From: an uncultured Methanosarcinales archaeon
GTDB lineage: Archaea; Nanobdellota; Nanobdellia; Woesearchaeales; JABIAG01
Reading direction: 5' to 3'
NCBI GenBank assembly: GCA_964544335.1
Contig: CAZJAJ010000002.1
Coordinates: forward strand, 3,013-67,012
DNA length: 64,000 nt
The notes beneath the pieces are model-generated. The model made no database searches. It had not been told where the DNA came from and worked only from the letters and a program-made list of their open reading frames with translations. The translations under genes and the position numbers were made by a program. Positions 1-64,000 of the stretch are shown piece after piece (the first letter of the stretch is position 1; each line of letters opens with the position of its first letter).

Positions 1-355
1 CTTTTTCATCACCCATGTCTCTGGTGCAAGCATAATACGTAGCAAGAGCATCAAGACAACATCCCACATCAATTACTGTCATGGAAGCATTTTTTGGATC
101 ACAAGAACCCGGCCAAAAAATATGTCCTGGGCCATTTTTATTTGGTTTTACCTCAGAAAGCACAAGATCAACCAGTTCTTTTGCTCTATTTAGAAAAAGA
201 TTCTCTTTTGTTTTTTCAAAGAGCACGCAGTTAATAATTATTCCATATGATAGTCGTCCAGTATGTAATACTCGGTGTTTTTCACACCTCTTTCGCTTAT
301 CAACCTGGGCAAAGTATTCTGAGACTCCCTTGAGAAATTCAACTGTTGTTTTCAT
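1..355 (-). CDS. Partial hypothetical protein (3' end outside window), next gene of the glycosylation operon
   Basis: Manual translation from ATG at 355: MKTTVEFLKGVSEYFAQVDKRKRCEKHRVLHTGRLSYGIIINCVLFEKTKE..., open to the window edge; overlaps the end of the upstream GT4 gene; absent from ORF track. Confidence 0.7.
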   Translation of the reverse strand, partial: MKTTVEFLKGVSEYFAQVDKRKRCEKHRVLHTGRLSYGIIINCVLFEKTKENLFLNRAKELVDLVLSEVKPNKNGPGHIFWPGSCDPKNASMTVIDVGCCLDALATYYACTRDMGDEK

Positions 356-1418
356 CTGTATTCACACAACCTTTCCAAAAAGAAATAATCTTCTTCACAT
401 TTCTACTACTATCAAATCTACTCACATAATCCTTTCTTGCTTCTTTTCCAAGAGAATTTGCAAAAGAGACAACACTGATCTTCTCTAAACAATTGATATA
501 GCCGTCCATGTCTCCAACCTCAAACAATAGTCCAGTTTTCTTATCCTCAATAATTTCTCTTGCGCCAGATGTTTTTGATGCAACAGCAGGTCTTCCTGCA
601 AAACCTCCTTCAATAATGGTTTTACCCAGACTTTCATTAGTCGAACAAAGAAGAAGCGCATGTGCATGCTCCATAAAAGCAGGAAGCGATTCATATTGTT
701 TTTGTCCAAGAAAATGAACGTGTTCGTGTCTACCAAAAGACCCCATGAGCGAACCCTCTCCTATAATAGCAAGATGAAATGAAGGATGCTTTTTTCTAAA
801 AGAAGTAAATCCTTTAATCATAAAATCAATATTTTTTACTTTCTCAAGTCTACCAACAAAGAGAAAGTATGGTTCTGAAATTCCAGGGTGTCCTGATTTT
901 TTCAAAAATAATTCAAAATGTGAAGGTGTTGGAATAACTTCTACTTTTTTCCCTGTCAATGCCACAACCTTTGTTTGTACTTTTGATGAAACCGTCCTTA
1001 TCCCACTCGCCCGTTTAAGGACAAATGAATTCACAACAGAAAGAAAAGAGTTCATGAAATATTCCTCTTTCCACTCTTTACTAAAAAAATCGCCATGGAT
1101 GTTAACACCAAGAGCACACTTTTGTATACGTGAAAGAATATATCCTAAAAAACCAGTAAGTGAAGGATCCTGACACACGATCAAATCTTTATGTTTTGCA
1201 AGAGAAAGTCCCTTCCACAGTCCAAATAAAGGCCATAGTATCTTTAGGCCACCTGTAGGAATGATACGTAGATTACCTTGGCTTCTTTCCTTACCACTAC
1301 CATATACCAGTACGGTAAGTGATGTAACGCCTTGTGCATATGCAAGATGTCGTTCATAAGAATCACCTTGCTTTTGTTCAAGTAATTGTTTGTCAAGACT
1401 AATCATGAGTACATTCAT
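339..1418 (-). CDS. Glycosyltransferase family 4 (GT-B)
   Basis: FLFVGRLEKVKN, IIGEG and E-x7-E motif (ESLGKTIIE). Confidence 0.9.
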   Translation of the reverse strand: MNVLMISLDKQLLEQKQGDSYERHLAYAQGVTSLTVLVYGSGKERSQGNLRIIPTGGLKILWPLFGLWKGLSLAKHKDLIVCQDPSLTGFLGYILSRIQKCALGVNIHGDFFSKEWKEEYFMNSFLSVVNSFVLKRASGIRTVSSKVQTKVVALTGKKVEVIPTPSHFELFLKKSGHPGISEPYFLFVGRLEKVKNIDFMIKGFTSFRKKHPSFHLAIIGEGSLMGSFGRHEHVHFLGQKQYESLPAFMEHAHALLLCSTNESLGKTIIEGGFAGRPAVASKTSGAREIIEDKKTGLLFEVGDMDGYINCLEKISVVSFANSLGKEARKDYVSRFDSSRNVKKIISFWKGCVNTDENNS

Positions 1419-3589
1419 GCAAATACCTCACATAGATGATCAAGCATAACAGTTTGATCAAACTGTTTCATAGTAAAATCATGATGTTTCATCTTCTCAA
1501 TGCCCTTAACGATGCTCTTCTTATTATTATAGGTAAATAATGTTCCTGTCTTTCCAGGGATAACAATCTCAGGAGTTCCTCCTGCTTTTGAAGCAGCAAC
1601 AGGACAATCTAAATACAACGCTTCAATAACTACGTGGGGTAAACCCTCATAACTTGAGTTAAGTAAAAACCCATCACATGCTTTCATATATCTATACACA
1701 CTATCTTTTGGAAGTCGTCCAAGAAGAGTTATGTTATCAAATCCCTTTGCCTTCTCTTTCATTTCATCAAACAAAGGACCATCTCCAATTACAATAAGAT
1801 GCTCTTTCCTCTCTGAAAACACATCGATGAGTGTATCAATACCTTTCCATGGTGTAATACGTGCAACAGTCAAATAGGTCTTCCCATCAATTCCAAATTC
1901 TTTTCTAAGCTCTTCTTTAGATTCATTTATTTCAGGTCGTTTTACTGCATTGTATACAACAACACTTTTTTCCTTCTTAACGCCCCAACCAAGAACAATG
2001 CCTTGTAAGTATTTACTTGGTGTAATGACTGTATCAAATCGTTTAGCACTCCAATGTTCAATCATTTTCATAACATTAATCTTAAATGAATATGTTTTCT
2101 TCTGAAAGTCATCAATGCTATCTCTTACTCCAAGAACATCTTGGGATATCTCCCATACATTATCTCCAACGACTTTCAATATTTTTTTTGCCTTTCCCCA
2201 TGAAAGAGCAACACCAAAGCCAACACTAAATGGTGTCTGTGCATACACAATGTCGTAATTACCTCTTTCAATAAATCGCTTTATTGCAAGGCTTCGTGCA
2301 AAAAATCCCTTTGTTCTTGGAATATATGAAACCAGATCAGTATGTGGCATCTCTCCTAATGTAAGTATATGAACATCATACCCTCGTAAAGGTAATTCCT
2401 TTTCAAGCATCTTAACGTAAGTCGCAGGACCACCAATGGCAGGTGGATAAATGCCAGTTACAAGGAGAATCTTCTTTCGTGCAACTTGTTCAATTACCGT
2501 TTTAACCTGAGGTGCAATAACATCCCAGGAGTAGGTTTGAGCAAGAGCAAGTCCATTTTTCTTGATAGATTCATATAAAATATTATCATCCATCAAACGA
2601 ACAACTGTAGAAGCAATACGCTCTCCACTTGTCTCAGTAAATAGGCCAGTACGTCCATCTGTTAAAAAATCAGGAATACCCCCTACACGAGTACCAATGA
2701 TAGGAACACCACATGCCATTGCTTCAATAAAACTATTCCCAAAACTTTCTGTATGAGAAGCACGAACAAACACATCTGCCAGTGATAAATATGAAGGAAG
2801 GTTTTTATAATCAATATTTCCTGTAAAAATAATTCTTTTATCCTCTTTTGCAATTCCTTTAAGGGCACCTGCAAGTTCTCCATCACCCACAATAAGTAGG
2901 CGATACTCATCACCAAGATGCTTCATAGCATCAATTAAACCTTCGATATTATTCTTATAAGATAGTCGAGATGTGGTAATAATTACCTTGTGTTCTTTTA
3001 AAATACCTAATTTTTTTGCAAGCTGCTCATCATATGCTTCTTCAATAAATAAAGATGTATCAACACCATTAGGGATGAGCACAGGATCTCTAACACCAAA
3101 TTCCTTTGCCCGTTGCATAAGAGAACTTCCAATAACTGTCACCTGAGAGAATTCTGTATACAATCGTTTATACAACCACCAAAAACCAGTTGGTACTTGC
3201 TTTTTTACATGTTCAATACTCATCCCATTTTGTAAATTAAGAATGGATGGAACACGTCTTCGTGTCAATCTATTAAAGATCATTGCAGCAAGACCTGCTT
3301 GATTTGCCATGAGAACATAAGAAATATCAAAACCAATCTTCTTATGCAATTTTTTTGCAAATAACGAACCATGTAAAATAAAATGAAGTTTATCTTTTTC
3401 ATTTCCTTTTCCAACACGATGAACATGCACACCATTTATCACTTCACTTAATGCAACATTCTCATTGTGCCGTCCAGTAACCACATGAATTTCATGCTCA
3501 TCTGCAAGTCGTTCAAACACTTGCTGACATGCAACCTCAGCACCACCTACAAAAGGTGCATAAAATGAAGCAAATACGAGAATCTTCAT
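1415..3589 (-). CDS. Double (fused) glycosyltransferase family 4 protein
   Basis: Two complete GT4 units: MKIL...GGAE...SRLSYKN...ESFGNSFIEAMACGVP and KILLVTGIYPPAIGGPA...ARITPWKG...EGLPHVVIEA. Confidence 0.9.
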   Translation of the reverse strand: MKILVFASFYAPFVGGAEVACQQVFERLADEHEIHVVTGRHNENVALSEVINGVHVHRVGKGNEKDKLHFILHGSLFAKKLHKKIGFDISYVLMANQAGLAAMIFNRLTRRRVPSILNLQNGMSIEHVKKQVPTGFWWLYKRLYTEFSQVTVIGSSLMQRAKEFGVRDPVLIPNGVDTSLFIEEAYDEQLAKKLGILKEHKVIITTSRLSYKNNIEGLIDAMKHLGDEYRLLIVGDGELAGALKGIAKEDKRIIFTGNIDYKNLPSYLSLADVFVRASHTESFGNSFIEAMACGVPIIGTRVGGIPDFLTDGRTGLFTETSGERIASTVVRLMDDNILYESIKKNGLALAQTYSWDVIAPQVKTVIEQVARKKILLVTGIYPPAIGGPATYVKMLEKELPLRGYDVHILTLGEMPHTDLVSYIPRTKGFFARSLAIKRFIERGNYDIVYAQTPFSVGFGVALSWGKAKKILKVVGDNVWEISQDVLGVRDSIDDFQKKTYSFKINVMKMIEHWSAKRFDTVITPSKYLQGIVLGWGVKKEKSVVVYNAVKRPEINESKEELRKEFGIDGKTYLTVARITPWKGIDTLIDVFSERKEHLIVIGDGPLFDEMKEKAKGFDNITLLGRLPKDSVYRYMKACDGFLLNSSYEGLPHVVIEALYLDCPVAASKAGGTPEIVIPGKTGTLFTYNNKKSIVKGIEKMKHHDFTMKQFDQTVMLDHLCEVFA

Positions 3590-4686
3590 TGCACTACCTC
3601 ACGTAATTCCTTCTCAATCATAGGATAATTCTTTTTCCAGTCAAGCTCCTTTTCTGCAAATACTCTTGCAGCAACACCCATTTTTTCTCTTACTGAATCA
3701 TTAGCAATGAGTAATTGAAGTTGCTTTGTAAATTCTTCAATATCAAAACAGGAAATGACGCACCCACAATGTGCAGGAATGGTTTCAGGAACATCTCCCA
3801 CAGCAAATGCAACGGATGGAACTCCGTATGCACTTGCCTCCATAACAACTCGTGGAGATCCTTCAGCAAAGCTAGGCAAAACTAATACAGATGATTCGGC
3901 CAGTAATTCTTGAGCACTAAAATATGGTTGTTTTCCTTTCACGACCACTTGTGTATGCCTCGTAGCAAGATCTTTTACATATGGCAACATGGGACCATCA
4001 CCAACAATCATAAACTCCCAGTCAGTTGGGATCACTTTAAGAATCTGTTCAAATAACTTCACACCCTTGTTCTCAATAAGTCGTCCAATAAAGATTACGC
4101 GTTTCTTTTTTTTAGAGGTAACAGAAAAATCACCAATATGTAATGAATTTTTCACATATGTCATCTTTTTCTTAGAAACACCATATCTCTGATTGATCAG
4201 TGATAGAACACCCTTTGCATTTGAAATAATATGGTCCACCTGAGTAAACATCCGTTTACCTACTGTTTTATCATATACTTTCTTTGCCATGCGAACAAGA
4301 AAAGAAACTTGAGACAAAACTGAATCTTCAAGACTTCCTCTATAGAAATGAATAATTGGCTTATTGAATCTCCCTTTTGTTCTACATTTCACAATCTGGG
4401 AGTTCATAACATACATGTAACTAAACAAGCACACACAGTCACACCATTCAACATGTGACTTAACCTTTTTCCATATATTCCAAACAACAGGACTTCTTCC
4501 AAGAATTCGAAAAGCATACGGGATAGGATATACATCAAGTCCCTTTTTTTCTATATTGCCATCATCAGCAACAAGAACGCGAACCTCATGTCCATGTGAT
4601 TCAAATTCCGTGCACAGTGCATGACATGATTGCGCAAGCCCTGCTGAAAAAGGAAACCAGTCAGGACAAACCATCAGTATCTTCAT
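3586..4686 (-). CDS. Glycosyltransferase family 4
   Basis: FIGRLIENKG, VGDGP, PSFAEGSPRVVMEASAYGVP. Confidence 0.9.
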   Translation of the reverse strand: MKILMVCPDWFPFSAGLAQSCHALCTEFESHGHEVRVLVADDGNIEKKGLDVYPIPYAFRILGRSPVVWNIWKKVKSHVEWCDCVCLFSYMYVMNSQIVKCRTKGRFNKPIIHFYRGSLEDSVLSQVSFLVRMAKKVYDKTVGKRMFTQVDHIISNAKGVLSLINQRYGVSKKKMTYVKNSLHIGDFSVTSKKKKRVIFIGRLIENKGVKLFEQILKVIPTDWEFMIVGDGPMLPYVKDLATRHTQVVVKGKQPYFSAQELLAESSVLVLPSFAEGSPRVVMEASAYGVPSVAFAVGDVPETIPAHCGCVISCFDIEEFTKQLQLLIANDSVREKMGVAARVFAEKELDWKKNYPMIEKELREVVQ

Positions 4687-5009
4687 TTCTTAATCTTCCT
4701 CTCAATACTATCAAGGCGATCAATAATCTCTTTCATGTATGGATTACGCTTGCCCATTACCTTCTGTTCTTCACTATGAAAACCAAGTTTATAATCAAGG
4801 TACCCCACAATGATCATTCCCAGAACACCAAAGATGTAGATGGGAAAAAACCATTTTTCAAGAACGATATCATATCCATAATCTTCAAGACGTGAAAGAA
4901 GTAAAAACAAAATCATTCCTGAATTAAGTATGGAAATATACGACATAGATCGTTTAATAAAAATCTTCTTTTCAGTAATTTCTTTTCTAATAAAACCAAA
5001 CCATTTCAT
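4683..5009 (-). CDS. Small membrane protein (2 TM), hypothetical
   Basis: ATG at 5009 overlaps the upstream stop (ATGA coupling); two hydrophobic segments and a coiled-coil-like C-terminus. Confidence 0.65.
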   Translation of the reverse strand: MKWFGFIRKEITEKKIFIKRSMSYISILNSGMILFLLLSRLEDYGYDIVLEKWFFPIYIFGVLGMIIVGYLDYKLGFHSEEQKVMGKRNPYMKEIIDRLDSIERKIKK

Positions 5010-5680
5010 ATGCCAAGCCTCCACTTTAACATGTGCCAACAAATACGAAACCCATCGCTAACACTCGTGCCTTTGTAGGCATCAAGATAAATTGTTTTAA
5101 TTGGAATTTGTTTGTACGTTAATTTGTGCTTTGCTGCATGAGCAATCATCTCTGTTTCCATTTCATAGCGTGTTGCATGCCATCGTACTTTTTTATACGC
5201 ATCAGCACTCATAGCACGAAAACCACCTTGCGTATCTTTTATCTGAGATCCAAAAAGAATACGCGCATAGAGTGTTAAAAACCAATTACCAAATTTATAC
5301 AAGAAAGGCATATTATCTCTTTGTACTCGAAACCCATATACTATATCAACGCCTTTTAGTGCCTTAACAAAACGAGGAATATTTCTTGGGTCGTGTTGTC
5401 CATCACTATCCATTAAAATGAGTTGCTTTGCACCCTTTTTAATGGCAAAGTCACAACCACTCCTTACAGCAGAACCTTTCCCCTTGTTGTTCTTATGCTG
5501 AAGTAATGTAGCTCCCTTAACACGCTTAACAATGGATGCAGTAGAATCTGTCGAACCATCATCTACAACAACAACATGTTTTGCAAAAGACAACACCTGT
5601 TCAAGCACAGGTTTAATTCTTGCTTCCTCGTTATATGCTGCCATGATGACCCAAACGTCATCATTGCGTGATTGTTTCAT
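5006..5680 (-). CDS. Glycosyltransferase family 2, DPM1-like polyprenol-phosphate glycosyltransferase
   Basis: AAYNEE, VVDDGSTD, NKGKGSA, DSDGQH (DxD), DTQGGFR; start may be TTG 5689 or ATG 5680. Confidence 0.9.
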   Translation of the reverse strand: MKQSRNDDVWVIMAAYNEEARIKPVLEQVLSFAKHVVVVDDGSTDSTASIVKRVKGATLLQHKNNKGKGSAVRSGCDFAIKKGAKQLILMDSDGQHDPRNIPRFVKALKGVDIVYGFRVQRDNMPFLYKFGNWFLTLYARILFGSQIKDTQGGFRAMSADAYKKVRWHATRYEMETEMIAHAAKHKLTYKQIPIKTIYLDAYKGTSVSDGFRICWHMLKWRLGI

Positions 5681-8636
5681 TTCCGTCAATTACCTCGTCA
5701 TTTGCCCAAGGGCTTTCATATCCTGGAAAAGTAACTCTATATGTTTTGATAATATCTCCTCTAAAACTCTGTCTATTTCCAAGTTGTTCAAAGTGTTCAA
5801 GACCTCTTCCATTAAAGTAGTACATCTTAGTAAACATACTCTCAACAAGAAGGGTGTCTGCAAGAACAGCATATGTTCGTCCATTCTCAACATACACAAT
5901 AACGCCTATGTTAGTATTACTACTTCCTTCAGTTACTGCATATTCACCATTAAATAATCGAATAACTTTGTCTGGTTCAACAGTGCCACCTTGTGCAGAA
6001 ACCTTTGCACTAAAATCAACTGGATCAAGTTCAATATTTCCACACACAATATTTTGACCACCAATTGAACATTGCTGAGGATTTCCTCTATAGGATGGCC
6101 AAGGTGAAATCCATCGATCACCGCTTTCTGCAGCAACGATCTCACTGTATGTCTGTTGTGCATCTTCTGCACTCATATTAAATTCGGATTCAAGAAGAGC
6201 AACACCTTCTGTTTCTCTAAGATCTCTTACTGAACTAAACATTGCAGCCTTAGTAAAGTTCCAACTACCAAAGTGAGCCCATACTGTTGCCTTTCCAATC
6301 ATATCGTTGGACGCAATATAGTATTGAGGGATGATGTCATCACAGTGAGTATAGAGAAGAACCTCTTCTACTTCTGCATCACTAAGACCTGATTCAACAA
6401 GTCTTGTTCTTGCATCATCTTTCTCAAGCATAATTATCTCATTTAGAAGATCAATAACTAAGTCACCTCTTAAATCACCAGTAAACTCATCAAGCGAATT
6501 AAATGCTTCTTCTTGACCACAATTGAGCATACGTAAAATAGCAAGGCTTTCTTCCTCAGATTCAGTAAGCAAACTCTTACCTACCCAGTGGATTCTATTT
6601 CCCTGGTTACCACCATCAAACGTCACTCGTCGTTCAGCAATTGATACAAACCAATGACCAAAGTCCCACCAGGAGGTAATAATCCCATCACCTAGTGCTT
6701 CACTATCATCTTTAATTTCAATAAGACTATTGTACCATGCATCATTCATTGATGGAATTTCACTAAGACTTGTTTGCCAAGCACCTTCTACTTGAGAAGG
6801 AAGCACTACAGCAAGTACAAGTAAAGCAAGTGCAAATTTGAGTCCATGTTTGGTAAAGACGTGTAAATTTCCAGCATCAAAGTACATGACATACATTACA
6901 AGCCCAATCAATACAATTGCGGTTGCACCAATCGCAAGTCCAAAGATAAGGAATGCTTCAACAACAAGAGCAAGTCCTACAATAAGCAAAAGGCCAATTT
7001 TTAGTTCCTTATTACCATAAGAGTTCAAGCTAGTATACAAAAATCCAAGTGTTGCTGCAAGCCCAAATGCAAATGCAGGGACAAGAACTGCTGCAAACCG
7101 AATACTTGTTGCAGTAGCATAGGTAAGACCAATGATCCATGTATGAATTAACATGGCAGTCCACAGCTGTGAAGGCAAATTGTGTGTCCATGCCTTATAC
7201 AACAGTGCAACGCCAATAGGTAAACTAATGAGGACTGCATATGTCATCACACTAGTAATACTTCCTGAGTTTACTAGTTTAAGAATAAATGCAATCCACA
7301 CAACACCAACACCAAGAATAGTCCAATCTTTCTTATCCATTGCTTTTCTATAGAGTACTGCAAGCAGCGTTCCAAGTAATGCTAAAAAGTACAAGAAGTA
7401 ACTTCCCATTGATCGTATCGCTCTAGATATAGATGCACTATTGAGTTCTGCAACAGTTGTCTTTACATTAGGCCATACGGTGTCAATACCTACATCCTTG
7501 AGTTCAATAAAACCAATGGTCCCTTTAATAGGACTACTAAACACTTCTACAACAGTTGAAGCAACTGGTAAGTCTAAAGAGATTGCTCGAAAGACACCTG
7601 CAAGGATAAGACCAAATAATACAAAACCAACAAGCAACATAAACGTATGCTTTGCCATTTTGGTCATTCCTGCTTTTCCTGAACTTTTATATCCTGAAAT
7701 CAACTTCAATACAATAAATGCAAGAGTTGAAAATACGATGAAGACAAAGATGTAGAACCATCCACTCCATGCAACCCTCATCAGTCCAAGTGTGAAGATA
7801 CTAAGTCCAAGATACATCCAAGATTTCCATCCATCATGGTGCAAGGCCTCAATAAAGAACCACACAATAAACAATGGAAAAAAGACCGTAAAAGAGTCAG
7901 TATCTGAAAATCCTGCTGCAGTACGTCCAAGCAGTGCAGGATGTATACCAACAATGATTGCAGAAAGTAGACCTCCAAGATTATTACTTAATCGCCGTCC
8001 AATAAAGAAAGCAGGAATAGTTGCAAGACCCATCAAAATAACTGGGAGATAAAATGCAGCAGTAAGTGGACTGGTTCCCGGCTTGAAAATGTTCATCACT
8101 TTGTAAATTAATACTTCAACAGGACCCATAAGACCCTCTTTTGCAGAAAGACCAATTCGCCCATTTCTCAAATAATGCCAATCAACGCCATCATTATCTG
8201 CAGTACCATACTGTCCACCACTAATATAATTCTTAGAATATCCATACCATAGCCAAGGGTCAATTGCAAGTAAGTAAGTTTGACCAGAGTCATCTTTCAT
8301 ACGCGACTTGAAATATTCAGACGTCTGTTCAATCTGATCTTGCAGTTGTCCATCACTCTCAAGTACACCTGCAAGTTGTCTATTGACCTCTGCATTTACC
8401 TGTTCTTGAGGCAATGTGGGAAATTGAGTACGTATCTGCTGTGCAAGTTGATTCCTATAATTATCAACTACAGCATTTTCAGCCCAAGTATCAGTTGCAG
8501 GAAGGCTAACTGGTGTTAGACGAAAGAACGTACTCATCAAAATAGGAATCAAGATGAGCAGAATAGTGAATACAACCTTATGATATGGTTTAGTCTTATT
8601 ATAGACCTCTTTGACCTTGGCTTTCATGGTATCCAA
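5661..8636 (-). CDS. aglB: Oligosaccharyltransferase AglB (STT3 family)
   Basis: Multi-TM N-terminus with AIDPW, DTD and TVAE motifs; WWDFGH, DGG and DMIGK in the soluble domain. Confidence 0.95.
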   Translation of the reverse strand: MDTMKAKVKEVYNKTKPYHKVVFTILLILIPILMSTFFRLTPVSLPATDTWAENAVVDNYRNQLAQQIRTQFPTLPQEQVNAEVNRQLAGVLESDGQLQDQIEQTSEYFKSRMKDDSGQTYLLAIDPWLWYGYSKNYISGGQYGTADNDGVDWHYLRNGRIGLSAKEGLMGPVEVLIYKVMNIFKPGTSPLTAAFYLPVILMGLATIPAFFIGRRLSNNLGGLLSAIIVGIHPALLGRTAAGFSDTDSFTVFFPLFIVWFFIEALHHDGWKSWMYLGLSIFTLGLMRVAWSGWFYIFVFIVFSTLAFIVLKLISGYKSSGKAGMTKMAKHTFMLLVGFVLFGLILAGVFRAISLDLPVASTVVEVFSSPIKGTIGFIELKDVGIDTVWPNVKTTVAELNSASISRAIRSMGSYFLYFLALLGTLLAVLYRKAMDKKDWTILGVGVVWIAFILKLVNSGSITSVMTYAVLISLPIGVALLYKAWTHNLPSQLWTAMLIHTWIIGLTYATATSIRFAAVLVPAFAFGLAATLGFLYTSLNSYGNKELKIGLLLIVGLALVVEAFLIFGLAIGATAIVLIGLVMYVMYFDAGNLHVFTKHGLKFALALLVLAVVLPSQVEGAWQTSLSEIPSMNDAWYNSLIEIKDDSEALGDGIITSWWDFGHWFVSIAERRVTFDGGNQGNRIHWVGKSLLTESEEESLAILRMLNCGQEEAFNSLDEFTGDLRGDLVIDLLNEIIMLEKDDARTRLVESGLSDAEVEEVLLYTHCDDIIPQYYIASNDMIGKATVWAHFGSWNFTKAAMFSSVRDLRETEGVALLESEFNMSAEDAQQTYSEIVAAESGDRWISPWPSYRGNPQQCSIGGQNIVCGNIELDPVDFSAKVSAQGGTVEPDKVIRLFNGEYAVTEGSSNTNIGVIVYVENGRTYAVLADTLLVESMFTKMYYFNGRGLEHFEQLGNRQSFRGDIIKTYRVTFPGYESPWANDEVIDGNETITQ

Positions 8637-8807
8637 AGAGCACCGGTAGTTTTAAAAGGTTTATGAAAATAGTGACGTAGAATACTATCTATAGTTCCAA
8701 GAAATCTTTATAAGCGCTCATTTGTATCTACCCTATGGTAATACTGGGGGAATACCATGAATAAGAATATTCAAAGATGAAAATACATATTCAGGGGTAA
8801 AGAAAAA

Positions 8808-10610
8808 ATGGGTTTTAAAGAAATATTAAAAGAAGGTACTAAATATGTTGGATCAGCAATTGCTGGTGCAGCTATGCTTGCAGGAATACAATTCTACAAT
8901 GGCAATTATGCACAACAAAAAACAGCATCACCTTCTGCAGAGTATACCATGCTCGCAAAAGAAATTAATTCAATTAAAGATCAACTAGCTGCAGAAGCAG
9001 GAATTATTCGTATAGACGATCTACAATCCCAATCTGCACCAATTTACCAAACACCATCTCAACCAGAAGCAGCAAATGAAGATGTTTCTCCAGAATTACA
9101 AGCAGCACGTAAAGCAAATGAAACGCTACAGCAAAAGCTAGACAATGAAAGAGCAATTACTGGTATGCTAAGAGAGGCTTATACATCATTTAGAAGCGAA
9201 TACAACGCTCCCCAAACATTTGATTTACCTAATCAACTAACCCTTGGTGGAGGAGCATATACCCCAGCTCCACAAGAATATGCAAAAGAACAAGTAGCTA
9301 AAGAAACAAACACCCCTCAAGACAACTATGCTACTACAACAACAGAAACAGAAGCATCTACACAAGAAGCTCCAAAAGAAGCTACAGAAGGTGTAGAAGC
9401 ACAGCAAGCACTTGCAATTGCAAGACAAACTGTTGCAAATAATCAAAACGATCTTGAAGCAAAAGTAACATCACAAAATACTCTTGAACGAGCTCAAATT
9501 CCTGCTGAAGGACTAAACCTAGAAGATGCAAGAGCATATGCAAAGCAAACAGGATATGATCCTGCAGCAGTAATTGCAGCAAAAAAAGCAGAAGCAGCAA
9601 AAGCAGGAAAAGAAGAACCAACACCAGAAGCACCTGCTCCAAAACCATATGGTCTTTCTGAAAAAGAAGCACTAAAGTATGCTAAACAACGAGTAAAAGA
9701 ATTAAACAATGTTGAAGGCAACACTATTGCATCATATAATGGCGATCTTACCTACGAAGACGTACAAAAGCCATACAATCTTACTGCAGCAGAAGCAACA
9801 GAACTTGGTCAAGAACAACACGTAGTTGATTCTTATGAACGGGTAACCAAAAAAACCGTTAATGAAGCAAGAAAAGCTGCAAAACAACGAGCAAAAGCTG
9901 CTTCAAAAGCAAGCTCAAGTAGTAAAGGTAGTAACAACGGATCTTCAAACACATCTTCATCAAATGGATCAAGTGATTCATCAAACCTTGAAGACATCGT
10001 TGAATTCAGCATGGGACAAGATGACTTTAATGTAGATGTAAAAAGTCAAGACTATCACGTACTACTCACTGAAATGGGAATTAGCCATGATCAGGCAACC
10101 ATGCTCTTTGCACTTGCACTAAATAATTCTACCACAAAGCTTGGTGAAGTGTACCAAGTAAACCTTCAAACAAACGAAGATAGCAAACATACAAATGTAA
10201 TCGAAAAAGGACTCGTCTACAGAGCAAATAGTAGTCTTGATCACGCTGATTACGAAGTTGTTGCAGGAGAATTTAGCAGACTCATAAGAGATATGGGTGT
10301 TTCTGGAACCGTTGTTGAAACAAATGGTCAAGAATTTGCAAAACTAGTTGAGGATTATATTACTAGTGATCCAGAACTTGCAGCAAACCTAGAACAACAG
10401 TTCAAAGAAAATGGAGTGCATGCGGAAGACATTAGACAAAGATTCCATGAACTTGCAGTTGCATTCTCAAGAGTAAGTGAATATAATCTTAATAGAGTAA
10501 CAAAAACCATTTGGTCATTAGAAGAGGGAATCCTTACCAATAACCAATATAGCGTAATGTTTGGTACAGAAAAACAACTAGATCAATTTTTTAGAGGTGC
10601 AAGACAATGA
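8808..10610 (+). CDS. Hypothetical secreted/membrane-anchored protein with Ala/Glu/Lys-rich coiled segments and a Ser-rich linker
   Basis: 600-aa ORF, N-terminal hydrophobic stretch, GGGGT RBS-like sequence upstream. Confidence 0.75.
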   Translation: MGFKEILKEGTKYVGSAIAGAAMLAGIQFYNGNYAQQKTASPSAEYTMLAKEINSIKDQLAAEAGIIRIDDLQSQSAPIYQTPSQPEAANEDVSPELQAARKANETLQQKLDNERAITGMLREAYTSFRSEYNAPQTFDLPNQLTLGGGAYTPAPQEYAKEQVAKETNTPQDNYATTTTETEASTQEAPKEATEGVEAQQALAIARQTVANNQNDLEAKVTSQNTLERAQIPAEGLNLEDARAYAKQTGYDPAAVIAAKKAEAAKAGKEEPTPEAPAPKPYGLSEKEALKYAKQRVKELNNVEGNTIASYNGDLTYEDVQKPYNLTAAEATELGQEQHVVDSYERVTKKTVNEARKAAKQRAKAASKASSSSKGSNNGSSNTSSSNGSSDSSNLEDIVEFSMGQDDFNVDVKSQDYHVLLTEMGISHDQATMLFALALNNSTTKLGEVYQVNLQTNEDSKHTNVIEKGLVYRANSSLDHADYEVVAGEFSRLIRDMGVSGTVVETNGQEFAKLVEDYITSDPELAANLEQQFKENGVHAEDIRQRFHELAVAFSRVSEYNLNRVTKTIWSLEEGILTNNQYSVMFGTEKQLDQFFRGARQ

Positions 10611-11812
10611 ATCTAAAACAACTATTAACAACGGGCGCAATTGCAGTAGGTGGAATGCTATACACTGGTTGTTCAACAACCCAAGATTACCATGGCCTAT
10701 CAAATATGCCTGCTAAATTCAATGCACGAGCACTAAAGGAATATGAAAATCCTGCAAAAGCAAGCAGACTTCCAGAAGAAGTTGATGCACCATTTGCAAC
10801 TTTTGATGGAAAACACAAAGAAGCAACAAAGCAAATCGCAACAGCAATAAACGGAAAAGTATTCTATTCAAATCTTGGAAGAGATATTGCAGACAAACTA
10901 AACCTACAAACAGGTGAATATGTGTCAGTGGTTGTTCCAAGCGCAAACACACACGCAGTAGGTACATACAACCCAAGAAATACTAATCTTAACACAGCAT
11001 TAGGTCACATGAAAGATCAAATAATGGTAGGTACAAGCAAATCAGAACCAGATATCTCAACATCAATTTACAAAATCAATGATGATGAAAACGGTCTAAC
11101 AAGTATCATTTCAATCGTATATGGTGCACCTAATGTAGATGGTGGATTTATGGGATATGATCTAAAGGGTGAAAAAGTACGATCTTTAAAAGGTCTAAGA
11201 GAAACTTTCAAAGGAAGATACACACTTACACCTTCTGCAAATCATTCAACACTTGATATTAAAGAAAGAGATAAAGCAATTCTTGCAGAACTAAGTATCG
11301 ATGCATTAGGTGGTCTTGGCGCACTTCCATCTGGTCCTTTTATTACTACAGCAATTGGTGGAGCAGAAAAAGGAATTGAACACCTTGTTAACAAGGACAC
11401 CACTTATCAATTAAGAGAAGGTAATGGTTTTCTTTACACACCTGATAAAGAAAACATCTATGCTGCAGTGCTTGATCATTTAAACAGTGCAAGAGAAGTA
11501 GTTTCAGAAGATTCAACGCCTGAAGCATCACACTATATGTTACTTCAAGGTGAAAAGAATTTCCAAGTACTTGTTGCAAATCAAAATGATGATAGAAAAG
11601 GAACAGGTAGTCCAAGAGATGTTATGTGGTCACTTGATGAAAAAGGTAATCCAACGCTTCTACTAAAGAATAGCGGTGATCTCATCGACTTCATTCCTGC
11701 AGCAATTATACTTAAAACAACAAGAACAAGAGGGAGTGGTAACTCATCTCCTTCACATGGTGGGGGATTAGGAACTGGAGGTCCTCAAACACCAATTAAC
11801 GGGGGCTTTTAA
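10607..11812 (+). CDS. Hypothetical lipoprotein-like protein
   Basis: Signal peptide ending YTG-C; ATGA-coupled to the upstream gene; Gly/Ser-rich tail. Confidence 0.7.
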   Translation: MNLKQLLTTGAIAVGGMLYTGCSTTQDYHGLSNMPAKFNARALKEYENPAKASRLPEEVDAPFATFDGKHKEATKQIATAINGKVFYSNLGRDIADKLNLQTGEYVSVVVPSANTHAVGTYNPRNTNLNTALGHMKDQIMVGTSKSEPDISTSIYKINDDENGLTSIISIVYGAPNVDGGFMGYDLKGEKVRSLKGLRETFKGRYTLTPSANHSTLDIKERDKAILAELSIDALGGLGALPSGPFITTAIGGAEKGIEHLVNKDTTYQLREGNGFLYTPDKENIYAAVLDHLNSAREVVSEDSTPEASHYMLLQGEKNFQVLVANQNDDRKGTGSPRDVMWSLDEKGNPTLLLKNSGDLIDFIPAAIILKTTRTRGSGNSSPSHGGGLGTGGPQTPINGGF

Positions 11813-11813
11813 T

Positions 11814-14800
11814 TTGGCAAATAAGTCACTACACATTTTTGTTGCACTTTTTTGTTTACTTATTCTAGCAACGCCAGTACTTGCTGAGCGAACAGTAAAC
11901 TTTCAAGTATTTGAAGCAACAATAGATGCAAACAGAAATTTCATCCCATCATCAACACCAGTAAATGGCATTGATGCTTTTGGATTTGTGTGTGCAGATG
12001 CAGCATGTAGTGATTACACAACTCAATTACAAAGTTCTAGTTCTAATACCAATCTTATTACCGTAACCTATCCAACAACATTACAAACTGTTGATGGATA
12101 TGCTCATATCTTTGCAGATGACGACAATGAATACGTCACCTGGGCTCAACGAGCAGACTTCTGGGGGACAAACCCATCTGATCCACAAGGTCCTTACACA
12201 ATTTATCTATCAAAAGTAGAAGCATGCAGATCACCTATTGATTCCTTTGTGGTAATCAATGACGCACATCCAAATCAACCGGTACAGTTTGAAGTGAGTA
12301 CATCACTTGACGCAACCGTTTGGAGCGCAATTCAATTTGGTGGTCCAATTGGCTTTGAAGCACCGCAAATTCCTCAAAATTATGATGTGAAAACAGACAT
12401 TACACTTGAAATCATTGACCAAAATGGTAATGTGGTATATACAGAGACTGATACGCTTGATGTAGATTTTGATAATGCAGCAAGAGTGATGTTTGAGTGG
12501 ACACCTGACATTATTGGAAGATATGAGGCACGAGTGATCACATCGGTACCTGATAGTAAATGTGCAAGCGATGTTCCAGTAGAAGCAAGTAAAGAATTTT
12601 CCATCATTGGAGAAACAACCGATCTGTGCTATGCACTAGCAAACAGTCTCTCAGCACAGCCACTTGGACAATATCCTAACGAACCAGTAACAATTAGCTT
12701 TGAAACACTCTCTAATTACTTTGATGAACTAGGCAACCTTAACCCGCTCAACACATCAGCTACTTTATCTATTTACAAAGATGGCTTTTATGATGAAATA
12801 CAAATTGATGTGGCAGCAATTGACACAGAAACCTATGAAACAGTTATCGTTCCATATGCATTCCCTGAAGCTGGACTCTATAATATTACAGTAGATGCAA
12901 GAGCAGCATCTTGTCCTGCATCTGATAACACCTGGGATATTGAAACCATAGAATATCTTGTTGATGAAGAAATTATCATCGATCCTAATACTCCGCCAAC
13001 ACTCTTTGCACAAGATCTATTCTTTTCAGAATTTGATGGCATGCAAGAAGACATCTACAATCTAGAAGAATTTGCAGTTGATCCAGATCAAGACGTTGCA
13101 ACACTGAGTTATGAAATCACTAGTCAAACAGCAAGAGACATCGTAGATTGTAGCATTGACAGTAATAATAATCTTGATTGTAATGTGAAAACACCTGGTC
13201 AATCAGTATTAAACATGCGAGTAACTGATGACGAAGACGAATATGGAATTGATCTTATTACTGTAACTGTAGCAAATATTCCTGAATGCCAAGATGGTCT
13301 TGACAATGACAATGATGGTCTAACTGATCTTGACGATCCTGGATGTGCTGATGAAAATGATGATGACGAATCAGACGGCACTTCTCAATGTCAAGACAGC
13401 ATCGATAATGACAACGATGGTCTTGTAGATATGCAAGATCCTGGTTGCGATTCTCCTCAAGACAATGATGAGTCTGATGGCACCTCTCAATGCCAAGACG
13501 GCATCGATAATGACAATGACGGCCTTGTTGACATGCAAGATCCTGGTTGTGACACACCTCAAGACAACGACGAATCTGATGGCACTTCTCAATGTCAAGA
13601 CGGCATCGACAACGATGGTGACAACCTTGTTGACATGAATGATCCTGGTTGTGACACGCCTCAAGATAATAATGAATCAGATGCTACCTCTGCATGTCAA
13701 GATGGCATCGATAATGATAATGACGGTCTCGTTGACATGAACGATCCAGGTTGTACTGACCCAACTGATGATGATGAATATCACAACATTCCAATCACAC
13801 TTGATTTTTCAGCATCAACAACGCAAACACTTGCACCTGCTTTTGTAGAATTTACTTGCGGTGCAACTGGTGGCAACAGTGATGTATATGTGGCACTTAT
13901 TACAGACAGCAATCTCTTCTATGAGAATGGTGCAACACCATTTACTCTAGTTGCAAACACTACATACTCCATTCCTGGAATCTACACTGCAACATGTAAC
14001 GCAACTGAAGCCGATGGTGATTATGTGGAAGAAACAATAAACATCACTATTTTAACACCGCAATGCCAAGATGGTCTTGACAATGACAATGATGGTCTAA
14101 CTGATCTTGACGATCCTGGGTGTACTGATGAATTCGATAACGATGAATCTGATGGCACCACACAATGTCAAGATGGAGTAGATAATGACGCAGATGGTCT
14201 AATTGATCTTGATGATCCAGGTTGTAGCGGACCACTTGATGATGATGAATCTGATGCTACAACACAATGTCAAGATGGTATCGATAACGACAACGATGGT
14301 CTTGTTGACATGCAAGACCCAGGTTGTGACACACCTCAAGATGATAACGAATATCATAACATTCCAATCACACTTAATTATTCAGTATCAACAACACAAG
14401 CACTTCCACCAGTATTTGTAGAATTTACTTGTGGTGCAAATGGTGCAAATGATGATGTCTTTGCTGCAGTAAATACAGGAAATAATATTGAATACAGTAA
14501 TGGTGCAACTCCATTAGTGATTACAACAAGCACAACCTACACCGTTCCTGGAGTCTACACCACAACATGTAATGCAACTGAAGCTGATGGCGATAGTGCA
14601 AATGAATCAATCTTAATTACTATCTTAACACCACAATGTCAAGACGGTATCGATAACGATAACGACGGTCTAACTGATCTGGAAGATCCAGGATGTACTG
14701 ACGAATTCGATAACGATGAATCTGATGGTACAACACAATGCCAAGATGGTATAGACAATGACAACGATGGTCTTGTTGATATGCAAGATCCTGGTTGTGA

Positions 14801-17450
14801 CACACCACAAGATAATGATGAGTCAGATGGCACCTCTCAATGTCAAGATGGCATAGACAACGACTATGATGGTCTTGTTGACTATCCACAAGATCCTGGT
14901 TGCACATCACCTCAAGACGAAAGTGAACTACACACCCTTGCAGGAACACTTAATTTTACTCAAGTAAAAGTAATTATTTACAATAATTCATTTTTAACAG
15001 AAGAAATAATCCAAAGAGGAGATGTAGTTAATTTTGAACTAGGACCTCTTATCAGAACAGATGCATATGTAGAAAACACATTCCTTGCACTTGATTTTGA
15101 TCCTGTTGAAGTAAACTTTGAAATCCCAAGTACTTCATTTACAAGAACTGATGTTGATGAAATCATTGCAGGTGAAGAAGATGTATTCGGATTTAACTTT
15201 GCAGACGGTCTTGTACCTGGTCTACACGAAGTAATTCTTACACGAGAAGATGCAGTAGCACAAACCGGCCTTGGTGTTGAAGCTGAAGAATTTAGATTCT
15301 TTGTTAATGTAACAGAACCTGATGAATTCTTTGAAGTAGAATTAACAACTACGCCAACACAAGGAGTGGCTCCACTTACTATTCAAACAACCTGTTATAT
15401 CACATCAGGTAATGATGCACCGTTTGATGTATCTCTGACTGATGATGATGGGTTCACATATCAAACTGTGCTTAACTCACCATTTGATAATATAACACAA
15501 TCAATTACCTATACACAACCAGGTACCTACAATATTGAATGTGGAATGGTTGATGCAGATGGTGATGATAACAGCGATCAAACGGCAGTAACCGTCTATG
15601 CACCACAATGTAATGATGGTCTTGACAACGATAACGATGGTCTAACAGATCTTGACGATCCTGGTTGTATTGATGAATTCGATAACAACGAATCAGATGG
15701 CACTTCTCAATGTCAAGATGGCATTGATAATGACGGTGATAACCTCATTGACATGAATGATCCAGGTTGTGACACACCTCAAGATGACAATGAAACAAAC
15801 ATCATCGTAGACACAGGTGACCTGGAAATCCAATCTGTTGCAGTATATGTGAACAGCACCTCATCATTTATTTCAGAAAATGATCTTGTAAGAATTTCAC
15901 TTGACCAAAAAGATCTATGGCAAGATGTTAGAGTAATCAATACATACCAAACAACTCAACTCAACAACGTAACTGTTAATGCATACATTCTAAATACAGG
16001 TATCATGGCAGATGGTGATCAAAAGAATCTCTCAGGTCAAGAAAGCAGAGAATTCTATGTTGACTTTGATTTCAATACAGATCCAATCACTGCAGGAAAT
16101 TACACGGTTCTTATTGAAGCAACACACACCTCTGGTGCATTTGATGACTTCACATACGAACTTGAAATATACACACCAATTATCGTAATTGATCCACAAT
16201 GTAGTGATGGTCTTGATAACGATAACGACGGTCTAGTTGACTATCCACAAGATCCTGGCTGTGATTCAGAAACTGACGATGACGAATACAACGTAGTAAT
16301 CATTCCACAATGTGATGATGGTCTTGATAATGATAACGATGGATTAACTGATCTAGAAGATCCAGGTTGTATGAACTCAACTGATGATAGTGAATCAAAT
16401 AACTTTGATCTATTCATTGATAACGGGTACCTTACCACACAAAACATCTATGATGACGAAACAGTACTTATCAGATTTGAAACACACAGAATCCCATCAG
16501 AACATGTTGATGCATATGTTGATGTGGATGTAACTGTTGATGGCAATCCTATCTCAATTACCTCACTTCCATTCGACATGGAAACACGAGACTGGGGTAT
16601 TGGTGGACTTGGTCCATTTACTGCAGGAACACACACGCTACAAATTGTAACTGATCCAAGCAACGAGCACAACGAATCAAATGAAAACAATAATGTATTC
16701 ACATTTACATTTGACGTACTTCCTGCAATCACACCTACCACACAATGTGATGATGGTATTGACAATGATAACGATGGATTTGTCGATATGAATGATCCAG
16801 GCTGTGATTCGCCACAAGATAATGATGAATCTGATGATCCAGTAAATGAATCAATCGTATTCCTTAACACACCAACAGGTAGTGCATTTGTAGGCGTTGC
16901 ATATCTCTTTGATCTAGACACAGCACCAAGTGATGTAACTTTCACTCTGCTTGCAGCTCCAACAGGACTAAACGTTGATCAAGTAACAGGGCTCATTACC
17001 TGGACACCAAAAGAATCAGATCTTGGAAATCACTATGTGACTGTTCAAGCAGAAAAGAACGGTATAACTGCAACTAAGACATTTACCATTACCGTATTTA
17101 CCAATCCAAACAAAGCTCAGTCAAACACCGTAGAAGATCTTGACATCATGAGAATCAACTTTGTTAACGGAGAACAAGTAGATGCAGGTGATCAACTAGT
17201 GCTAAGCTTTAACCTTGAGAACAATGGTGAAGTAAGCTACGATAACATGAAAATTACCGTTACTATTTACGATCTTGGTATTACAAGAAGTGTAGGCTCT
17301 TTTGACCTACATACAAACGATGACATTACAAAAACACTTCACCTTGACGTGCCATACTACGCCCCAGCAGGGGAGTATCCAATCAGAGTAACACTCTCTG
17401 CAGATGGCATAAACAAGCGTGTAGTACATAGATATTTCGACGTGAAATGA
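11814..17450 (+). CDS. Large secreted surface protein with 16 Cys/Asp-rich putative Ca-binding repeats and PKD/CARDB/Ig-like domains
   Basis: Signal peptide; repeats CxDGxDNDxDGxxDxxDPGC; CARDB-like DPSNEHNESNENNN; Ig-like APTGLNVDQVTGLITWTP; many N-x-S/T sequons. Confidence 0.85.
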   Translation: MANKSLHIFVALFCLLILATPVLAERTVNFQVFEATIDANRNFIPSSTPVNGIDAFGFVCADAACSDYTTQLQSSSSNTNLITVTYPTTLQTVDGYAHIFADDDNEYVTWAQRADFWGTNPSDPQGPYTIYLSKVEACRSPIDSFVVINDAHPNQPVQFEVSTSLDATVWSAIQFGGPIGFEAPQIPQNYDVKTDITLEIIDQNGNVVYTETDTLDVDFDNAARVMFEWTPDIIGRYEARVITSVPDSKCASDVPVEASKEFSIIGETTDLCYALANSLSAQPLGQYPNEPVTISFETLSNYFDELGNLNPLNTSATLSIYKDGFYDEIQIDVAAIDTETYETVIVPYAFPEAGLYNITVDARAASCPASDNTWDIETIEYLVDEEIIIDPNTPPTLFAQDLFFSEFDGMQEDIYNLEEFAVDPDQDVATLSYEITSQTARDIVDCSIDSNNNLDCNVKTPGQSVLNMRVTDDEDEYGIDLITVTVANIPECQDGLDNDNDGLTDLDDPGCADENDDDESDGTSQCQDSIDNDNDGLVDMQDPGCDSPQDNDESDGTSQCQDGIDNDNDGLVDMQDPGCDTPQDNDESDGTSQCQDGIDNDGDNLVDMNDPGCDTPQDNNESDATSACQDGIDNDNDGLVDMNDPGCTDPTDDDEYHNIPITLDFSASTTQTLAPAFVEFTCGATGGNSDVYVALITDSNLFYENGATPFTLVANTTYSIPGIYTATCNATEADGDYVEETINITILTPQCQDGLDNDNDGLTDLDDPGCTDEFDNDESDGTTQCQDGVDNDADGLIDLDDPGCSGPLDDDESDATTQCQDGIDNDNDGLVDMQDPGCDTPQDDNEYHNIPITLNYSVSTTQALPPVFVEFTCGANGANDDVFAAVNTGNNIEYSNGATPLVITTSTTYTVPGVYTTTCNATEADGDSANESILITILTPQCQDGIDNDNDGLTDLEDPGCTDEFDNDESDGTTQCQDGIDNDNDGLVDMQDPGCDTPQDNDESDGTSQCQDGIDNDYDGLVDYPQDPGCTSPQDESELHTLAGTLNFTQVKVIIYNNSFLTEEIIQRGDVVNFELGPLIRTDAYVENTFLALDFDPVEVNFEIPSTSFTRTDVDEIIAGEEDVFGFNFADGLVPGLHEVILTREDAVAQTGLGVEAEEFRFFVNVTEPDEFFEVELTTTPTQGVAPLTIQTTCYITSGNDAPFDVSLTDDDGFTYQTVLNSPFDNITQSITYTQPGTYNIECGMVDADGDDNSDQTAVTVYAPQCNDGLDNDNDGLTDLDDPGCIDEFDNNESDGTSQCQDGIDNDGDNLIDMNDPGCDTPQDDNETNIIVDTGDLEIQSVAVYVNSTSSFISENDLVRISLDQKDLWQDVRVINTYQTTQLNNVTVNAYILNTGIMADGDQKNLSGQESREFYVDFDFNTDPITAGNYTVLIEATHTSGAFDDFTYELEIYTPIIVIDPQCSDGLDNDNDGLVDYPQDPGCDSETDDDEYNVVIIPQCDDGLDNDNDGLTDLEDPGCMNSTDDSESNNFDLFIDNGYLTTQNIYDDETVLIRFETHRIPSEHVDAYVDVDVTVDGNPISITSLPFDMETRDWGIGGLGPFTAGTHTLQIVTDPSNEHNESNENNNVFTFTFDVLPAITPTTQCDDGIDNDNDGFVDMNDPGCDSPQDNDESDDPVNESIVFLNTPTGSAFVGVAYLFDLDTAPSDVTFTLLAAPTGLNVDQVTGLITWTPKESDLGNHYVTVQAEKNGITATKTFTITVFTNPNKAQSNTVEDLDIMRINFVNGEQVDAGDQLVLSFNLENNGEVSYDNMKITVTIYDLGITRSVGSFDLHTNDDITKTLHLDVPYYAPAGEYPIRVTLSADGINKRVVHRYFDVK
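13283..16835 (+). repeat. Intragenic ~102-bp (34-aa) repeat, 16 copies in blocks of 5, 3, 3, 2, 2 and 1
   Basis: Recurrent DNA motif like caatgtcaagatggtatcgataacgacaacgatggtcttgttgacatgcaagatcctggttgt; copies counted in the translation. Confidence 0.9.
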
Positions 17451-17567
17451 CTTGAAAGTAGTGAATTAATGTAACTACTTTAAAATGAAGATTATACGAA
17501 ATCTTTAAAAAACAAGATTCATTTCACAGACAATAAACCAATAATATTCGCACATTGGGGGTTGACA

Positions 17568-18845
17568 ATGAAAACAATGAAAAAAATGCTTGTGTTTGCA
17601 ATTGCACTTATCGCACTGCTAGCACTTAGTAATATTGCACTGGCTGTTGACAATCTTGATGTTGAGTGGGTGAAAATCGACGGAGACATTCAAGAAGATG
17701 GTGATCAGCTAGTAGTTGAAAGAGGGGATGATTTATCCATTAAGGTAAAACTTCAAAATGGTAATCAAACTCTAGAAGACGTAGAAGTTGAAGCAAGAAT
17801 TCTCGGTTACGAGTACTCAGATCATGATGATTCACTTCGTGACAGCACACATGTTTTTGACATGGATGCACAAGACACACGAACTGAAACACTAAAGCTT
17901 AGCATTCCTGTTAAGGCTGATAAAGACTTTTATGATCTACGTGTAAGAGTTGGTACACGAACTGGTGTTTCAGATGAATACCTATTCAGACTAAATCTTG
18001 ACGGTAACAGACACGAAGTTGAAATCAGAGATGTTCTAATGCATCCTCGAGTTGTTGAAGCTGGTAGTTCACTATTACTTAACGTAAGAGTAACTAACAG
18101 AGGTGAAAAACAAGAAGATGACGTTAAAGTTTCTGCTATGATCGACGATCTAAATCTAGAAGACTCCGATTACATCGGTGAACTAGAAGAAGACGAGTCA
18201 CAAACTTCAGAAGAACTATTCATGAGAATCCCTGCTTGCGCAGAACCTGGAATCTATGATGTAGAAATCGAAGTTGAATACGACGAAGGTTATGAAACTG
18301 TAAGAACAACTGAAACTGTTGAAGTTGTTGAAGGCCGATTCTGTGGCAGTAGCTCAGATGATGCATCAAGTGACGCAGACAGTATTATCAGCGTTGGTTC
18401 ACAAACTCAACAAGTTGTAGCTGGAAAAGGCGGAGCAACCTACTCACTTGCAATTACAAACCCTGCAAGCACTGACAAAACATACACAGTGACTGTAAGC
18501 GGCGTAGATGCATGGGGTACCTACAGAGTTGATCCACAATCAACCATGATCGTTAAAAGCGGCGAAACAAAGCCAGTATTTGTTTACGTAGCAGCTAACG
18601 ACAATGCTATGCAAGGACAACAATCCTTTGTAGTAACTGTTGGTTCAGATGGTGAAACTCAACCAGTACAATTTAACACCGCTGTTGTAAAAGATAGCAA
18701 CAACCTAAGAAAGTGGGCAGAAGTTGTTCTGATCGCTCTCGTTGTACTATTGATCGTACTTGGTCTAATCATTGGCTTTAGCCGAATGAGAGGCAAAGAC
18801 GACATGGATGACGACGAAGAACTATCAGGTCAAACCTACTACTAG
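17568..18845 (+). CDS. Putative S-layer / Ig-like (CARDB-type) surface protein with C-terminal TM anchor
   Basis: Signal peptide, acidic beta-rich domains, C-terminal TM followed by an acidic tail ending QTYY; start TTG 17562 or ATG 17568. Confidence 0.7.
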   Translation: MKTMKKMLVFAIALIALLALSNIALAVDNLDVEWVKIDGDIQEDGDQLVVERGDDLSIKVKLQNGNQTLEDVEVEARILGYEYSDHDDSLRDSTHVFDMDAQDTRTETLKLSIPVKADKDFYDLRVRVGTRTGVSDEYLFRLNLDGNRHEVEIRDVLMHPRVVEAGSSLLLNVRVTNRGEKQEDDVKVSAMIDDLNLEDSDYIGELEEDESQTSEELFMRIPACAEPGIYDVEIEVEYDEGYETVRTTETVEVVEGRFCGSSSDDASSDADSIISVGSQTQQVVAGKGGATYSLAITNPASTDKTYTVTVSGVDAWGTYRVDPQSTMIVKSGETKPVFVYVAANDNAMQGQQSFVVTVGSDGETQPVQFNTAVVKDSNNLRKWAEVVLIALVVLLIVLGLIIGFSRMRGKDDMDDDEELSGQTYY

Positions 18846-18846
18846 G

Positions 18847-18871
18847 TTTGTTTTTTTCTTTTTCTTTTTTT
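18847..18871 (+). terminator. Oligo-T archaeal-type terminator
   Basis: T-rich tract immediately after the stop of 17568..18845. Confidence 0.6.
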
Positions 18872-18902
18872 AACTTAATTAAATAATAAGGAAATCACGA
18901 TC

Positions 18903-20927
18903 ATGAAAGCGCTAGGACTATTACTTGCATTGATCCTCATCATGCCTACAGTCCTTGCTGACGTACAATATTCTACTTTTGATGCATGGCTTAATTCAGA
19001 GCAAGTTGCATGCCAATGTGGCGTATACGAAACCACAATCAACATTCTTAACACAGGATCTGATAACACCTTCACCATAGAATTTAGTGGAAGTGGTGCA
19101 CAATGGGCTACTGTTGCTGAAAATTTTATCTTCCTCAAACAAGGAGAGCAACGACAAGTACCCGTCTATGTGAACATTCCATGTAATGCAAATACAGCAG
19201 ACTTATTTTTCACCGTAAGTAGCATTAATGGTGTGCAAAAAGACCTCTATCAAGACATCCCAATCACACGATGTAGTAATCTACAAGTAGAACCAATTCA
19301 AGATATGCAAACGGCAAACCCTTGCAGACCGCTTGCATACACCTTTGATGTATTCAATGCAGGAAACTTTCAAGAAACCTATGAATTTGAAACATCAGAG
19401 TTCAAAAGAGAGACACAATTCCTTCCAGAATCCATCTCATTATTCCCTCAAACCACAGCAACCGTTACTGCAATAGTAACGCCAGCATGTGATGAGTATG
19501 GAGAATTTGATTTTGAATTCACCATAAAAGCACTCAGTAATGATCAGGAAACATCCATTCCAGTAAGTGCATACATTAACAGAGACTATGGATTTACCAC
19601 AACTGCAGGCTACTTTGATGAAAATAATCAAAACATCTTCACACCAAAAACAACACCATATGAAGCATGTATTAATGAAAACTATGTTATTCCAATCAGA
19701 CTAACCAATGATGGTTCAGTCCAAAACACCTATGATCTAGATGTGAGTATGGGCGTACTCTCAGAATATGCACCTACCATTCCAGCACATTCCTCAAAAC
19801 TCATTGCTCTTGCAATTCTTGAAAAGAATGTACAGCAAGAAGTAATCGTTCTTGATATCGAAACCGAACTTGGCGACTTTGAACAAAAGCTGGGCATCCC
19901 GGTTGATATACAAAACTGCTATGATGCAACCATCCATGCTCCTGAAACATACTATGTAAATCAATCAACACTCTATGTTGGCGTAACAAATGATGGTAGT
20001 AAAGAATTAAATGTACAATACGCGCTTGCAGGTAGCCCATATCTACACTTACAAACGTCTGAAGATACCTTTACTGATCAAAGCACAGTAGCTATTGCAG
20101 CAGCACTACCTCACACAGGTGTTGAAAAAGCAACACTCTATGCACAATTAAATAATGGTGATGTCATCAGCAAAGATATTGATTTCATCTTTGGACAGCC
20201 ATTCTGGCACACCTATGGTGATGTTATTGCAGTAGTAATTGTACTACTCATCCTATTCATAGTAGCATCAATTATTTACAAGAAAAAATACTACAGGCCA
20301 AAAAGAAAAGTAAAACCACATTCACAAAGAGTAAAAAAAGCACTTGAAGACATCAAAAAAGAAAAGAGTGTAGCAAAAAAAATAGCAAAAGAAGATAAAA
20401 AAAGAAAATTTTGCCCTAAACTGGCTACATCAATAGCACTGCTTGTAATTTTAATCGTACTCTTTTTCCTTCCAATTCCAACATTTCAAAACAATCAATC
20501 AAATTCTTCACTTGAATTTGAACAAGACAACATGCTTCGGATAAATCTACAAGATGTAGCAAATAGCTCATACTATGGCGTTGTTGAAAATGATGATGTA
20601 CACCTACAAACAAAAAGTACCTATTTATACATTGCATCAGAAAACACTACTCAAACAGAAATAGAAATAAGACTCAATGGATCTGAGGCATTTATTCCAG
20701 TATCTGTGGTAAACAGCACCAATGAGACATTCATTGAACATGGCGTTAACGTATACAAAACAATTGGCATTCTTGCTTATGATGATGCTAAAGAAAATAC
20801 AACACAGTATGTGATTTACGCTCTTTTACTTATTCTCTTTATTGCAATGATTATTGGGAGTAAAAGTGAAAAATCATCAAAAAAGAATCAACCAAAAACT
20901 AAACGATTCACCCTTCTAGAAAAGTGA
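18903..20927 (+). CDS. Membrane-anchored surface protein with Ig-like domains
   Basis: Signal peptide, beta-rich extracellular region with paired Cys, three TM segments, Lys-rich loop. Confidence 0.7.
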   Translation: MKALGLLLALILIMPTVLADVQYSTFDAWLNSEQVACQCGVYETTINILNTGSDNTFTIEFSGSGAQWATVAENFIFLKQGEQRQVPVYVNIPCNANTADLFFTVSSINGVQKDLYQDIPITRCSNLQVEPIQDMQTANPCRPLAYTFDVFNAGNFQETYEFETSEFKRETQFLPESISLFPQTTATVTAIVTPACDEYGEFDFEFTIKALSNDQETSIPVSAYINRDYGFTTTAGYFDENNQNIFTPKTTPYEACINENYVIPIRLTNDGSVQNTYDLDVSMGVLSEYAPTIPAHSSKLIALAILEKNVQQEVIVLDIETELGDFEQKLGIPVDIQNCYDATIHAPETYYVNQSTLYVGVTNDGSKELNVQYALAGSPYLHLQTSEDTFTDQSTVAIAAALPHTGVEKATLYAQLNNGDVISKDIDFIFGQPFWHTYGDVIAVVIVLLILFIVASIIYKKKYYRPKRKVKPHSQRVKKALEDIKKEKSVAKKIAKEDKKRKFCPKLATSIALLVILIVLFFLPIPTFQNNQSNSSLEFEQDNMLRINLQDVANSSYYGVVENDDVHLQTKSTYLYIASENTTQTEIEIRLNGSEAFIPVSVVNSTNETFIEHGVNVYKTIGILAYDDAKENTTQYVIYALLLILFIAMIIGSKSEKSSKKNQPKTKRFTLLEK

Positions 20928-22064
20928 AGCAATTTGCATAATACTTCCAATAGCAAATAATGCAACAAGTACGCCAATAATGACATGACCAAAGTGCATA
21001 CTATACTCTGGCTTTCTATCACCATTTCTTCTTGCGGAAAAATACGCACCTAAAATTAAGATTGCAGTAATACTTCCACCAAGTGCCCCAGTAATACCCA
21101 GAACCGAAATAAAATTGGCTATATCGACGATAAATGCATCAATAATGACCACGAGCAGAGGGGGGATGATGGCAATACCAAATGCCTTATCTTTACTCCA
21201 CCCATAATCATACTGAAAAATTTCTTGCACGACAATAACAGAAACCAAAAATGATGTCCCCATAGCAACAATACCAAAGAGCAATGTCAAGAATGACAAT
21301 GCCCCATCAACGGTTTGTTGAAGTGCAGCAGATGCAATTCGATCATCCATAGAAAGTGCATTAAATCCATCCACACCAACAATACTTGCAACAACAAGTG
21401 CAAATAAAATATACACTAATGCAGGAATAATACTCCCAAGCACAATGGCATGTTTCATGTGTTTCTTATCTCTATTCATCAATTCTTTCACCAATGGAAC
21501 AGAACTAACCCCATATAGTGAGAACAACACAATTCCAAACGGCATAAATGGATTGCTACCAAATGCAGGAATGGTATTGGTCATATGAGGAATTCCAAGG
21601 AAAGATACGAGTAACACAACAGCACCAAGCCCTGTAATCAAAATAATTTCTGCAAATCCAACTGCTTTAAGACCTCTATACGCAAGCACAGAAAGCAGAA
21701 CAAAAAACACAAACGAGTACACAATGGATGATCCACCAATTAAATTTGTCATAGATGTGCCTTCACCAAGTGTGTACGCAATCAGTGCACCATACAATTG
21801 CACTAAAATAGTAAGCGTAATGAGTAATTTACCTCTCTTTCCAAGATACTTCTCAGCGTATCCACTGAGTTGATGATTTCCTTTGGTACGCAAAATAATC
21901 TCGCCCAGTGCAAGATTCACGATCATCAGTAAAAGACCAATCCCTAGCACATGTGCAATGCCAGAAACAAGCCCCGCCTGTGAGAACACATATGGAAGAC
22001 CCAGAACACCAGCACCAATTATGCTGCCGACCATCGTTGCCACTGCAATATAGAGTTTAGACAT
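20916..22064 (-). CDS. Amino acid permease (aromatic amino acid/HAAAP-like)
   Basis: GSIIGAGVLGLPY N-terminal signature, ~11 TM. Confidence 0.85.
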   Translation of the reverse strand: MSKLYIAVATMVGSIIGAGVLGLPYVFSQAGLVSGIAHVLGIGLLLMIVNLALGEIILRTKGNHQLSGYAEKYLGKRGKLLITLTILVQLYGALIAYTLGEGTSMTNLIGGSSIVYSFVFFVLLSVLAYRGLKAVGFAEIILITGLGAVVLLVSFLGIPHMTNTIPAFGSNPFMPFGIVLFSLYGVSSVPLVKELMNRDKKHMKHAIVLGSIIPALVYILFALVVASIVGVDGFNALSMDDRIASAALQQTVDGALSFLTLLFGIVAMGTSFLVSVIVVQEIFQYDYGWSKDKAFGIAIIPPLLVVIIDAFIVDIANFISVLGITGALGGSITAILILGAYFSARRNGDRKPEYSMHFGHVIIGVLVALFAIGSIMQIASLF

Positions 22065-22094
22065 ACCTATGCACTATAATCGCTAATATAAAAA

Positions 22095-23228
22095 CTATTT
22101 CTTTTCAAGACGCATTAACACTAGAATCAAAATAACATTTGTTAGGATAAAAAGTGCACTTATTCGGTAAGCAAGCGTATAGGAGATGATCTCTGAAAGA
22201 CCTACGAGAGGCGTTACAAGAACTGCAACACTCAGTTGATTTAAAAGACTCTGTATGGAGTGTGTTGTTGCACGAAATCGCTCAGGACAATGTAAGTTAA
22301 TTAAGTGAGACATGATGGGTGCCCATAAACCATAGGAAAAAGATACAGTAGAATACACAAAACCTGCTAGCATGCCTCCTGGAAATGTAGACAGAAAAAA
22401 TAACACGGGAGTTGCAACTGCAAGAATAAGTAATGATGGCAAGTCTCCAAATCTTTCAGAAAATCTGTGTGATAACTTATATCCAATTGCAGTAAAACCA
22501 AAAATCATAGCACTAATCCAACCAAGTGACTCTAAACTCAGTCCTATTTCTGTAAAGAAAAGAGCACGAACATTATGAAATGCTTCACTTATTCCAAAAA
22601 AGACAACACTTATTGCAAATAAAAAAATCAAATATTTATTCACATAAAATCCTTTTTCATCTTTATGTTCTTGATTCTTTGCTTCTTTAATGAAGAGGAT
22701 AGGTACAATTGCGATTGCATTAAAAAACAAGGTTACAATAATGGTAAGTGATAAGTCAATATTTGCTAAGTATCCTCCAATGATTGAAGCAACACTTGCA
22801 CCAAGAGGCCAAGTAGCATAATTAATACCAATGTGATGCTTATACTCGTTTTCTTTGCCAGCGTCTCTTAACTTTTCAAAAATATATGCTTCAATGGTTC
22901 CACTCCTAAGTGTTCGTGTAAGTGCTGCAAGAACAGCAAATAACAAATATGCATACAAATTAAAGAATAAAAGACAAGCATGTGAAGCAAATTTAAAGAC
23001 ATAAGAAATAAGCATGTTCTTTTTTCTTCCAAAACGATCACTCAAATAACCAGTTGGAATCTCTAAAAGAACTGTTGAAAGCGCCATTACTGAAAAAATA
23101 ACACCAATGAGCGTCTTATTCTCAAGGCCTGCATCAAAGATTAACGGCAAAACTGGAAGAAAGAATGTAAACCCTGCAATCAGTGCAGCAAAGTGCACCA
23201 AGTAAATATCCTTTTGCCAACGTTCCAT
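22095..23228 (-). CDS. MFS transporter
   Basis: EIPTGYLSDRFGRK motif A; ~12 TM; PERFRAT. Confidence 0.9.
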   Translation of the reverse strand: MERWQKDIYLVHFAALIAGFTFFLPVLPLIFDAGLENKTLIGVIFSVMALSTVLLEIPTGYLSDRFGRKKNMLISYVFKFASHACLLFFNLYAYLLFAVLAALTRTLRSGTIEAYIFEKLRDAGKENEYKHHIGINYATWPLGASVASIIGGYLANIDLSLTIIVTLFFNAIAIVPILFIKEAKNQEHKDEKGFYVNKYLIFLFAISVVFFGISEAFHNVRALFFTEIGLSLESLGWISAMIFGFTAIGYKLSHRFSERFGDLPSLLILAVATPVLFFLSTFPGGMLAGFVYSTVSFSYGLWAPIMSHLINLHCPERFRATTHSIQSLLNQLSVAVLVTPLVGLSEIISYTLAYRISALFILTNVILILVLMRLEKK

Positions 23229-23271
23229 TTTAACACCCAATATTATTTACTTTATAACATTAGCGAAAAAT

Positions 23272-23382
23272 AATGGTGGGGACGCCAGGATTCCGTACGA
23301 GTGTAACGAGTCGGTGCAAAAAATCAAAGATTTTTGAGCATGTTCAAATCCTGTAATAAAGAATGGTGGGGACGCCAGGATT
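23272..23382. repeat. 21-bp direct repeat of the tRNA-Trp 3' end flanking a hairpin-containing insert
   Basis: aatggtggggacgccaggatt at 23272-23292 and 23362-23382. Confidence 0.9.
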
Positions 23383-23472
23383 TGAACCCGGATCTGCTGG
23401 TATCTTCACAGGCTACGCCTCAGCGCTCCAATGTCTGGAGCCAGCCATTCTGCCAAGTTATACTACGTCCCC
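23364..23472 (-). tRNA. tRNA-Trp(CCA) with 33-nt intron (23402-23434) at position 37/38; CCA end encoded
   Basis: Acceptor GGGGACG/CGTCCCC, anticodon stem GCTGG/CCAGC, loop CT-CCA-G, T-loop TTCAAAT; TTATAAA ~28 nt upstream. Confidence 0.95.
23402..23434 (-). ncRNA. Putative intron-encoded minimal box C/D guide for C34 of tRNA-Trp
   Basis: ACA-TTGGAGC-G-CTGA-GGCGTAGCC-T-GTGAAGA-T; the guide is antisense to the anticodon loop and D+5 pairs with C34. Confidence 0.65.
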
Positions 23473-23500
23473 AAAGACTATACAGAAAGCTCTAAACACT

Positions 23501-23806
23501 TTATAATGTTTTCCCAAAGGATAGACGAGAACCAACGCCTACACCAAGATCAACAGGACTCTCCACAAGATACCGTGCCTGAGCGCGAGGAGAAAAGAAC
23601 CCAAAAGGTTGCATATGTCCCTTCTCAACAACAACAAAAGATTCGTCTAAAAAGTACACATAAATAGGAAAGAACACAAACCAATTATGCAGTGGCGTCT
23701 TCTTCTCTTTACCAAAATCAAACAGCAGCGTCTTCTTTCTAGAGAACATAAGACCTCTTGCCTGTGACCACAATGAATCACAACGCCCATCAATCTGAAC
23801 TTCCAT
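23501..23806 (-). CDS. DUF192 family protein
   Basis: QARGLMF, LLFDF, HNWFVFFPI, ARYLVE pattern. Confidence 0.75.
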   Translation of the reverse strand: MEVQIDGRCDSLWSQARGLMFSRKKTLLFDFGKEKKTPLHNWFVFFPIYVYFLDESFVVVEKGHMQPFGFFSPRAQARYLVESPVDLGVGVGSRLSFGKTL

Positions 23807-23847
23807 AACAAAGCATAAACGTAAGTCCTATTTCAATCTTACTCTTA

Positions 23848-24243
23848 TCATAAATAAAGAAGAAGAACAGAAAAATCAAACGCATTCTTCGTACCATAGA
23901 CATACTCTGGAACCTTCACAAAAGGAATACCGAGTAATGCAGCGCCCTTTTCTTCTTTTTCACCATCTCCTACAACCAATAACTCACCTGGTTGAAGACA
24001 TCTTTCTTCAAGAATGCCTGAAAAGTCCTTTGGATCTGTTACAAGAGAATAGAGTGTATCAAAATAACGTGCTACATTACACTCTTCAAGATCAAGTCTC
24101 TGGTTAGTAACCGTAGCATCACTCGCACTCACAAGAGGTACTTTTCCAACAAGCATGCTAATATCTCTTGCAGGAAGTACATTATCATAATCATCACTTG
24201 CAAGGATGGTTCCATAGATATCAAAAGCAATGCATTTGATCAT
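23848..24243 (-). CDS. Small HAD-like hydrolase
   Basis: AFDIYGTI motif I variant and LVVGD motif IV; cap domain largely absent. Confidence 0.7.
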   Translation of the reverse strand: MIKCIAFDIYGTILASDDYDNVLPARDISMLVGKVPLVSASDATVTNQRLDLEECNVARYFDTLYSLVTDPKDFSGILEERCLQPGELLVVGDGEKEEKGAALLGIPFVKVPEYVYGTKNAFDFSVLLLYL

Positions 24244-24345
24244 ATAGGGGGTAATTCGACGTTATTTTTAAACATTCAGGGAAAAATACACCAAACAATA
24301 TTCCAGACTATGAATCTTTAAAAGAAAACCCCCACTAAAATAGCT

Positions 24346-26049
24346 ATGAAATTACCACTCTATCTACTGGTTCTACTCATTCTGGCAGTTCCAGCATTTG
24401 CTACCTATGAAATGACCCTTCTTGCAGTCCAAGAAACAGATGATGGCTACATGGGAAGCCCAGCAACCATCACTCTTGACATCATCCCAGGAACTGGAAA
24501 AGTCCTTCTTGAAACAAAACCACTTACCAGAACAGATACGCAATTTTCAACACGATTTGCAAAACAATATGCGTGTGCATACACACAAAAAGATTGCAGC
24601 AATATCGATTTCATATACACCATCAGCTCAAGCGCGCCCATCGTAGGTGGACCAAGTGCAGGAGCTGCAATGTCCATGCTTACCATTGCCGCACTTGAAG
24701 AAAAAGAACTTGACAATTCAGTTGCAATTACAGGAACCATTAATTCAGGTGGAATTATTGGGCCAGTGGGCAGTATTAAAGAAAAGATAGATGCCGCAAA
24801 AATGGTTGATGCACAAACCGTAATCATCCCACTTGGTGAGAGCACACACGTAGAAAACAATACTTCAACTGATCTTATCGCATACGGAAAATCACTTGGC
24901 ATTGATGTACATGAAGCAGGAATAGTAGAAGATATCATCGATGTATTTTACGGAGAGCCATACCAACAACCAAGTACGCCAAACATTCAGGCAAATGATG
25001 AATACGAACGAATAATGAGTCTTGTTGCAGCAAAATTATGCTCACGATCAGCAAGATTAAAAGAACTCGTTCCAATTGCGCAAAATGTATCTCGAGCAGA
25101 CGAACTCATTCAAATCGCAAGTGATGAAGTAAAAGCAGGAAGAACCTACTCTGCAGCATCACGATGTTTCTCAGCAAACATCATTCTCAGTAACGCAGCA
25201 AACATCTATCTTGAAGAAGAGGAAGCAGAAGATCGCTACAGTTCTCTTGCAAAAAAAATTGATATTTTTAGTAATGTCGTCGATGATTGGGAAATTGATT
25301 CCATGGCAAAACTACAAACTAAAATGATTGTCAATGAACGTATCTCGGAGTCACAAGAACTCCTAGATCAAGCATACGAAACTGAAAGCAAAAATGATTC
25401 CCTATACTATTACTCTTTTGCAAACGAAAGACTTTACTCAGCAGTGTCCTGGAGTGAATTTGCAAACATCACAGGGCAAGAAATTGATCTCTCAACAAAT
25501 CTGGATGTATCTTGTAGAAGTAAAATTGAAGAAGCATCAGAACGAATTCAATATGCAAACTCAGCACTTCCAATTGAAGTCGATGGATTAGTTGATGCAC
25601 TAAATGAAGCAAAAGTACTTGAAGCAGAAGATGACTTTGTGCAATGTCTCTATCAAGCATCTCTTGCAAAAGCACGAGCAGACACACTCATCGGAACCAT
25701 TGGTGTTGCAACAGAAGAACAACTACAAACACTGGTAGAATCAAAAATTAACGTTGCAAAAAGAAATATCGAAAAAGAATCTCAACGTGGTATCTTTCCA
25801 ATAGCAGGTTATGCATATGCAGAATATGCAGATTCACTACTCGAAGACTCTCCAGGGAACGCAATTCTCTTCTCACAATATGCCCTAGAGCTCAGTAACT
25901 TTGATCTCTACTTCTCAAATGAACTAACAGAAGTAAACACCTCTCCAAAAACAAAAGGTTCAGCGGGCGGGTATGAGTTTCTATTCATCTACATCATGGG
26001 AATTCTCACAGGTGTAGTAATTGCCTATATTGTTCTTTCAAGAAAGTAA
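24346..26049 (+). CDS. Secreted, membrane-anchored S16 (Lon proteolytic domain) serine protease
   Basis: Signal peptide, GGPSAGAA (Ser), ITGTI...IGPVGSIKEK (Lys), no AAA+ domain, C-terminal TM. Confidence 0.88.
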   Translation: MKLPLYLLVLLILAVPAFATYEMTLLAVQETDDGYMGSPATITLDIIPGTGKVLLETKPLTRTDTQFSTRFAKQYACAYTQKDCSNIDFIYTISSSAPIVGGPSAGAAMSMLTIAALEEKELDNSVAITGTINSGGIIGPVGSIKEKIDAAKMVDAQTVIIPLGESTHVENNTSTDLIAYGKSLGIDVHEAGIVEDIIDVFYGEPYQQPSTPNIQANDEYERIMSLVAAKLCSRSARLKELVPIAQNVSRADELIQIASDEVKAGRTYSAASRCFSANIILSNAANIYLEEEEAEDRYSSLAKKIDIFSNVVDDWEIDSMAKLQTKMIVNERISESQELLDQAYETESKNDSLYYYSFANERLYSAVSWSEFANITGQEIDLSTNLDVSCRSKIEEASERIQYANSALPIEVDGLVDALNEAKVLEAEDDFVQCLYQASLAKARADTLIGTIGVATEEQLQTLVESKINVAKRNIEKESQRGIFPIAGYAYAEYADSLLEDSPGNAILFSQYALELSNFDLYFSNELTEVNTSPKTKGSAGGYEFLFIYIMGILTGVVIAYIVLSRK

Positions 26050-26197
26050 AGATAAAAACCCCCACAAGTCTCACAAGGAAACCTGTGTGGGAAAAAGAGG
26101 TATTTATAGGGGATAAAAACACGCTTATAAAGATTTCGGACGTAAGTACTATACAATAGTAACAAACTATTAAGAAAGATATACGGCAAAATAAACT

Positions 26198-26518
26198 ATG
26201 GTAGTAAATACAATCTTAGCAAAGATCCAAGCAATCAATCTAGATTCAATCCTCACTTGGATACACCGTTTATCTCTTGTAGGATTTCTACTCACTACAC
26301 TATTTATCTTCATCTCAGATGAACTGCTCAAATGGGTGATGTTCTCTGTCCTCTTACTCTACGTCTTTTTGGGCATCACCTGGATCAATCATGCAAGAAA
26401 AAACGGCATGAATGAAGATAGAGTGAGCAAACAAGTAGCATATATTGTGCTTGGAACCGTAGCCCTCATGATCGTTATTGCAATTCTCTTCAAAGTAATG
26501 GAAGCCCTTGCAATATGA
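26198..26518 (+). CDS. Hypothetical membrane protein (3 TM)
   Basis: Hydrophobic 106-aa ORF, ATGA-coupled to the PLD gene. Confidence 0.65.
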   Translation: MVVNTILAKIQAINLDSILTWIHRLSLVGFLLTTLFIFISDELLKWVMFSVLLLYVFLGITWINHARKNGMNEDRVSKQVAYIVLGTVALMIVIAILFKVMEALAI

Positions 26519-27489
26519 AAAGCAATATGAAAAAAACACTCCTTCTATTACTGCTCATTCTTGCAACCTCTTACTATGCGTTTGACGAACTAGGAAATAT
26601 AACAGGCCTTGCAATACAACTCCCACAAGAAAGTGGAAACATACAAGCCTATTTCTGTCCAACAGATAATTGTACACAATTATTTCTTGATACCACCGCA
26701 AACAAAGAACTAAGGTGCGCAATGTACGACCTTGATCAACCACTTATCAAACAACGAATTAATCAATCACCACACCCAGTAATCATAGACGATCACACAG
26801 ACATAACGGGGACGTATAGCACCATAGAAGACACCTCATCTGGACTCATGCACAATAAATTCTGTATCATAGGAACAGACACCGTATGGACAGGAAGTAT
26901 GAACCCAACACAGAGAGGAGCAGCAATAAATAACAACAACGTCATTATCATCACATCAGAAACAATAGCAAACAACTACTTAGATGAATATGAAGAACTA
27001 AAGAGTGGAATATTTCACAAAGGAAACGCCATCACAACACCAACTACAATCATAGACAACACGGAAGTCACCATCGCATTCTGCCCCGAAGACAACTGCA
27101 AACAGCAAGTGCTTGAAGAACTAAAATCCGCCCAAGAAAGCATTTATTTCATGACCTTCTCATTTACTGATAAAGACATTGCATCAGTGCTCATAGAAAA
27201 ATCAAAATCAATGCCAGTAAAAGGAATAATGGAACTCTCTCAAGCAAAAGGAACCTACTCAGTACTTCCTCAACTAAACACAACAGCAGTAGAGGTTCAC
27301 CTTGACACAAGCAAAGCAACCATGCATCACAAAGTATTCATCATAGACGAACATACCGTCATAACTGGTAGCTATAATCCCACCAAATCGGGAGATGAAC
27401 GAAATGATGAAAATCTTCTCATAATAAAAGACAAGACGATAGCACAACAATTTATTCATGAATATAACAAAGTAAGAATACAAAGTTAA
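26515..27489 (+). CDS. Phospholipase D family protein (two HKD-type motifs, Nuc-like)
   Basis: MHNKFCII...WTGSMN and MHHKVFIID...TGSYN...NDEN; N-terminal signal/TM. Confidence 0.9.
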   Translation: MKSNMKKTLLLLLLILATSYYAFDELGNITGLAIQLPQESGNIQAYFCPTDNCTQLFLDTTANKELRCAMYDLDQPLIKQRINQSPHPVIIDDHTDITGTYSTIEDTSSGLMHNKFCIIGTDTVWTGSMNPTQRGAAINNNNVIIITSETIANNYLDEYEELKSGIFHKGNAITTPTTIIDNTEVTIAFCPEDNCKQQVLEELKSAQESIYFMTFSFTDKDIASVLIEKSKSMPVKGIMELSQAKGTYSVLPQLNTTAVEVHLDTSKATMHHKVFIIDEHTVITGSYNPTKSGDERNDENLLIIKDKTIAQQFIHEYNKVRIQS

Positions 27490-29333
27490 TCTTCTTTGAG
27501 TAAAGCAATTAGTCCATCTACATCTCTAACCACGTCATGAGTCTTTCCTTCAAGGTGAACTCTGCCATTTTTCATTACAATGGTTTTATCAGAATGCTTA
27601 ATGGTAGACACTCTATGAGAAATTAAAATGATTGTCTTATTAGCATACTTCTCTCTTAATAATTCAAGAACTCTTTTTTCATTCTCAACATCAAGAGCAC
27701 TTGTTGCCTCATCAAGTAAAAGAATATCAAATCCTTTAAGTAATGCTCGTGCAATACAAATACGTTGTTTTTCACCACCTGAAAAGGAGTTACCCTCATC
27801 ACCTATCATCTTTTCAAAGTCCCCATCAATACGTTTAAGCATTTCACTAAGACCCAAATCAATAAGCAACTCCTTTACTTCTTTCTTAGAAGCATATCGA
27901 TTCACACCGTACATAATGTTATTCCAAAGCGTATCATTAAACAGCACTGGCTTTTGACTCACATAACCCATCTTACTTCTCAATGACTTAATGTTAAATG
28001 TTCGAAGATCAAAATCATCAAATAATATTTTTCCCTCTTTAAAATCATAAAATCGAAGCAGTAATTTTACAAGAGTGGATTTTCCATGGCCTGATTTTCC
28101 AACAATGCACGTAATTTTATGTGCAGGAATAAAGAAGCTAGCATTTTTAATCACAGGAACATCTCCATATCCAAAAGAAACAGTATCAAAGTTAATCCCT
28201 TTTTCCAAAGAACTAAATTTACGTAGCCCTCCCTTAACACTTGATTCTTTTATGATCTTTCTCATGCCGCTTATTTTCTTAAGAGATACATCAATCCGTG
28301 CAAAATCTGTCTTCAATTTAACAATCCCTTTTGCCCTATTACTAAGACCTCTAAAAATTACAAACACAGCAATTGATCGTGAAATGCCCACAGAGCCAGT
28401 AGAATACGAAATAAATGAGAGAAGTACAACAAATAGCAACACTGTAAGAATACTTATCACCTCTTGCGTAGGTTGAATCATCATACGCATCTTTGTCAAA
28501 TCATATTTCTTACGTTCATACTGCCTACAAACTTTCTCGTATTGTTTTCTTTCATATTGTTCTTTATTATGTATTTTAGTAAGACTTGCTCTATTAACAA
28601 ACCCTTGAATAAATGATGGAATCCCAACAGTTTCTTCCTCTTCATCTTCTATTTTTTTCCTCATATGATTAAATAGAAACTTATTACACATTCCCATCAC
28701 AAAAATAAGCAAAGATCCAATAAGAGCAACCTGCCACCAAATAATAAACATTAACACAACAGAAGTACCTACTTGTATGAGAAATTGTAAACTCTGATCA
28801 AATGATTGAAGTAATTGACTCAGTTGCTTAGGAAGTCGCATTAAATTAAACACATCTTTTCCCTTATCGGATTGATCAAAATAACTTTGACTGTATTGTA
28901 TATAGTGGTCAAAAATATATGTTCTTGCAGCGGTTTCTACACGAAGTCGCATTTTTGTTAAGTACGTACCTGACACATACGCAAGAATGGTCCGTACTAT
29001 AAGCACACCAAAAATTATTCCCAAAAAGAAACCAAGTAAATGGATATTATCACTCGTATCCACAAAAGAAAAAATGCCTATGAATCTCTCAATTGCACCA
29101 ACATGTAAAAGAAATGAAAAATCATCTTCCAAAATGCCCTTTGCAAGAGGAACAATAAGCCCCACACTAAGTGCTCCCAGAGAACTAATAATCATCGAGG
29201 AAACAATAGATATGAGAAAATAATGATTAGATGCTCCAAGTCGCTTAAGAAGGTCAAGAGAACTCTTAAATTTAACACTATTCTCGACTAAACGCTCAAT
29301 AAAACTGTTTTTTTGTTTCCCCCTCATGTGCAT
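27486..29333 (-). CDS. ABC transporter, fused permease + ATPase (MsbA/PglK-like exporter)
   Basis: GKSGHGKST, FSGGEKQR, LLLDEATSALD, ISHR; N-terminal TM domain. Confidence 0.92.
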   Translation of the reverse strand: MHMRGKQKNSFIERLVENSVKFKSSLDLLKRLGASNHYFLISIVSSMIISSLGALSVGLIVPLAKGILEDDFSFLLHVGAIERFIGIFSFVDTSDNIHLLGFFLGIIFGVLIVRTILAYVSGTYLTKMRLRVETAARTYIFDHYIQYSQSYFDQSDKGKDVFNLMRLPKQLSQLLQSFDQSLQFLIQVGTSVVLMFIIWWQVALIGSLLIFVMGMCNKFLFNHMRKKIEDEEEETVGIPSFIQGFVNRASLTKIHNKEQYERKQYEKVCRQYERKKYDLTKMRMMIQPTQEVISILTVLLFVVLLSFISYSTGSVGISRSIAVFVIFRGLSNRAKGIVKLKTDFARIDVSLKKISGMRKIIKESSVKGGLRKFSSLEKGINFDTVSFGYGDVPVIKNASFFIPAHKITCIVGKSGHGKSTLVKLLLRFYDFKEGKILFDDFDLRTFNIKSLRSKMGYVSQKPVLFNDTLWNNIMYGVNRYASKKEVKELLIDLGLSEMLKRIDGDFEKMIGDEGNSFSGGEKQRICIARALLKGFDILLLDEATSALDVENEKRVLELLREKYANKTIILISHRVSTIKHSDKTIVMKNGRVHLEGKTHDVVRDVDGLIALLKED

Positions 29334-29423
29334 ATATTCCTCAGAATGCAGTCATTTAAATATATCGCTTTACCAGAAGAGTTCAACAAACTTTATTAAT
29401 ATAGTTGGCATTTCACGACTATA

Positions 29424-31862
29424 ATGGAGCTACCAAAACACTACGATCCAAAAGAGTCAGAACCAAAGTGGATGCAGTTCTGGGAATCACAAAAAATCAA
29501 CGCATTTGACCCAGAAGATACATCTAGAGAAATCTTCTCAATAGATACACCTCCACCGACTGTTTCAGGTAAAATGCATATGGGTCACGCATTTGGAAAT
29601 TCTCAGCAAGATTTTATTGCACGATTTAAACGAATGCAAGGATACAATGTTCTGCAACCATTTGGAACAGATGATAATGGTCTTCCAACAAAATTACTGA
29701 TTGAAAAAACAAAAAAAGTGAGTGCATCCAAAATGGACCGAAAAGAGTTTGTTGAGCTCGTACTCAAAACACTCAAAGAAGAACTTAGACCAGCATACAC
29801 ACAAGACTGGAAGCGATTAGGGATCAGTTGCGATTTTAACGTATCTTACACCACTATTAATGAACACTGTCAAAGAATATCCCAACAATCATTCATTGAG
29901 CTCTACAAGAAAGGAAGACAATACCGTGTAGAAGCACCTGCAATGTACTGTCCAAAATGTCAAACAGCAATCTCTCAAGTAGAATTAGAAGATCTTGAAG
30001 AACCATCAACCTTTAACACCATCATATTCAAAGCAGAAGGTGAAGACCTACAAATAGCAACCACAAGACCAGAATTACTTCCTGCATGTGTTGCAATCTT
30101 CTACCATCCTGAAGACAAACGATACCAACATTTAGAAGGAAAGACTGCAACTTCTCCTCTATTTAATCAACCAGTAACGATTATGCCAGACACTGGTGCA
30201 GATCCAGAAAAAGGAACAGGTCTAGTAATGTGTTGTACCTTTGGTGATCAAAAAGACACCGAGTGGCAGCGAGCACACCAATTGCCAATCAAAGTAGCCA
30301 TTAACAAATACGGTAAAATGACTGATATTGCAGGTACATACGAAGGACTCAAAGTAAAAGATGCACGAGCAAAAATAATTGAAGACCTCAAAGCAGCAAA
30401 TCTGCTTACAGAAGAAAAGCCAATTACTCACACAGTAAATGTACACGAACGATGTGGAACACCAATAGAATTTGTACACTCAAAACAATGGTTCATCAAA
30501 TACCTTGACAAAAAAGACGACATGCTCAAATGGGGAGAAGAACTCAATTGGTTCCCATCTCACATGAAAACACGATATGATAACTGGGCAAAAGGACTGC
30601 AATGGGATTGGCTCATTTCAAGACAATTACCTTTTGGTATTCCATTCCCAGTATGGTACTGTGGTGATTGCGATGAAGTAATTATTGCAAACGAAGAATC
30701 ACTCCCGGTAGATCCAACCGTAGATAGATGCCCTCTTGATACCTGTCCAAAATGTTCATCAGGTAACATCATCCCTGAAACTGATATCATCAACACCTGG
30801 GCAACCTCATCACTCACGCCAACTATTGTAAAAGAACTCTTCAAAGACAAACCAGTCTATGACATTCTAAAAAGCAAACCAATGGATCTTCGTCCACAAG
30901 GACACGATATCATCTCATTCTGGCTCTTTAATACCGTCGTGAAAAGTCAACTCCATTATGACATGAAACCATGGAACGACTGCTTCATTAATGGATGGAT
31001 GCTTGATCCAAACGGCAAAAAAATGTCTAAATCAAAAGGAAACATCATAGAGCCACGAGATATGATCGACAAATACTCAGCAGATGCACTACGGTTCATG
31101 GCAGCAGGAAGTAAAGTAGGAGAAGACCTACCATTCCAAGAAAAAGATCTCCTTGCAGGAAAGAAAACTGCAACAAAACTTTGGAATGCATCCAAGTTTG
31201 TTATCATGCAACTAGAAGGATACACACCATCTACAGAAACACCAAAAGAACTTCGTGTAGTGGACAAGTGGCTCCTATCAAAACTATCAAAACTCGTAAA
31301 AACATCAACAGAATTCTATGAGAACTATGAGTATGCACGAGCAAAACTTGAAACAGATAATCTATTCTGGCAAGACTTTTGTGATATGTATCTAGAACTT
31401 GTAAAAGATAGAACCTACAATCCAGATGGCTGGGAAAGTGGAGAAAAAGAGGCTGGACAGTACACACTCTACATCGCACTTGACACACTCCTAAAACTCT
31501 TTGCACCAGTAATGCCATTTATTACAGAAGAAGTATACCAACTCTATTTCAAACAATTTGCAGAAAAAGAAAGTATTCACATCACGCAGTGGCCAAAAAC
31601 AGACAATCTCCGTGTTGATGATGAAGCAGAACTCATTGGTGATGCACTCATAGAAATTGTGCAAGCTGTACGAAAAGAAAAATCAACAGCGCAACTGAGT
31701 ATGAAAGCACCAATTAAAAAATTATACGTGAGCTGCGACCTTGAAGAAACACAATTTATGACAATCACAAAAGAAATTCAAAAATCACTACAAGTAGAAG
31801 ACATAGTGTACACAAAAGGGGCATTAGAAATAAAGGTAGAATTTGATAATGATCAGCAATGA
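29424..31862 (+). CDS. valS: Valine--tRNA ligase
   Basis: DTPPPTVSGKMHMGH, ATTRPE, GTGLVMCCTFGD, DWLISRQ, KMSKS. Confidence 0.96.
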   Translation: MELPKHYDPKESEPKWMQFWESQKINAFDPEDTSREIFSIDTPPPTVSGKMHMGHAFGNSQQDFIARFKRMQGYNVLQPFGTDDNGLPTKLLIEKTKKVSASKMDRKEFVELVLKTLKEELRPAYTQDWKRLGISCDFNVSYTTINEHCQRISQQSFIELYKKGRQYRVEAPAMYCPKCQTAISQVELEDLEEPSTFNTIIFKAEGEDLQIATTRPELLPACVAIFYHPEDKRYQHLEGKTATSPLFNQPVTIMPDTGADPEKGTGLVMCCTFGDQKDTEWQRAHQLPIKVAINKYGKMTDIAGTYEGLKVKDARAKIIEDLKAANLLTEEKPITHTVNVHERCGTPIEFVHSKQWFIKYLDKKDDMLKWGEELNWFPSHMKTRYDNWAKGLQWDWLISRQLPFGIPFPVWYCGDCDEVIIANEESLPVDPTVDRCPLDTCPKCSSGNIIPETDIINTWATSSLTPTIVKELFKDKPVYDILKSKPMDLRPQGHDIISFWLFNTVVKSQLHYDMKPWNDCFINGWMLDPNGKKMSKSKGNIIEPRDMIDKYSADALRFMAAGSKVGEDLPFQEKDLLAGKKTATKLWNASKFVIMQLEGYTPSTETPKELRVVDKWLLSKLSKLVKTSTEFYENYEYARAKLETDNLFWQDFCDMYLELVKDRTYNPDGWESGEKEAGQYTLYIALDTLLKLFAPVMPFITEEVYQLYFKQFAEKESIHITQWPKTDNLRVDDEAELIGDALIEIVQAVRKEKSTAQLSMKAPIKKLYVSCDLEETQFMTITKEIQKSLQVEDIVYTKGALEIKVEFDNDQQ

Positions 31863-32856
31863 TGCGATACTACACATGCTCACACAAAACATGGGTTACA
31901 AGCCCGAAGAAGAAATAGTAATTCTCACGCAAGACTGGACTGAAGAATTTGGTGAAGATACCAAATGGAGATTTGAAGACACACAAACCTGTGCACGAAA
32001 AATCCAAGAAGTCTTTGCAGAAAACAATATCCCTTGCAGATTCATCACATACATTCCAGTACAAAAAGGGCCAGCTATAAATCCACCTGCAGACATTGCA
32101 GAAATAATTGGAACACCGGGCATCGTATTCATGATCACCGCATACTCTCTTTCCTGGACGAGTTTTAGAAAACAGCTCTCAAAAACAGGAACAAGAGTGG
32201 CATCAATGCCAGGATTCTCACTTGACATGTTTAACATGCACGGACCAATGGATGTAGATTTTGAAACCATAGAATCCTACACTACATCAATGTTTGATAA
32301 ACTAAAGAAAGCATCATATGTCCACATCACAGGAAAAGGAACAGACATTACCATTCAAGTAAACAAACAACTTGTACACGCATCATCAGGAGATCTGAGT
32401 TTTAAAGGAGCATTTGGAAATTTACCTGGCGCAGAAACCTATTGTATTCCACTCTTTGAAGGAAACAGTAATGGATATTTTACTGTTCCAAAAGGATGGG
32501 GCGGTATGAAAGCACTAGAATGTGATGTTACCTTCCACATAGAAAACGGACGTTTCACCAAAGCAATAGCAATCGATCCTGCAAGACAATCCTATGTGGA
32601 AAAAGAAGTACACCCCATTCTCTTTGGTCAAAAGAACTTTGACGTTCTAGCAGAACTAGGCATTGGAACCAATCCAAATGTAACGCCCGCATACATTAAA
32701 GAACACGGGTGGTCAACGCTCCTTGCAGAAAAAATATTTGGATCAGCACACTTTGCAAACGGAAACAGCGCAGGAATGGGCGGAGAAAACGACGTTCCCA
32801 TGCACCAAGACTGGGTAGTACCAAATGTAGATATTGAATTTAGGAGTGAAGAATAG
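31849..32856 (+). CDS. Aminopeptidase (M29/AmpS-like metallopeptidase)
   Basis: GNLPGAE, LAELGIGTN, EKIFGSAHFANG, HQD metal-ligand pattern; start TTG 31843 or ATG 31849. Confidence 0.85.
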   Translation: MISNDAILHMLTQNMGYKPEEEIVILTQDWTEEFGEDTKWRFEDTQTCARKIQEVFAENNIPCRFITYIPVQKGPAINPPADIAEIIGTPGIVFMITAYSLSWTSFRKQLSKTGTRVASMPGFSLDMFNMHGPMDVDFETIESYTTSMFDKLKKASYVHITGKGTDITIQVNKQLVHASSGDLSFKGAFGNLPGAETYCIPLFEGNSNGYFTVPKGWGGMKALECDVTFHIENGRFTKAIAIDPARQSYVEKEVHPILFGQKNFDVLAELGIGTNPNVTPAYIKEHGWSTLLAEKIFGSAHFANGNSAGMGGENDVPMHQDWVVPNVDIEFRSEE

Positions 32857-33378
32857 ATGGATGTTGTAAAACCAATTGCACGATTTGCAGGAGTTATTCT
32901 AGTTAATATTGACTTTCGCTTTCTCTTTCAAGATAGAAAAGAAAAATCAAAACATGGTGAGCAAGTAACACTCTTTAGTGGTAGAGTAGAAAATGGTGAA
33001 ACTGATGAAGAATGTATGTTTAGAGAAGGAGGAGAAGAATTTGGTATGTCTAATTTAGAATTACTTCCATTTGATAGTTCTTTTATTCCACCTGGATATC
33101 ATATCAATGGTAAACCCTATAGGAATGTGCACATGACAACCTATTTGCATATGAGAATGGTAAACGTGGATGAAATGATTTTTCCAGAAGGTGATGTGCC
33201 GCTATTGGTATCACAACATGAACTAGCAGATCTCATTCCAATTACATATCCATCAAATAGACCAACAATAAAAAAGATGCAAGAAATTAACCCTTTAGCA
33301 CTCTTGGACCAGTATCACTATCTTCAACCACATATCCTAACGCCGCAATCTCATCACGCAATGTATCGGCACGGGTAA
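32857..33378 (+). CDS. Nudix hydrolase
   Basis: Nudix box GRVENGETDEECMFREGGEEFG. Confidence 0.8.
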   Translation: MDVVKPIARFAGVILVNIDFRFLFQDRKEKSKHGEQVTLFSGRVENGETDEECMFREGGEEFGMSNLELLPFDSSFIPPGYHINGKPYRNVHMTTYLHMRMVNVDEMIFPEGDVPLLVSQHELADLIPITYPSNRPTIKKMQEINPLALLDQYHYLQPHILTPQSHHAMYRHG

Positions 33379-34675
33379 AGTCTTTTTGTGCACGTGCATC
33401 TTCACGTTCTTGTACTTTTTTCATAATTTCTTCAGGAACATCAACAACCGTTTCTTCAAAATCATTCATCCCAAGACCAAGCACATCATCAAAACGAAGC
33501 AACACTTCAAGCTTCTTCTTATCACCCATGTCAGAATCAATGACTTCCCACATCACAGCAAGTGCTTGTGGCATATTAATATCATCAGAAATAGCTTTCT
33601 CAAACTTACCAAAGTAAAGTAGCGCATCCCCAGAATCATCATCTGATGTTCTATAAGAAAGCACTTTCTTCTTAAGCTTTTCAAATGCATTCTTTGCACT
33701 ATCCAGTGCTTCAAACGTAAAGTTAAGCACCATGCGATAATGTGCAGTCATACAAAAGTATCGATAATGCAGTGGATCATATCCTTTCTCTTCAAGTGTC
33801 TGCACCGTAAGAAAATTTCCTTCAGATTTTGCCATTTTCCCACCATCAACTTTCAAGAAAGCACTATGCATCCAGAAATTCACCCAAGGGTGATTCCCAA
33901 AGCAGCATTCAGATTGTGCGATCTCATTCGTATGATGTACAGGAATATGATCAGTACCACCTGTGTGAATATCAATGTGCTCTCCAAGAAGAGCATGTGA
34001 CATAGCACTACATTCAATGTGCCATCCCGGATATCCAGTTCCCCAAGGACTATCCCATTTCATTTCTTGATCATCAAATTTAGATTTAGTAAACCATAAT
34101 ACAAAATCACGTCTATTTTTCTTATTACTGTCCTCTTCAACACGTGCTTGCATATCTTCCTCAGGAGGAAGTTTTGCAAGTTCAGTATAAGAAGTAAATT
34201 TGGATGTATCAAAATACACATTCCCGCCAGCAGTATACGTAAATCCTTTTTCTTCAAGTGTTGTAATCATATCAATCATGTCTTGAATGTGATCAGTAGC
34301 CTTAGGCATAGATTCAGGAACAAGCATGTTCAGTTTTTCAACATCCTTCATGAATGCATTGGTATAAAATGATGCAATATCCCAAACCGTTTTACCTTCA
34401 CGGCGAGCGCCTTTGAGCATCTTATCCTCGCCCTCATCAGCATCACTCACCAAGTGCCCAACATCCGTGATATTCATCACATCCTTTACTTCAAAACCCT
34501 TGTATGCAAGCACTCTCTTGAGAATATCTGCAAAAATAAATGATCTATGATTTCCAATATGTGCATAATTATACACTGTAGGCCCACAGGAGTATACCGT
34601 TACCGTCTCAGATAGTGGTACAAATTTCTCAACTGCTCGTGTGCGCGTATTATATAGTGTCAAATCAATAGTCAT
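33287..34675 (-). CDS. cysS: Cysteine--tRNA ligase
   Basis: YSCGPTVY, HIGN, PGWHIECSAM, DIHTGG, HHTNE, KMAKS; true start probably ATG 34675 (MTIDLTLYNT), with a TATA at ~34697-34704. Confidence 0.96.
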   Translation of the reverse strand: MTIDLTLYNTRTRAVEKFVPLSETVTVYSCGPTVYNYAHIGNHRSFIFADILKRVLAYKGFEVKDVMNITDVGHLVSDADEGEDKMLKGARREGKTVWDIASFYTNAFMKDVEKLNMLVPESMPKATDHIQDMIDMITTLEEKGFTYTAGGNVYFDTSKFTSYTELAKLPPEEDMQARVEEDSNKKNRRDFVLWFTKSKFDDQEMKWDSPWGTGYPGWHIECSAMSHALLGEHIDIHTGGTDHIPVHHTNEIAQSECCFGNHPWVNFWMHSAFLKVDGGKMAKSEGNFLTVQTLEEKGYDPLHYRYFCMTAHYRMVLNFTFEALDSAKNAFEKLKKKVLSYRTSDDDSGDALLYFGKFEKAISDDINMPQALAVMWEVIDSDMGDKKKLEVLLRFDDVLGLGMNDFEETVVDVPEEIMKKVQEREDARAQKDFTRADTLRDEIAALGYVVEDSDTGPRVLKG

Positions 34676-34718
34676 ACTCCAAAGAGGCCCCTTCGATTTA
34701 TATATTTTGTTTAGATAG

Positions 34719-34736
34719 AAACAAAAAAAGAAAAAA
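34719..34736 (-). terminator. Oligo-T terminator after leuA
   Basis: TTTTTTCTTTTTTTGTTT on the minus strand just after the leuA stop. Confidence 0.55.
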
Positions 34737-34751
34737 TAGCTCCTATCGACC

Positions 34752-36269
34752 CTACTCATCCATTCGATGTAATCTAATATATTCCAGACGATTACATCCA
34801 TCCACAAAGGCCTCTGCAGCACTCGTAACCACATCAGAAGACTGAGATCGTCCCACAACCTCATATCTTCCATCACTCATTACCACCTGTGAACGACCTT
34901 CTGCTTTAGATCCACTTCCTTGTGAACGTACAAGAAAATCAACAATATGGTACTCCCTGCCAATCACAGATCTAATTCCTTGCACAAGTGCATCTATCTG
35001 TCCATTTCCTGCGGAGTATGCTGTTGTATTACTTCCATTTGCATGCATGCACACATATGCACCAAATCCACCATTGATCACGGGATGAAATTGTTCAAGT
35101 GCATACACGGCATCAATACCATCTCCATGGACTGATCGAACAACATCTGCATCATCAATTTCTTTTTGCTCATCAGCAATTGCAAAAAATCGCTGAGCAC
35201 ATGATGCAAAATTCTCATCACTTACTTCAATACCAAGAGCAGCATATTTTCCACGAAGTGCATGTGAACCTGATCGTGCACCAAACGTAAGTACGCTCTT
35301 CACACCATATGCATCAGGATTCATGATCTCATATGTAGATGCATCTTTAATCATGCCATCTTGATGTATCCCTGCTTCATGCGCAAACGCATTCTTTCCC
35401 ACAATAGCTTTATTGGGCTGTGGATACACGCCCGTAATTGCACTCACAAGTCGACTCGTTGGACCAATCTCTTTTGTATTAACACTACAATACACACCAC
35501 CTGGTGATCGCTCAGTAATAATGGCAACCATTTCTTCAAGTGATGTATTCCCTGCTCGCTCTCCAATCCCATTAACCGTAACTTCAATTTGGCGAGCACC
35601 TGCCATCACTGCAGCAAGTGTAGTTGCTGTTGCAAGACCCAAGTCATTATGATTGTGTACAGAAAAAATAGCATCAAGTCCATCCTTTCGCACACTACTA
35701 ATCACTTGAGAAAATAGTTCATAGCACTCATGTGGCATCAAGTACCCAACAGTATCGGGCAAATTAATAGTGCTTGCACCAGCACGAATCGCTTCCTTAA
35801 CCACAGCAGTAGTATATGAAATATCAGAACGACCAAAATCTTCACAAGAAAATTCTACATCATCTGTAAACTCTCTTGCATATCTAATGGCATTCACTGC
35901 TTGCTCAAAAACCCAATCTCTATCTTTTCTAAACTTACCACTGATGTGGTTGTCACTGGTTGCAATAAAGGTATGAATTCTTCCCTTCGCAGCAGGTGCA
36001 ATTGCTTTTGCAGCAGCTGCAATGTCTCCCTTCACTGCGCGTGAAAGAGAACAAATAGTAGGACCACCATTCCCTCCAACTTCTCGTGCAATTCGTGCAA
36101 TCGATTCAGCATCTCCAACTGATGAAGCAGCAAAACCTGCCTCAATAATATCTACTCCTAATGTTGCTAATTGCCTAGCAATTGCAATTTTCTCATCACC
36201 AAACATATGAAATCCAGATGCCTGCTCTCCATCTCGTAAGGTGGTATCAAATATTCTAATTTGCTTCAT
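34752..36269 (-). CDS. leuA: 2-isopropylmalate synthase
   Basis: DTTLRDGEQ, HNHNDLGLA, GIGERAGN, AHEAGIHQDG and C-terminal regulatory domain (GNGQIDAL). Confidence 0.92.
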   Translation of the reverse strand: MKQIRIFDTTLRDGEQASGFHMFGDEKIAIARQLATLGVDIIEAGFAASSVGDAESIARIAREVGGNGGPTICSLSRAVKGDIAAAAKAIAPAAKGRIHTFIATSDNHISGKFRKDRDWVFEQAVNAIRYAREFTDDVEFSCEDFGRSDISYTTAVVKEAIRAGASTINLPDTVGYLMPHECYELFSQVISSVRKDGLDAIFSVHNHNDLGLATATTLAAVMAGARQIEVTVNGIGERAGNTSLEEMVAIITERSPGGVYCSVNTKEIGPTSRLVSAITGVYPQPNKAIVGKNAFAHEAGIHQDGMIKDASTYEIMNPDAYGVKSVLTFGARSGSHALRGKYAALGIEVSDENFASCAQRFFAIADEQKEIDDADVVRSVHGDGIDAVYALEQFHPVINGGFGAYVCMHANGSNTTAYSAGNGQIDALVQGIRSVIGREYHIVDFLVRSQGSGSKAEGRSQVVMSDGRYEVVGRSQSSDVVTSAAEAFVDGCNRLEYIRLHRMDE

Positions 36270-36290
36270 TATACTATCTCCTATAATGAA
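36265..36290 (-). promoter_or_regulatory. 9-bp hairpin enclosing the leuA RBS and start codon
   Basis: TTCATTATA-GGAGATAG-TATAATGAA, perfect inverted repeat with the ATG in the 3' arm. Confidence 0.55.
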
Positions 36291-36334
36291 TACATTGTGT
36301 TAATGTGTAAGTGTAAACAACAACTAAGACAAAA

Positions 36335-36424
36335 CTATCTCAGCAGCAGTAGAAGAAGGAGCAGAAGCGTAGAACTAGATGCATGGGTTTGTACAGTTTT
36401 TTTTGGAATATATGTTTGTTTCAT
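36335..36424 (-). CDS. Leucine-rich leader peptide 2 (29 aa: MKQTYIPKKTVQTHASSSTLLLLLLLLLR)
   Basis: AAGGAGG SD upstream of the ATG; nine consecutive CTN Leu codons at 36341-36367; stop 65 nt before leuA. Confidence 0.8.
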   Translation of the reverse strand: MKQTYIPKKTVQTHASSSTLLLLLLLLLR

Positions 36425-36472
36425 TTGTTATGTCCTCCTTCAATTACGATTGAATGAATAGTAATATAGAAA

Positions 36473-36532
36473 TTAACAGAGCAGCAGAGCTAGTAATGAA
36501 AGACTCATTCTAGCAGGTGTTGCATATCTCAT
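36473..36532 (-). CDS. Leucine-rich leader peptide 1 (19 aa: MRYATPARMSLSLLALLLC)
   Basis: 6 Leu in the last 9 sense codons; ATG 22 nt downstream of TTTATATA, consistent with a leaderless start. Confidence 0.65.
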   Translation of the reverse strand: MRYATPARMSLSLLALLLC

Positions 36533-36554
36533 ACACACAAGAAAACATACAGAA

Positions 36555-36562
36555 TATATAAA
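36555..36562 (-). promoter_or_regulatory. TATA box for the leader-peptide/leuA transcript
   Basis: TTTATATA directly after the stop of the U32 gene. Confidence 0.6.
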
Positions 36563-36563
36563 T

Positions 36564-38759
36564 TTAACCCACGCCCATTCTAAATGGTTTGAGTGTAGTT
36601 CCTTTCTTTAGTAAAGAAAGATCTTGTTTTTCACCATTAATGATGCCTTGATATGCACCAATTAACTCCTCGACATTTTGTTCAAGATCTAAAAAGAAGT
36701 ACATGATGCCCGCATCAATCAAGTCACGAACATGCTCAAGCGTTGCAAATGGCCGTGAATGTAACATCTCTGTATTCCCATTCACAATACGCAAAGGAAA
36801 GACATACTCTTTTTCATCTCTAAGTACTCGTTGATCATACACGCCCTTAAAGTGCATCACAGGAATACGACCATGCGCATAATACATGAAATCTTTATTC
36901 TTAAGTCGGCATACTTGCTGTCCACTGAGTTCAATAGAAATCATTGGTAAAACACCATGCTCTTGCAGCCAAGATAGAGAGAGATCATTAAATGTATTCA
37001 ATGAATATTTACCATGCTTCACACCATCATATGCGGTGGCCATACCAAGATTACCTACCATAATACCATCGGGTTTTACTTTCCCAATAATGTCAAGTGC
37101 TCGAGTAATGTCATCATCGCTCATTACAACAGGAGTGTCCAAAAAGAATTGTGTTTTTTCACATGCCTTTCTTGCATCCATCACATCTGGTGCAAACACA
37201 TCATAATACACACATGAAACACCCATCTTATCTGCCTGCATAACATCTGGAACACGATACAATTTTGTCATAAGTACGGGAGCAGAAGCAGAACTCTTCT
37301 TCTCTTCGCACACAATCTCCTCTCGAAGAGATGATCGATCAGGAAGGTAATGCGTCTCAACAACCTCAATAAGTTGCTTTCGAAGTTCAGTTTGTTTTGA
37401 TCGAGGAAAAAATAACGCTCCCTCAATCTCACAAGACTCAATTGCAAACACCACAAGAGGATCTTTTGCAAAGACCTCATCAAGATGTTCTTTAGAAAGT
37501 GCATGTTTATCACTCTCTTCAAGAATAAAATCCGATACAACCGTTTCTCCTTCAATCTCAACAGTAACACCTTCTCCCTTTTTTGCTCTAACAGAAACAG
37601 GAATCACTTTTTTCCCAAGTGTCTTATAGGGTTTATCGCCCGATCCACGAGAAGTCAAAAATACGGTTGCACCATTCATAAACTGCCGTGAAGGAATCGT
37701 AATCACATCACCTTTAGATGCGTGTTCAACTTCCTTTCCGTTAACTAAAATCTTATTCACTAAAAAACCCGAGAGTTTCCCATCATTACGTGCATGCCAA
37801 ATACTCACACCGTCCCATACAGAAAGATCATGTGCTAAGTGAAGTTCTTTATTCTTCACCACACCAAGTTTAATCCCTCGATTCATAGGAAGATCTTTTC
37901 CAACAATACTTCCTACATTATTATAAAATCCTTGCGTATATTCTCGATTAAATCCCATCTTCATAAGATCTATTTCTTCATTACTCACTGTTCGATCAAC
38001 ACCTTTTTCTGCAGCATCAACTTGCGTTCGATATACCTGCGTAACTGTTCCAACATACTCTGCATTTTTCATACGACCTTCAATCTTAATACTATCAACA
38101 CCAAGATCATACAAACTTTTCACAGAGTCACTCAAATTAAGATCTTTTGCACTAATAAGATATCCAATACCATTGTATTTTTTCCTACAGCTACTTGCAC
38201 AAACACCACGATTACCACTTCGACTTCCAATCATGGAACTAATAAGACACTGACCAGAATAAGAAATACACAAATGTCCATGAACAAATACTTCCAGTTT
38301 CTTTTCGGTATGTGAGCGAACAAGTTGAATCTGCTCTTTAGTAAGTTCTCTTGCAAGTACATACAAATCAAACTCTTCAAGCCATGCAAGACTATGATAA
38401 TTCATCACACTTGCTTGCGTTGAAGCATGGACTTCAAGTCCAGGAAACATCTTTTTGATACGAGCAGCAAAAGAAACTTCTTGAATAATAACAGCATCAA
38501 TCCCTGCAAGATATGCTTTCTCAAGTGCCTTAAACCACGAGTTCATTTCATTGTCTCGAACAAGGGTATTCATAGTAAGATACACCTTCACACCATGTAA
38601 ATGTGCTTGAAGAACCACCTGCTTAAGTCCAGAAAGCTTGAAATTTTGAGCAAAACGACGTGCATTAAAGAGACTCACACCTAGATAGACGGCATCTGCA
38701 CCATTGGCAATTGCAACCTCTAAATTCTCTTGACACCCTACAGGACTTAGTACTTCCAT
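36564..38759 (-). CDS. U32 peptidase family protein (RlhA-like RNA hydroxylase)
   Basis: GADAVYLG, HASTQ, LAREL, HGHLCISYSGQC...NRGVCASSCR, SIKIEGRMK; long C-terminal extension. Confidence 0.88.
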   Translation of the reverse strand: MEVLSPVGCQENLEVAIANGADAVYLGVSLFNARRFAQNFKLSGLKQVVLQAHLHGVKVYLTMNTLVRDNEMNSWFKALEKAYLAGIDAVIIQEVSFAARIKKMFPGLEVHASTQASVMNYHSLAWLEEFDLYVLARELTKEQIQLVRSHTEKKLEVFVHGHLCISYSGQCLISSMIGSRSGNRGVCASSCRKKYNGIGYLISAKDLNLSDSVKSLYDLGVDSIKIEGRMKNAEYVGTVTQVYRTQVDAAEKGVDRTVSNEEIDLMKMGFNREYTQGFYNNVGSIVGKDLPMNRGIKLGVVKNKELHLAHDLSVWDGVSIWHARNDGKLSGFLVNKILVNGKEVEHASKGDVITIPSRQFMNGATVFLTSRGSGDKPYKTLGKKVIPVSVRAKKGEGVTVEIEGETVVSDFILEESDKHALSKEHLDEVFAKDPLVVFAIESCEIEGALFFPRSKQTELRKQLIEVVETHYLPDRSSLREEIVCEEKKSSASAPVLMTKLYRVPDVMQADKMGVSCVYYDVFAPDVMDARKACEKTQFFLDTPVVMSDDDITRALDIIGKVKPDGIMVGNLGMATAYDGVKHGKYSLNTFNDLSLSWLQEHGVLPMISIELSGQQVCRLKNKDFMYYAHGRIPVMHFKGVYDQRVLRDEKEYVFPLRIVNGNTEMLHSRPFATLEHVRDLIDAGIMYFFLDLEQNVEELIGAYQGIINGEKQDLSLLKKGTTLKPFRMGVG

Positions 38760-38843
38760 TGTAAAATTGCGTTTAACCCAACCAAGGTAGTGAATCCCCC
38801 GAACCTTTATAAAGGTTCTTTCAATCCCTACTCTGGTGATATT

Positions 38844-39236
38844 ATGGAAAAAATCGAACTAAAAACCATTCATTCCTTTAGACGAGCAAAGAGCGACATC
38901 ATTGATCTACAAAGTAAAGTTATCGAACTTGGCGTTGCCCAAAAACGACTACTTGGAAAAATTGCATCAATGGATGAAGAACACAGAAAAGTACTTCGTG
39001 AACTTGCTCTAGTAAAATTACAAAAGCGAGTTGCAGAAAAAAGAGCAGAGCAAAAAACTACGCAAAGAGCAGCTCCAAAAAGAACCACATACATTGCATC
39101 AAAAGAAGGCAAGAAATTTCACGTAAAAAATTGCCCATACGCACAAAACATTAAGCCAAAATTAGCACAAACATTCAAAACAAAAACAAAGCCGCTAAAC
39201 CTTGGACTTAAGCCGTGTAATTGTGTAAAGAACTAG
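38844..39236 (+). CDS. Hypothetical protein: coiled coil plus C-terminal Zn-binding (Ada-like) domain
   Basis: GGTGAT RBS before ATG 38844; YIASKEGKKFH..NC.YA..I...LKPC.C. Confidence 0.7.
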   Translation: MEKIELKTIHSFRRAKSDIIDLQSKVIELGVAQKRLLGKIASMDEEHRKVLRELALVKLQKRVAEKRAEQKTTQRAAPKRTTYIASKEGKKFHVKNCPYAQNIKPKLAQTFKTKTKPLNLGLKPCNCVKN

Positions 39237-40182
39237 GTTCTTTATTTTCTTTAATTATTTTATATAATGTCTCTAGCAAAGAAAGATCTAATCCCTTCTC
39301 ATCCATGATCTGTTTTACAACAGCAATCGTGCTTACGCCTTCAACAGTCTTATGCTCTTCCTTTGCAAGTGCAAGAATCTCTTCAGTAGTTTTCCCCTGA
39401 CCTCGAAGATTACCAAACCATCGATTTCTAGAATTCCCATATGCGGTCGTGAGTACATCACCAAGCCAACAATATGTTGTTCCAAAAGTCTCTTTCTTAG
39501 CACCCATAGCAGTAGCAAATTCAGTAATCTCTTGTGCAAGTTTTACCACAACATATGCCTCTCCGCTTTTATTCATGCCAACGCCTTCACAAAGACCAGC
39601 ACCAATGGCAAGCACATTCTTCAAACTGCCAGATAATTCAACACCAATAAGATCATCACTAAATTCAATATCTAAACTCGTACCTGCAAACAATTCTGAA
39701 ATCACCTCTTGCTTTCCACTACATGCAACCGTTGCACCAACACGAACACCTTCAACAAGATCAGCAGCAATCATCCCACCACTAAAGGTAGCAATAGTCT
39801 GCTTACTAAAGAACTCTGCAAGAATCTGACTCATCGTCTCTTCGCTGCGCATCTCAATGCCCTTTGCAACATTCATTACAAGAGCATCCTCTTCAACATG
39901 CATATGAATCTGTTCAAGTGCCCCTCGCATAAACTGTGCAGGAACAGCAAGAATAACCACATCAGCACCAGCAAGTGCCTCTTCTTTATCAGTGGTAGGA
40001 ACAACATGATCTGCAATCACATGGTCCGTATGAAACACGGGATGTTTTCTTTTATTCACTAAATGTTCAATCCATTCACTATTAATATCATACACGCTCA
40101 TGGGAATGGTGTGTTGTTTATGAAGCACTAATGCAAGACTATGTCCAAATGCTCCAGCTCCAATAATTGCAATCTTTTTCAT
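39208..40182 (-). CDS. gpsA: NAD(P)H-dependent glycerol-3-phosphate dehydrogenase
   Basis: GAGAFG, AVPAQ, VAKGIE, GVELSGSLKNVLAIGAG, GDVLTT, SRN, VEG; start GTG 40191 or ATG 40182. Confidence 0.92.
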   Translation of the reverse strand: MKKIAIIGAGAFGHSLALVLHKQHTIPMSVYDINSEWIEHLVNKRKHPVFHTDHVIADHVVPTTDKEEALAGADVVILAVPAQFMRGALEQIHMHVEEDALVMNVAKGIEMRSEETMSQILAEFFSKQTIATFSGGMIAADLVEGVRVGATVACSGKQEVISELFAGTSLDIEFSDDLIGVELSGSLKNVLAIGAGLCEGVGMNKSGEAYVVVKLAQEITEFATAMGAKKETFGTTYCWLGDVLTTAYGNSRNRWFGNLRGQGKTTEEILALAKEEHKTVEGVSTIAVVKQIMDEKGLDLSLLETLYKIIKENKEPSSLHNYTA

Positions 40183-40298
40183 ATCAATCACTCACAAAAC
40201 TACATTTAAGTGTTTTACGCATAAAAGTAATATAAATCTACATTTTCCTAAAAATTATATAAGTTCTTTTTAAATCAACAATCCATTTTCTTACACTC

Positions 40299-40949
40299 AT
40301 GGGATTAGAAGAACTCATCCATGAAGTAAAGCACATAGAAACATGTCCTATTTGTAAACTATCGCATAAAAATCCAGGCGAGTGTTCAGTAAGAACTCCA
40401 AAAAAAGGGCCAAATGAAGGAAAAGAACTAAAGACTACTCTGATCTACAAAACAGGAGACAACCCAAACGAAGATTGGATGGTATATCTACAACCCACAA
40501 CACCTTCAGACCCAAAGCAAGGATTCAATCTTCAAGTAAGTCCAGTAGGACACCTTGAATCACAAGGGGAAGGATCTCCTTCAGTGAACTTCATTCTAAA
40601 CAAAGGACTAGCATTACATCTTGCAGAATACATCACACGACGATTTCATCAAGTAGATGGAAATAATCCCGGAATCATTTTGTATGGAAAAAGTAACACA
40701 CCTGAAAACACCCTCCCACACCTCCACTATAAAGTGACTCATTTTTCAGGAGATGTATCGCAGCCGTTCCCTACAGATTCGGGCTGGGAACAAAAGCAAA
40801 CACATGGCTCTTCAATTGACGCATATGTAAAAGGTGATCCAGTAAAAAAACGACTCCTGACACAGCAAAGATATGACCTCATAAAAGATCGTCTATTGCA
40901 GCTAACACACGAATACATATCTATTCTACAACAAAGTAATAGTCGTTAA
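40299..40949 (+). CDS. Hypothetical protein, possibly divergent HIT fold
   Basis: N-terminal CPIC, P.GH, TLPHLH. Confidence 0.55.
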   Translation: MGLEELIHEVKHIETCPICKLSHKNPGECSVRTPKKGPNEGKELKTTLIYKTGDNPNEDWMVYLQPTTPSDPKQGFNLQVSPVGHLESQGEGSPSVNFILNKGLALHLAEYITRRFHQVDGNNPGIILYGKSNTPENTLPHLHYKVTHFSGDVSQPFPTDSGWEQKQTHGSSIDAYVKGDPVKKRLLTQQRYDLIKDRLLQLTHEYISILQQSNSR

Positions 40950-40997
40950 ACTATCCCATTACACAATCTTTTTAAAGCACTTCTTGACCTAGCACTC

Positions 40998-41822
40998 ATG
41001 GTCAATTTCGATAAAGAATTTGAGAAAGGTCCAAAAACCTACGATCAACACGTAGGAAAATGGTGGAACGATAGGGCAAAAGATAAAGCCCACAAAGAAG
41101 CCTATGAGAATATTGCCAAATTTGCAAAACGTCATGTGAAACACGCAAAAGTTATTGTTGATTTTGCCTGTGGCGGTGGAGAAATTCTTGCAGAAGTAGC
41201 AAAACAATTTCCTAAATCATCCATCATTGGAATTGATGGATCTGAAAAATTTCTAGAATCTGCAAAACGAAGAGTAGACTCTCCAAACGCTCACTTTGTA
41301 CAATCATTCCTTCCTAACTTCTCACTACCAAAAGAAGAAGCAGACATGGTATTCTTCACCTTTCCAAACATTGTACCTGACCCAGACGAACAGCCATACT
41401 ATGATGAGCACGGCTATGAAGACCCAAAAGATGATCGCGTAGCAGACTACTTATCGCATGCAAGAGAAGATGATCCTGATGATGAAACTGTCCAAGATGA
41501 TCCAGAAGATCTCAAAGACACACTCCTATCAAACAAAGTCATCTCAAGAAATCTTAGGCAACTTGTAAAAAAAGGTGGCTATGTCATTCGTGTGGAATAC
41601 GCAAACGCACCACGAGATGAACTCACTCCTCTTGTAGAAGCACGAACGGCATTTGAAGAAGGATCTCTTGAAGTCATCAAAAATAAAAAACCAGTACAAC
41701 TCTTTGAAAAAGTAAAATCACAATTCTTTGAATCCGATGTCATTCTTGACGTCTATCACCAAACACAAGATGAAACAGATAAAGAAGGCGGGTATTTTAT
41801 CACCTTACTAAAAGCAATATAG
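40998..41822 (+). CDS. Class I SAM-dependent methyltransferase
   Basis: VDFACGGG motif I, IGIDGS motif II, LVKKGG. Confidence 0.85.
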   Translation: MVNFDKEFEKGPKTYDQHVGKWWNDRAKDKAHKEAYENIAKFAKRHVKHAKVIVDFACGGGEILAEVAKQFPKSSIIGIDGSEKFLESAKRRVDSPNAHFVQSFLPNFSLPKEEADMVFFTFPNIVPDPDEQPYYDEHGYEDPKDDRVADYLSHAREDDPDDETVQDDPEDLKDTLLSNKVISRNLRQLVKKGGYVIRVEYANAPRDELTPLVEARTAFEEGSLEVIKNKKPVQLFEKVKSQFFESDVILDVYHQTQDETDKEGGYFITLLKAI

Positions 41823-41836
41823 AAAAATAAAAACAC

Positions 41837-43294
41837 CTAATTCTCTTTAGGTGGTTCTTTTGTGTCTTCATCCTTAAAGGATAAACAATCATGCACTTTA
41901 TTGATCTTAAGAAAGTTAGTTACTCGTTCAGCACTATCTCGTGATGCTGCAATAACAAGGAGTTTATCTTCTTCCTTTACTCGACCATGCGTTTTTAATT
42001 GTTCAATAGAGAGTTTAATCATACTATCCGTATCCCCAATCTTATCAAGATGGTCAGTTCGAACACCATACGTAAGAGCAAGTCTTCTAAGCACTCTATC
42101 ATTAAAGCAAGGTGCATAAATTGGTAAATGTCCTCTAAATGCAGCAAGGATTCGTGCAGTCTCACCACTGTGTGATGGAACAAGAACTGCTTTAACATCA
42201 ATCTCTGCAGTCATACTAATTGCAGCCTTTGCAAAAAGAAGCTTTTGATTATCTTCTGCCTTTTGCTTCATAGCAAGATACTTGAATCGTGGTTTTTTTG
42301 CTTCAACATGCTTTGCAATAGTTGACATCGTTCGAACAGCTTCAACAGGGTATTCCCCATACGCAGTCTCGCCACTCAGCATAAGTGCATCAGTACCATC
42401 AAGAACAGCATTTGCAACATCACTTACCTCAGCACGTGTTGCACGTGGATTCTTAATCATACTATCAAGCATTTGCGTTGCAGTAATAACTGGTTTACCA
42501 CGAAGAACACATTTGTTAATCATTTCTTTTTGAGCAAGAGGAACTTCCTCTGCAGGAATCTCAACACCAAGGTCACCTCGTGCAACCATAATACCATATG
42601 CCTCATCAAGAATTTCGTCAACATTATCAACACCTTCTCTATTCTCAATCTTAGCAATAACTTTGATCTCTTCTCTAAGTTCTGCAGGAAGTTCATCCTT
42701 TACTGCAAGAACATCAGCTTTGCTTCTTACAAAACTGTGAGCAATAAAGTCAATATCATTCTCAGCACAGAACTTAATGTAGAGTTTATCCTTTTCAGTA
42801 AGGCTAGGAAGTTTAATACTTACATTAGGTACATTAACACTCTTGTTAGATTTAATGGAGCCAGAGTTTCGTGTCTTACACACAAGTACATCTCCTTCAT
42901 TTTTCTCAACAAAGAGTTCAAGTGAACCATCGTCAATAAGAATAATGCTTCCTTCAGGAACATCTTCTACAAAATTGTCATAATTTACATACACCAGATC
43001 TCTAGTGCTCGGTTCCTTACCACCCTTAATTCGAACTTCCTCATCACCTTGAACAGTGATTTCTTCTTCAAACTTAGTGGTTCTGATTTCAGGACCTTTA
43101 ATATCAACCAGAATAGCAAGCTTCTCAGAAGCAGCTCTAATATTTTCAACTACCTTGATGGTATCTTCAGGCATCTGGTGAGCAGTATTAATTCGTACGA
43201 CATCCATGCCGTTTTCTCTTAGTTTCTTAAGGAATTCGACATCGCAATTTCTATCTGAAATAGTTGCAACAATCTTAGTTTGCTTGTTTCTCAT
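41837..43294 (-). CDS. pyk: Pyruvate kinase
   Basis: TKIVATI, DIKGPEIRT, IAKIEN, MVARGDLGVE, TATQMLDSM, MLSGETA. Confidence 0.97.
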   Translation of the reverse strand: MRNKQTKIVATISDRNCDVEFLKKLRENGMDVVRINTAHQMPEDTIKVVENIRAASEKLAILVDIKGPEIRTTKFEEEITVQGDEEVRIKGGKEPSTRDLVYVNYDNFVEDVPEGSIILIDDGSLELFVEKNEGDVLVCKTRNSGSIKSNKSVNVPNVSIKLPSLTEKDKLYIKFCAENDIDFIAHSFVRSKADVLAVKDELPAELREEIKVIAKIENREGVDNVDEILDEAYGIMVARGDLGVEIPAEEVPLAQKEMINKCVLRGKPVITATQMLDSMIKNPRATRAEVSDVANAVLDGTDALMLSGETAYGEYPVEAVRTMSTIAKHVEAKKPRFKYLAMKQKAEDNQKLLFAKAAISMTAEIDVKAVLVPSHSGETARILAAFRGHLPIYAPCFNDRVLRRLALTYGVRTDHLDKIGDTDSMIKLSIEQLKTHGRVKEEDKLLVIAASRDSAERVTNFLKINKVHDCLSFKDEDTKEPPKEN

Positions 43295-43363
43295 AGTATT
43301 GCTTTCACATCGATGAACCTTTATAAAGCTATCTCCTGAAAATAGACGTTAGAGAAGTATATG

Positions 43364-43936
43364 CTACTTACCCGCTCCTCTAAGAATATCCTCTACCAAA
43401 GCAAAATCTGCCTCAAATTCTGCTCGTTTTGCAGGACTATTGCCATGATACAAAAGCACTGCCGGATGCTGCATGGGAATAATCATCATCCCGTCCTTCT
43501 CATAGCTCTTCCCTCTAAGTGTCGTAATCCCTTCCTTGGTATCAAGCATATATTTAGTTGCAAAATTACCTAGCGTAATCACCACTTTTGGAGCAAGTAA
43601 TGAAATTGTTTCATCCAAACGATCCCTACACTGTGCAAGTTCATTCTTATTAGGGTCTCTATTATTTGGAGGTCGACATAATACGGTATTCGTAATGAAC
43701 ACCTCATCTCGAGAAAGTCCAATAGCATCTAAGAACCCATTAAGCACCTGTCCAGAACGACCAACAAACGGAATGCCCTGCTCATCCTCATTCTTTCCAG
43801 GAGCTTCTCCAATTATGACCACCTTACACCTATCAGGATCCCCACTCCCAAACACCACCTGAGAACGACATTCCACTAGCGCAGGACACCGAGTACAAGA
43901 AGAGTACTGCTCCTTGAGCACATCAAGTTCTTTCAT
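43364..43936 (-). CDS. udg: Uracil-DNA glycosylase family 4
   Basis: CxxC, GEAPG..ED..G.PFVG, CRPP.NR.P, HPA. Confidence 0.93.
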   Translation of the reverse strand: MKELDVLKEQYSSCTRCPALVECRSQVVFGSGDPDRCKVVIIGEAPGKNEDEQGIPFVGRSGQVLNGFLDAIGLSRDEVFITNTVLCRPPNNRDPNKNELAQCRDRLDETISLLAPKVVITLGNFATKYMLDTKEGITTLRGKSYEKDGMMIIPMQHPAVLLYHGNSPAKRAEFEADFALVEDILRGAGK

Positions 43937-43951
43937 GTTATAAAATACCGT

Positions 43952-44335
43952 TTAAGATTTATAAGAATTGTGAATAATCCTATCTGTTCCCACAATATAT
44001 GTCTCTACAAAAGGATCATGAAGCGGGTGGTTTTGATCAAGCATGTGTAAATTGCTTCGTTCTTCATTAAGTACAAGTCTACCTTCTTCAAATCTAATCT
44101 GTTCTCTAGGGGTAACATAGATCAAAACATGCCCTAGATCATTCATGACGTAACTCACAAAAGCCGCATCTCCTTTTTTGGAAAAACCATGGAAAAACGC
44201 ACACATTTCATCATAAAATAATTCAGGATCTTCTTTTGATTCAACAATAAGTTCAACCAAATCAAATCGTTGCAATCTATCCAATTCTTCTTTAGAATGA
44301 ATACCTGTGTGTTTTACTAGTCCAATAAATGACAT
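43952..44335 (-). CDS. Hypothetical protein
   Basis: 127-aa ORF filling an intergenic gap, with an upstream TTTATAA; no motif recognised. Confidence 0.55.
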   Translation of the reverse strand: MSFIGLVKHTGIHSKEELDRLQRFDLVELIVESKEDPELFYDEMCAFFHGFSKKGDAAFVSYVMNDLGHVLIYVTPREQIRFEEGRLVLNEERSNLHMLDQNHPLHDPFVETYIVGTDRIIHNSYKS

Positions 44336-44376
44336 AAAAAGAAAAGAATGAATGACGTGTTATAAAGATATGGTCT

Positions 44377-45129
44377 CTATTTCTTCACCACATAAAAGAT
44401 CTCATTCTCAGTTACAAATACTTCAAAATCAAACCCTAACCGCTCAATCATCCGCTCAAACCATCCACGTTTAGGATAGCGCATGGGATTTCCAGAAAGA
44501 GTCACAGTAGGAAACGAAACCACAATCCATTTTGCATCAATAGAAGAAATAATTTTCTCACTAATTTTATGATGTCCTACTTGCTCAACACTATCAAGAA
44601 ATGCAAACAGAAAATACATGTCTGCTTTAGGAAAAGAGTCCATAGAAAGCACATCTCTACAAACAACCTCTCCCTTCACGCCCTTATCAGAAAAATATTT
44701 CTTCACTTCATCAATTTGTTTGCAATTAATATCAATCGCATCATACACTACATCAAAACCAATCTCATCATACTGCAGTGGATTAAGACCACACCCTAAA
44801 TCAACAATGTGCTTCACCTTTCCCGTATGAGAAAAAATCCTCTCATACACAGAGTAATCACGAATACGCGTAGAATGATGTCCTTCTTTTTTAGATGCTT
44901 TTGCAAACACACCAACACCCTGATACAAAGACTTTTTCACGTCTTTAACAATCCCATCTAAAACTTTTTTCTTATCAAGTTCTTCAATGAGTTTAGAATG
45001 ATTAGTCAGATACTTTTTGAGTTCTTTAGCAACAAGTTCCTCTCCAATTTCAGCATACTTTCCTGTTCGAATAAGACCTACAAGCTCTCCAAAACGTTCA
45101 TCAGAAATAGTGTGCTTGTATATTTTCAT
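44377..45129 (-). CDS. ArmA/RmtB (FmrO)-like 16S rRNA guanine-N7 methyltransferase homolog
   Basis: HHSTRIR, DLGCGLNPL, VVSFPT and C-terminal NEIFYVVKK match the Arm/Rmt family pattern. Confidence 0.8.
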   Translation of the reverse strand: MKIYKHTISDERFGELVGLIRTGKYAEIGEELVAKELKKYLTNHSKLIEELDKKKVLDGIVKDVKKSLYQGVGVFAKASKKEGHHSTRIRDYSVYERIFSHTGKVKHIVDLGCGLNPLQYDEIGFDVVYDAIDINCKQIDEVKKYFSDKGVKGEVVCRDVLSMDSFPKADMYFLFAFLDSVEQVGHHKISEKIISSIDAKWIVVSFPTVTLSGNPMRYPKRGWFERMIERLGFDFEVFVTENEIFYVVKK

Positions 45130-45788
45130 TTTTTCTTTATAACAATCATCACGTGATCTTTCTCAAAAGGTTCAAGTGATCTAAAATCAACAATCGTAAA
45201 TTCTTTCTCAATCTGTTCTCGAATTTCTTTAAACACTTGTTTTGGTCGTTTCTTAATATCAACCGATCGTGCCTTAACAGAAAGCATACCAAATCCACCT
45301 TTCTTCAAATAGGTATGTACATTCTTAATGAAGATGTCTGCTTGATTTCGCTGTGCAACATCTTGGAATACCACATCAACTTCTTTTGGAACCTTTCCTG
45401 CAAAGTCTTCAATCTTTCCTGCATCAGCAAAAATAGGAGCAAGATTTACTCTATCAGCACACAAGAATACAAAATCCATCATAGGTCTATATGCAAAATC
45501 AAGACCAAAGACCATTCCATCCTTGCCAATAATATCGCTCACATGAGATGCAGTAGTACCATTAGAAACGCCAAGGTATAACACGCTGCTTCCTTCACGA
45601 ATGAAAATATCATTAATTCCCTGTTTGATGTATGCACCAATCTTAGAACGCCTTGGATTCCACTCTCGATACTCAATACCACCACGATGTACAAGATCTT
45701 CATCATACACACGCTTACCAGGAGTCATGTTTTGTGTAAAGATCTTTCCTTTCTCTTCAAACACTCCAAATATCTTAAGCGGTTTCAT
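45126..45788 (-). CDS. flpA: Fibrillarin-like rRNA/tRNA 2'-O-methyltransferase
   Basis: YREWNPRRSK, VLYLG..NGTT.SH.SDI, DVAQ..Q, KARSVD, LEPFEKDH. Confidence 0.96.
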   Translation of the reverse strand: MKPLKIFGVFEEKGKIFTQNMTPGKRVYDEDLVHRGGIEYREWNPRRSKIGAYIKQGINDIFIREGSSVLYLGVSNGTTASHVSDIIGKDGMVFGLDFAYRPMMDFVFLCADRVNLAPIFADAGKIEDFAGKVPKEVDVVFQDVAQRNQADIFIKNVHTYLKKGGFGMLSVKARSVDIKKRPKQVFKEIREQIEKEFTIVDFRSLEPFEKDHVMIVIKKK

Positions 45789-46474
45789 CGAAGTGACTCC
45801 TTGAGTTTATCTCCAACAAACTCTCCTTTGAAATAATCAACCTTTACTGCAAGCGCAAGTTTATCAGCAAGCGATCGAGCATGCTTTGCTTTATCCTCAG
45901 CTTCTGCAACATACGGATGTGAGAGCAATAACCCATACTTAGGGGGTTTTGCACCTGATCGTAAATGTCTAAATAATGCTTTTTCAGCACCCAGTGTTTG
46001 AATAGTGCTCCCTGGCATTTCCATAAGATTCTTACTACTTCCAGCAATACGAAGAAGTTTGCCAGCAAGTAGTCCACCAATCAATGAACACATGTTGGGA
46101 AACTCTCTCTCCATAATGCCTTCAAGTTTGCCCACTTGTTCATCTCGAACGACATACAGATGCTCAAGTTCTGATCGAAGTACTCTAAGAGAAGCAAGAT
46201 CTTCATCAGAAAATACTTGTCCCATGCTTTTTTCATCACGTTCAAATGATGCAGATTCCTTAACAAACGTTCTATGGTCAGCGTGCTTTCGTGAAAGTTC
46301 AGGAGAATAGAGTTCAAACCAATCTCTATATCGTTTTACCAATTTATTCAAAATACCATCAAGATCTTCAATGTGTGCAACAAGTTGGATTGCAAACTGA
46401 TCTATACCAATACTTGCAGAAATATCCTTCTTTGCTGCTACAATGTCTTTTTCTCGAAGATCTTGAAAATTCAT
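45785..46474 (-). CDS. nop5: Box C/D sRNP core protein Nop5 (short form, 229 aa)
   Basis: DWF.LY.PEL, PN, PGSTIQTLGAEKALFRHL, PPKYG; likely start ATG 46474 with TTTATAAA ~22 nt upstream. Confidence 0.92.
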   Translation of the reverse strand: MNFQDLREKDIVAAKKDISASIGIDQFAIQLVAHIEDLDGILNKLVKRYRDWFELYSPELSRKHADHRTFVKESASFERDEKSMGQVFSDEDLASLRVLRSELEHLYVVRDEQVGKLEGIMEREFPNMCSLIGGLLAGKLLRIAGSSKNLMEMPGSTIQTLGAEKALFRHLRSGAKPPKYGLLLSHPYVAEAEDKAKHARSLADKLALAVKVDYFKGEFVGDKLKESLR

Positions 46475-46517
46475 ACGTAAAGTACATCCGTGAGATTTAT
46501 AAAACTTCCTCAAGAAT

Positions 46518-49193
46518 TCACGCCGTAGCACGCTTCTTTTTAGCAATAGGTCGTGCAAAGAATTTACTCATTTCCATCACAATAAAGCCAAGGGAACTCA
46601 TTGCAAGAATACCAAGCCAATCCATCACACTAAGGCCAACAGTTTCAAACACCACTTGCAGTACAGGAACATACAATACAGCAAACTGCAGTGCAATGCT
46701 ACTTACCACACTCAAGAATAACCACTTATTATTAAACAAGTTCAAGTGCTTAAATGGCTGTAATGATCGACTGCCAAGTACCGCAAACATCTCAAACATC
46801 ACAAGTGTAGTAAATGCAACTGTTCGTGCATAATTAAGACCTTCATCCATGTACATGTAGAACATAAATAGTGTTCCAGCACCCATAATAAGACCAAACA
46901 ATGCAATAGTCAAAAACATATCTCTTTGCAAAGGTTTTTCTCTAGGGTCTCGTGGTGGCCGTTGCATAATATCATCATCAGCTTGCTCTGTAGTAAGACC
47001 AAGTGCAGGAAGACCATCAGTAAGTAAATTCATCAGTAGTATCTGCAAAGGAATCATAGGGAGTGGAAACTTAAGTAAAATCGCCATGAACACAGAAACA
47101 ATCTCTCCTGCATTACAAGAAAGTAAGTAGCGTGTTGATTTGAGAATTTTATCATAAATATTACGTCCTTCATGAATCCCATTAACAATAGTCGTAAAGT
47201 TATCATCAACCAGAATACCCTTTGCAACTTCTTTTGCAACATCAGTTCCAGTAATACCCATACTAATTCCAATGTCTGCTTTCTTAATAGCAGGAGCATC
47301 ATTCACACCATCACCCGTCATAGCAACAATGTGTCCCTTTTTCTTGAGTGCCTCAACAACACGAAGCTTTTGAATAGGAAGTGCCCGCGCAATAATACGA
47401 ATCTTCTCAATCTTTCGAGCAAGTTCTCTATCGCTCATTTTTTCCACATCAGCACCGGTAATTACCAAATCACCTTTTTGCATAAGACCAATTTTCTCCG
47501 CAATAGCTTGCGTAGTAAGTGCGTGATCGCCCGTAATAATCATCACACGAATACCTGCAGTAGTACACTTCTCAACTGCTTCCTTAACGCCCTCTTTTGG
47601 TGGATCAATCATTCCTGCAAGTCCAACAAAGATAAGATCCTTCTCAACGGTCTTAACAATATGTTCTTCTTTAGCACCAACCGGTCGATACGCAAGACCA
47701 AGAACACGAAGTGCCTTAGTAGCATACGCTTTATTCTTTGCAAGAATTTTTTTCTTATCAGAAGCAGTAATCTTCCTCACTTTTCCATTAATCTCAATTT
47801 TAGTACATTCCTTAAGAATTAAATCAGGAGCACCCTTTACAAATGCAAGTTTTTGCTTTTTCTCCTTTACAATAACCGTCATTCGTTTACGATCAGAATC
47901 AAACGGAAGCTCTTCAACTATCTTATATCTGCGTTCAAGTGCTGCATCTTTAACCCCTGCCTTTCGTGCAAGCACCAGTAAACTCCCTTCAGTGGGATCT
48001 CCAAGAATTTTCCACCTTCCTTTTTCTTTCTCAAGCGAGGCATTATTACACAGCTTTCCAATATGCAAGAAACGTTCCATTGATGAACTAGCATATTTCT
48101 TTCCATCAACACTACACTCACCCTTGATATCATATCCCGTCCCAGAAACATCAACATCCACGCCATTCGTGTACACATGAGTAATAGTCATCTCATTCTT
48201 TGTGAGTGTCCCTGTTTTATCACTACAAATAACCGTAGCACTTCCAAGGCTTTCGGTTGCAGGAAGACTCTTAATGATCATATTTTTCTTCGCAAGTGTT
48301 TTAGCACCCATGGATAGACCAATCGTCACAATCGCTGGAAGCGAACTTGGAACAGCAGCAACAGCAAGACTCAGTGAAAAGATTATGAGTTCATTAACAC
48401 TACCACCACGCATAACGCCTGCAACAAATACAATGGCAATGAGTGCCATAACCACATAGCCTATCTGTTTGGACATCTTTTCAAACTTCACTTGCAAAGG
48501 AGTTCTAGCTTCCTTAGTGGTTTGCAGTGATGTTGCAATCTTTCCCAGTTCAGTTTCCATCCCTGTTCTCACAATAAGTGCGACACCCTTACCATAGGTT
48601 ACATTGCTTCCCATAAACACCATATTGAGTTGATCAGAAATACCAACACCTTCTTTGAGTGCATCAATAAACTTCTTAGGTGGAACACTCTCTCCAGTAA
48701 GTGATGCCTCATTTACTTGAAGCGTATGTGCTTCAATAAGCCGAGCATCAGCAGGAACAATATCTCCTTCCTCTAAAATAATAATATCTCCTGGAACCAG
48801 TTCACTTGCAGGAACACGTGTATGCCGTCCATTTCGAACAACTCGCGCAGTTGGAGCGGCAATATTCTTCAATGCTTCAATCGCCTTTTCTGCTCTATAT
48901 TCTTGTATAAATCCAAGACCTGCAGAAAGCAGTACAATAGCAAACATCGCAGCCGCATCAATATACTCATGTAAGAATAAACTCAGTAGCGTAGCACCAA
49001 GCAGTAAGATGATAAGAAAATCCTTAAATTGCCGAAAAAAAATAGTAAACGCAGAAGGTCCACCCTCTGTTTCTAGCTGATTGTGCCCATACGTCTCAAG
49101 CCGCTTCTTTGCTTCTGTTTGCATAAGACCCGTTCGCTTAGATTTTAGTTCTTTAAGAGCAGCATCACCAGATAGCGCATAGTATTCAGCCAT
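46518..49193 (-). CDS. P-type cation-transporting ATPase (type IIA-like)
   Basis: LTGES, CSDKTGTLT, KGAP, MIDPP, TGD, GDGVNDAP; M4 reads PSSLP; likely start ATG 49193. Confidence 0.93.
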   Translation of the reverse strand: MAEYYALSGDAALKELKSKRTGLMQTEAKKRLETYGHNQLETEGGPSAFTIFFRQFKDFLIILLLGATLLSLFLHEYIDAAAMFAIVLLSAGLGFIQEYRAEKAIEALKNIAAPTARVVRNGRHTRVPASELVPGDIIILEEGDIVPADARLIEAHTLQVNEASLTGESVPPKKFIDALKEGVGISDQLNMVFMGSNVTYGKGVALIVRTGMETELGKIATSLQTTKEARTPLQVKFEKMSKQIGYVVMALIAIVFVAGVMRGGSVNELIIFSLSLAVAAVPSSLPAIVTIGLSMGAKTLAKKNMIIKSLPATESLGSATVICSDKTGTLTKNEMTITHVYTNGVDVDVSGTGYDIKGECSVDGKKYASSSMERFLHIGKLCNNASLEKEKGRWKILGDPTEGSLLVLARKAGVKDAALERRYKIVEELPFDSDRKRMTVIVKEKKQKLAFVKGAPDLILKECTKIEINGKVRKITASDKKKILAKNKAYATKALRVLGLAYRPVGAKEEHIVKTVEKDLIFVGLAGMIDPPKEGVKEAVEKCTTAGIRVMIITGDHALTTQAIAEKIGLMQKGDLVITGADVEKMSDRELARKIEKIRIIARALPIQKLRVVEALKKKGHIVAMTGDGVNDAPAIKKADIGISMGITGTDVAKEVAKGILVDDNFTTIVNGIHEGRNIYDKILKSTRYLLSCNAGEIVSVFMAILLKFPLPMIPLQILLMNLLTDGLPALGLTTEQADDDIMQRPPRDPREKPLQRDMFLTIALFGLIMGAGTLFMFYMYMDEGLNYARTVAFTTLVMFEMFAVLGSRSLQPFKHLNLFNNKWLFLSVVSSIALQFAVLYVPVLQVVFETVGLSVMDWLGILAMSSLGFIVMEMSKFFARPIAKKKRATA

Positions 49194-49268
49194 GCACATT
49201 TCCTGTGAAATATCCTTATAAATGTTTGGTTGGGAAATATTAATATAGGTGGAAAAGAAAAAAGACCC

Positions 49269-49535
49269 ATGCAACAAAAACAATCACTAGAAGCATTTTC
49301 AAAAAAGCAACAACACATATACCACAAAAAAGCACTTCTAGAAGGCGTTATTGCAATTATACCCGGAGTAATCTTTATTGCAGTTGCACTTATGTCTGCA
49401 GGAGCACCTGCAGAATCATTCTCACCATCACGATTTCAAGTAGTAATGAAACTCTTTCCATTCATTCTTGTAGCATACTTTCTCTTCTTAGGATATGTCG
49501 TTTACGACATCAACGAAAAACTCACAAGAAAGTAA
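49269..49535 (+). CDS. Small membrane protein (2 TM), hypothetical
   Basis: Hydrophobic ORF; ATG at 49269. Confidence 0.55.
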   Translation: MQQKQSLEAFSKKQQHIYHKKALLEGVIAIIPGVIFIAVALMSAGAPAESFSPSRFQVVMKLFPFILVAYFLFLGYVVYDINEKLTRK

Positions 49536-49539
49536 CTAT

Positions 49540-49878
49540 TTATTGCACGCCAAGCAATACAACACTACATAAAATAAGCAACACACCAAGCATTCTCTGC
49601 CATCTTACTTCTTCTTTTAACTTATAATACGAAAGCAGAACTACCCACACATACGTCAGAGCAATAAATGGATACAATACACTAAGTTCTCCCCCAAATA
49701 ATGCAAGTACCATTAACAACACACCAAGACCATAAAGCCCAACACCAAGTAGAAACTTCCACTTAAATAACAACCCAATACTAATTCTCTCGGAAGACAC
49801 TTCTTTGAGATACACAGGACCAAGTGCGCTCACAAGAGAAGAAAGTACAACTAAAGCAAAGCTCCACCACGCAGTCAT
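49540..49878 (-). CDS. SMR/EamA (DMT superfamily) 4-TM protein, ArnE/ArnF-like
   Basis: ELSVLYP...LTYVWV..L....KE pattern. Confidence 0.8.
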   Translation of the reverse strand: MTAWWSFALVVLSSLVSALGPVYLKEVSSERISIGLLFKWKFLLGVGLYGLGVLLMVLALFGGELSVLYPFIALTYVWVVLLSYYKLKEEVRWQRMLGVLLILCSVVLLGVQ

Positions 49879-50177
49879 TGTTTACCTCCAAGTAAACTCA
49901 CCCCAACAACAATACCAAGAACACTAACGCCCTTCACAAGAGTCAACTGCTCACCAAGAACAAAAAAAGCAAGCAATAATACCCACACATACGTCAGTCC
50001 CAAACTAGGATACAGCGATGACAACTCATACTCTTTCATAGCAAGAAACAGCAGTACAGAGCCAACACCATAACACACAACGCCAAGAATATAATACCAC
50101 ACACTTCCATCAACACCAAGCTTAAAGAATACTTGAGCACATGCAACAAGAAGTGTAACAAGAAGGATTACCTTCAT
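49875..50177 (-). CDS. SMR/EamA (DMT superfamily) 4-TM protein, paralog of the neighbour
   Basis: AQVFFK, ELSSLYP...LTYVWV, GE; ATGA-coupled. Confidence 0.8.
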   Translation of the reverse strand: MKVILLVTLLVACAQVFFKLGVDGSVWYYILGVVCYGVGSVLLFLAMKEYELSSLYPSLGLTYVWVLLLAFFVLGEQLTLVKGVSVLGIVVGVSLLGGKQ

Positions 50178-51865
50178 TTTCTAAGAAGAATCTCAACCAC
50201 TGCAGCATATGCTGGTCGTGTTATGAACACCCCAATAGATACACCATAAATGGTAGTAAGTGCAAACCCTTTCAAGATTCCAGCACCTGCAAACCAGAGT
50301 GGAACCATAGCAACAAAGGTAGTAAAGAATGCAGCCATGATAATAAAGAACGCATCTTTAATCTTAAGCTTAGAATTCTTCTCTTCTTTAGAAAGCAACT
50401 CATCTGCAATAACGATTTGGTGGTCTACCGATGTACCCACTACAATAATAATACCTGCAATTGCTGCAAGATCAATATTCGTTCCAAAGAGTGCAGCAAC
50501 ACCAAGCAATAATACTACTTCACACAGTGAGGCAACTACTGCAGGAACAGCAACCTTCCATGTACGATATCGAATAAAAATGAGTGCTCCAACAGCAACC
50601 AGTGCAATAAGACCAGTCATGAGTGCATTACGAAGGAATTCTCTTCCAAGCACAGGACTTAAACTATCAATTTTAACCACATCAAGTTTTACCGGCAAAC
50701 TACCAGTTTCCAAAATAGCTTGTAATTGATGCATTTCCTCAAGTGCATTAAGCACCGCTTGTTCTCGTGAAACACCAACGCCAGCACCACTAATTTGAAT
50801 GGTGGTTTCAGCACGTCCACGAAGACTTGCACCAATTTGCAATGAGTTCATCAGTTGGCCATCAAGATATAAATCAAGAGGCTGTGAAAGGTAAGATCCA
50901 CCAGACTGTCCAGGAACAAGAGTAAGTTCTCTGGTAATATCTGCATGTGTTTGTGCAGCCTCAGGTGTTAATTGAATAGTAAAGAAGAACGTACATTGTG
51001 TTCCATCACTAAATGCTTGACATCCTTGATAAGGATCAATACCACTACAGTCAGCACTTCTACATACGTAGGTGATATCTTCTCCCCCACGGAAGACAAC
51101 ACTTTCATTAATTTTTGCTTCAAACTTGCCCTGACTTGCAATAATAGATTCAACTTCTTCTTTTTGCATACCAGCAATTTCTACAAGGATGAAGTCATTA
51201 CCGGACAAATCCCCGGATACTCGAATAACAACATCATTTAACCCAAACGCATTAAGCCGCTGTTCAAGACCATCTTTAACTCTATCAAGAGTTTCTTGAT
51301 CAACTTGCTCTTCAGGTTGTAGTAATACACGAACACCACCCTCAAGATCAAGGCCTCTTCTAATGTTTGATGTTGCAGCATCAGAAACACTAAGACCAAG
51401 ATCTTTTACACCAATAACAGTGCTAATGGTTTCGTTTACAGTAATAAGTGACGTAACATTTCGTGTTACGATAGTACCATTAATTTCTTCTTCAATGGTT
51501 TCAGTTACTTCCTCAGTAACCGTATCACCAGTTTGATTGATATGTACAAGTGGTTGTACAGTCATAAAGTAACTACTTTGATCAGTAACCATAGAAACCG
51601 TTTCATTTACTTCAAGATTTGCCGTTGCATCAAAATAGTCTGAAACAGTCTTTACACGAACACCATTAATAGATCGAATAACTTCATAATCAAGTGGTCG
51701 TGAATTCTTTGCAGGACTATTTACACCTGCATCAGCAGCAGAACTCTCAGGCGTAACGCCTCGAATAGCAACACCTTCTTGACTACTAGGATTAATAGAA
51801 ACAATCGCAAGTACAAGAAAGATAAGTAAAATCCACACACGTGCGTTCTTAAGAAGGCGCTTCAT
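50174..51865 (-). CDS. secD: Protein translocase subunit SecD with N-terminal PDZ-like insert
   Basis: GLDLEGG, GSLPV, SPVLG, IAGII..GTSVDHQIVI, GFALT. Confidence 0.9.
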   Translation of the reverse strand: MKRLLKNARVWILLIFLVLAIVSINPSSQEGVAIRGVTPESSAADAGVNSPAKNSRPLDYEVIRSINGVRVKTVSDYFDATANLEVNETVSMVTDQSSYFMTVQPLVHINQTGDTVTEEVTETIEEEINGTIVTRNVTSLITVNETISTVIGVKDLGLSVSDAATSNIRRGLDLEGGVRVLLQPEEQVDQETLDRVKDGLEQRLNAFGLNDVVIRVSGDLSGNDFILVEIAGMQKEEVESIIASQGKFEAKINESVVFRGGEDITYVCRSADCSGIDPYQGCQAFSDGTQCTFFFTIQLTPEAAQTHADITRELTLVPGQSGGSYLSQPLDLYLDGQLMNSLQIGASLRGRAETTIQISGAGVGVSREQAVLNALEEMHQLQAILETGSLPVKLDVVKIDSLSPVLGREFLRNALMTGLIALVAVGALIFIRYRTWKVAVPAVVASLCEVVLLLGVAALFGTNIDLAAIAGIIIVVGTSVDHQIVIADELLSKEEKNSKLKIKDAFFIIMAAFFTTFVAMVPLWFAGAGILKGFALTTIYGVSIGVFITRPAYAAVVEILLRK

Positions 51866-52737
51866 TGTGCATCCCTCCGTTCAAGATACCACTTGAGAAT
51901 ACCCACGTTTTGAATATAAGTCATAACAAGGTCCACAAATAAACCAATAACCAAAATAGTCATAATTTGTTTAATCACAGGACTTTGTGTAAAAATAAGC
52001 GCAATACTTACCGCAACAATAGTGGTGAAGGTCATCATAAGACCGGTTTTCATAGCTCGATACACACGATCATGTACAGTGCCTTCCTTGACCTTAAGCA
52101 CTTTCATAGTAAGTAAAATATCAGAGTCAACAGAATACCCAATCAGCATAAGGAATGCTGCAATCCCAGCACTGCTGAGTTTAATACCAATAGCATCTCC
52201 AATGGCAATAGTAATAATAATGTCAGATACAGCAGCAAGAATTACTGCAATACTTGGAACAAAGGTCTTAAAGTATAAGAACACTACAATTCCCATACAA
52301 ATAAATGCAATAATCATTGCAGTAACGGTTTCTTGAAAAAAGCTCTCTCCAAGACTAGAACCGATGGTTTCAACTGTAAGATCATTACTGCCTAGCTCAA
52401 ATGTAGAGCGAAGTTCATCTTCAATTGCATTAACCACATCAGCATCAGTGCTATCTACTTCAATAACAACACCAATGGCCTCACCAGCACCAGAAAGTGT
52501 TCGAAGTTGCATATCACCGCCATAAGAAAGTACACCTTCAACATCAGCCGCAGTAAGACCTGCCTTGCTAATACTAAAACTCGTACCACCCTCAAGGCTA
52601 ATACCTTTGTTTACAAAATCTCCCGTCTCTGCATAATTAGCACCCATGATAATCAGTGCAATAAGAAGCATACCAAACGGAATAATGAGAAGAAGTTTGT
52701 ACTTTTCTTCATAGATTTTACGTAAACTCATAGGCAC
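51862..52737 (-). CDS. secF: Protein translocase subunit SecF
   Basis: GISLEGG, IGSSLG, AAFLMLIGYSVDSDILL. Confidence 0.92.
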   Translation of the reverse strand: MPMSLRKIYEEKYKLLLIIPFGMLLIALIIMGANYAETGDFVNKGISLEGGTSFSISKAGLTAADVEGVLSYGGDMQLRTLSGAGEAIGVVIEVDSTDADVVNAIEDELRSTFELGSNDLTVETIGSSLGESFFQETVTAMIIAFICMGIVVFLYFKTFVPSIAVILAAVSDIIITIAIGDAIGIKLSSAGIAAFLMLIGYSVDSDILLTMKVLKVKEGTVHDRVYRAMKTGLMMTFTTIVAVSIALIFTQSPVIKQIMTILVIGLFVDLVMTYIQNVGILKWYLERRDAQ

Positions 52738-52791
52738 AAGAACAGTGGATCGTTAATAAATGTTATGCCGAAGAGTGATATAAAAATAATC

Positions 52792-53643
52792 TCAAATAAG
52801 TCCTGAAAGATTGATAATATTACGATACAGCCCATTATTTGCAAGCACATATTGCTCAACAAACATGCCAACTGCAAGTACCCCCACAGCAGCAACCAAT
52901 ATTATCATACTACGAAGAATGAGTTTCTGAAATCGCGTGGCTTTAGAAGACAAAATAAAATCAGACGTAATCCCACCAGATATTGCTGCCAAGATATACG
53001 AAGCTGCCTCAATAAGTGTATGTGGCAGTACAATCAGTAAAATAATACCAAACAACACAGCAGGATTAAGTGAACCAGTAACTGCAGCAGTACTTGCAAG
53101 ATTACCAAAAATAGTTCCCCAAACTGACGCATTCCACACTAAAAGAAAGATAGCACCATCGCCTAGAAGCAGAGCAGTAACAAATGCAAGCAATAATACC
53201 TGTAAATTATGACTAAACAAATTCAAGAATAAATCAGGACTAAATACCGCTGCCTTACCAACACTTCCATATAGTACACTAATCTGACTTTCAAATAATG
53301 CATTCGTTGCAAGACTTGGCAAAAATAAACTAAAGAAACTATACCCTAAAAGAACACCAAGGAAAATAAACAAGTAGAGTGAAAGTACACGTCTGTGCAT
53401 CCCAAACAAGAAGAAATCCTCCGCTCGCGTTTCTCTTTCCAGATTACCCTTTTCCTGATCAATCAGTGCCTTGATAGTGGGATACAATAATAGTGATGTA
53501 AATGCCACCGTAACAATCGCAGGGTCTTGCTTGAAAAACAATGCCGTAAGACCAATGCCCACAATAGAAAACAAGAACCCAAGCAGTATTCCCATAGCAG
53601 GCCTATTGAGCACATAGTCATGTGGATAAATTCTTGCAAGCAT
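52792..53643 (-). CDS. Stage II sporulation protein M (DUF95) family membrane protein
   Basis: HNL, WNASVWG, LPH..IE, E motif near the C-terminus; multi-TM. Confidence 0.75.
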   Translation of the reverse strand: MLARIYPHDYVLNRPAMGILLGFLFSIVGIGLTALFFKQDPAIVTVAFTSLLLYPTIKALIDQEKGNLERETRAEDFFLFGMHRRVLSLYLFIFLGVLLGYSFFSLFLPSLATNALFESQISVLYGSVGKAAVFSPDLFLNLFSHNLQVLLLAFVTALLLGDGAIFLLVWNASVWGTIFGNLASTAAVTGSLNPAVLFGIILLIVLPHTLIEAASYILAAISGGITSDFILSSKATRFQKLILRSMIILVAAVGVLAVGMFVEQYVLANNGLYRNIINLSGLI

Positions 53644-53693
53644 ACCATTTTATTGCCCCATAGGTTTATATACTTTGCGTCGATCCCTAGTGA

Positions 53694-54827
53694 ATGTTTG
53701 AACTTGTAAAAACCGACGGTAAAGCCCGCAGTGGAATCATTCACACAAAATCTGGGCCTATTGAAACACCCTTCTTCATGCCTGTTGCAACAAAGATGCA
53801 AGTAAAGTGTTTACCATCAACCTATCTTAAAGAAATGCAAAACACTGCAGTAATCTCAAACGCGTTCATTCTCTATCTCAAACCCGGTGATGAATTTGTA
53901 AAAAGCATGGGTGGAATCAAGAAATACATGAACTACCATGGAATTAATGTAACCGACTCAGGCGGATTTCAAATGTATCGAGAAGCATTCTTGAAAAAAA
54001 CAACTGATGAAGGTGTACTCTTCCAAAGCCCATTTGATGGAAGAAAACATTTCGTAACCCCCGAAAAAGATATGCTCATTCAACTTAATCTTGATTCAGA
54101 TATTGCAATGGCACTTGATGTCATGCCAAACTTTCATGGCGTAGAAAGACCTGAAATAGAAGAAGCAGTGCGAAAAACAACCATCTGGGCAAAAGCATGC
54201 AAACAAGAACACGACAGACTCCAAGCACATCTACCAAAAGAAAAAAGGCAACTCCTCTTTGGCATAACGCAAGGCGGTATTCATCCAGACCTAAGAGAAA
54301 AAAGCGTAACTGAACTAGCAAAGCTAGATTTTGATGGCTACTCTGTTGGTGGACTAGGCATGGGAGAGCCACCAGAAGAGCAAGCAAAAATGGTAGAAAT
54401 TCAACGATCAGTCATTCCTGAAAACAAACCACTTTATCTCATGGGTATTGGAAACCCAAGAGAACTGCTTGATGCAATAGCACAAGGAGCAGACATGTTT
54501 GATTCACGATTTCCAACACAAAACGCGCGAAGAGGAACACTTTTTACCTCAAAAGGAAAACTCAGATTAATGAGAAAAGAACATGAAGATGACAACAAAC
54601 CAATCGATGAAAACTGCTCCTGCCCAACATGTAAAAATTACACACGATCATATGTGCGCTTCCTTTTATCACAAAAAGAAGCAACTGGATACACGCTCGC
54701 ATCAGTGCATCAACTGCACTATCTCACGCACTTAATGAAACAAGCACGAGAAGCAATCAAAGCAGGAACATTTCAGCAACTACGACAACAAGTAATTACT
54801 GCATATGAACATGCAGATCAACAATAG
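53694..54827 (+). CDS. tgt: tRNA-guanine transglycosylase, bacterial/queuine type
   Basis: ETPFFMPV, TDSGGFQ, GITQGG, YLMGIG, DMFDS, CxCxxC...H zinc site; no PUA extension. Confidence 0.92.
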   Translation: MFELVKTDGKARSGIIHTKSGPIETPFFMPVATKMQVKCLPSTYLKEMQNTAVISNAFILYLKPGDEFVKSMGGIKKYMNYHGINVTDSGGFQMYREAFLKKTTDEGVLFQSPFDGRKHFVTPEKDMLIQLNLDSDIAMALDVMPNFHGVERPEIEEAVRKTTIWAKACKQEHDRLQAHLPKEKRQLLFGITQGGIHPDLREKSVTELAKLDFDGYSVGGLGMGEPPEEQAKMVEIQRSVIPENKPLYLMGIGNPRELLDAIAQGADMFDSRFPTQNARRGTLFTSKGKLRLMRKEHEDDNKPIDENCSCPTCKNYTRSYVRFLLSQKEATGYTLASVHQLHYLTHLMKQAREAIKAGTFQQLRQQVITAYEHADQQ

Positions 54828-54858
54828 ATTTATATACTTCTTCCTCTATTTCTAAAAA

Positions 54859-56217
54859 ATGGAATTACAGTTTTTTGGTGCCGCAGGCTTTGTTACCGGA
54901 AGTTGTCACATGCTTCGTGTTGCAGGTAAAACTATTCTCGTAGATTGTGGTATGTTTCAAGGAAAAGAATCCAAAAAAAACTATGACGAATTTAGATTCA
55001 ATCCAAAAGACATTGACGCAGTACTCTTAACACACGCACACCTAGATCATTGTGGTCTGCTTCCAAAACTCGTAAAAGAAGGATTTAGAGGACCAATTTA
55101 TGCAACAGCTGCAACATGCGATCTCTCAAAAGTCGTCATGGAAGATTCAGGACATATTCATGAATTTGAAAATAAGTGGGATAACAGAAGACTCAAACGT
55201 GAGGGAAAACCACTTCGAAAACCACTCTACACAGCAAAAGATGCAACAAAAACATTCAAATTCCTAACACCTATTCACTACAATCAAACCATCAAAGTAT
55301 TTCCTGGAATCACTGCCGTTTACAGAGACGCAGGTCACATTCTGGGAAGCGCTGCAGTAGAAGTATTTGCAGATGGTAAAAAAATTGTCTTCTCAGGAGA
55401 CATTGGACAATGGAATGCACCCATCATCGACGATCCTAAATTAATTAGAGAAGCAGATTATGTCGTTGTAGAATCAACCTATGGTGATAGAGTACACGAA
55501 AACAAATCTGAAAAAACAAAACTCCTTGCACAACACATTCGAAGAATCTACAAAGAAGGTGGAAAACTCTTAATTCCATCATTTGCAATTGAGCGAACAC
55601 AAGAATTAATCTATCACTTAAACGAACTTGTAGAAGCAGGTAAAATACCACACATCCCTGTATTTGTTGACTCGCCTATGGCAAATAGAGCAACACAAGT
55701 CTTCATGAAACACACAGAAAACTATGATGAAGAAGCACGAAACATGCTTGCTCATGGGGACGAACCATTCAAGTTTCACAATCTTACCTATATCAAATCA
55801 TCAAATGAATCAAAAGCACTCAATGGTTTTCCAGGACCATGCGTGATTATCGCATCATCAGGAATGTGTACGGGTGGAAGAATAAAACACCATCTCAAAC
55901 ATCATTTACCACATCCAGACACCACAGTGCTCTTTATTGGCTATCAAGCATACGGAACTCTTGGACGAAAAATAAAAGATGGTGCAAAACGTGTACGTAT
56001 CTATGGAGATAATATTCCTGTAAGAGGATCAATTTTCTCAGTTGGTGGATTCTCAGGTCACGCAGATCAACCACAACTACTCAAATGGCTCAACGGCTTT
56101 GTACAAAAACCACAGAACATCTTCATCGTCCATGGAGAACCACAAGGCGCACAAGGCCTTAAGAAAGCATACGGCAAAGGCCACATTGCAAAACTGTATG
56201 AGACAGTGCGGTTGTAG
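54859..56217 (+). CDS. MBL-fold beta-CASP ribonuclease (no KH domains)
   Basis: GAA..VTGS, THAHLDH, AGHILGS, SGD, ESTYG, FSGHAD, VHGE. Confidence 0.92.
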   Translation: MELQFFGAAGFVTGSCHMLRVAGKTILVDCGMFQGKESKKNYDEFRFNPKDIDAVLLTHAHLDHCGLLPKLVKEGFRGPIYATAATCDLSKVVMEDSGHIHEFENKWDNRRLKREGKPLRKPLYTAKDATKTFKFLTPIHYNQTIKVFPGITAVYRDAGHILGSAAVEVFADGKKIVFSGDIGQWNAPIIDDPKLIREADYVVVESTYGDRVHENKSEKTKLLAQHIRRIYKEGGKLLIPSFAIERTQELIYHLNELVEAGKIPHIPVFVDSPMANRATQVFMKHTENYDEEARNMLAHGDEPFKFHNLTYIKSSNESKALNGFPGPCVIIASSGMCTGGRIKHHLKHHLPHPDTTVLFIGYQAYGTLGRKIKDGAKRVRIYGDNIPVRGSIFSVGGFSGHADQPQLLKWLNGFVQKPQNIFIVHGEPQGAQGLKKAYGKGHIAKLYETVRL

Positions 56218-56219
56218 TT

Positions 56220-57407
56220 CTAAAACAAACTCTTAACCCAAAAGCCAAGTCCAAACAGCAATAAGAATCCAAAGAATGCTGAACTTCTAAGAAGCCACTT
56301 CATTGCCTTTTCTTTATTCCCATTAAACACAGAAAGTAAATACGTTCGAAGCATTTGACCACCATCAAATGGACCAATAGGTAAACAATTAGCAAGGCCA
56401 ATTGCAAGACTAAACTTACCAATGATGACAAGAAGACCTGCAAGCCATCCAAAGATATCAAAGAACCCTTGATTCACGCCATCTTTCTTCACCATATTGG
56501 TTCCAATATTAGTAATGCCAAGAAATGCACGTCCACCCTCAGGTGATTCTGCTGCAACAATACTATACTCATTAATGCCATCTCCAAGAACCACTTCATC
56601 GCCTGGTTCTAACATAGAGAGTTCATTTAGTAATGACTGCGCATCAACAACAGCAACATCATTCACTTCTCGAATAACCATCCCATCAGGAAGTGCCCAT
56701 GCAGGATACTCCTCACCAAGTTTGGTAAATGCAACACCGTCCGCTTCAGTAATATTTCCAGTAACAGGAAGCAATACCACAAGCCACAGTAAAAAGATTA
56801 CAATGGCCGTTAAGAAGTTTGAAAATACACCTGCTGCAAAAATACTATGTTTTACATGATCCGGCTGCTTTGCAAGCATCTTCTCATCTGGTTCAACAAA
56901 TGCAACAGGAACAATAGGAACTAAAATAGCAAAGAATCCAAGACCTGAACTCTTAATTTTCACCCCGTGTGCTTTTGCAACAACACCATGTGAAAATTCG
57001 TGAATAAGCACAATCACAAAGATCGCAATAATCCAATACCAAAAGGAAATGTATCCAAGACCAGGAACAGTCATATTAGGCAAGATTGGTTGAACAGATG
57101 CAGGACTTGAAGGAACAAGAAGGTTCACCACAATACCCCAAATAAGTGCAATGCACATTAAGATCATACCAAATACGCCAGTAAAGATACCACACCAACC
57201 AAGTAGCTGCACCGTAGCACGATACTTTGTGCCGATGTGCTTCATAAAACGAATACCAAAACCAGTTCGAAACAAACCAGCGTACAGAATAGGAAAGAGC
57301 ATCTTTTGAAGCTCCATTTTATTTCTGTGTTTAAGGACTAGTGCAATAAGCACACCAACAAACACATACAGTGAAATCCACTGAAAGTTCAAAAATTCAC
57401 TCATCAT
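56220..57407 (-). CDS. Site-2 protease (M50) with PDZ-like domain
   Basis: HEFSH, AFVEPDE, NCLPIGPFDGG. Confidence 0.9.
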   Translation of the reverse strand: MMSEFLNFQWISLYVFVGVLIALVLKHRNKMELQKMLFPILYAGLFRTGFGIRFMKHIGTKYRATVQLLGWCGIFTGVFGMILMCIALIWGIVVNLLVPSSPASVQPILPNMTVPGLGYISFWYWIIAIFVIVLIHEFSHGVVAKAHGVKIKSSGLGFFAILVPIVPVAFVEPDEKMLAKQPDHVKHSIFAAGVFSNFLTAIVIFLLWLVVLLPVTGNITEADGVAFTKLGEEYPAWALPDGMVIREVNDVAVVDAQSLLNELSMLEPGDEVVLGDGINEYSIVAAESPEGGRAFLGITNIGTNMVKKDGVNQGFFDIFGWLAGLLVIIGKFSLAIGLANCLPIGPFDGGQMLRTYLLSVFNGNKEKAMKWLLRSSAFFGFLLLFGLGFWVKSLF

Positions 57408-57469
57408 TCAATTCTAGAAAATAGCTTAATAAATGTTTGGTTTAGAAAATAAGGTGAAAAAGAAAAAAT

Positions 57470-57631
57470 CTACTTCTTTCTAGGAGTTCGCATGCTCTTT
57501 TGACCACATGATCGGCACTTAATCTTTTTTGCAATGATCTTTAGAGGATCAGCACGAATAGTACTCTTGCAGTTTTTACATACAAACTTGTTTTTGGTAA
57601 ATCTTGTAATTGCTTCTTGAATCTTTGCCAT
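57470..57631 (-). CDS. rpl40e: 50S ribosomal protein L40e (53 aa)
   Basis: Manual translation MAKIQEAITRFTKNKFVCKNCKSTIRADPLKIIAKKIKCRSCGQKSMRTPRKK; two CxxC; below the ORF-track cutoff. Confidence 0.85.
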   Translation of the reverse strand: MAKIQEAITRFTKNKFVCKNCKSTIRADPLKIIAKKIKCRSCGQKSMRTPRKK

Positions 57632-57633
57632 AG

Positions 57634-58032
57634 TTAATCACTCTTTACTTGTTTAATTACTCTGTCGTTTAAAATTTCCCAGTAAATAACAGTTACACCA
57701 TCAACAATTTCATCTTTTAATTCTTCAGGAATATCAAGATCAAAGGTTTCAAATGTTTCACTATCCATTACATTTACTTTATTGTCGTGAATACTGAGTA
57801 CTTGAGCGTTCTTTTTCTCAACAATAGGAACATCAACGTGATCGTGACCAGGAGCTACCATAACTCGTTTCTTTTCATCAAGTAACCCAACGCCAGTAAG
57901 ACGAACTTTTGCGTGCCCGTGTTTTCCAGGTCGTGATACTTGCGTGTCAACAACCTTACATGCTACGCCATCGATTACTATATAATTACCTTTGTTAAGA
58001 GTTCCAATTGAAACTGGTTTTGTGTCTGCCAT
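57634..58032 (-). CDS. eif5a: Translation factor aIF5A
   Basis: PGKHGHAK hypusination motif, VMDSETFETF. Confidence 0.96.
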   Translation of the reverse strand: MADTKPVSIGTLNKGNYIVIDGVACKVVDTQVSRPGKHGHAKVRLTGVGLLDEKKRVMVAPGHDHVDVPIVEKKNAQVLSIHDNKVNVMDSETFETFDLDIPEELKDEIVDGVTVIYWEILNDRVIKQVKSD

Positions 58033-58075
58033 GATACAACGAGGCTAAGAATTATTTATAAAGGTTTCCCTGTAT

Positions 58076-58753
58076 TTACCACCAGGAAAAGCGCTTTCTA
58101 CGCGGTTTTGCCGTCGTAGACCGCCGTGCACTACGCACAATGTGTTCAATTTTTTTCTCCATAAGTGGTTGATTGGCAAACTGTTTCTCAAGTGCTCTAA
58201 ACCGACTCGTGTGATGATGTGAGCGTCCATTCTTATGTTCAAACTTTTCTTGCTTGTGTAAAAGCTCATGATACAAAATATAATCAAGCACATCAAGGTG
58301 CTCAGTAAACAACGTACTTATCGTAACCGAATCATCATGATAATTATACAATCCAAGCTGTCTATAGGATGCAGTCCCCCACTTCAAATTGGGTTTTTCC
58401 ATCTGTCCATCAAAGTACGCAGCATTCACGCGATCAAAACTCTCGTCTAAAATGGGATCAGAGTGCACTTTAGGTGTATACTTAGCAAGATTCTTAATAA
58501 AATTCGTATACAGCTCAATCTGCAGTGTTGTCTGTTTCTTCCCACCAAACATCTTAAGGAGCAAATGCTGAATAAGCCCCTTCTTAATCTCCTCCCCAAT
58601 ATCTTCCCAATCTTTACTTAATCGAAACTCAAGCACCTCTCCTTTCAAGCGAACATTTGCATTATACGCAGAAAACTGACCAGAATACTTGATTATCGGT
58701 TCATACTTCCACTCCCTTCTTGGATAGAGCTGCTTAAACGATTCTTCAATCAT
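58076..58753 (-). CDS. SprT/YgjP-like zinc metallopeptidase domain protein
   Basis: FDRVN..YF, LG.Y, YHELLH, H...F. Confidence 0.75.
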   Translation of the reverse strand: MIEESFKQLYPRREWKYEPIIKYSGQFSAYNANVRLKGEVLEFRLSKDWEDIGEEIKKGLIQHLLLKMFGGKKQTTLQIELYTNFIKNLAKYTPKVHSDPILDESFDRVNAAYFDGQMEKPNLKWGTASYRQLGLYNYHDDSVTISTLFTEHLDVLDYILYHELLHKQEKFEHKNGRSHHHTSRFRALEKQFANQPLMEKKIEHIVRSARRSTTAKPRRKRFSWW

Positions 58754-58813
58754 AAGAACACAATACGTGATGTATTTTTAACGTTTTCACAAGTAAGAAA
58801 AGATAAAGAAATT

Positions 58814-59071
58814 CTAAGCAATAGTAACTGTTTGACCAAGACTTTGTCCAGGCATACCAGTTTCAAAAATAGCTCGTACGCATCCGCTGTTACCGTGAGC
58901 AGAAGCAATCTTCCCAACAAGTTCTTTACCTGCAGGACTCTTCCAAGTCACTTTTTTACCAACAAGCTTTTCAGCGTCTTCTCGAGTAGCAACACCTTCA
59001 ACCTTGATAATCATGTGATTATGGTACTGTGTGTGTACACTTCCTCTAAAATTAGTAATTTGACCGTTCAT
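58814..59071 (-). CDS. rpl35ae: 50S ribosomal protein L35Ae
   Basis: GKI..AHGNSG.VRA.F...MPGQSLG. Confidence 0.95.
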   Translation of the reverse strand: MNGQITNFRGSVHTQYHNHMIIKVEGVATREDAEKLVGKKVTWKSPAGKELVGKIASAHGNSGCVRAIFETGMPGQSLGQTVTIA

Positions 59072-59149
59072 GTATCACAGAATCGCAAGTCCATTTAAAA
59101 AGCTTTTGCCACTAGCTTTATATGTGAGATCTGCACCAATCATGTATAC

Positions 59150-60172
59150 ATGGTTACACTATCAAACGTAAGAGAAGAACTTGAAAATTGCAAGCGTCCT
59201 CTCTTCCTTTTCGACGATGATGCAGACGGTCTTGCCTCATTTCTACTACTCTACAAACACGTAAATGAAGGAAAAGGTATGCCTGTAAAACACGCAGGTG
59301 GCGTTGATGGCACATTTCTTCGAAAGGTAAAAGAATACGAACCAGACAAAGTATTCATTCTAGATGTGCCAAACGTATCTCAAGAATTTCTTGACGAAGT
59401 AAAAACACCAGTAATTTGGATAGATCATCATCCACCACAAAAAAGAAACAATGTACTCTACTACAATCCACTTCTAGAAAATCCTGATGTACACAAACCA
59501 ACATCCTGGGTGTGCTATGAAATTACAAAAAATAATCTCTGGATTGCCATGACAGGAATCATTGGTGATTGGACATTCCCTGAAAAACTTGCAAAACAAT
59601 TTAGGCAAGAATACGCAGAACTACTCCCTGAAGAAGTTTCATCACCAGACCAAGCACTCTTCACCACGCAGATTGGACTACTTGCAAAAATATTCAATTT
59701 CGTCCTTAAAGGAAAACAATCCTCTTTCAAAAAATGCATTGCAATTCTTACAAGAATTCAAGATCCATATGAAATCCTAAACAGAACATCACCACAAGGA
59801 ACATTCATTTACAAACGATTTGAAGAAATGAATAAAACCTACATGGGACTGTGGGAAGCTGCAAAGAAAAATGCAGATGAAAAAATGATCGTCTTCTCCT
59901 ACAGAGGTGAACTTTCATTTACCAGTGAACTGAGTAACGAATTACTCTTTAGAAATCCAGGCAAGATTATCATTGTAGCAAGAGAAAAATCTGGCTTCAT
60001 GAGAACATCTCTAAGATCAGGTCAAGGCGTGAGTGTACGAGATGCACTCCAAAAAGTAATGCCGCTCTTTAACGCACGAGGTGGAGGGCACGAGAACGCA
60101 TGTGGTACCTCCATTCAAGTAGATGTGTGGAAAAACTTCATCTCCGAGATGAAAAGAGAGTTAAATTTATAA
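59150..60172 (+). CDS. DHH/DHHA1 family phosphoesterase
   Basis: DDDADG, ILD, IDHH, SLRS, GGGH..ACG. Confidence 0.9.
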   Translation: MVTLSNVREELENCKRPLFLFDDDADGLASFLLLYKHVNEGKGMPVKHAGGVDGTFLRKVKEYEPDKVFILDVPNVSQEFLDEVKTPVIWIDHHPPQKRNNVLYYNPLLENPDVHKPTSWVCYEITKNNLWIAMTGIIGDWTFPEKLAKQFRQEYAELLPEEVSSPDQALFTTQIGLLAKIFNFVLKGKQSSFKKCIAILTRIQDPYEILNRTSPQGTFIYKRFEEMNKTYMGLWEAAKKNADEKMIVFSYRGELSFTSELSNELLFRNPGKIIIVAREKSGFMRTSLRSGQGVSVRDALQKVMPLFNARGGGHENACGTSIQVDVWKNFISEMKRELNL

Positions 60173-60197
60173 AATCTCATTCGTGCCTATAATGCAC

Positions 60198-60306
60198 GCA
60201 CCGATAGTCTAATGGTTATGATTCCGGCCTTCCATAACAGAAACGAGTTTCTGGACTCATCTGTTGATGAGAGCCGGTGGTCCGGGTTCGAATCCCGGTC
60301 GGTGCA
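60198..60306 (+). tRNA. tRNA-Gly(TCC) with 37-nt intron (60235-60271) at 37/38
   Basis: Acceptor GCACCGA/TCGGTGC, anticodon stem CCGGC/GCCGG, loop CT-TCC-A, GTTCGAATC; BHB-like junction with AACAGA/TCTGTT helix; TTTATAAA 24 nt upstream. Confidence 0.93.
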
Positions 60307-60390
60307 TTCTTCTCAAGAACTCTTTTTTTCAAATACTGGGATTCACCCGAGAATCTTTGATTGTCGCATGCGAATCCCGGCCGGCGCATT
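60289..60390 (+). repeat. Imperfect direct repeat (18/20) of the tRNA-Gly 3' end with an intervening hairpin element
   Basis: cgaatcccggtcggtgcatt (60289-60308) vs cgaatcccggccggcgcatt (60371-60390). Confidence 0.85.
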
Positions 60391-60432
60391 TATTCTTTCA
60401 GAAAATAATTAGAAAATAAAAAAATAAAGACC

Positions 60433-60924
60433 TTATTCTAGATCTTGCTCTGCATATAGGAATCGATACCATGGAGCTCGCTCACTGATCTGTCCTTCTG
60501 CATTGATGTTAAATCGCTGTGTTGCCTTTCCATTGATAAACCCAAGATACTTAACAGGTTCTTTGCCCTTTACTTCAAGTTCTCCTGATTCTTCATCAAC
60601 TTCTACTTCAACATCTTCCATACGTTCAAGTCGTGCTTGGTAGTTTGCTTCAAACCTCTCTAAGTTAGCTTGCAGACGCATACGTGCCTGTTCATTACTG
60701 ACCTTATCAAGCGCCATACCAAGTCCAGCAGGACTATCGGTTCCCATGTCATCTCTGTCAACTTGACCAGTAGTAACTTCAACAGGAACTTCACGTGGTT
60801 GTTTAACCACCTCATCATCCATCATCTTTTCAGATGCATTTGCCATATTTTCATCATGTGCACTCGCAAACGCAAGAGAACTGACTAAAACCAGCATACA
60901 CAATCCAAGAATTATTTGTTTCAT
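60433..60924 (-). CDS. Hypothetical secreted protein
   Basis: GAGGTGA RBS, signal peptide, acidic/coiled body, C-terminal PWY motif. Confidence 0.7.
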   Translation of the reverse strand: MKQIILGLCMLVLVSSLAFASAHDENMANASEKMMDDEVVKQPREVPVEVTTGQVDRDDMGTDSPAGLGMALDKVSNEQARMRLQANLERFEANYQARLERMEDVEVEVDEESGELEVKGKEPVKYLGFINGKATQRFNINAEGQISERAPWYRFLYAEQDLE

Positions 60925-61008
60925 ACATATCACCTCAAGAGAAAAATGGAATGCTATTATATAAACCTATAGAAAATAAACAATAAATAAAAAAAATAAA
61001 AACGATCT

Positions 61009-61296
61009 CTATTCGAAATCGTCATCAGATGATGAATCATCTTGTTCTTCTTCTTCAGAATAATCATTACCTGAAGCATCTTCTTCAGAACTAGAAGAAC
61101 TCTCGCCATCAAGTGAAACATTAATAGCCTTAGGGCCTCTTTCACCTTCATCAGTATCAAAAGTTACTGCATCGTCTTCACGAATTCTAACGCCTTCATT
61201 AAGACCGCTTTGGTGTACGAAATAATCAGTTCCATCTTCTGCTGTGATAAAACCAAATCGCTTACTTATGTTGTAAAATTTTACTTTACCTTTCAT
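61009..61296 (-). CDS. csp: Cold-shock domain protein with acidic tail
   Basis: MKGKVKFYN..KRFGFI, DYFVHQS, GPKA.NV. Confidence 0.95.
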   Translation of the reverse strand: MKGKVKFYNISKRFGFITAEDGTDYFVHQSGLNEGVRIREDDAVTFDTDEGERGPKAINVSLDGESSSSSEEDASGNDYSEEEEQDDSSSDDDFE

Positions 61297-61381
61297 TTTT
61301 TTATTACTCCAATGTGTTGTTCATCATCCTCTCGCAATCAGTTACTTGTTTGACTGTTCACCAAGGAATGTATGAGTGTGA

Positions 61382-62791
61382 TTACTGTCTTGAGGATCTT
61401 CTTGGACCTCTACTTCTTTGTCCCTGACCGCCAGATCTTCCTCGTGGACCACCTGATCTATTTCCTTGACCTGAAGATCGACCTCTTGAACCATTTCCAC
61501 CAAATCGTCCTCTAGAGCCTTGTCCACCTTCAGATTGGCCTCGTGATCTACTTCCGCCAGACCGACCTCTTGGCCCATCTCTTCGACCGCCATGGCCACC
61601 AGATCTACCACGTGGACCGCCACCTCGTCCGCCTCGCATAGGACCTCTACCGCCAGACTGACCTGAGACCATTTGTACACGTTCTACGTGTGGCTTTTCT
61701 TTTTTCTCAATTTTAAACTCGTCAAATTCATGAAGAATTCTACCGAAGTTATCATAATCATAATCGCAAAGTAAGTTTACTACTTTACCTTCCTCGCCCG
61801 CTCGTGCAGTACGTCCAATTCGGTGAACATATTCTTTTGGATCGTTTGGAATATCGTAGTTGTATACATGTGACACATTATCAATGTGAAGACCACGTGC
61901 TGCAACATCAGTACATACCAGAACGCCCATTTGACCTTTGTTAAATTGTTCAATACTCTTATTACGTTTATTCTGTGTGTGACCACCGTGAATAGCAATA
62001 GCACGAATATTATTTGCCTTAAGACTTGATGTAATCATGTCTGTTGCACGTCGTGTGTTACAAAACACCATTACAAGACCACGTTCTTCTTCCTTAAGGA
62101 AATGAACCAGTAGTGAAAGTTTAAGATTTCGTGGAAGATCATAGAACACTTGTGTTAATTTACTTGGGTCTACCATAGCTTCTGCAGAAACCTTAACATA
62201 CTCTCTCATGTAGGTATTTGCAAGATCTTCAATTCGTGGTGAAATCGTTGCTGAAAAAAATAATGTTTGTCGCTCTTCAGGAAGATACTGCATAATCTGT
62301 TCAACATCTTCAATGAATCCCATATCAAGCATTCGATCAGCCTCGTCAAGAACAAGTAACTGAACAGCTCGCGTATCAATAGTTCCTCGATCAAGGTGAT
62401 CAAGAAGTCTACCTGGAGTTGCAACCACAACATCTGCTTTCTTTAGTTGTGAAATTTGTGGATTGATGGATACACCACCATAAATAGGAATTACTTTGAG
62501 TGTTTTCTCACTTGAAATCTCTTTTAGAGCATCTTTTACTTGCTCAGCAAGTTCTCTTGTAGGAGTAAGCACAATTGCTTGAACGCCACCACGCGGAACT
62601 ACTTTTTCAAGAACACCACAGCCAAATGCCAGTGTCTTACCAGAACCAGTAGCACTCTCTCCAATCACGTCTTTTCCTGCAACAATGTGTGGAATGGCAC
62701 GTTCTTGAATAAGGGTAGGTTCTTCAAATCCTAATCTATTAAGGGCCTTAAGTAAATTTTCGCCTAGGCCAAGGTCTTTAAATGTTGTCAT
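61382..62791 (-). CDS. DEAD-box RNA helicase with RGG-rich tail
   Basis: ATGSGKT, PTRELA, TPGR, DEAD, SAT, ARGL, HRIGRTAR; likely start ATG 62791 after GAGGT. Confidence 0.95.
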   Translation of the reverse strand: MTTFKDLGLGENLLKALNRLGFEEPTLIQERAIPHIVAGKDVIGESATGSGKTLAFGCGVLEKVVPRGGVQAIVLTPTRELAEQVKDALKEISSEKTLKVIPIYGGVSINPQISQLKKADVVVATPGRLLDHLDRGTIDTRAVQLLVLDEADRMLDMGFIEDVEQIMQYLPEERQTLFFSATISPRIEDLANTYMREYVKVSAEAMVDPSKLTQVFYDLPRNLKLSLLVHFLKEEERGLVMVFCNTRRATDMITSSLKANNIRAIAIHGGHTQNKRNKSIEQFNKGQMGVLVCTDVAARGLHIDNVSHVYNYDIPNDPKEYVHRIGRTARAGEEGKVVNLLCDYDYDNFGRILHEFDEFKIEKKEKPHVERVQMVSGQSGGRGPMRGGRGGGPRGRSGGHGGRRDGPRGRSGGSRSRGQSEGGQGSRGRFGGNGSRGRSSGQGNRSGGPRGRSGGQGQRSRGPRRSSRQ

Positions 62792-62945
62792 GTTGTTATA
62801 TACCTCGTTAGTTTCTAATAGCACTTGTCAAGAAAAAGCAAAGTGTGTTGCGTATTGACAAACAAGTGCTTTCTCGCCAGTTTCTATCTAATATACACGT
62901 ATGGTAAAAGATACTTTATAAAGCTTCGGGTAAAAAGAAAAAAAG

Positions 62946-63076
62946 TGGCGGTGGCGGGATTTGAACGCGCGACCTCCAGATTTCACTGGTAGTTTTGGTA
63001 TTCCTCATCGGCTCTAAAGCCTCGGCACTCATACCTTATGAGTCTGGCGCAATAAACCAGGCTATGCTACACCGCC
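62946..63076 (-). tRNA. tRNA-Met(CAT), probably elongator, with 55-nt intron (62982-63036)
   Basis: Acceptor GGCGGTG/CACCGCC (G1-C72, not the initiator A1-U72), anticodon stem CCAGA/TCTGG, loop CT-CAT-A, T-loop TTCAAAT. Confidence 0.9.
62982..63036 (-). ncRNA. Putative intron-encoded minimal box C/D guide for C34 of tRNA-Met
   Basis: AGG-TATGAGT-G-CCGA-GGCTTTAGAGCC-G-ATGAGGA...; the guide is antisense to ACTCATA and D+5 pairs with C34. Confidence 0.65.
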
Positions 63077-63206
63077 GCAACAACATTGTGGGGCTTGACC
63101 AAAGGGAAACCCTTCTTGGTGTGGAAAAATTATTTTTCCAAACGGAAATTCTAAGAGAATTTACCGTGTCAACGGACTAAGCCGTTGTGTCAATACCGCC
63201 GCAACA
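63071..63206. repeat. 12-bp direct repeat of the tRNA-Met 5' end flanking a 112-nt four-hairpin insert
   Basis: accgccgcaaca at 63071-63082 and 63195-63206. Confidence 0.85.
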
Positions 63207-63226
63207 GAATTCATGAACCCTGGACC

Positions 63227-63235
63227 TTTTAAAAA
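63227..63235 (-). promoter_or_regulatory. Candidate TATA box for the tRNA-Met transcript
   Basis: TTTTTAAAA ~25 nt upstream of the duplicated 5' copy. Confidence 0.5.
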
Positions 63236-63381
63236 GTTGTCGAATGGTACTACCAAGCAAAGCGACGGTGTACAAGGTGTGTCGTGACTTGGCACGACTT
63301 TTAAAGAGTGTCGAAAGATTCTCTTCTAAACAAAAATTACTTCTTCAGAAACTATAAAAACACGACATCAATCCAAAAACA

Positions 63382-64000
63382 ATGAAAGCAGTCATCATGG
63401 CAGCAGGAAAAGGAACACGCATGCTGCCCATCACAGAAACCATTCCAAAAGTACTTATCCCAGTTGGAGAAGTACCCTTTCTCAAATACGTCATAGAACG
63501 TGTGCAAAAAGCAGGCATCACAGACATAGGAATTGTAACTTCATACAAATCTGACATGGTCAAAGCATTTCTTGACGAAGAAGGCATCAAAGCAACCATC
63601 ATTGATCAAGGAGAACCACTTGGAACAGGTCATGCAATAAAAGTTGCAAAAGAATTCATAGGTAACGACCATTTCATCGCTTTGGGTGGAGATAATCTTT
63701 GGAGTGTACAAGACATCAAAGCAGTAATGCACGACCAACATGAATGGTGCGTTGCAGCATGGACCGTTAAAAATCCAGAAAAATACGGTGTACTAGTTTG
63801 CAATAATAACAAACTCAAAAAAATTATTGAAAAACCAAAAGAGTTTGTAGGAAATCTCATTAATTCAGGACTCTATAAATTCACACCAGATGTATTCAAT
63901 ACATTAGAAAACATTGATCTCTCTCCAAGAGGTGAATACGAACTCACTGATGCACTCACATTAGGAGCACAAGAAGATAAAGTACATGTATGCCCTCTCA
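63382..64000 (+). CDS. Sugar-phosphate nucleotidyltransferase (RmlA/GlmU-like), partial
   Basis: Manual translation MKAVIMAAGKGTRMLPITETIPKVLIPV...Q.EPLGTGHA...GD...YGV...EKP...SPRGEYELTD; runs off the window. Confidence 0.92.
   Translation, partial: MKAVIMAAGKGTRMLPITETIPKVLIPVGEVPFLKYVIERVQKAGITDIGIVTSYKSDMVKAFLDEEGIKATIIDQGEPLGTGHAIKVAKEFIGNDHFIALGGDNLWSVQDIKAVMHDQHEWCVAAWTVKNPEKYGVLVCNNNKLKKIIEKPKEFVGNLINSGLYKFTPDVFNTLENIDLSPRGEYELTDALTLGAQEDKVHVCPL

What the first reader, a model, noticed from the sequence alone, without database searches (positions are those of the whole stretch)
36335..36562. Tandem leucine-rich leader peptides upstream of leuA: candidate ribosome-mediated attenuator in an archaeon
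Seen, on the minus strand and missed by the ORF track: TTTATATA, then uORF1 36532-36473 MRYATPARMSLSLLALLLC* (apparently leaderless), then AAGGAGG and uORF2 36424-36335 MKQTYIPKKTVQTHASSSTLLLLLLLLLR*, then leuA 65 nt later. The nine Leu codons use all four CTN codons (CTT CTG CTC CTT CTT CTA CTG CTG CTG), so this is not a slippage repeat. Known: Leu-codon leader peptides control leu operons in bacteria; to my knowledge such control is poorly documented in archaea and a double leader is not standard. Inference: a two-stage sensor of Leu-tRNA charging under an archaeal promoter. This is the best candidate for an undescribed system in the window.
Basis: partly seen in the sequence, partly recalled or inferred. 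Interest (0 to 1): 0.9.

Follow-up and report, generated by a model that had tools for sequence, protein, structure and literature searches.

The report
Archaeal leaderless leucine/valine leader peptides
Two tiny leucine-rich reading frames in front of a leucine-pathway gene belong to a conserved family of short leader genes in small-genome archaea that probably sense leucine and valine supply through ribosome stalling, a kind of control so far described only in bacteria.

Summary

Comparison makes it a family. 48 of 51 assessable leuA loci from the same order carry a short ORF ending in about 10 Leu/Val codons. A fixed 400-nt scan finds 39/51, against 1/51 on the reverse complement and 4/1020 shuffles.

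The ORF starts 29-33 nt after a TATA box and has no SD. That is the genome's own leaderless-gene geometry. A hairpin abuts the stop codon in 45/46 loci and shows compensatory changes.

Tail composition tracks the operon:
- Leu-only before leuA alone.
- Leu+Val before leuA-ilvB (30/30).
- Val-rich before stand-alone ilvB, even within genomes whose leuA leader is Leu-only.

uORF1 of G000 is the orthologue of the conserved leader. uORF2, the SD-led 9-Leu ORF, is a derived extra.

No terminator/antiterminator pair, general oligo-T run or SD-sequestering pairing was found, so the effector step is unresolved. No Rfam match and no report in archaea turned up.

Verdict: a real, apparently undescribed archaeal variant of leader-peptide attenuation. 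Expression and regulation remain untested.

The parts
36555..36562 (-). Archaeal TATA box (TTTATATA) of the leader promoter
   Evidence: Sequence. It starts 30 nt before the uORF1 ATG. In G000, exact TTTAWATA boxes peak 29-30 nt upstream of the ATG of long ORFs: 68 in the 28-34 nt bin against 5.6 per bin elsewhere. In relatives, 40 leaders have a TATA at 29-33 nt.
36473..36532 (-). uORF1, 19 aa plus stop. Presumed leaderless leader peptide and orthologue of the leader conserved in the order. Leu-rich tail at 36502-36479, with 6 Leu in the last 10 residues.
   Evidence: Its tail resembles the leader of the nearest relative, G233/L030. The window after its stop shows no hairpin beyond shuffles (z about 0).
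36434..36440 (-). Shine-Dalgarno sequence (AAGGAGG) of uORF2, 9 nt before its ATG
   Evidence: Only 4 of 47 leaders in the family have an SD-like sequence.
36335..36424 (-). uORF2, 29 aa plus stop. SD-led second leader, specific to G000.
   Evidence: (protein P0001).
36341..36367 (-). Run of nine consecutive Leu codons in uORF2, using all four CTN codons
   Evidence: It is the only 9-Leu short ORF in the genome.
36324..36343 (-). Hairpin (8 bp, 4-nt loop) overlapping the last Leu codon, the Arg codon and the stop of uORF2. It is the G000 counterpart of the family's stop-adjacent hairpin H2.
   Evidence: -9.2 kcal/mol for the window against -4.6 for shuffles, z -1.96. It is weaker than in the family and starts further upstream.
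36278..36282 (-). SD-like AGGAG of leuA
   Evidence: 29 of 47 leuA orthologues have an SD-like sequence.
34752..36269 (-). leuA (2-isopropylmalate synthase type), the regulated gene
   Evidence: Pfam HMGL-like 4e-85, HCS_D2 and LeuA_dimer.
33287..34876 (-). cysS (cysteinyl-tRNA synthetase), next gene on the same strand and possibly co-transcribed. The true start is probably downstream of the listed GTG.
   Evidence: Pfam tRNA-synt_1e 5e-97, with the match beginning at residue 90.

Best explanation
The region is the G000 member of a conserved cis-regulatory leader found in one order of small-genome archaea.

Anatomy. An archaeal TATA box drives a leaderless mRNA whose first cistron is a 15-30-codon ORF. 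The last roughly 10-13 codons of that ORF are Leu and/or Val, and they are followed directly by the stop codon and an abutting stable hairpin (H2). leuA, leuA-ilvB or ilvB follow on the same transcript.

Sensor (inferred). Ribosomes translating the tract stall when charged tRNA-Leu or tRNA-Val is scarce.

Logic (inferred from biosynthetic sense, and from Val codons appearing only where ilvB is controlled). Stalling raises expression of the operon.

Effector (inferred, weakest step). A ribosome stalled in the tract leaves H2 folded, whereas a ribosome that reaches the last codons or the stop must melt it. So H2 is the ON-state structure, as region 2:3 is in bacterial attenuators. No terminator partner or oligo-T run exists, so I propose that melting H2 exposes the nascent RNA to factor-dependent premature termination or cleavage (aCPSF1/FttA-type). 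I put this specific effector at about 0.3.

In G000 the system is atypical. The conserved leaderless leader (uORF1) has lost a clear H2. A second, SD-led ORF (uORF2) carries a 9-Leu tract and the hairpin.
For: Conservation. 48 of 51 assessable leuA loci have such an ORF. A fixed scan of at most 400 nt upstream for a tail of at least 8/10 L/V/I finds 39/51, against 1/51 on the reverse complement and 4/1020 shuffles. 0 of 76 bacterial leuA upstream regions reach this criterion.

Leaderless geometry. A TATA lies at 29-33 nt in 39/47 leaders and an SD in 4/47, against 3% TATA at random positions. In G000, TATA-29/30 genes and SD genes are nearly exclusive: 68 and 105 genes, with 1 in both.

H2. 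It starts -3 to +3 nt from the end of the stop codon in 45/46 loci. The window after the stop folds at -10.9 kcal/mol, against -4.7 in 164 control windows, and z is below -2 in 30/47 loci. In one subfamily 93% of cells are paired, 4/12 pairs show compensatory changes, 0/500 shuffles reach the covariation score, and slid controls pair at 32-65%.

Composition. The last 13 codons hold L 354, V 115 and I 25.

Composition tracks function. All 30 leaders with at least 2 Val precede leuA-ilvB. The 17 Leu-only leaders, including L030 which has no Val, never have ilvB next. Of 23 assessable stand-alone ilvB-type genes, 10 have a leader with at least 7/10 L/V/I, and these are Val-dominated. G030 and G241 each carry a Leu-only leader at leuA and a Val-rich one at ilvB.

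Mean L/V/I in the last 13 residues is 8.5/0.1/0.4 for leuA alone (n=17), 7.0/3.7/0.7 for leuA-ilvB (n=30) and 4.1/5.2/0.9 for ilvB alone (n=11, which adds L209 at 6/10). I computed these by hand from the counts printed.
Against: There is no expression, TSS, Ribo-seq or regulation data; no sequencing run was listed. No alternative pairing partner exists for either H2 arm, for the tract or for the N-terminal codons: own and mismatched loci give equal energies. T runs of 5 or more occur in only 9/46 spacers. A second intra-ORF hairpin (H1) failed its controls.

G000's own copy is degenerate. uORF1 has no H2, and uORF2's hairpin reaches only z about -2. G000 also lacks detectable leuB, leuC, ilvB and ilvE, so what its leuA is for is unclear.

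The relatives are not independent, and the leuA-ilvB class may be a single clade. The direction of regulation is inferred, not shown. A simple kinetic reading, in which a coupled ribosome masks H2, would give the opposite sign if H2 were a terminator.
Confidence: 0.72

Rival explanations
1. Translational attenuation of the mycobacterial type. When unoccupied, the CU-rich Leu/Val tract pairs with the purine-rich SD of leuA. A stalled ribosome frees the SD.
For: The architecture is the same: a leaderless sORF with the codon tract at its 3' end (passages of bioRxiv 10.1101/834739 read). Tract x RBS duplexes are fairly stable in absolute terms: mean -10.5 kcal/mol, and -11.6 to -13.9 in G000.
Against: Own and mismatched loci give equal energies, -10.5 against -10.2. 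The G000 values are not beyond shuffled tracts (fractions 0.05-0.12). Spacers vary from 45 to 386 nt and sometimes hold another ORF. Several genes are controlled together. This model does not explain the stop-abutting hairpin.
Confidence: 0.1
2. mRNA stabilisation. Ribosomes stalled or queued on the short leaderless ORF cover the 5' end and protect the operon mRNA from 5'-to-3' decay, as in ermC-type 5' stabilisers in bacteria (recalled). No structural switch is needed.
For: The leader sits at the very 5' end. No alternative structures were found. A beta-CASP ribonuclease gene lies in the window.
Against: It gives no role for H2 or for its exact position at the stop codon. Nothing in my data tests it.
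Confidence: 0.12
3. The small ORFs encode functional hydrophobic micro-proteins, or are conserved for another reason, and do not sense tRNA charging.
For: Tails are hydrophobic, and the order of residues (L-L-V-L...) is fairly conserved within subfamilies.
Against: The hydrophobic run is only about 9-13 residues and is almost purely Leu/Val. The N-terminal parts vary. Composition follows the downstream enzyme, even within one genome.
Confidence: 0.04
4. Chance ORFs, or a bacterial attenuator on a contaminating or chimeric stretch.
For: LeuA is 41-48% identical to many bacterial LeuA proteins. Bacterial leuA genes often have Leu leaders.
Against: See the controls. The promoter geometry is archaeal. 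Archaeal hallmark genes lie on both sides in the window. The element occurs in about 50 genomes of the same archaeal order.
Confidence: 0.02

Closest known systems
Enterobacterial leu / ilvBN / ilvGMEDA leader-peptide transcription attenuators (Rfam Leu_leader; family name recalled)
   Same: A short ORF upstream of leuA or ilv genes with a run of cognate Leu/Val codons. The stop codon is placed next to an RNA hairpin, so ribosome position decides whether the hairpin folds. Leader composition is matched to the pathway.
   Different: Archaeal TATA promoter and a leaderless start. The tract is longer (about 10-13 codons) and runs up to the stop. No hairpin-plus-U-run terminator and no antiterminator/terminator alternative. 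No Rfam match, even in a permissive search. 0 of 76 bacterial leuA leaders meet the family criterion.
Mycobacterial polycysteine leaderless sORF attenuators (bioRxiv 10.1101/834739; passages read)
   Same: A leaderless sORF as first cistron, a cognate-codon tract at its 3' end, and control of the downstream biosynthetic genes by ribosome stalling.
   Different: There the tract pairs with the downstream SD. Here that pairing shows no locus specificity, and a stop-abutting hairpin is the conserved structure. Different domain of life and different amino acids.
Corynebacterium glutamicum ilvBNC attenuator with a leader peptide made without a ribosome-binding site (Morbach et al. 2000; only the title was seen, in a reference list) and actinobacterial leu/ilv leaders (PMC1262725; search listing and one passage)
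   Same: A leaderless BCAA leader peptide in front of ilvB or leuA.
   Different: Those are bacterial three-hairpin terminator systems. I did not read those papers' details.
Rho-dependent leader-peptide attenuators such as mgtL and tnaC
   Same: Ribosome position in a leader ORF gates access of a termination factor rather than an intrinsic terminator. This is the working model I favour for the effector step.
   Different: The archaeal factor would be aCPSF1/FttA. No factor-binding site has been identified, and this is wholly inferred.

Membership tests
Classical ribosome-mediated transcription attenuator (bacterial leu/ilv type) | Short ORF rich in cognate codons directly upstream of the biosynthetic operon | tested here: met
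   48/51 leuA loci, with controls. Composition follows operon content.
Classical ribosome-mediated transcription attenuator (bacterial leu/ilv type) | Intrinsic terminator (G+C hairpin followed by a U run) between leader and first gene | tested here: not met
   The hairpin is present. A T run of 5 or more lies within 30 nt of H2 in only 7/46 loci, and the T fraction after H2 is 0.33 against 0.25 in the spacers. The consensus terminator scan in G000 found 0.
Classical ribosome-mediated transcription attenuator (bacterial leu/ilv type) | Mutually exclusive antiterminator and terminator structures | tested here: not met
   H2 3' arm x downstream: own -5.05, mismatched -5.04. Tract x H2 arms and N-terminal codons x H2 arms are likewise equal.
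Classical ribosome-mediated transcription attenuator (bacterial leu/ilv type) | Match to a curated RNA family model | tested here: not met
   No relevant Rfam 15 match at gathering score or at E up to 10. None at E up to 1 in 20 relatives' loci.
Classical ribosome-mediated transcription attenuator (bacterial leu/ilv type) | Downstream expression rises when the cognate amino acid is limiting | not testable with these tools
   No RNA run was listed and the organism is uncultured.
Leaderless sORF translational attenuator (mycobacterial Cys type) | The sORF begins at the transcript's 5' end | tested here: met
   Indirect evidence. A TATA lies 29-33 nt upstream in 39/47 leaders and an SD in 4/47. 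This is the same geometry as G000's leaderless genes. No TSS has been mapped.
Leaderless sORF translational attenuator (mycobacterial Cys type) | The codon tract pairs with the SD region of the downstream gene | tested here: inconclusive
   Duplexes are stable but not locus-specific (-10.5 against -10.2) and not beyond shuffles in G000.
Small hydrophobic membrane protein | Hydrophobic segment long enough to span a membrane, with mixed hydrophobic residues | tested here: not met
   The run is about 9-13 residues. The last 13 codons hold L 354, V 115 and I 25, with few other hydrophobic residues.

The most novel reading that the evidence does not exclude
This is the first natural ribosome-mediated attenuator of Archaea. 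A leaderless leader peptide reads tRNA-Leu/Val charging and, through a hairpin abutting its stop codon, gates factor-dependent (aCPSF1/FttA-type) premature termination. It comes in three codon flavours matched to leuA, leuA-ilvB and ilvB. That would mean archaeal transcription-translation coupling is used for regulation, with a termination factor taking the place of an intrinsic terminator.
Probability: 0.3. Interest if true: 0.95.

Novelty: new variant of a known kind. Interest (0 to 1): 0.85.

Why it matters
Leader-peptide attenuation is a textbook bacterial mechanism that depends on coupled transcription and translation. A 2025 perspective (PMC13681488, passages read) states that evidence for such coupling in archaea remains scarce. 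My literature searches found no archaeal leader-peptide attenuator.

A conserved, codon-specific leader in front of leuA and ilvB in many archaeal families would be a natural, compact reporter. It would let one test whether and how archaeal ribosomes talk to RNA polymerase or to the mRNA decay and termination machinery.

The design differs from the bacterial one. It is leaderless, the tract runs up to the stop, and there is a single stop-abutting hairpin with no terminator. It therefore points to a different effector.

It also shows that some small-genome archaea regulate branched-chain amino-acid genes by supply. That bears on how self-sufficient these organisms are.

Tried and rejected
1. 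H1, an intra-ORF hairpin in which the 5' codons pair with the start of the tract. It looked convincing by eye but failed its controls. ORF MFE is -13.5, against -11.3 for synonymous recoding and -12.5 for same-codon permutation, and only 10/46 and 4/46 loci stand out. On alignment A2, 58% of cells are paired, 100/500 shuffles do as well, and slide -3 gives 59%.
2. Alternative pairings (tract, N-terminal codons and both H2 arms against the RBS or the downstream spacer). No locus-specific signal.
3. Oligo-T or CATTGTT-like terminator after H2. T of 5 or more in 9/46 spacers, and the motif in 10/46.
4. RNAalifold on a MAFFT alignment of the region after the stop found no pairs. This is an alignment limitation, since helix sequences differ between subfamilies. 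I used energy and position controls and one subfamily alignment instead.
5. Order-wide pattern search without a stop requirement. It hit N-terminal hydrophobic segments of ordinary leaderless genes and is uninformative. The stricter pattern recovered only 1 of 5 known leaders, so whether further copies exist is open. Its one extra hit (G013, L187) lies where no gene follows.
6. His- and Thr-codon leaders of the same design: 0 of 5 large relatives each. None in G000.
7. Spread beyond the order. In a phylum sample all 16 of 401 genomes with leuA are in this order, so this cannot be tested. The genome-contig scan returned only bacterial leuA loci, and the organism's taxon name was not obtained.
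8. Public sequencing runs: none was listed for 35900-36900 and no RNA holder was listed.
10. Second TATA 29-33 nt before leuA: only 9/47 loci, all in one subfamily, so it is not a general second promoter.
11. Rows dropped: L045 and L068 (no upstream sequence); L043 from the structure tests (N run); L192 (contig cut); four leuA-bearing genomes flagged unpublished were not fetched.

Full report
**What is there.**
On the minus strand a TATA box (36562-36555) is followed 30 nt later by uORF1 (ATG 36532, 19 aa, 6 Leu in its last 10 residues). After that come an SD (36440-36434) and uORF2 (36424-36335), which holds nine consecutive Leu codons using all four CTN codons. leuA starts 65 nt after the uORF2 stop.

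The upstream gene is a U32 peptidase, and the next gene downstream is cysS.

The genome (G000) has 965,829 bp in 6 contigs. It is rated 100% complete and has 38% G+C.

It is archaeal on several counts:
- The archaeal SSU model scores 1419 bits, the bacterial model 1097.
- Three tRNA genes carry inserts; Rfam finds them and ARAGORN does not.
- The window holds fibrillarin, Nop56/58, STT3 and a tRNA-guanine transglycosylase.

**Is it more than chance?**
G000 has only 29 short ORFs ending in at least 8/10 Leu/Val/Ile on both strands, and one 9-Leu run.

The decisive test is comparative. leuA (E up to 1e-60) occurs in 57 of 401 genomes of the same order. I examined 53 of them: 13 loci and 40 fetched. 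Four genomes flagged unpublished were skipped. Two loci had no upstream sequence.

Of the 51 assessable loci, 48 have a short ORF (15-50 aa from an ATG) whose last 10 residues hold at least 6 L/V/I. The three without are:
- L008, where only 265 nt of upstream sequence are held. Its congener L062 has the leader beyond an intervening ORF.
- L015, where the upstream gene abuts leuA.
- L059.

A fixed scan of at most 400 nt for at least 8/10 finds 39/51, against 1/51 on the reverse complement and 4/1020 shuffles.

The nearest named LeuA homologues are bacterial, at 41-48% identity. None of 76 bacterial upstream regions meets the criterion, although ordinary 3-5-Leu leaders are visible there.

**Anatomy of the family.**

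*(a) Promoter and start.*
- A TATA box (TTTAWATA, at most 1 mismatch) starts 29-33 nt (mode 31) before the leader ATG in 40 leaders.
- In the structure set this is 39/47, with an SD-like sequence in only 4/47. Random positions show a TATA at that distance 3% of the time.
- In G000, exact TATA boxes peak sharply 29-30 nt before the ATG of long ORFs: 68 in the 28-34 nt bin against 5.6 per bin elsewhere.
- Genes with such a TATA (68) and genes with an SD (105) are almost exclusive, with 1 in both.

The leader ORF is therefore best read as the 5' end of a leaderless mRNA.

leuA itself is mostly SD-led (29/47). It has its own TATA in only one subfamily (9/47), so it normally shares the leader's promoter.

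*(b) Tract.* The last 13 codons hold L 354, V 115 and I 25, and the tract runs up to the stop.

*(c) Hairpin H2.*
- It begins -3 to +3 nt from the end of the stop codon in 45/46 loci and ends at a median of +28.
- The 45-nt window folds at -10.9 kcal/mol, against -4.7 in 164 control windows of the same non-coding regions.
- z against dinucleotide shuffles is below -2 in 30/47 loci.
- Helix sequences differ completely between subfamilies.
- Within one subfamily 93% of cells are paired, 4/12 pairs have compensatory changes, 0/500 shuffles reach the covariation score, and slid partners pair at 32-65%.

**Function: composition follows the operon.**
- All 30 leaders with at least 2 Val precede a leuA-ilvB pair (TPP enzyme, Pfam).
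- The 17 Leu-only leaders never have ilvB next. They are followed by leuB, leuC, ilvE-leuC, leuS, cysS or unrelated genes.
- IlvB-type genes occur in 61 of 401 genomes. Of 23 assessable stand-alone copies, 10 have a leader with at least 7/10 L/V/I, and one more has 6/10 with a TATA at 30 nt. These leaders are Val-dominated, and most have the TATA spacing and a hairpin after the stop.
- G030 and G241 each have a Leu-only leader at leuA and a Val-rich leader at ilvB. This contrast is immune to shared ancestry.

Mean L/V/I in the last 13 residues, by hand:

| Class | n | L | V | I |
|---|---|---|---|---|
| leuA alone | 17 | 8.5 | 0.1 | 0.4 |
| leuA-ilvB | 30 | 7.0 | 3.7 | 0.7 |
| ilvB alone | 11 | 4.1 | 5.2 | 0.9 |

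This is what a sensor of cognate tRNA charging predicts, and not what a membrane micro-protein predicts.

Caveat: the relatives are not independent, and the leuA-ilvB class may be one clade.

**G000 in this light.**
uORF1 has the family's promoter geometry and a tail like that of the nearest relative, G233. G233 also has a second, SD-led small ORF that starts like uORF2 but has no Leu tract.

So uORF1 is the orthologous leader, and uORF2 is a derived second leader. uORF1 has no hairpin after its stop (z about 0). uORF2's hairpin (36343-36324) overlaps its last codons and is modest (z -1.96).

G000 has no detectable leuB, leuC, ilvB or ilvE (tblastn), so its leuA looks like an orphan.

**Mechanism.**
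Shown:
- the conserved anatomy
- the link between composition and operon content

Inferred:
- ribosome stalling at the tract
- stalling turns the operon on

The sign follows from logic. A Val-containing leader in front of ilvB makes sense only if stalling increases expression.

A ribosome in the first two thirds of the tract leaves H2 free. A ribosome on the last codons or on the stop must melt it. H2 is therefore most simply the ON-state structure, like the bacterial antiterminator. But I found none of the following:
- a partner for its 3' arm
- a general oligo-T run
- locus-specific pairing with the leuA RBS
- support for the intra-ORF hairpin H1

Because spacers vary from 45 to 386 nt and several genes are controlled together, I favour a decision at the RNA level near H2. 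That would be factor-dependent premature termination or cleavage once H2 is opened (about 0.3). The alternatives are protection of the 5' end by stalled ribosomes, or SD sequestration.

**Known or new.**
No Rfam family matches. Five literature searches found no leader-peptide attenuation in archaea. The passages I read deal with bacteria or with archaeal small ORFs in general.

The closest systems are the bacterial leu/ilv attenuators and the leaderless actinobacterial ones. Of these, the mycobacterial Cys sORFs share the leaderless, 3'-terminal-tract design.

I rate this a new variant of a known kind. It is well supported by comparison but untested by experiment.

**Limits.**
- The taxon name of the order was not obtained.
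- Spread beyond the order could not be tested.
- Extra copies at other genes remain open.
- No RNA data could be laid on the locus.
- Supplementary files were not seen.

Noticed in passing
G000 whole genome (leuA at window 34752-36269): leuA looks like an orphan. tblastn with IlvB, LeuB, LeuC and two IlvE-type proteins from relatives finds nothing in this 0.97-Mb genome rated 100% complete. Several relatives with Leu-only leaders also have unrelated genes after leuA.
   Followed up: partly
window 23367-23472 (-), 60198-60306 (+), 62946-63076 (-): Three tRNA genes of 106-131 nt match the Rfam tRNA model end to end, yet ARAGORN reports none. They presumably carry introns or inserts.
   Followed up: no
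window 54859-56217 (+): A 452-aa beta-CASP / RMMBL ribonuclease without visible KH domains. It is relevant to ideas about 5'-3' decay or termination, but I did not study it.
   Followed up: no
L008 (G012), L062 (G215), L014 (G030): Leucyl-tRNA synthetase lies directly or nearly downstream of the Leu-leader-controlled leuA, so leuS may be under the same leucine-sensing leader. In G000 it is cysS that follows leuA.
   Followed up: partly
L014 1131-1487; L008 3-245 and the matching stretch of L062: In some lineages an extra ORF of about 80-120 aa with no Pfam match lies between the leader and leuA.
   Followed up: no
L016, L035, L041, L048, L049, L050, L057, L060, L067: In one subfamily a second TATA-like box (TTTATAAA) starts 29-33 nt before the leuA ATG, although an SD-like GGTGA lies between them. 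This may be an internal promoter.
   Followed up: partly
L030 (G233), 55 nt upstream of leuA to 8 nt inside it: An SD-led 20-aa Lys/Asn-rich ORF overlaps the leuA start, which suggests translational coupling. It begins like G000's uORF2.
   Followed up: partly
L187 (G013:C3:93709-93796, minus strand): A leaderless-geometry short ORF rich in Leu/Phe/Cys ends in a double stop, with no obvious gene downstream. It is probably spurious.
   Followed up: partly
G000 C1:3002-3166 and C1:9461-9625: The same 54-aa short ORF with a TATA at leaderless distance occurs twice, about 6.5 kb apart. This points to a repeated segment.
   Followed up: no
window 33287-34876 vs 34752-36269: The longest cysS frame (GTG start) overlaps the 3' end of leuA by 125 nt. 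The Pfam match begins only at residue 90, so the real start is probably further downstream.
   Followed up: no
window 11814-17450 (+): A very long ORF of 1878 aa, flanked by ORFs with FixG_C/CARDB-like Ig folds. Not examined.
   Followed up: no
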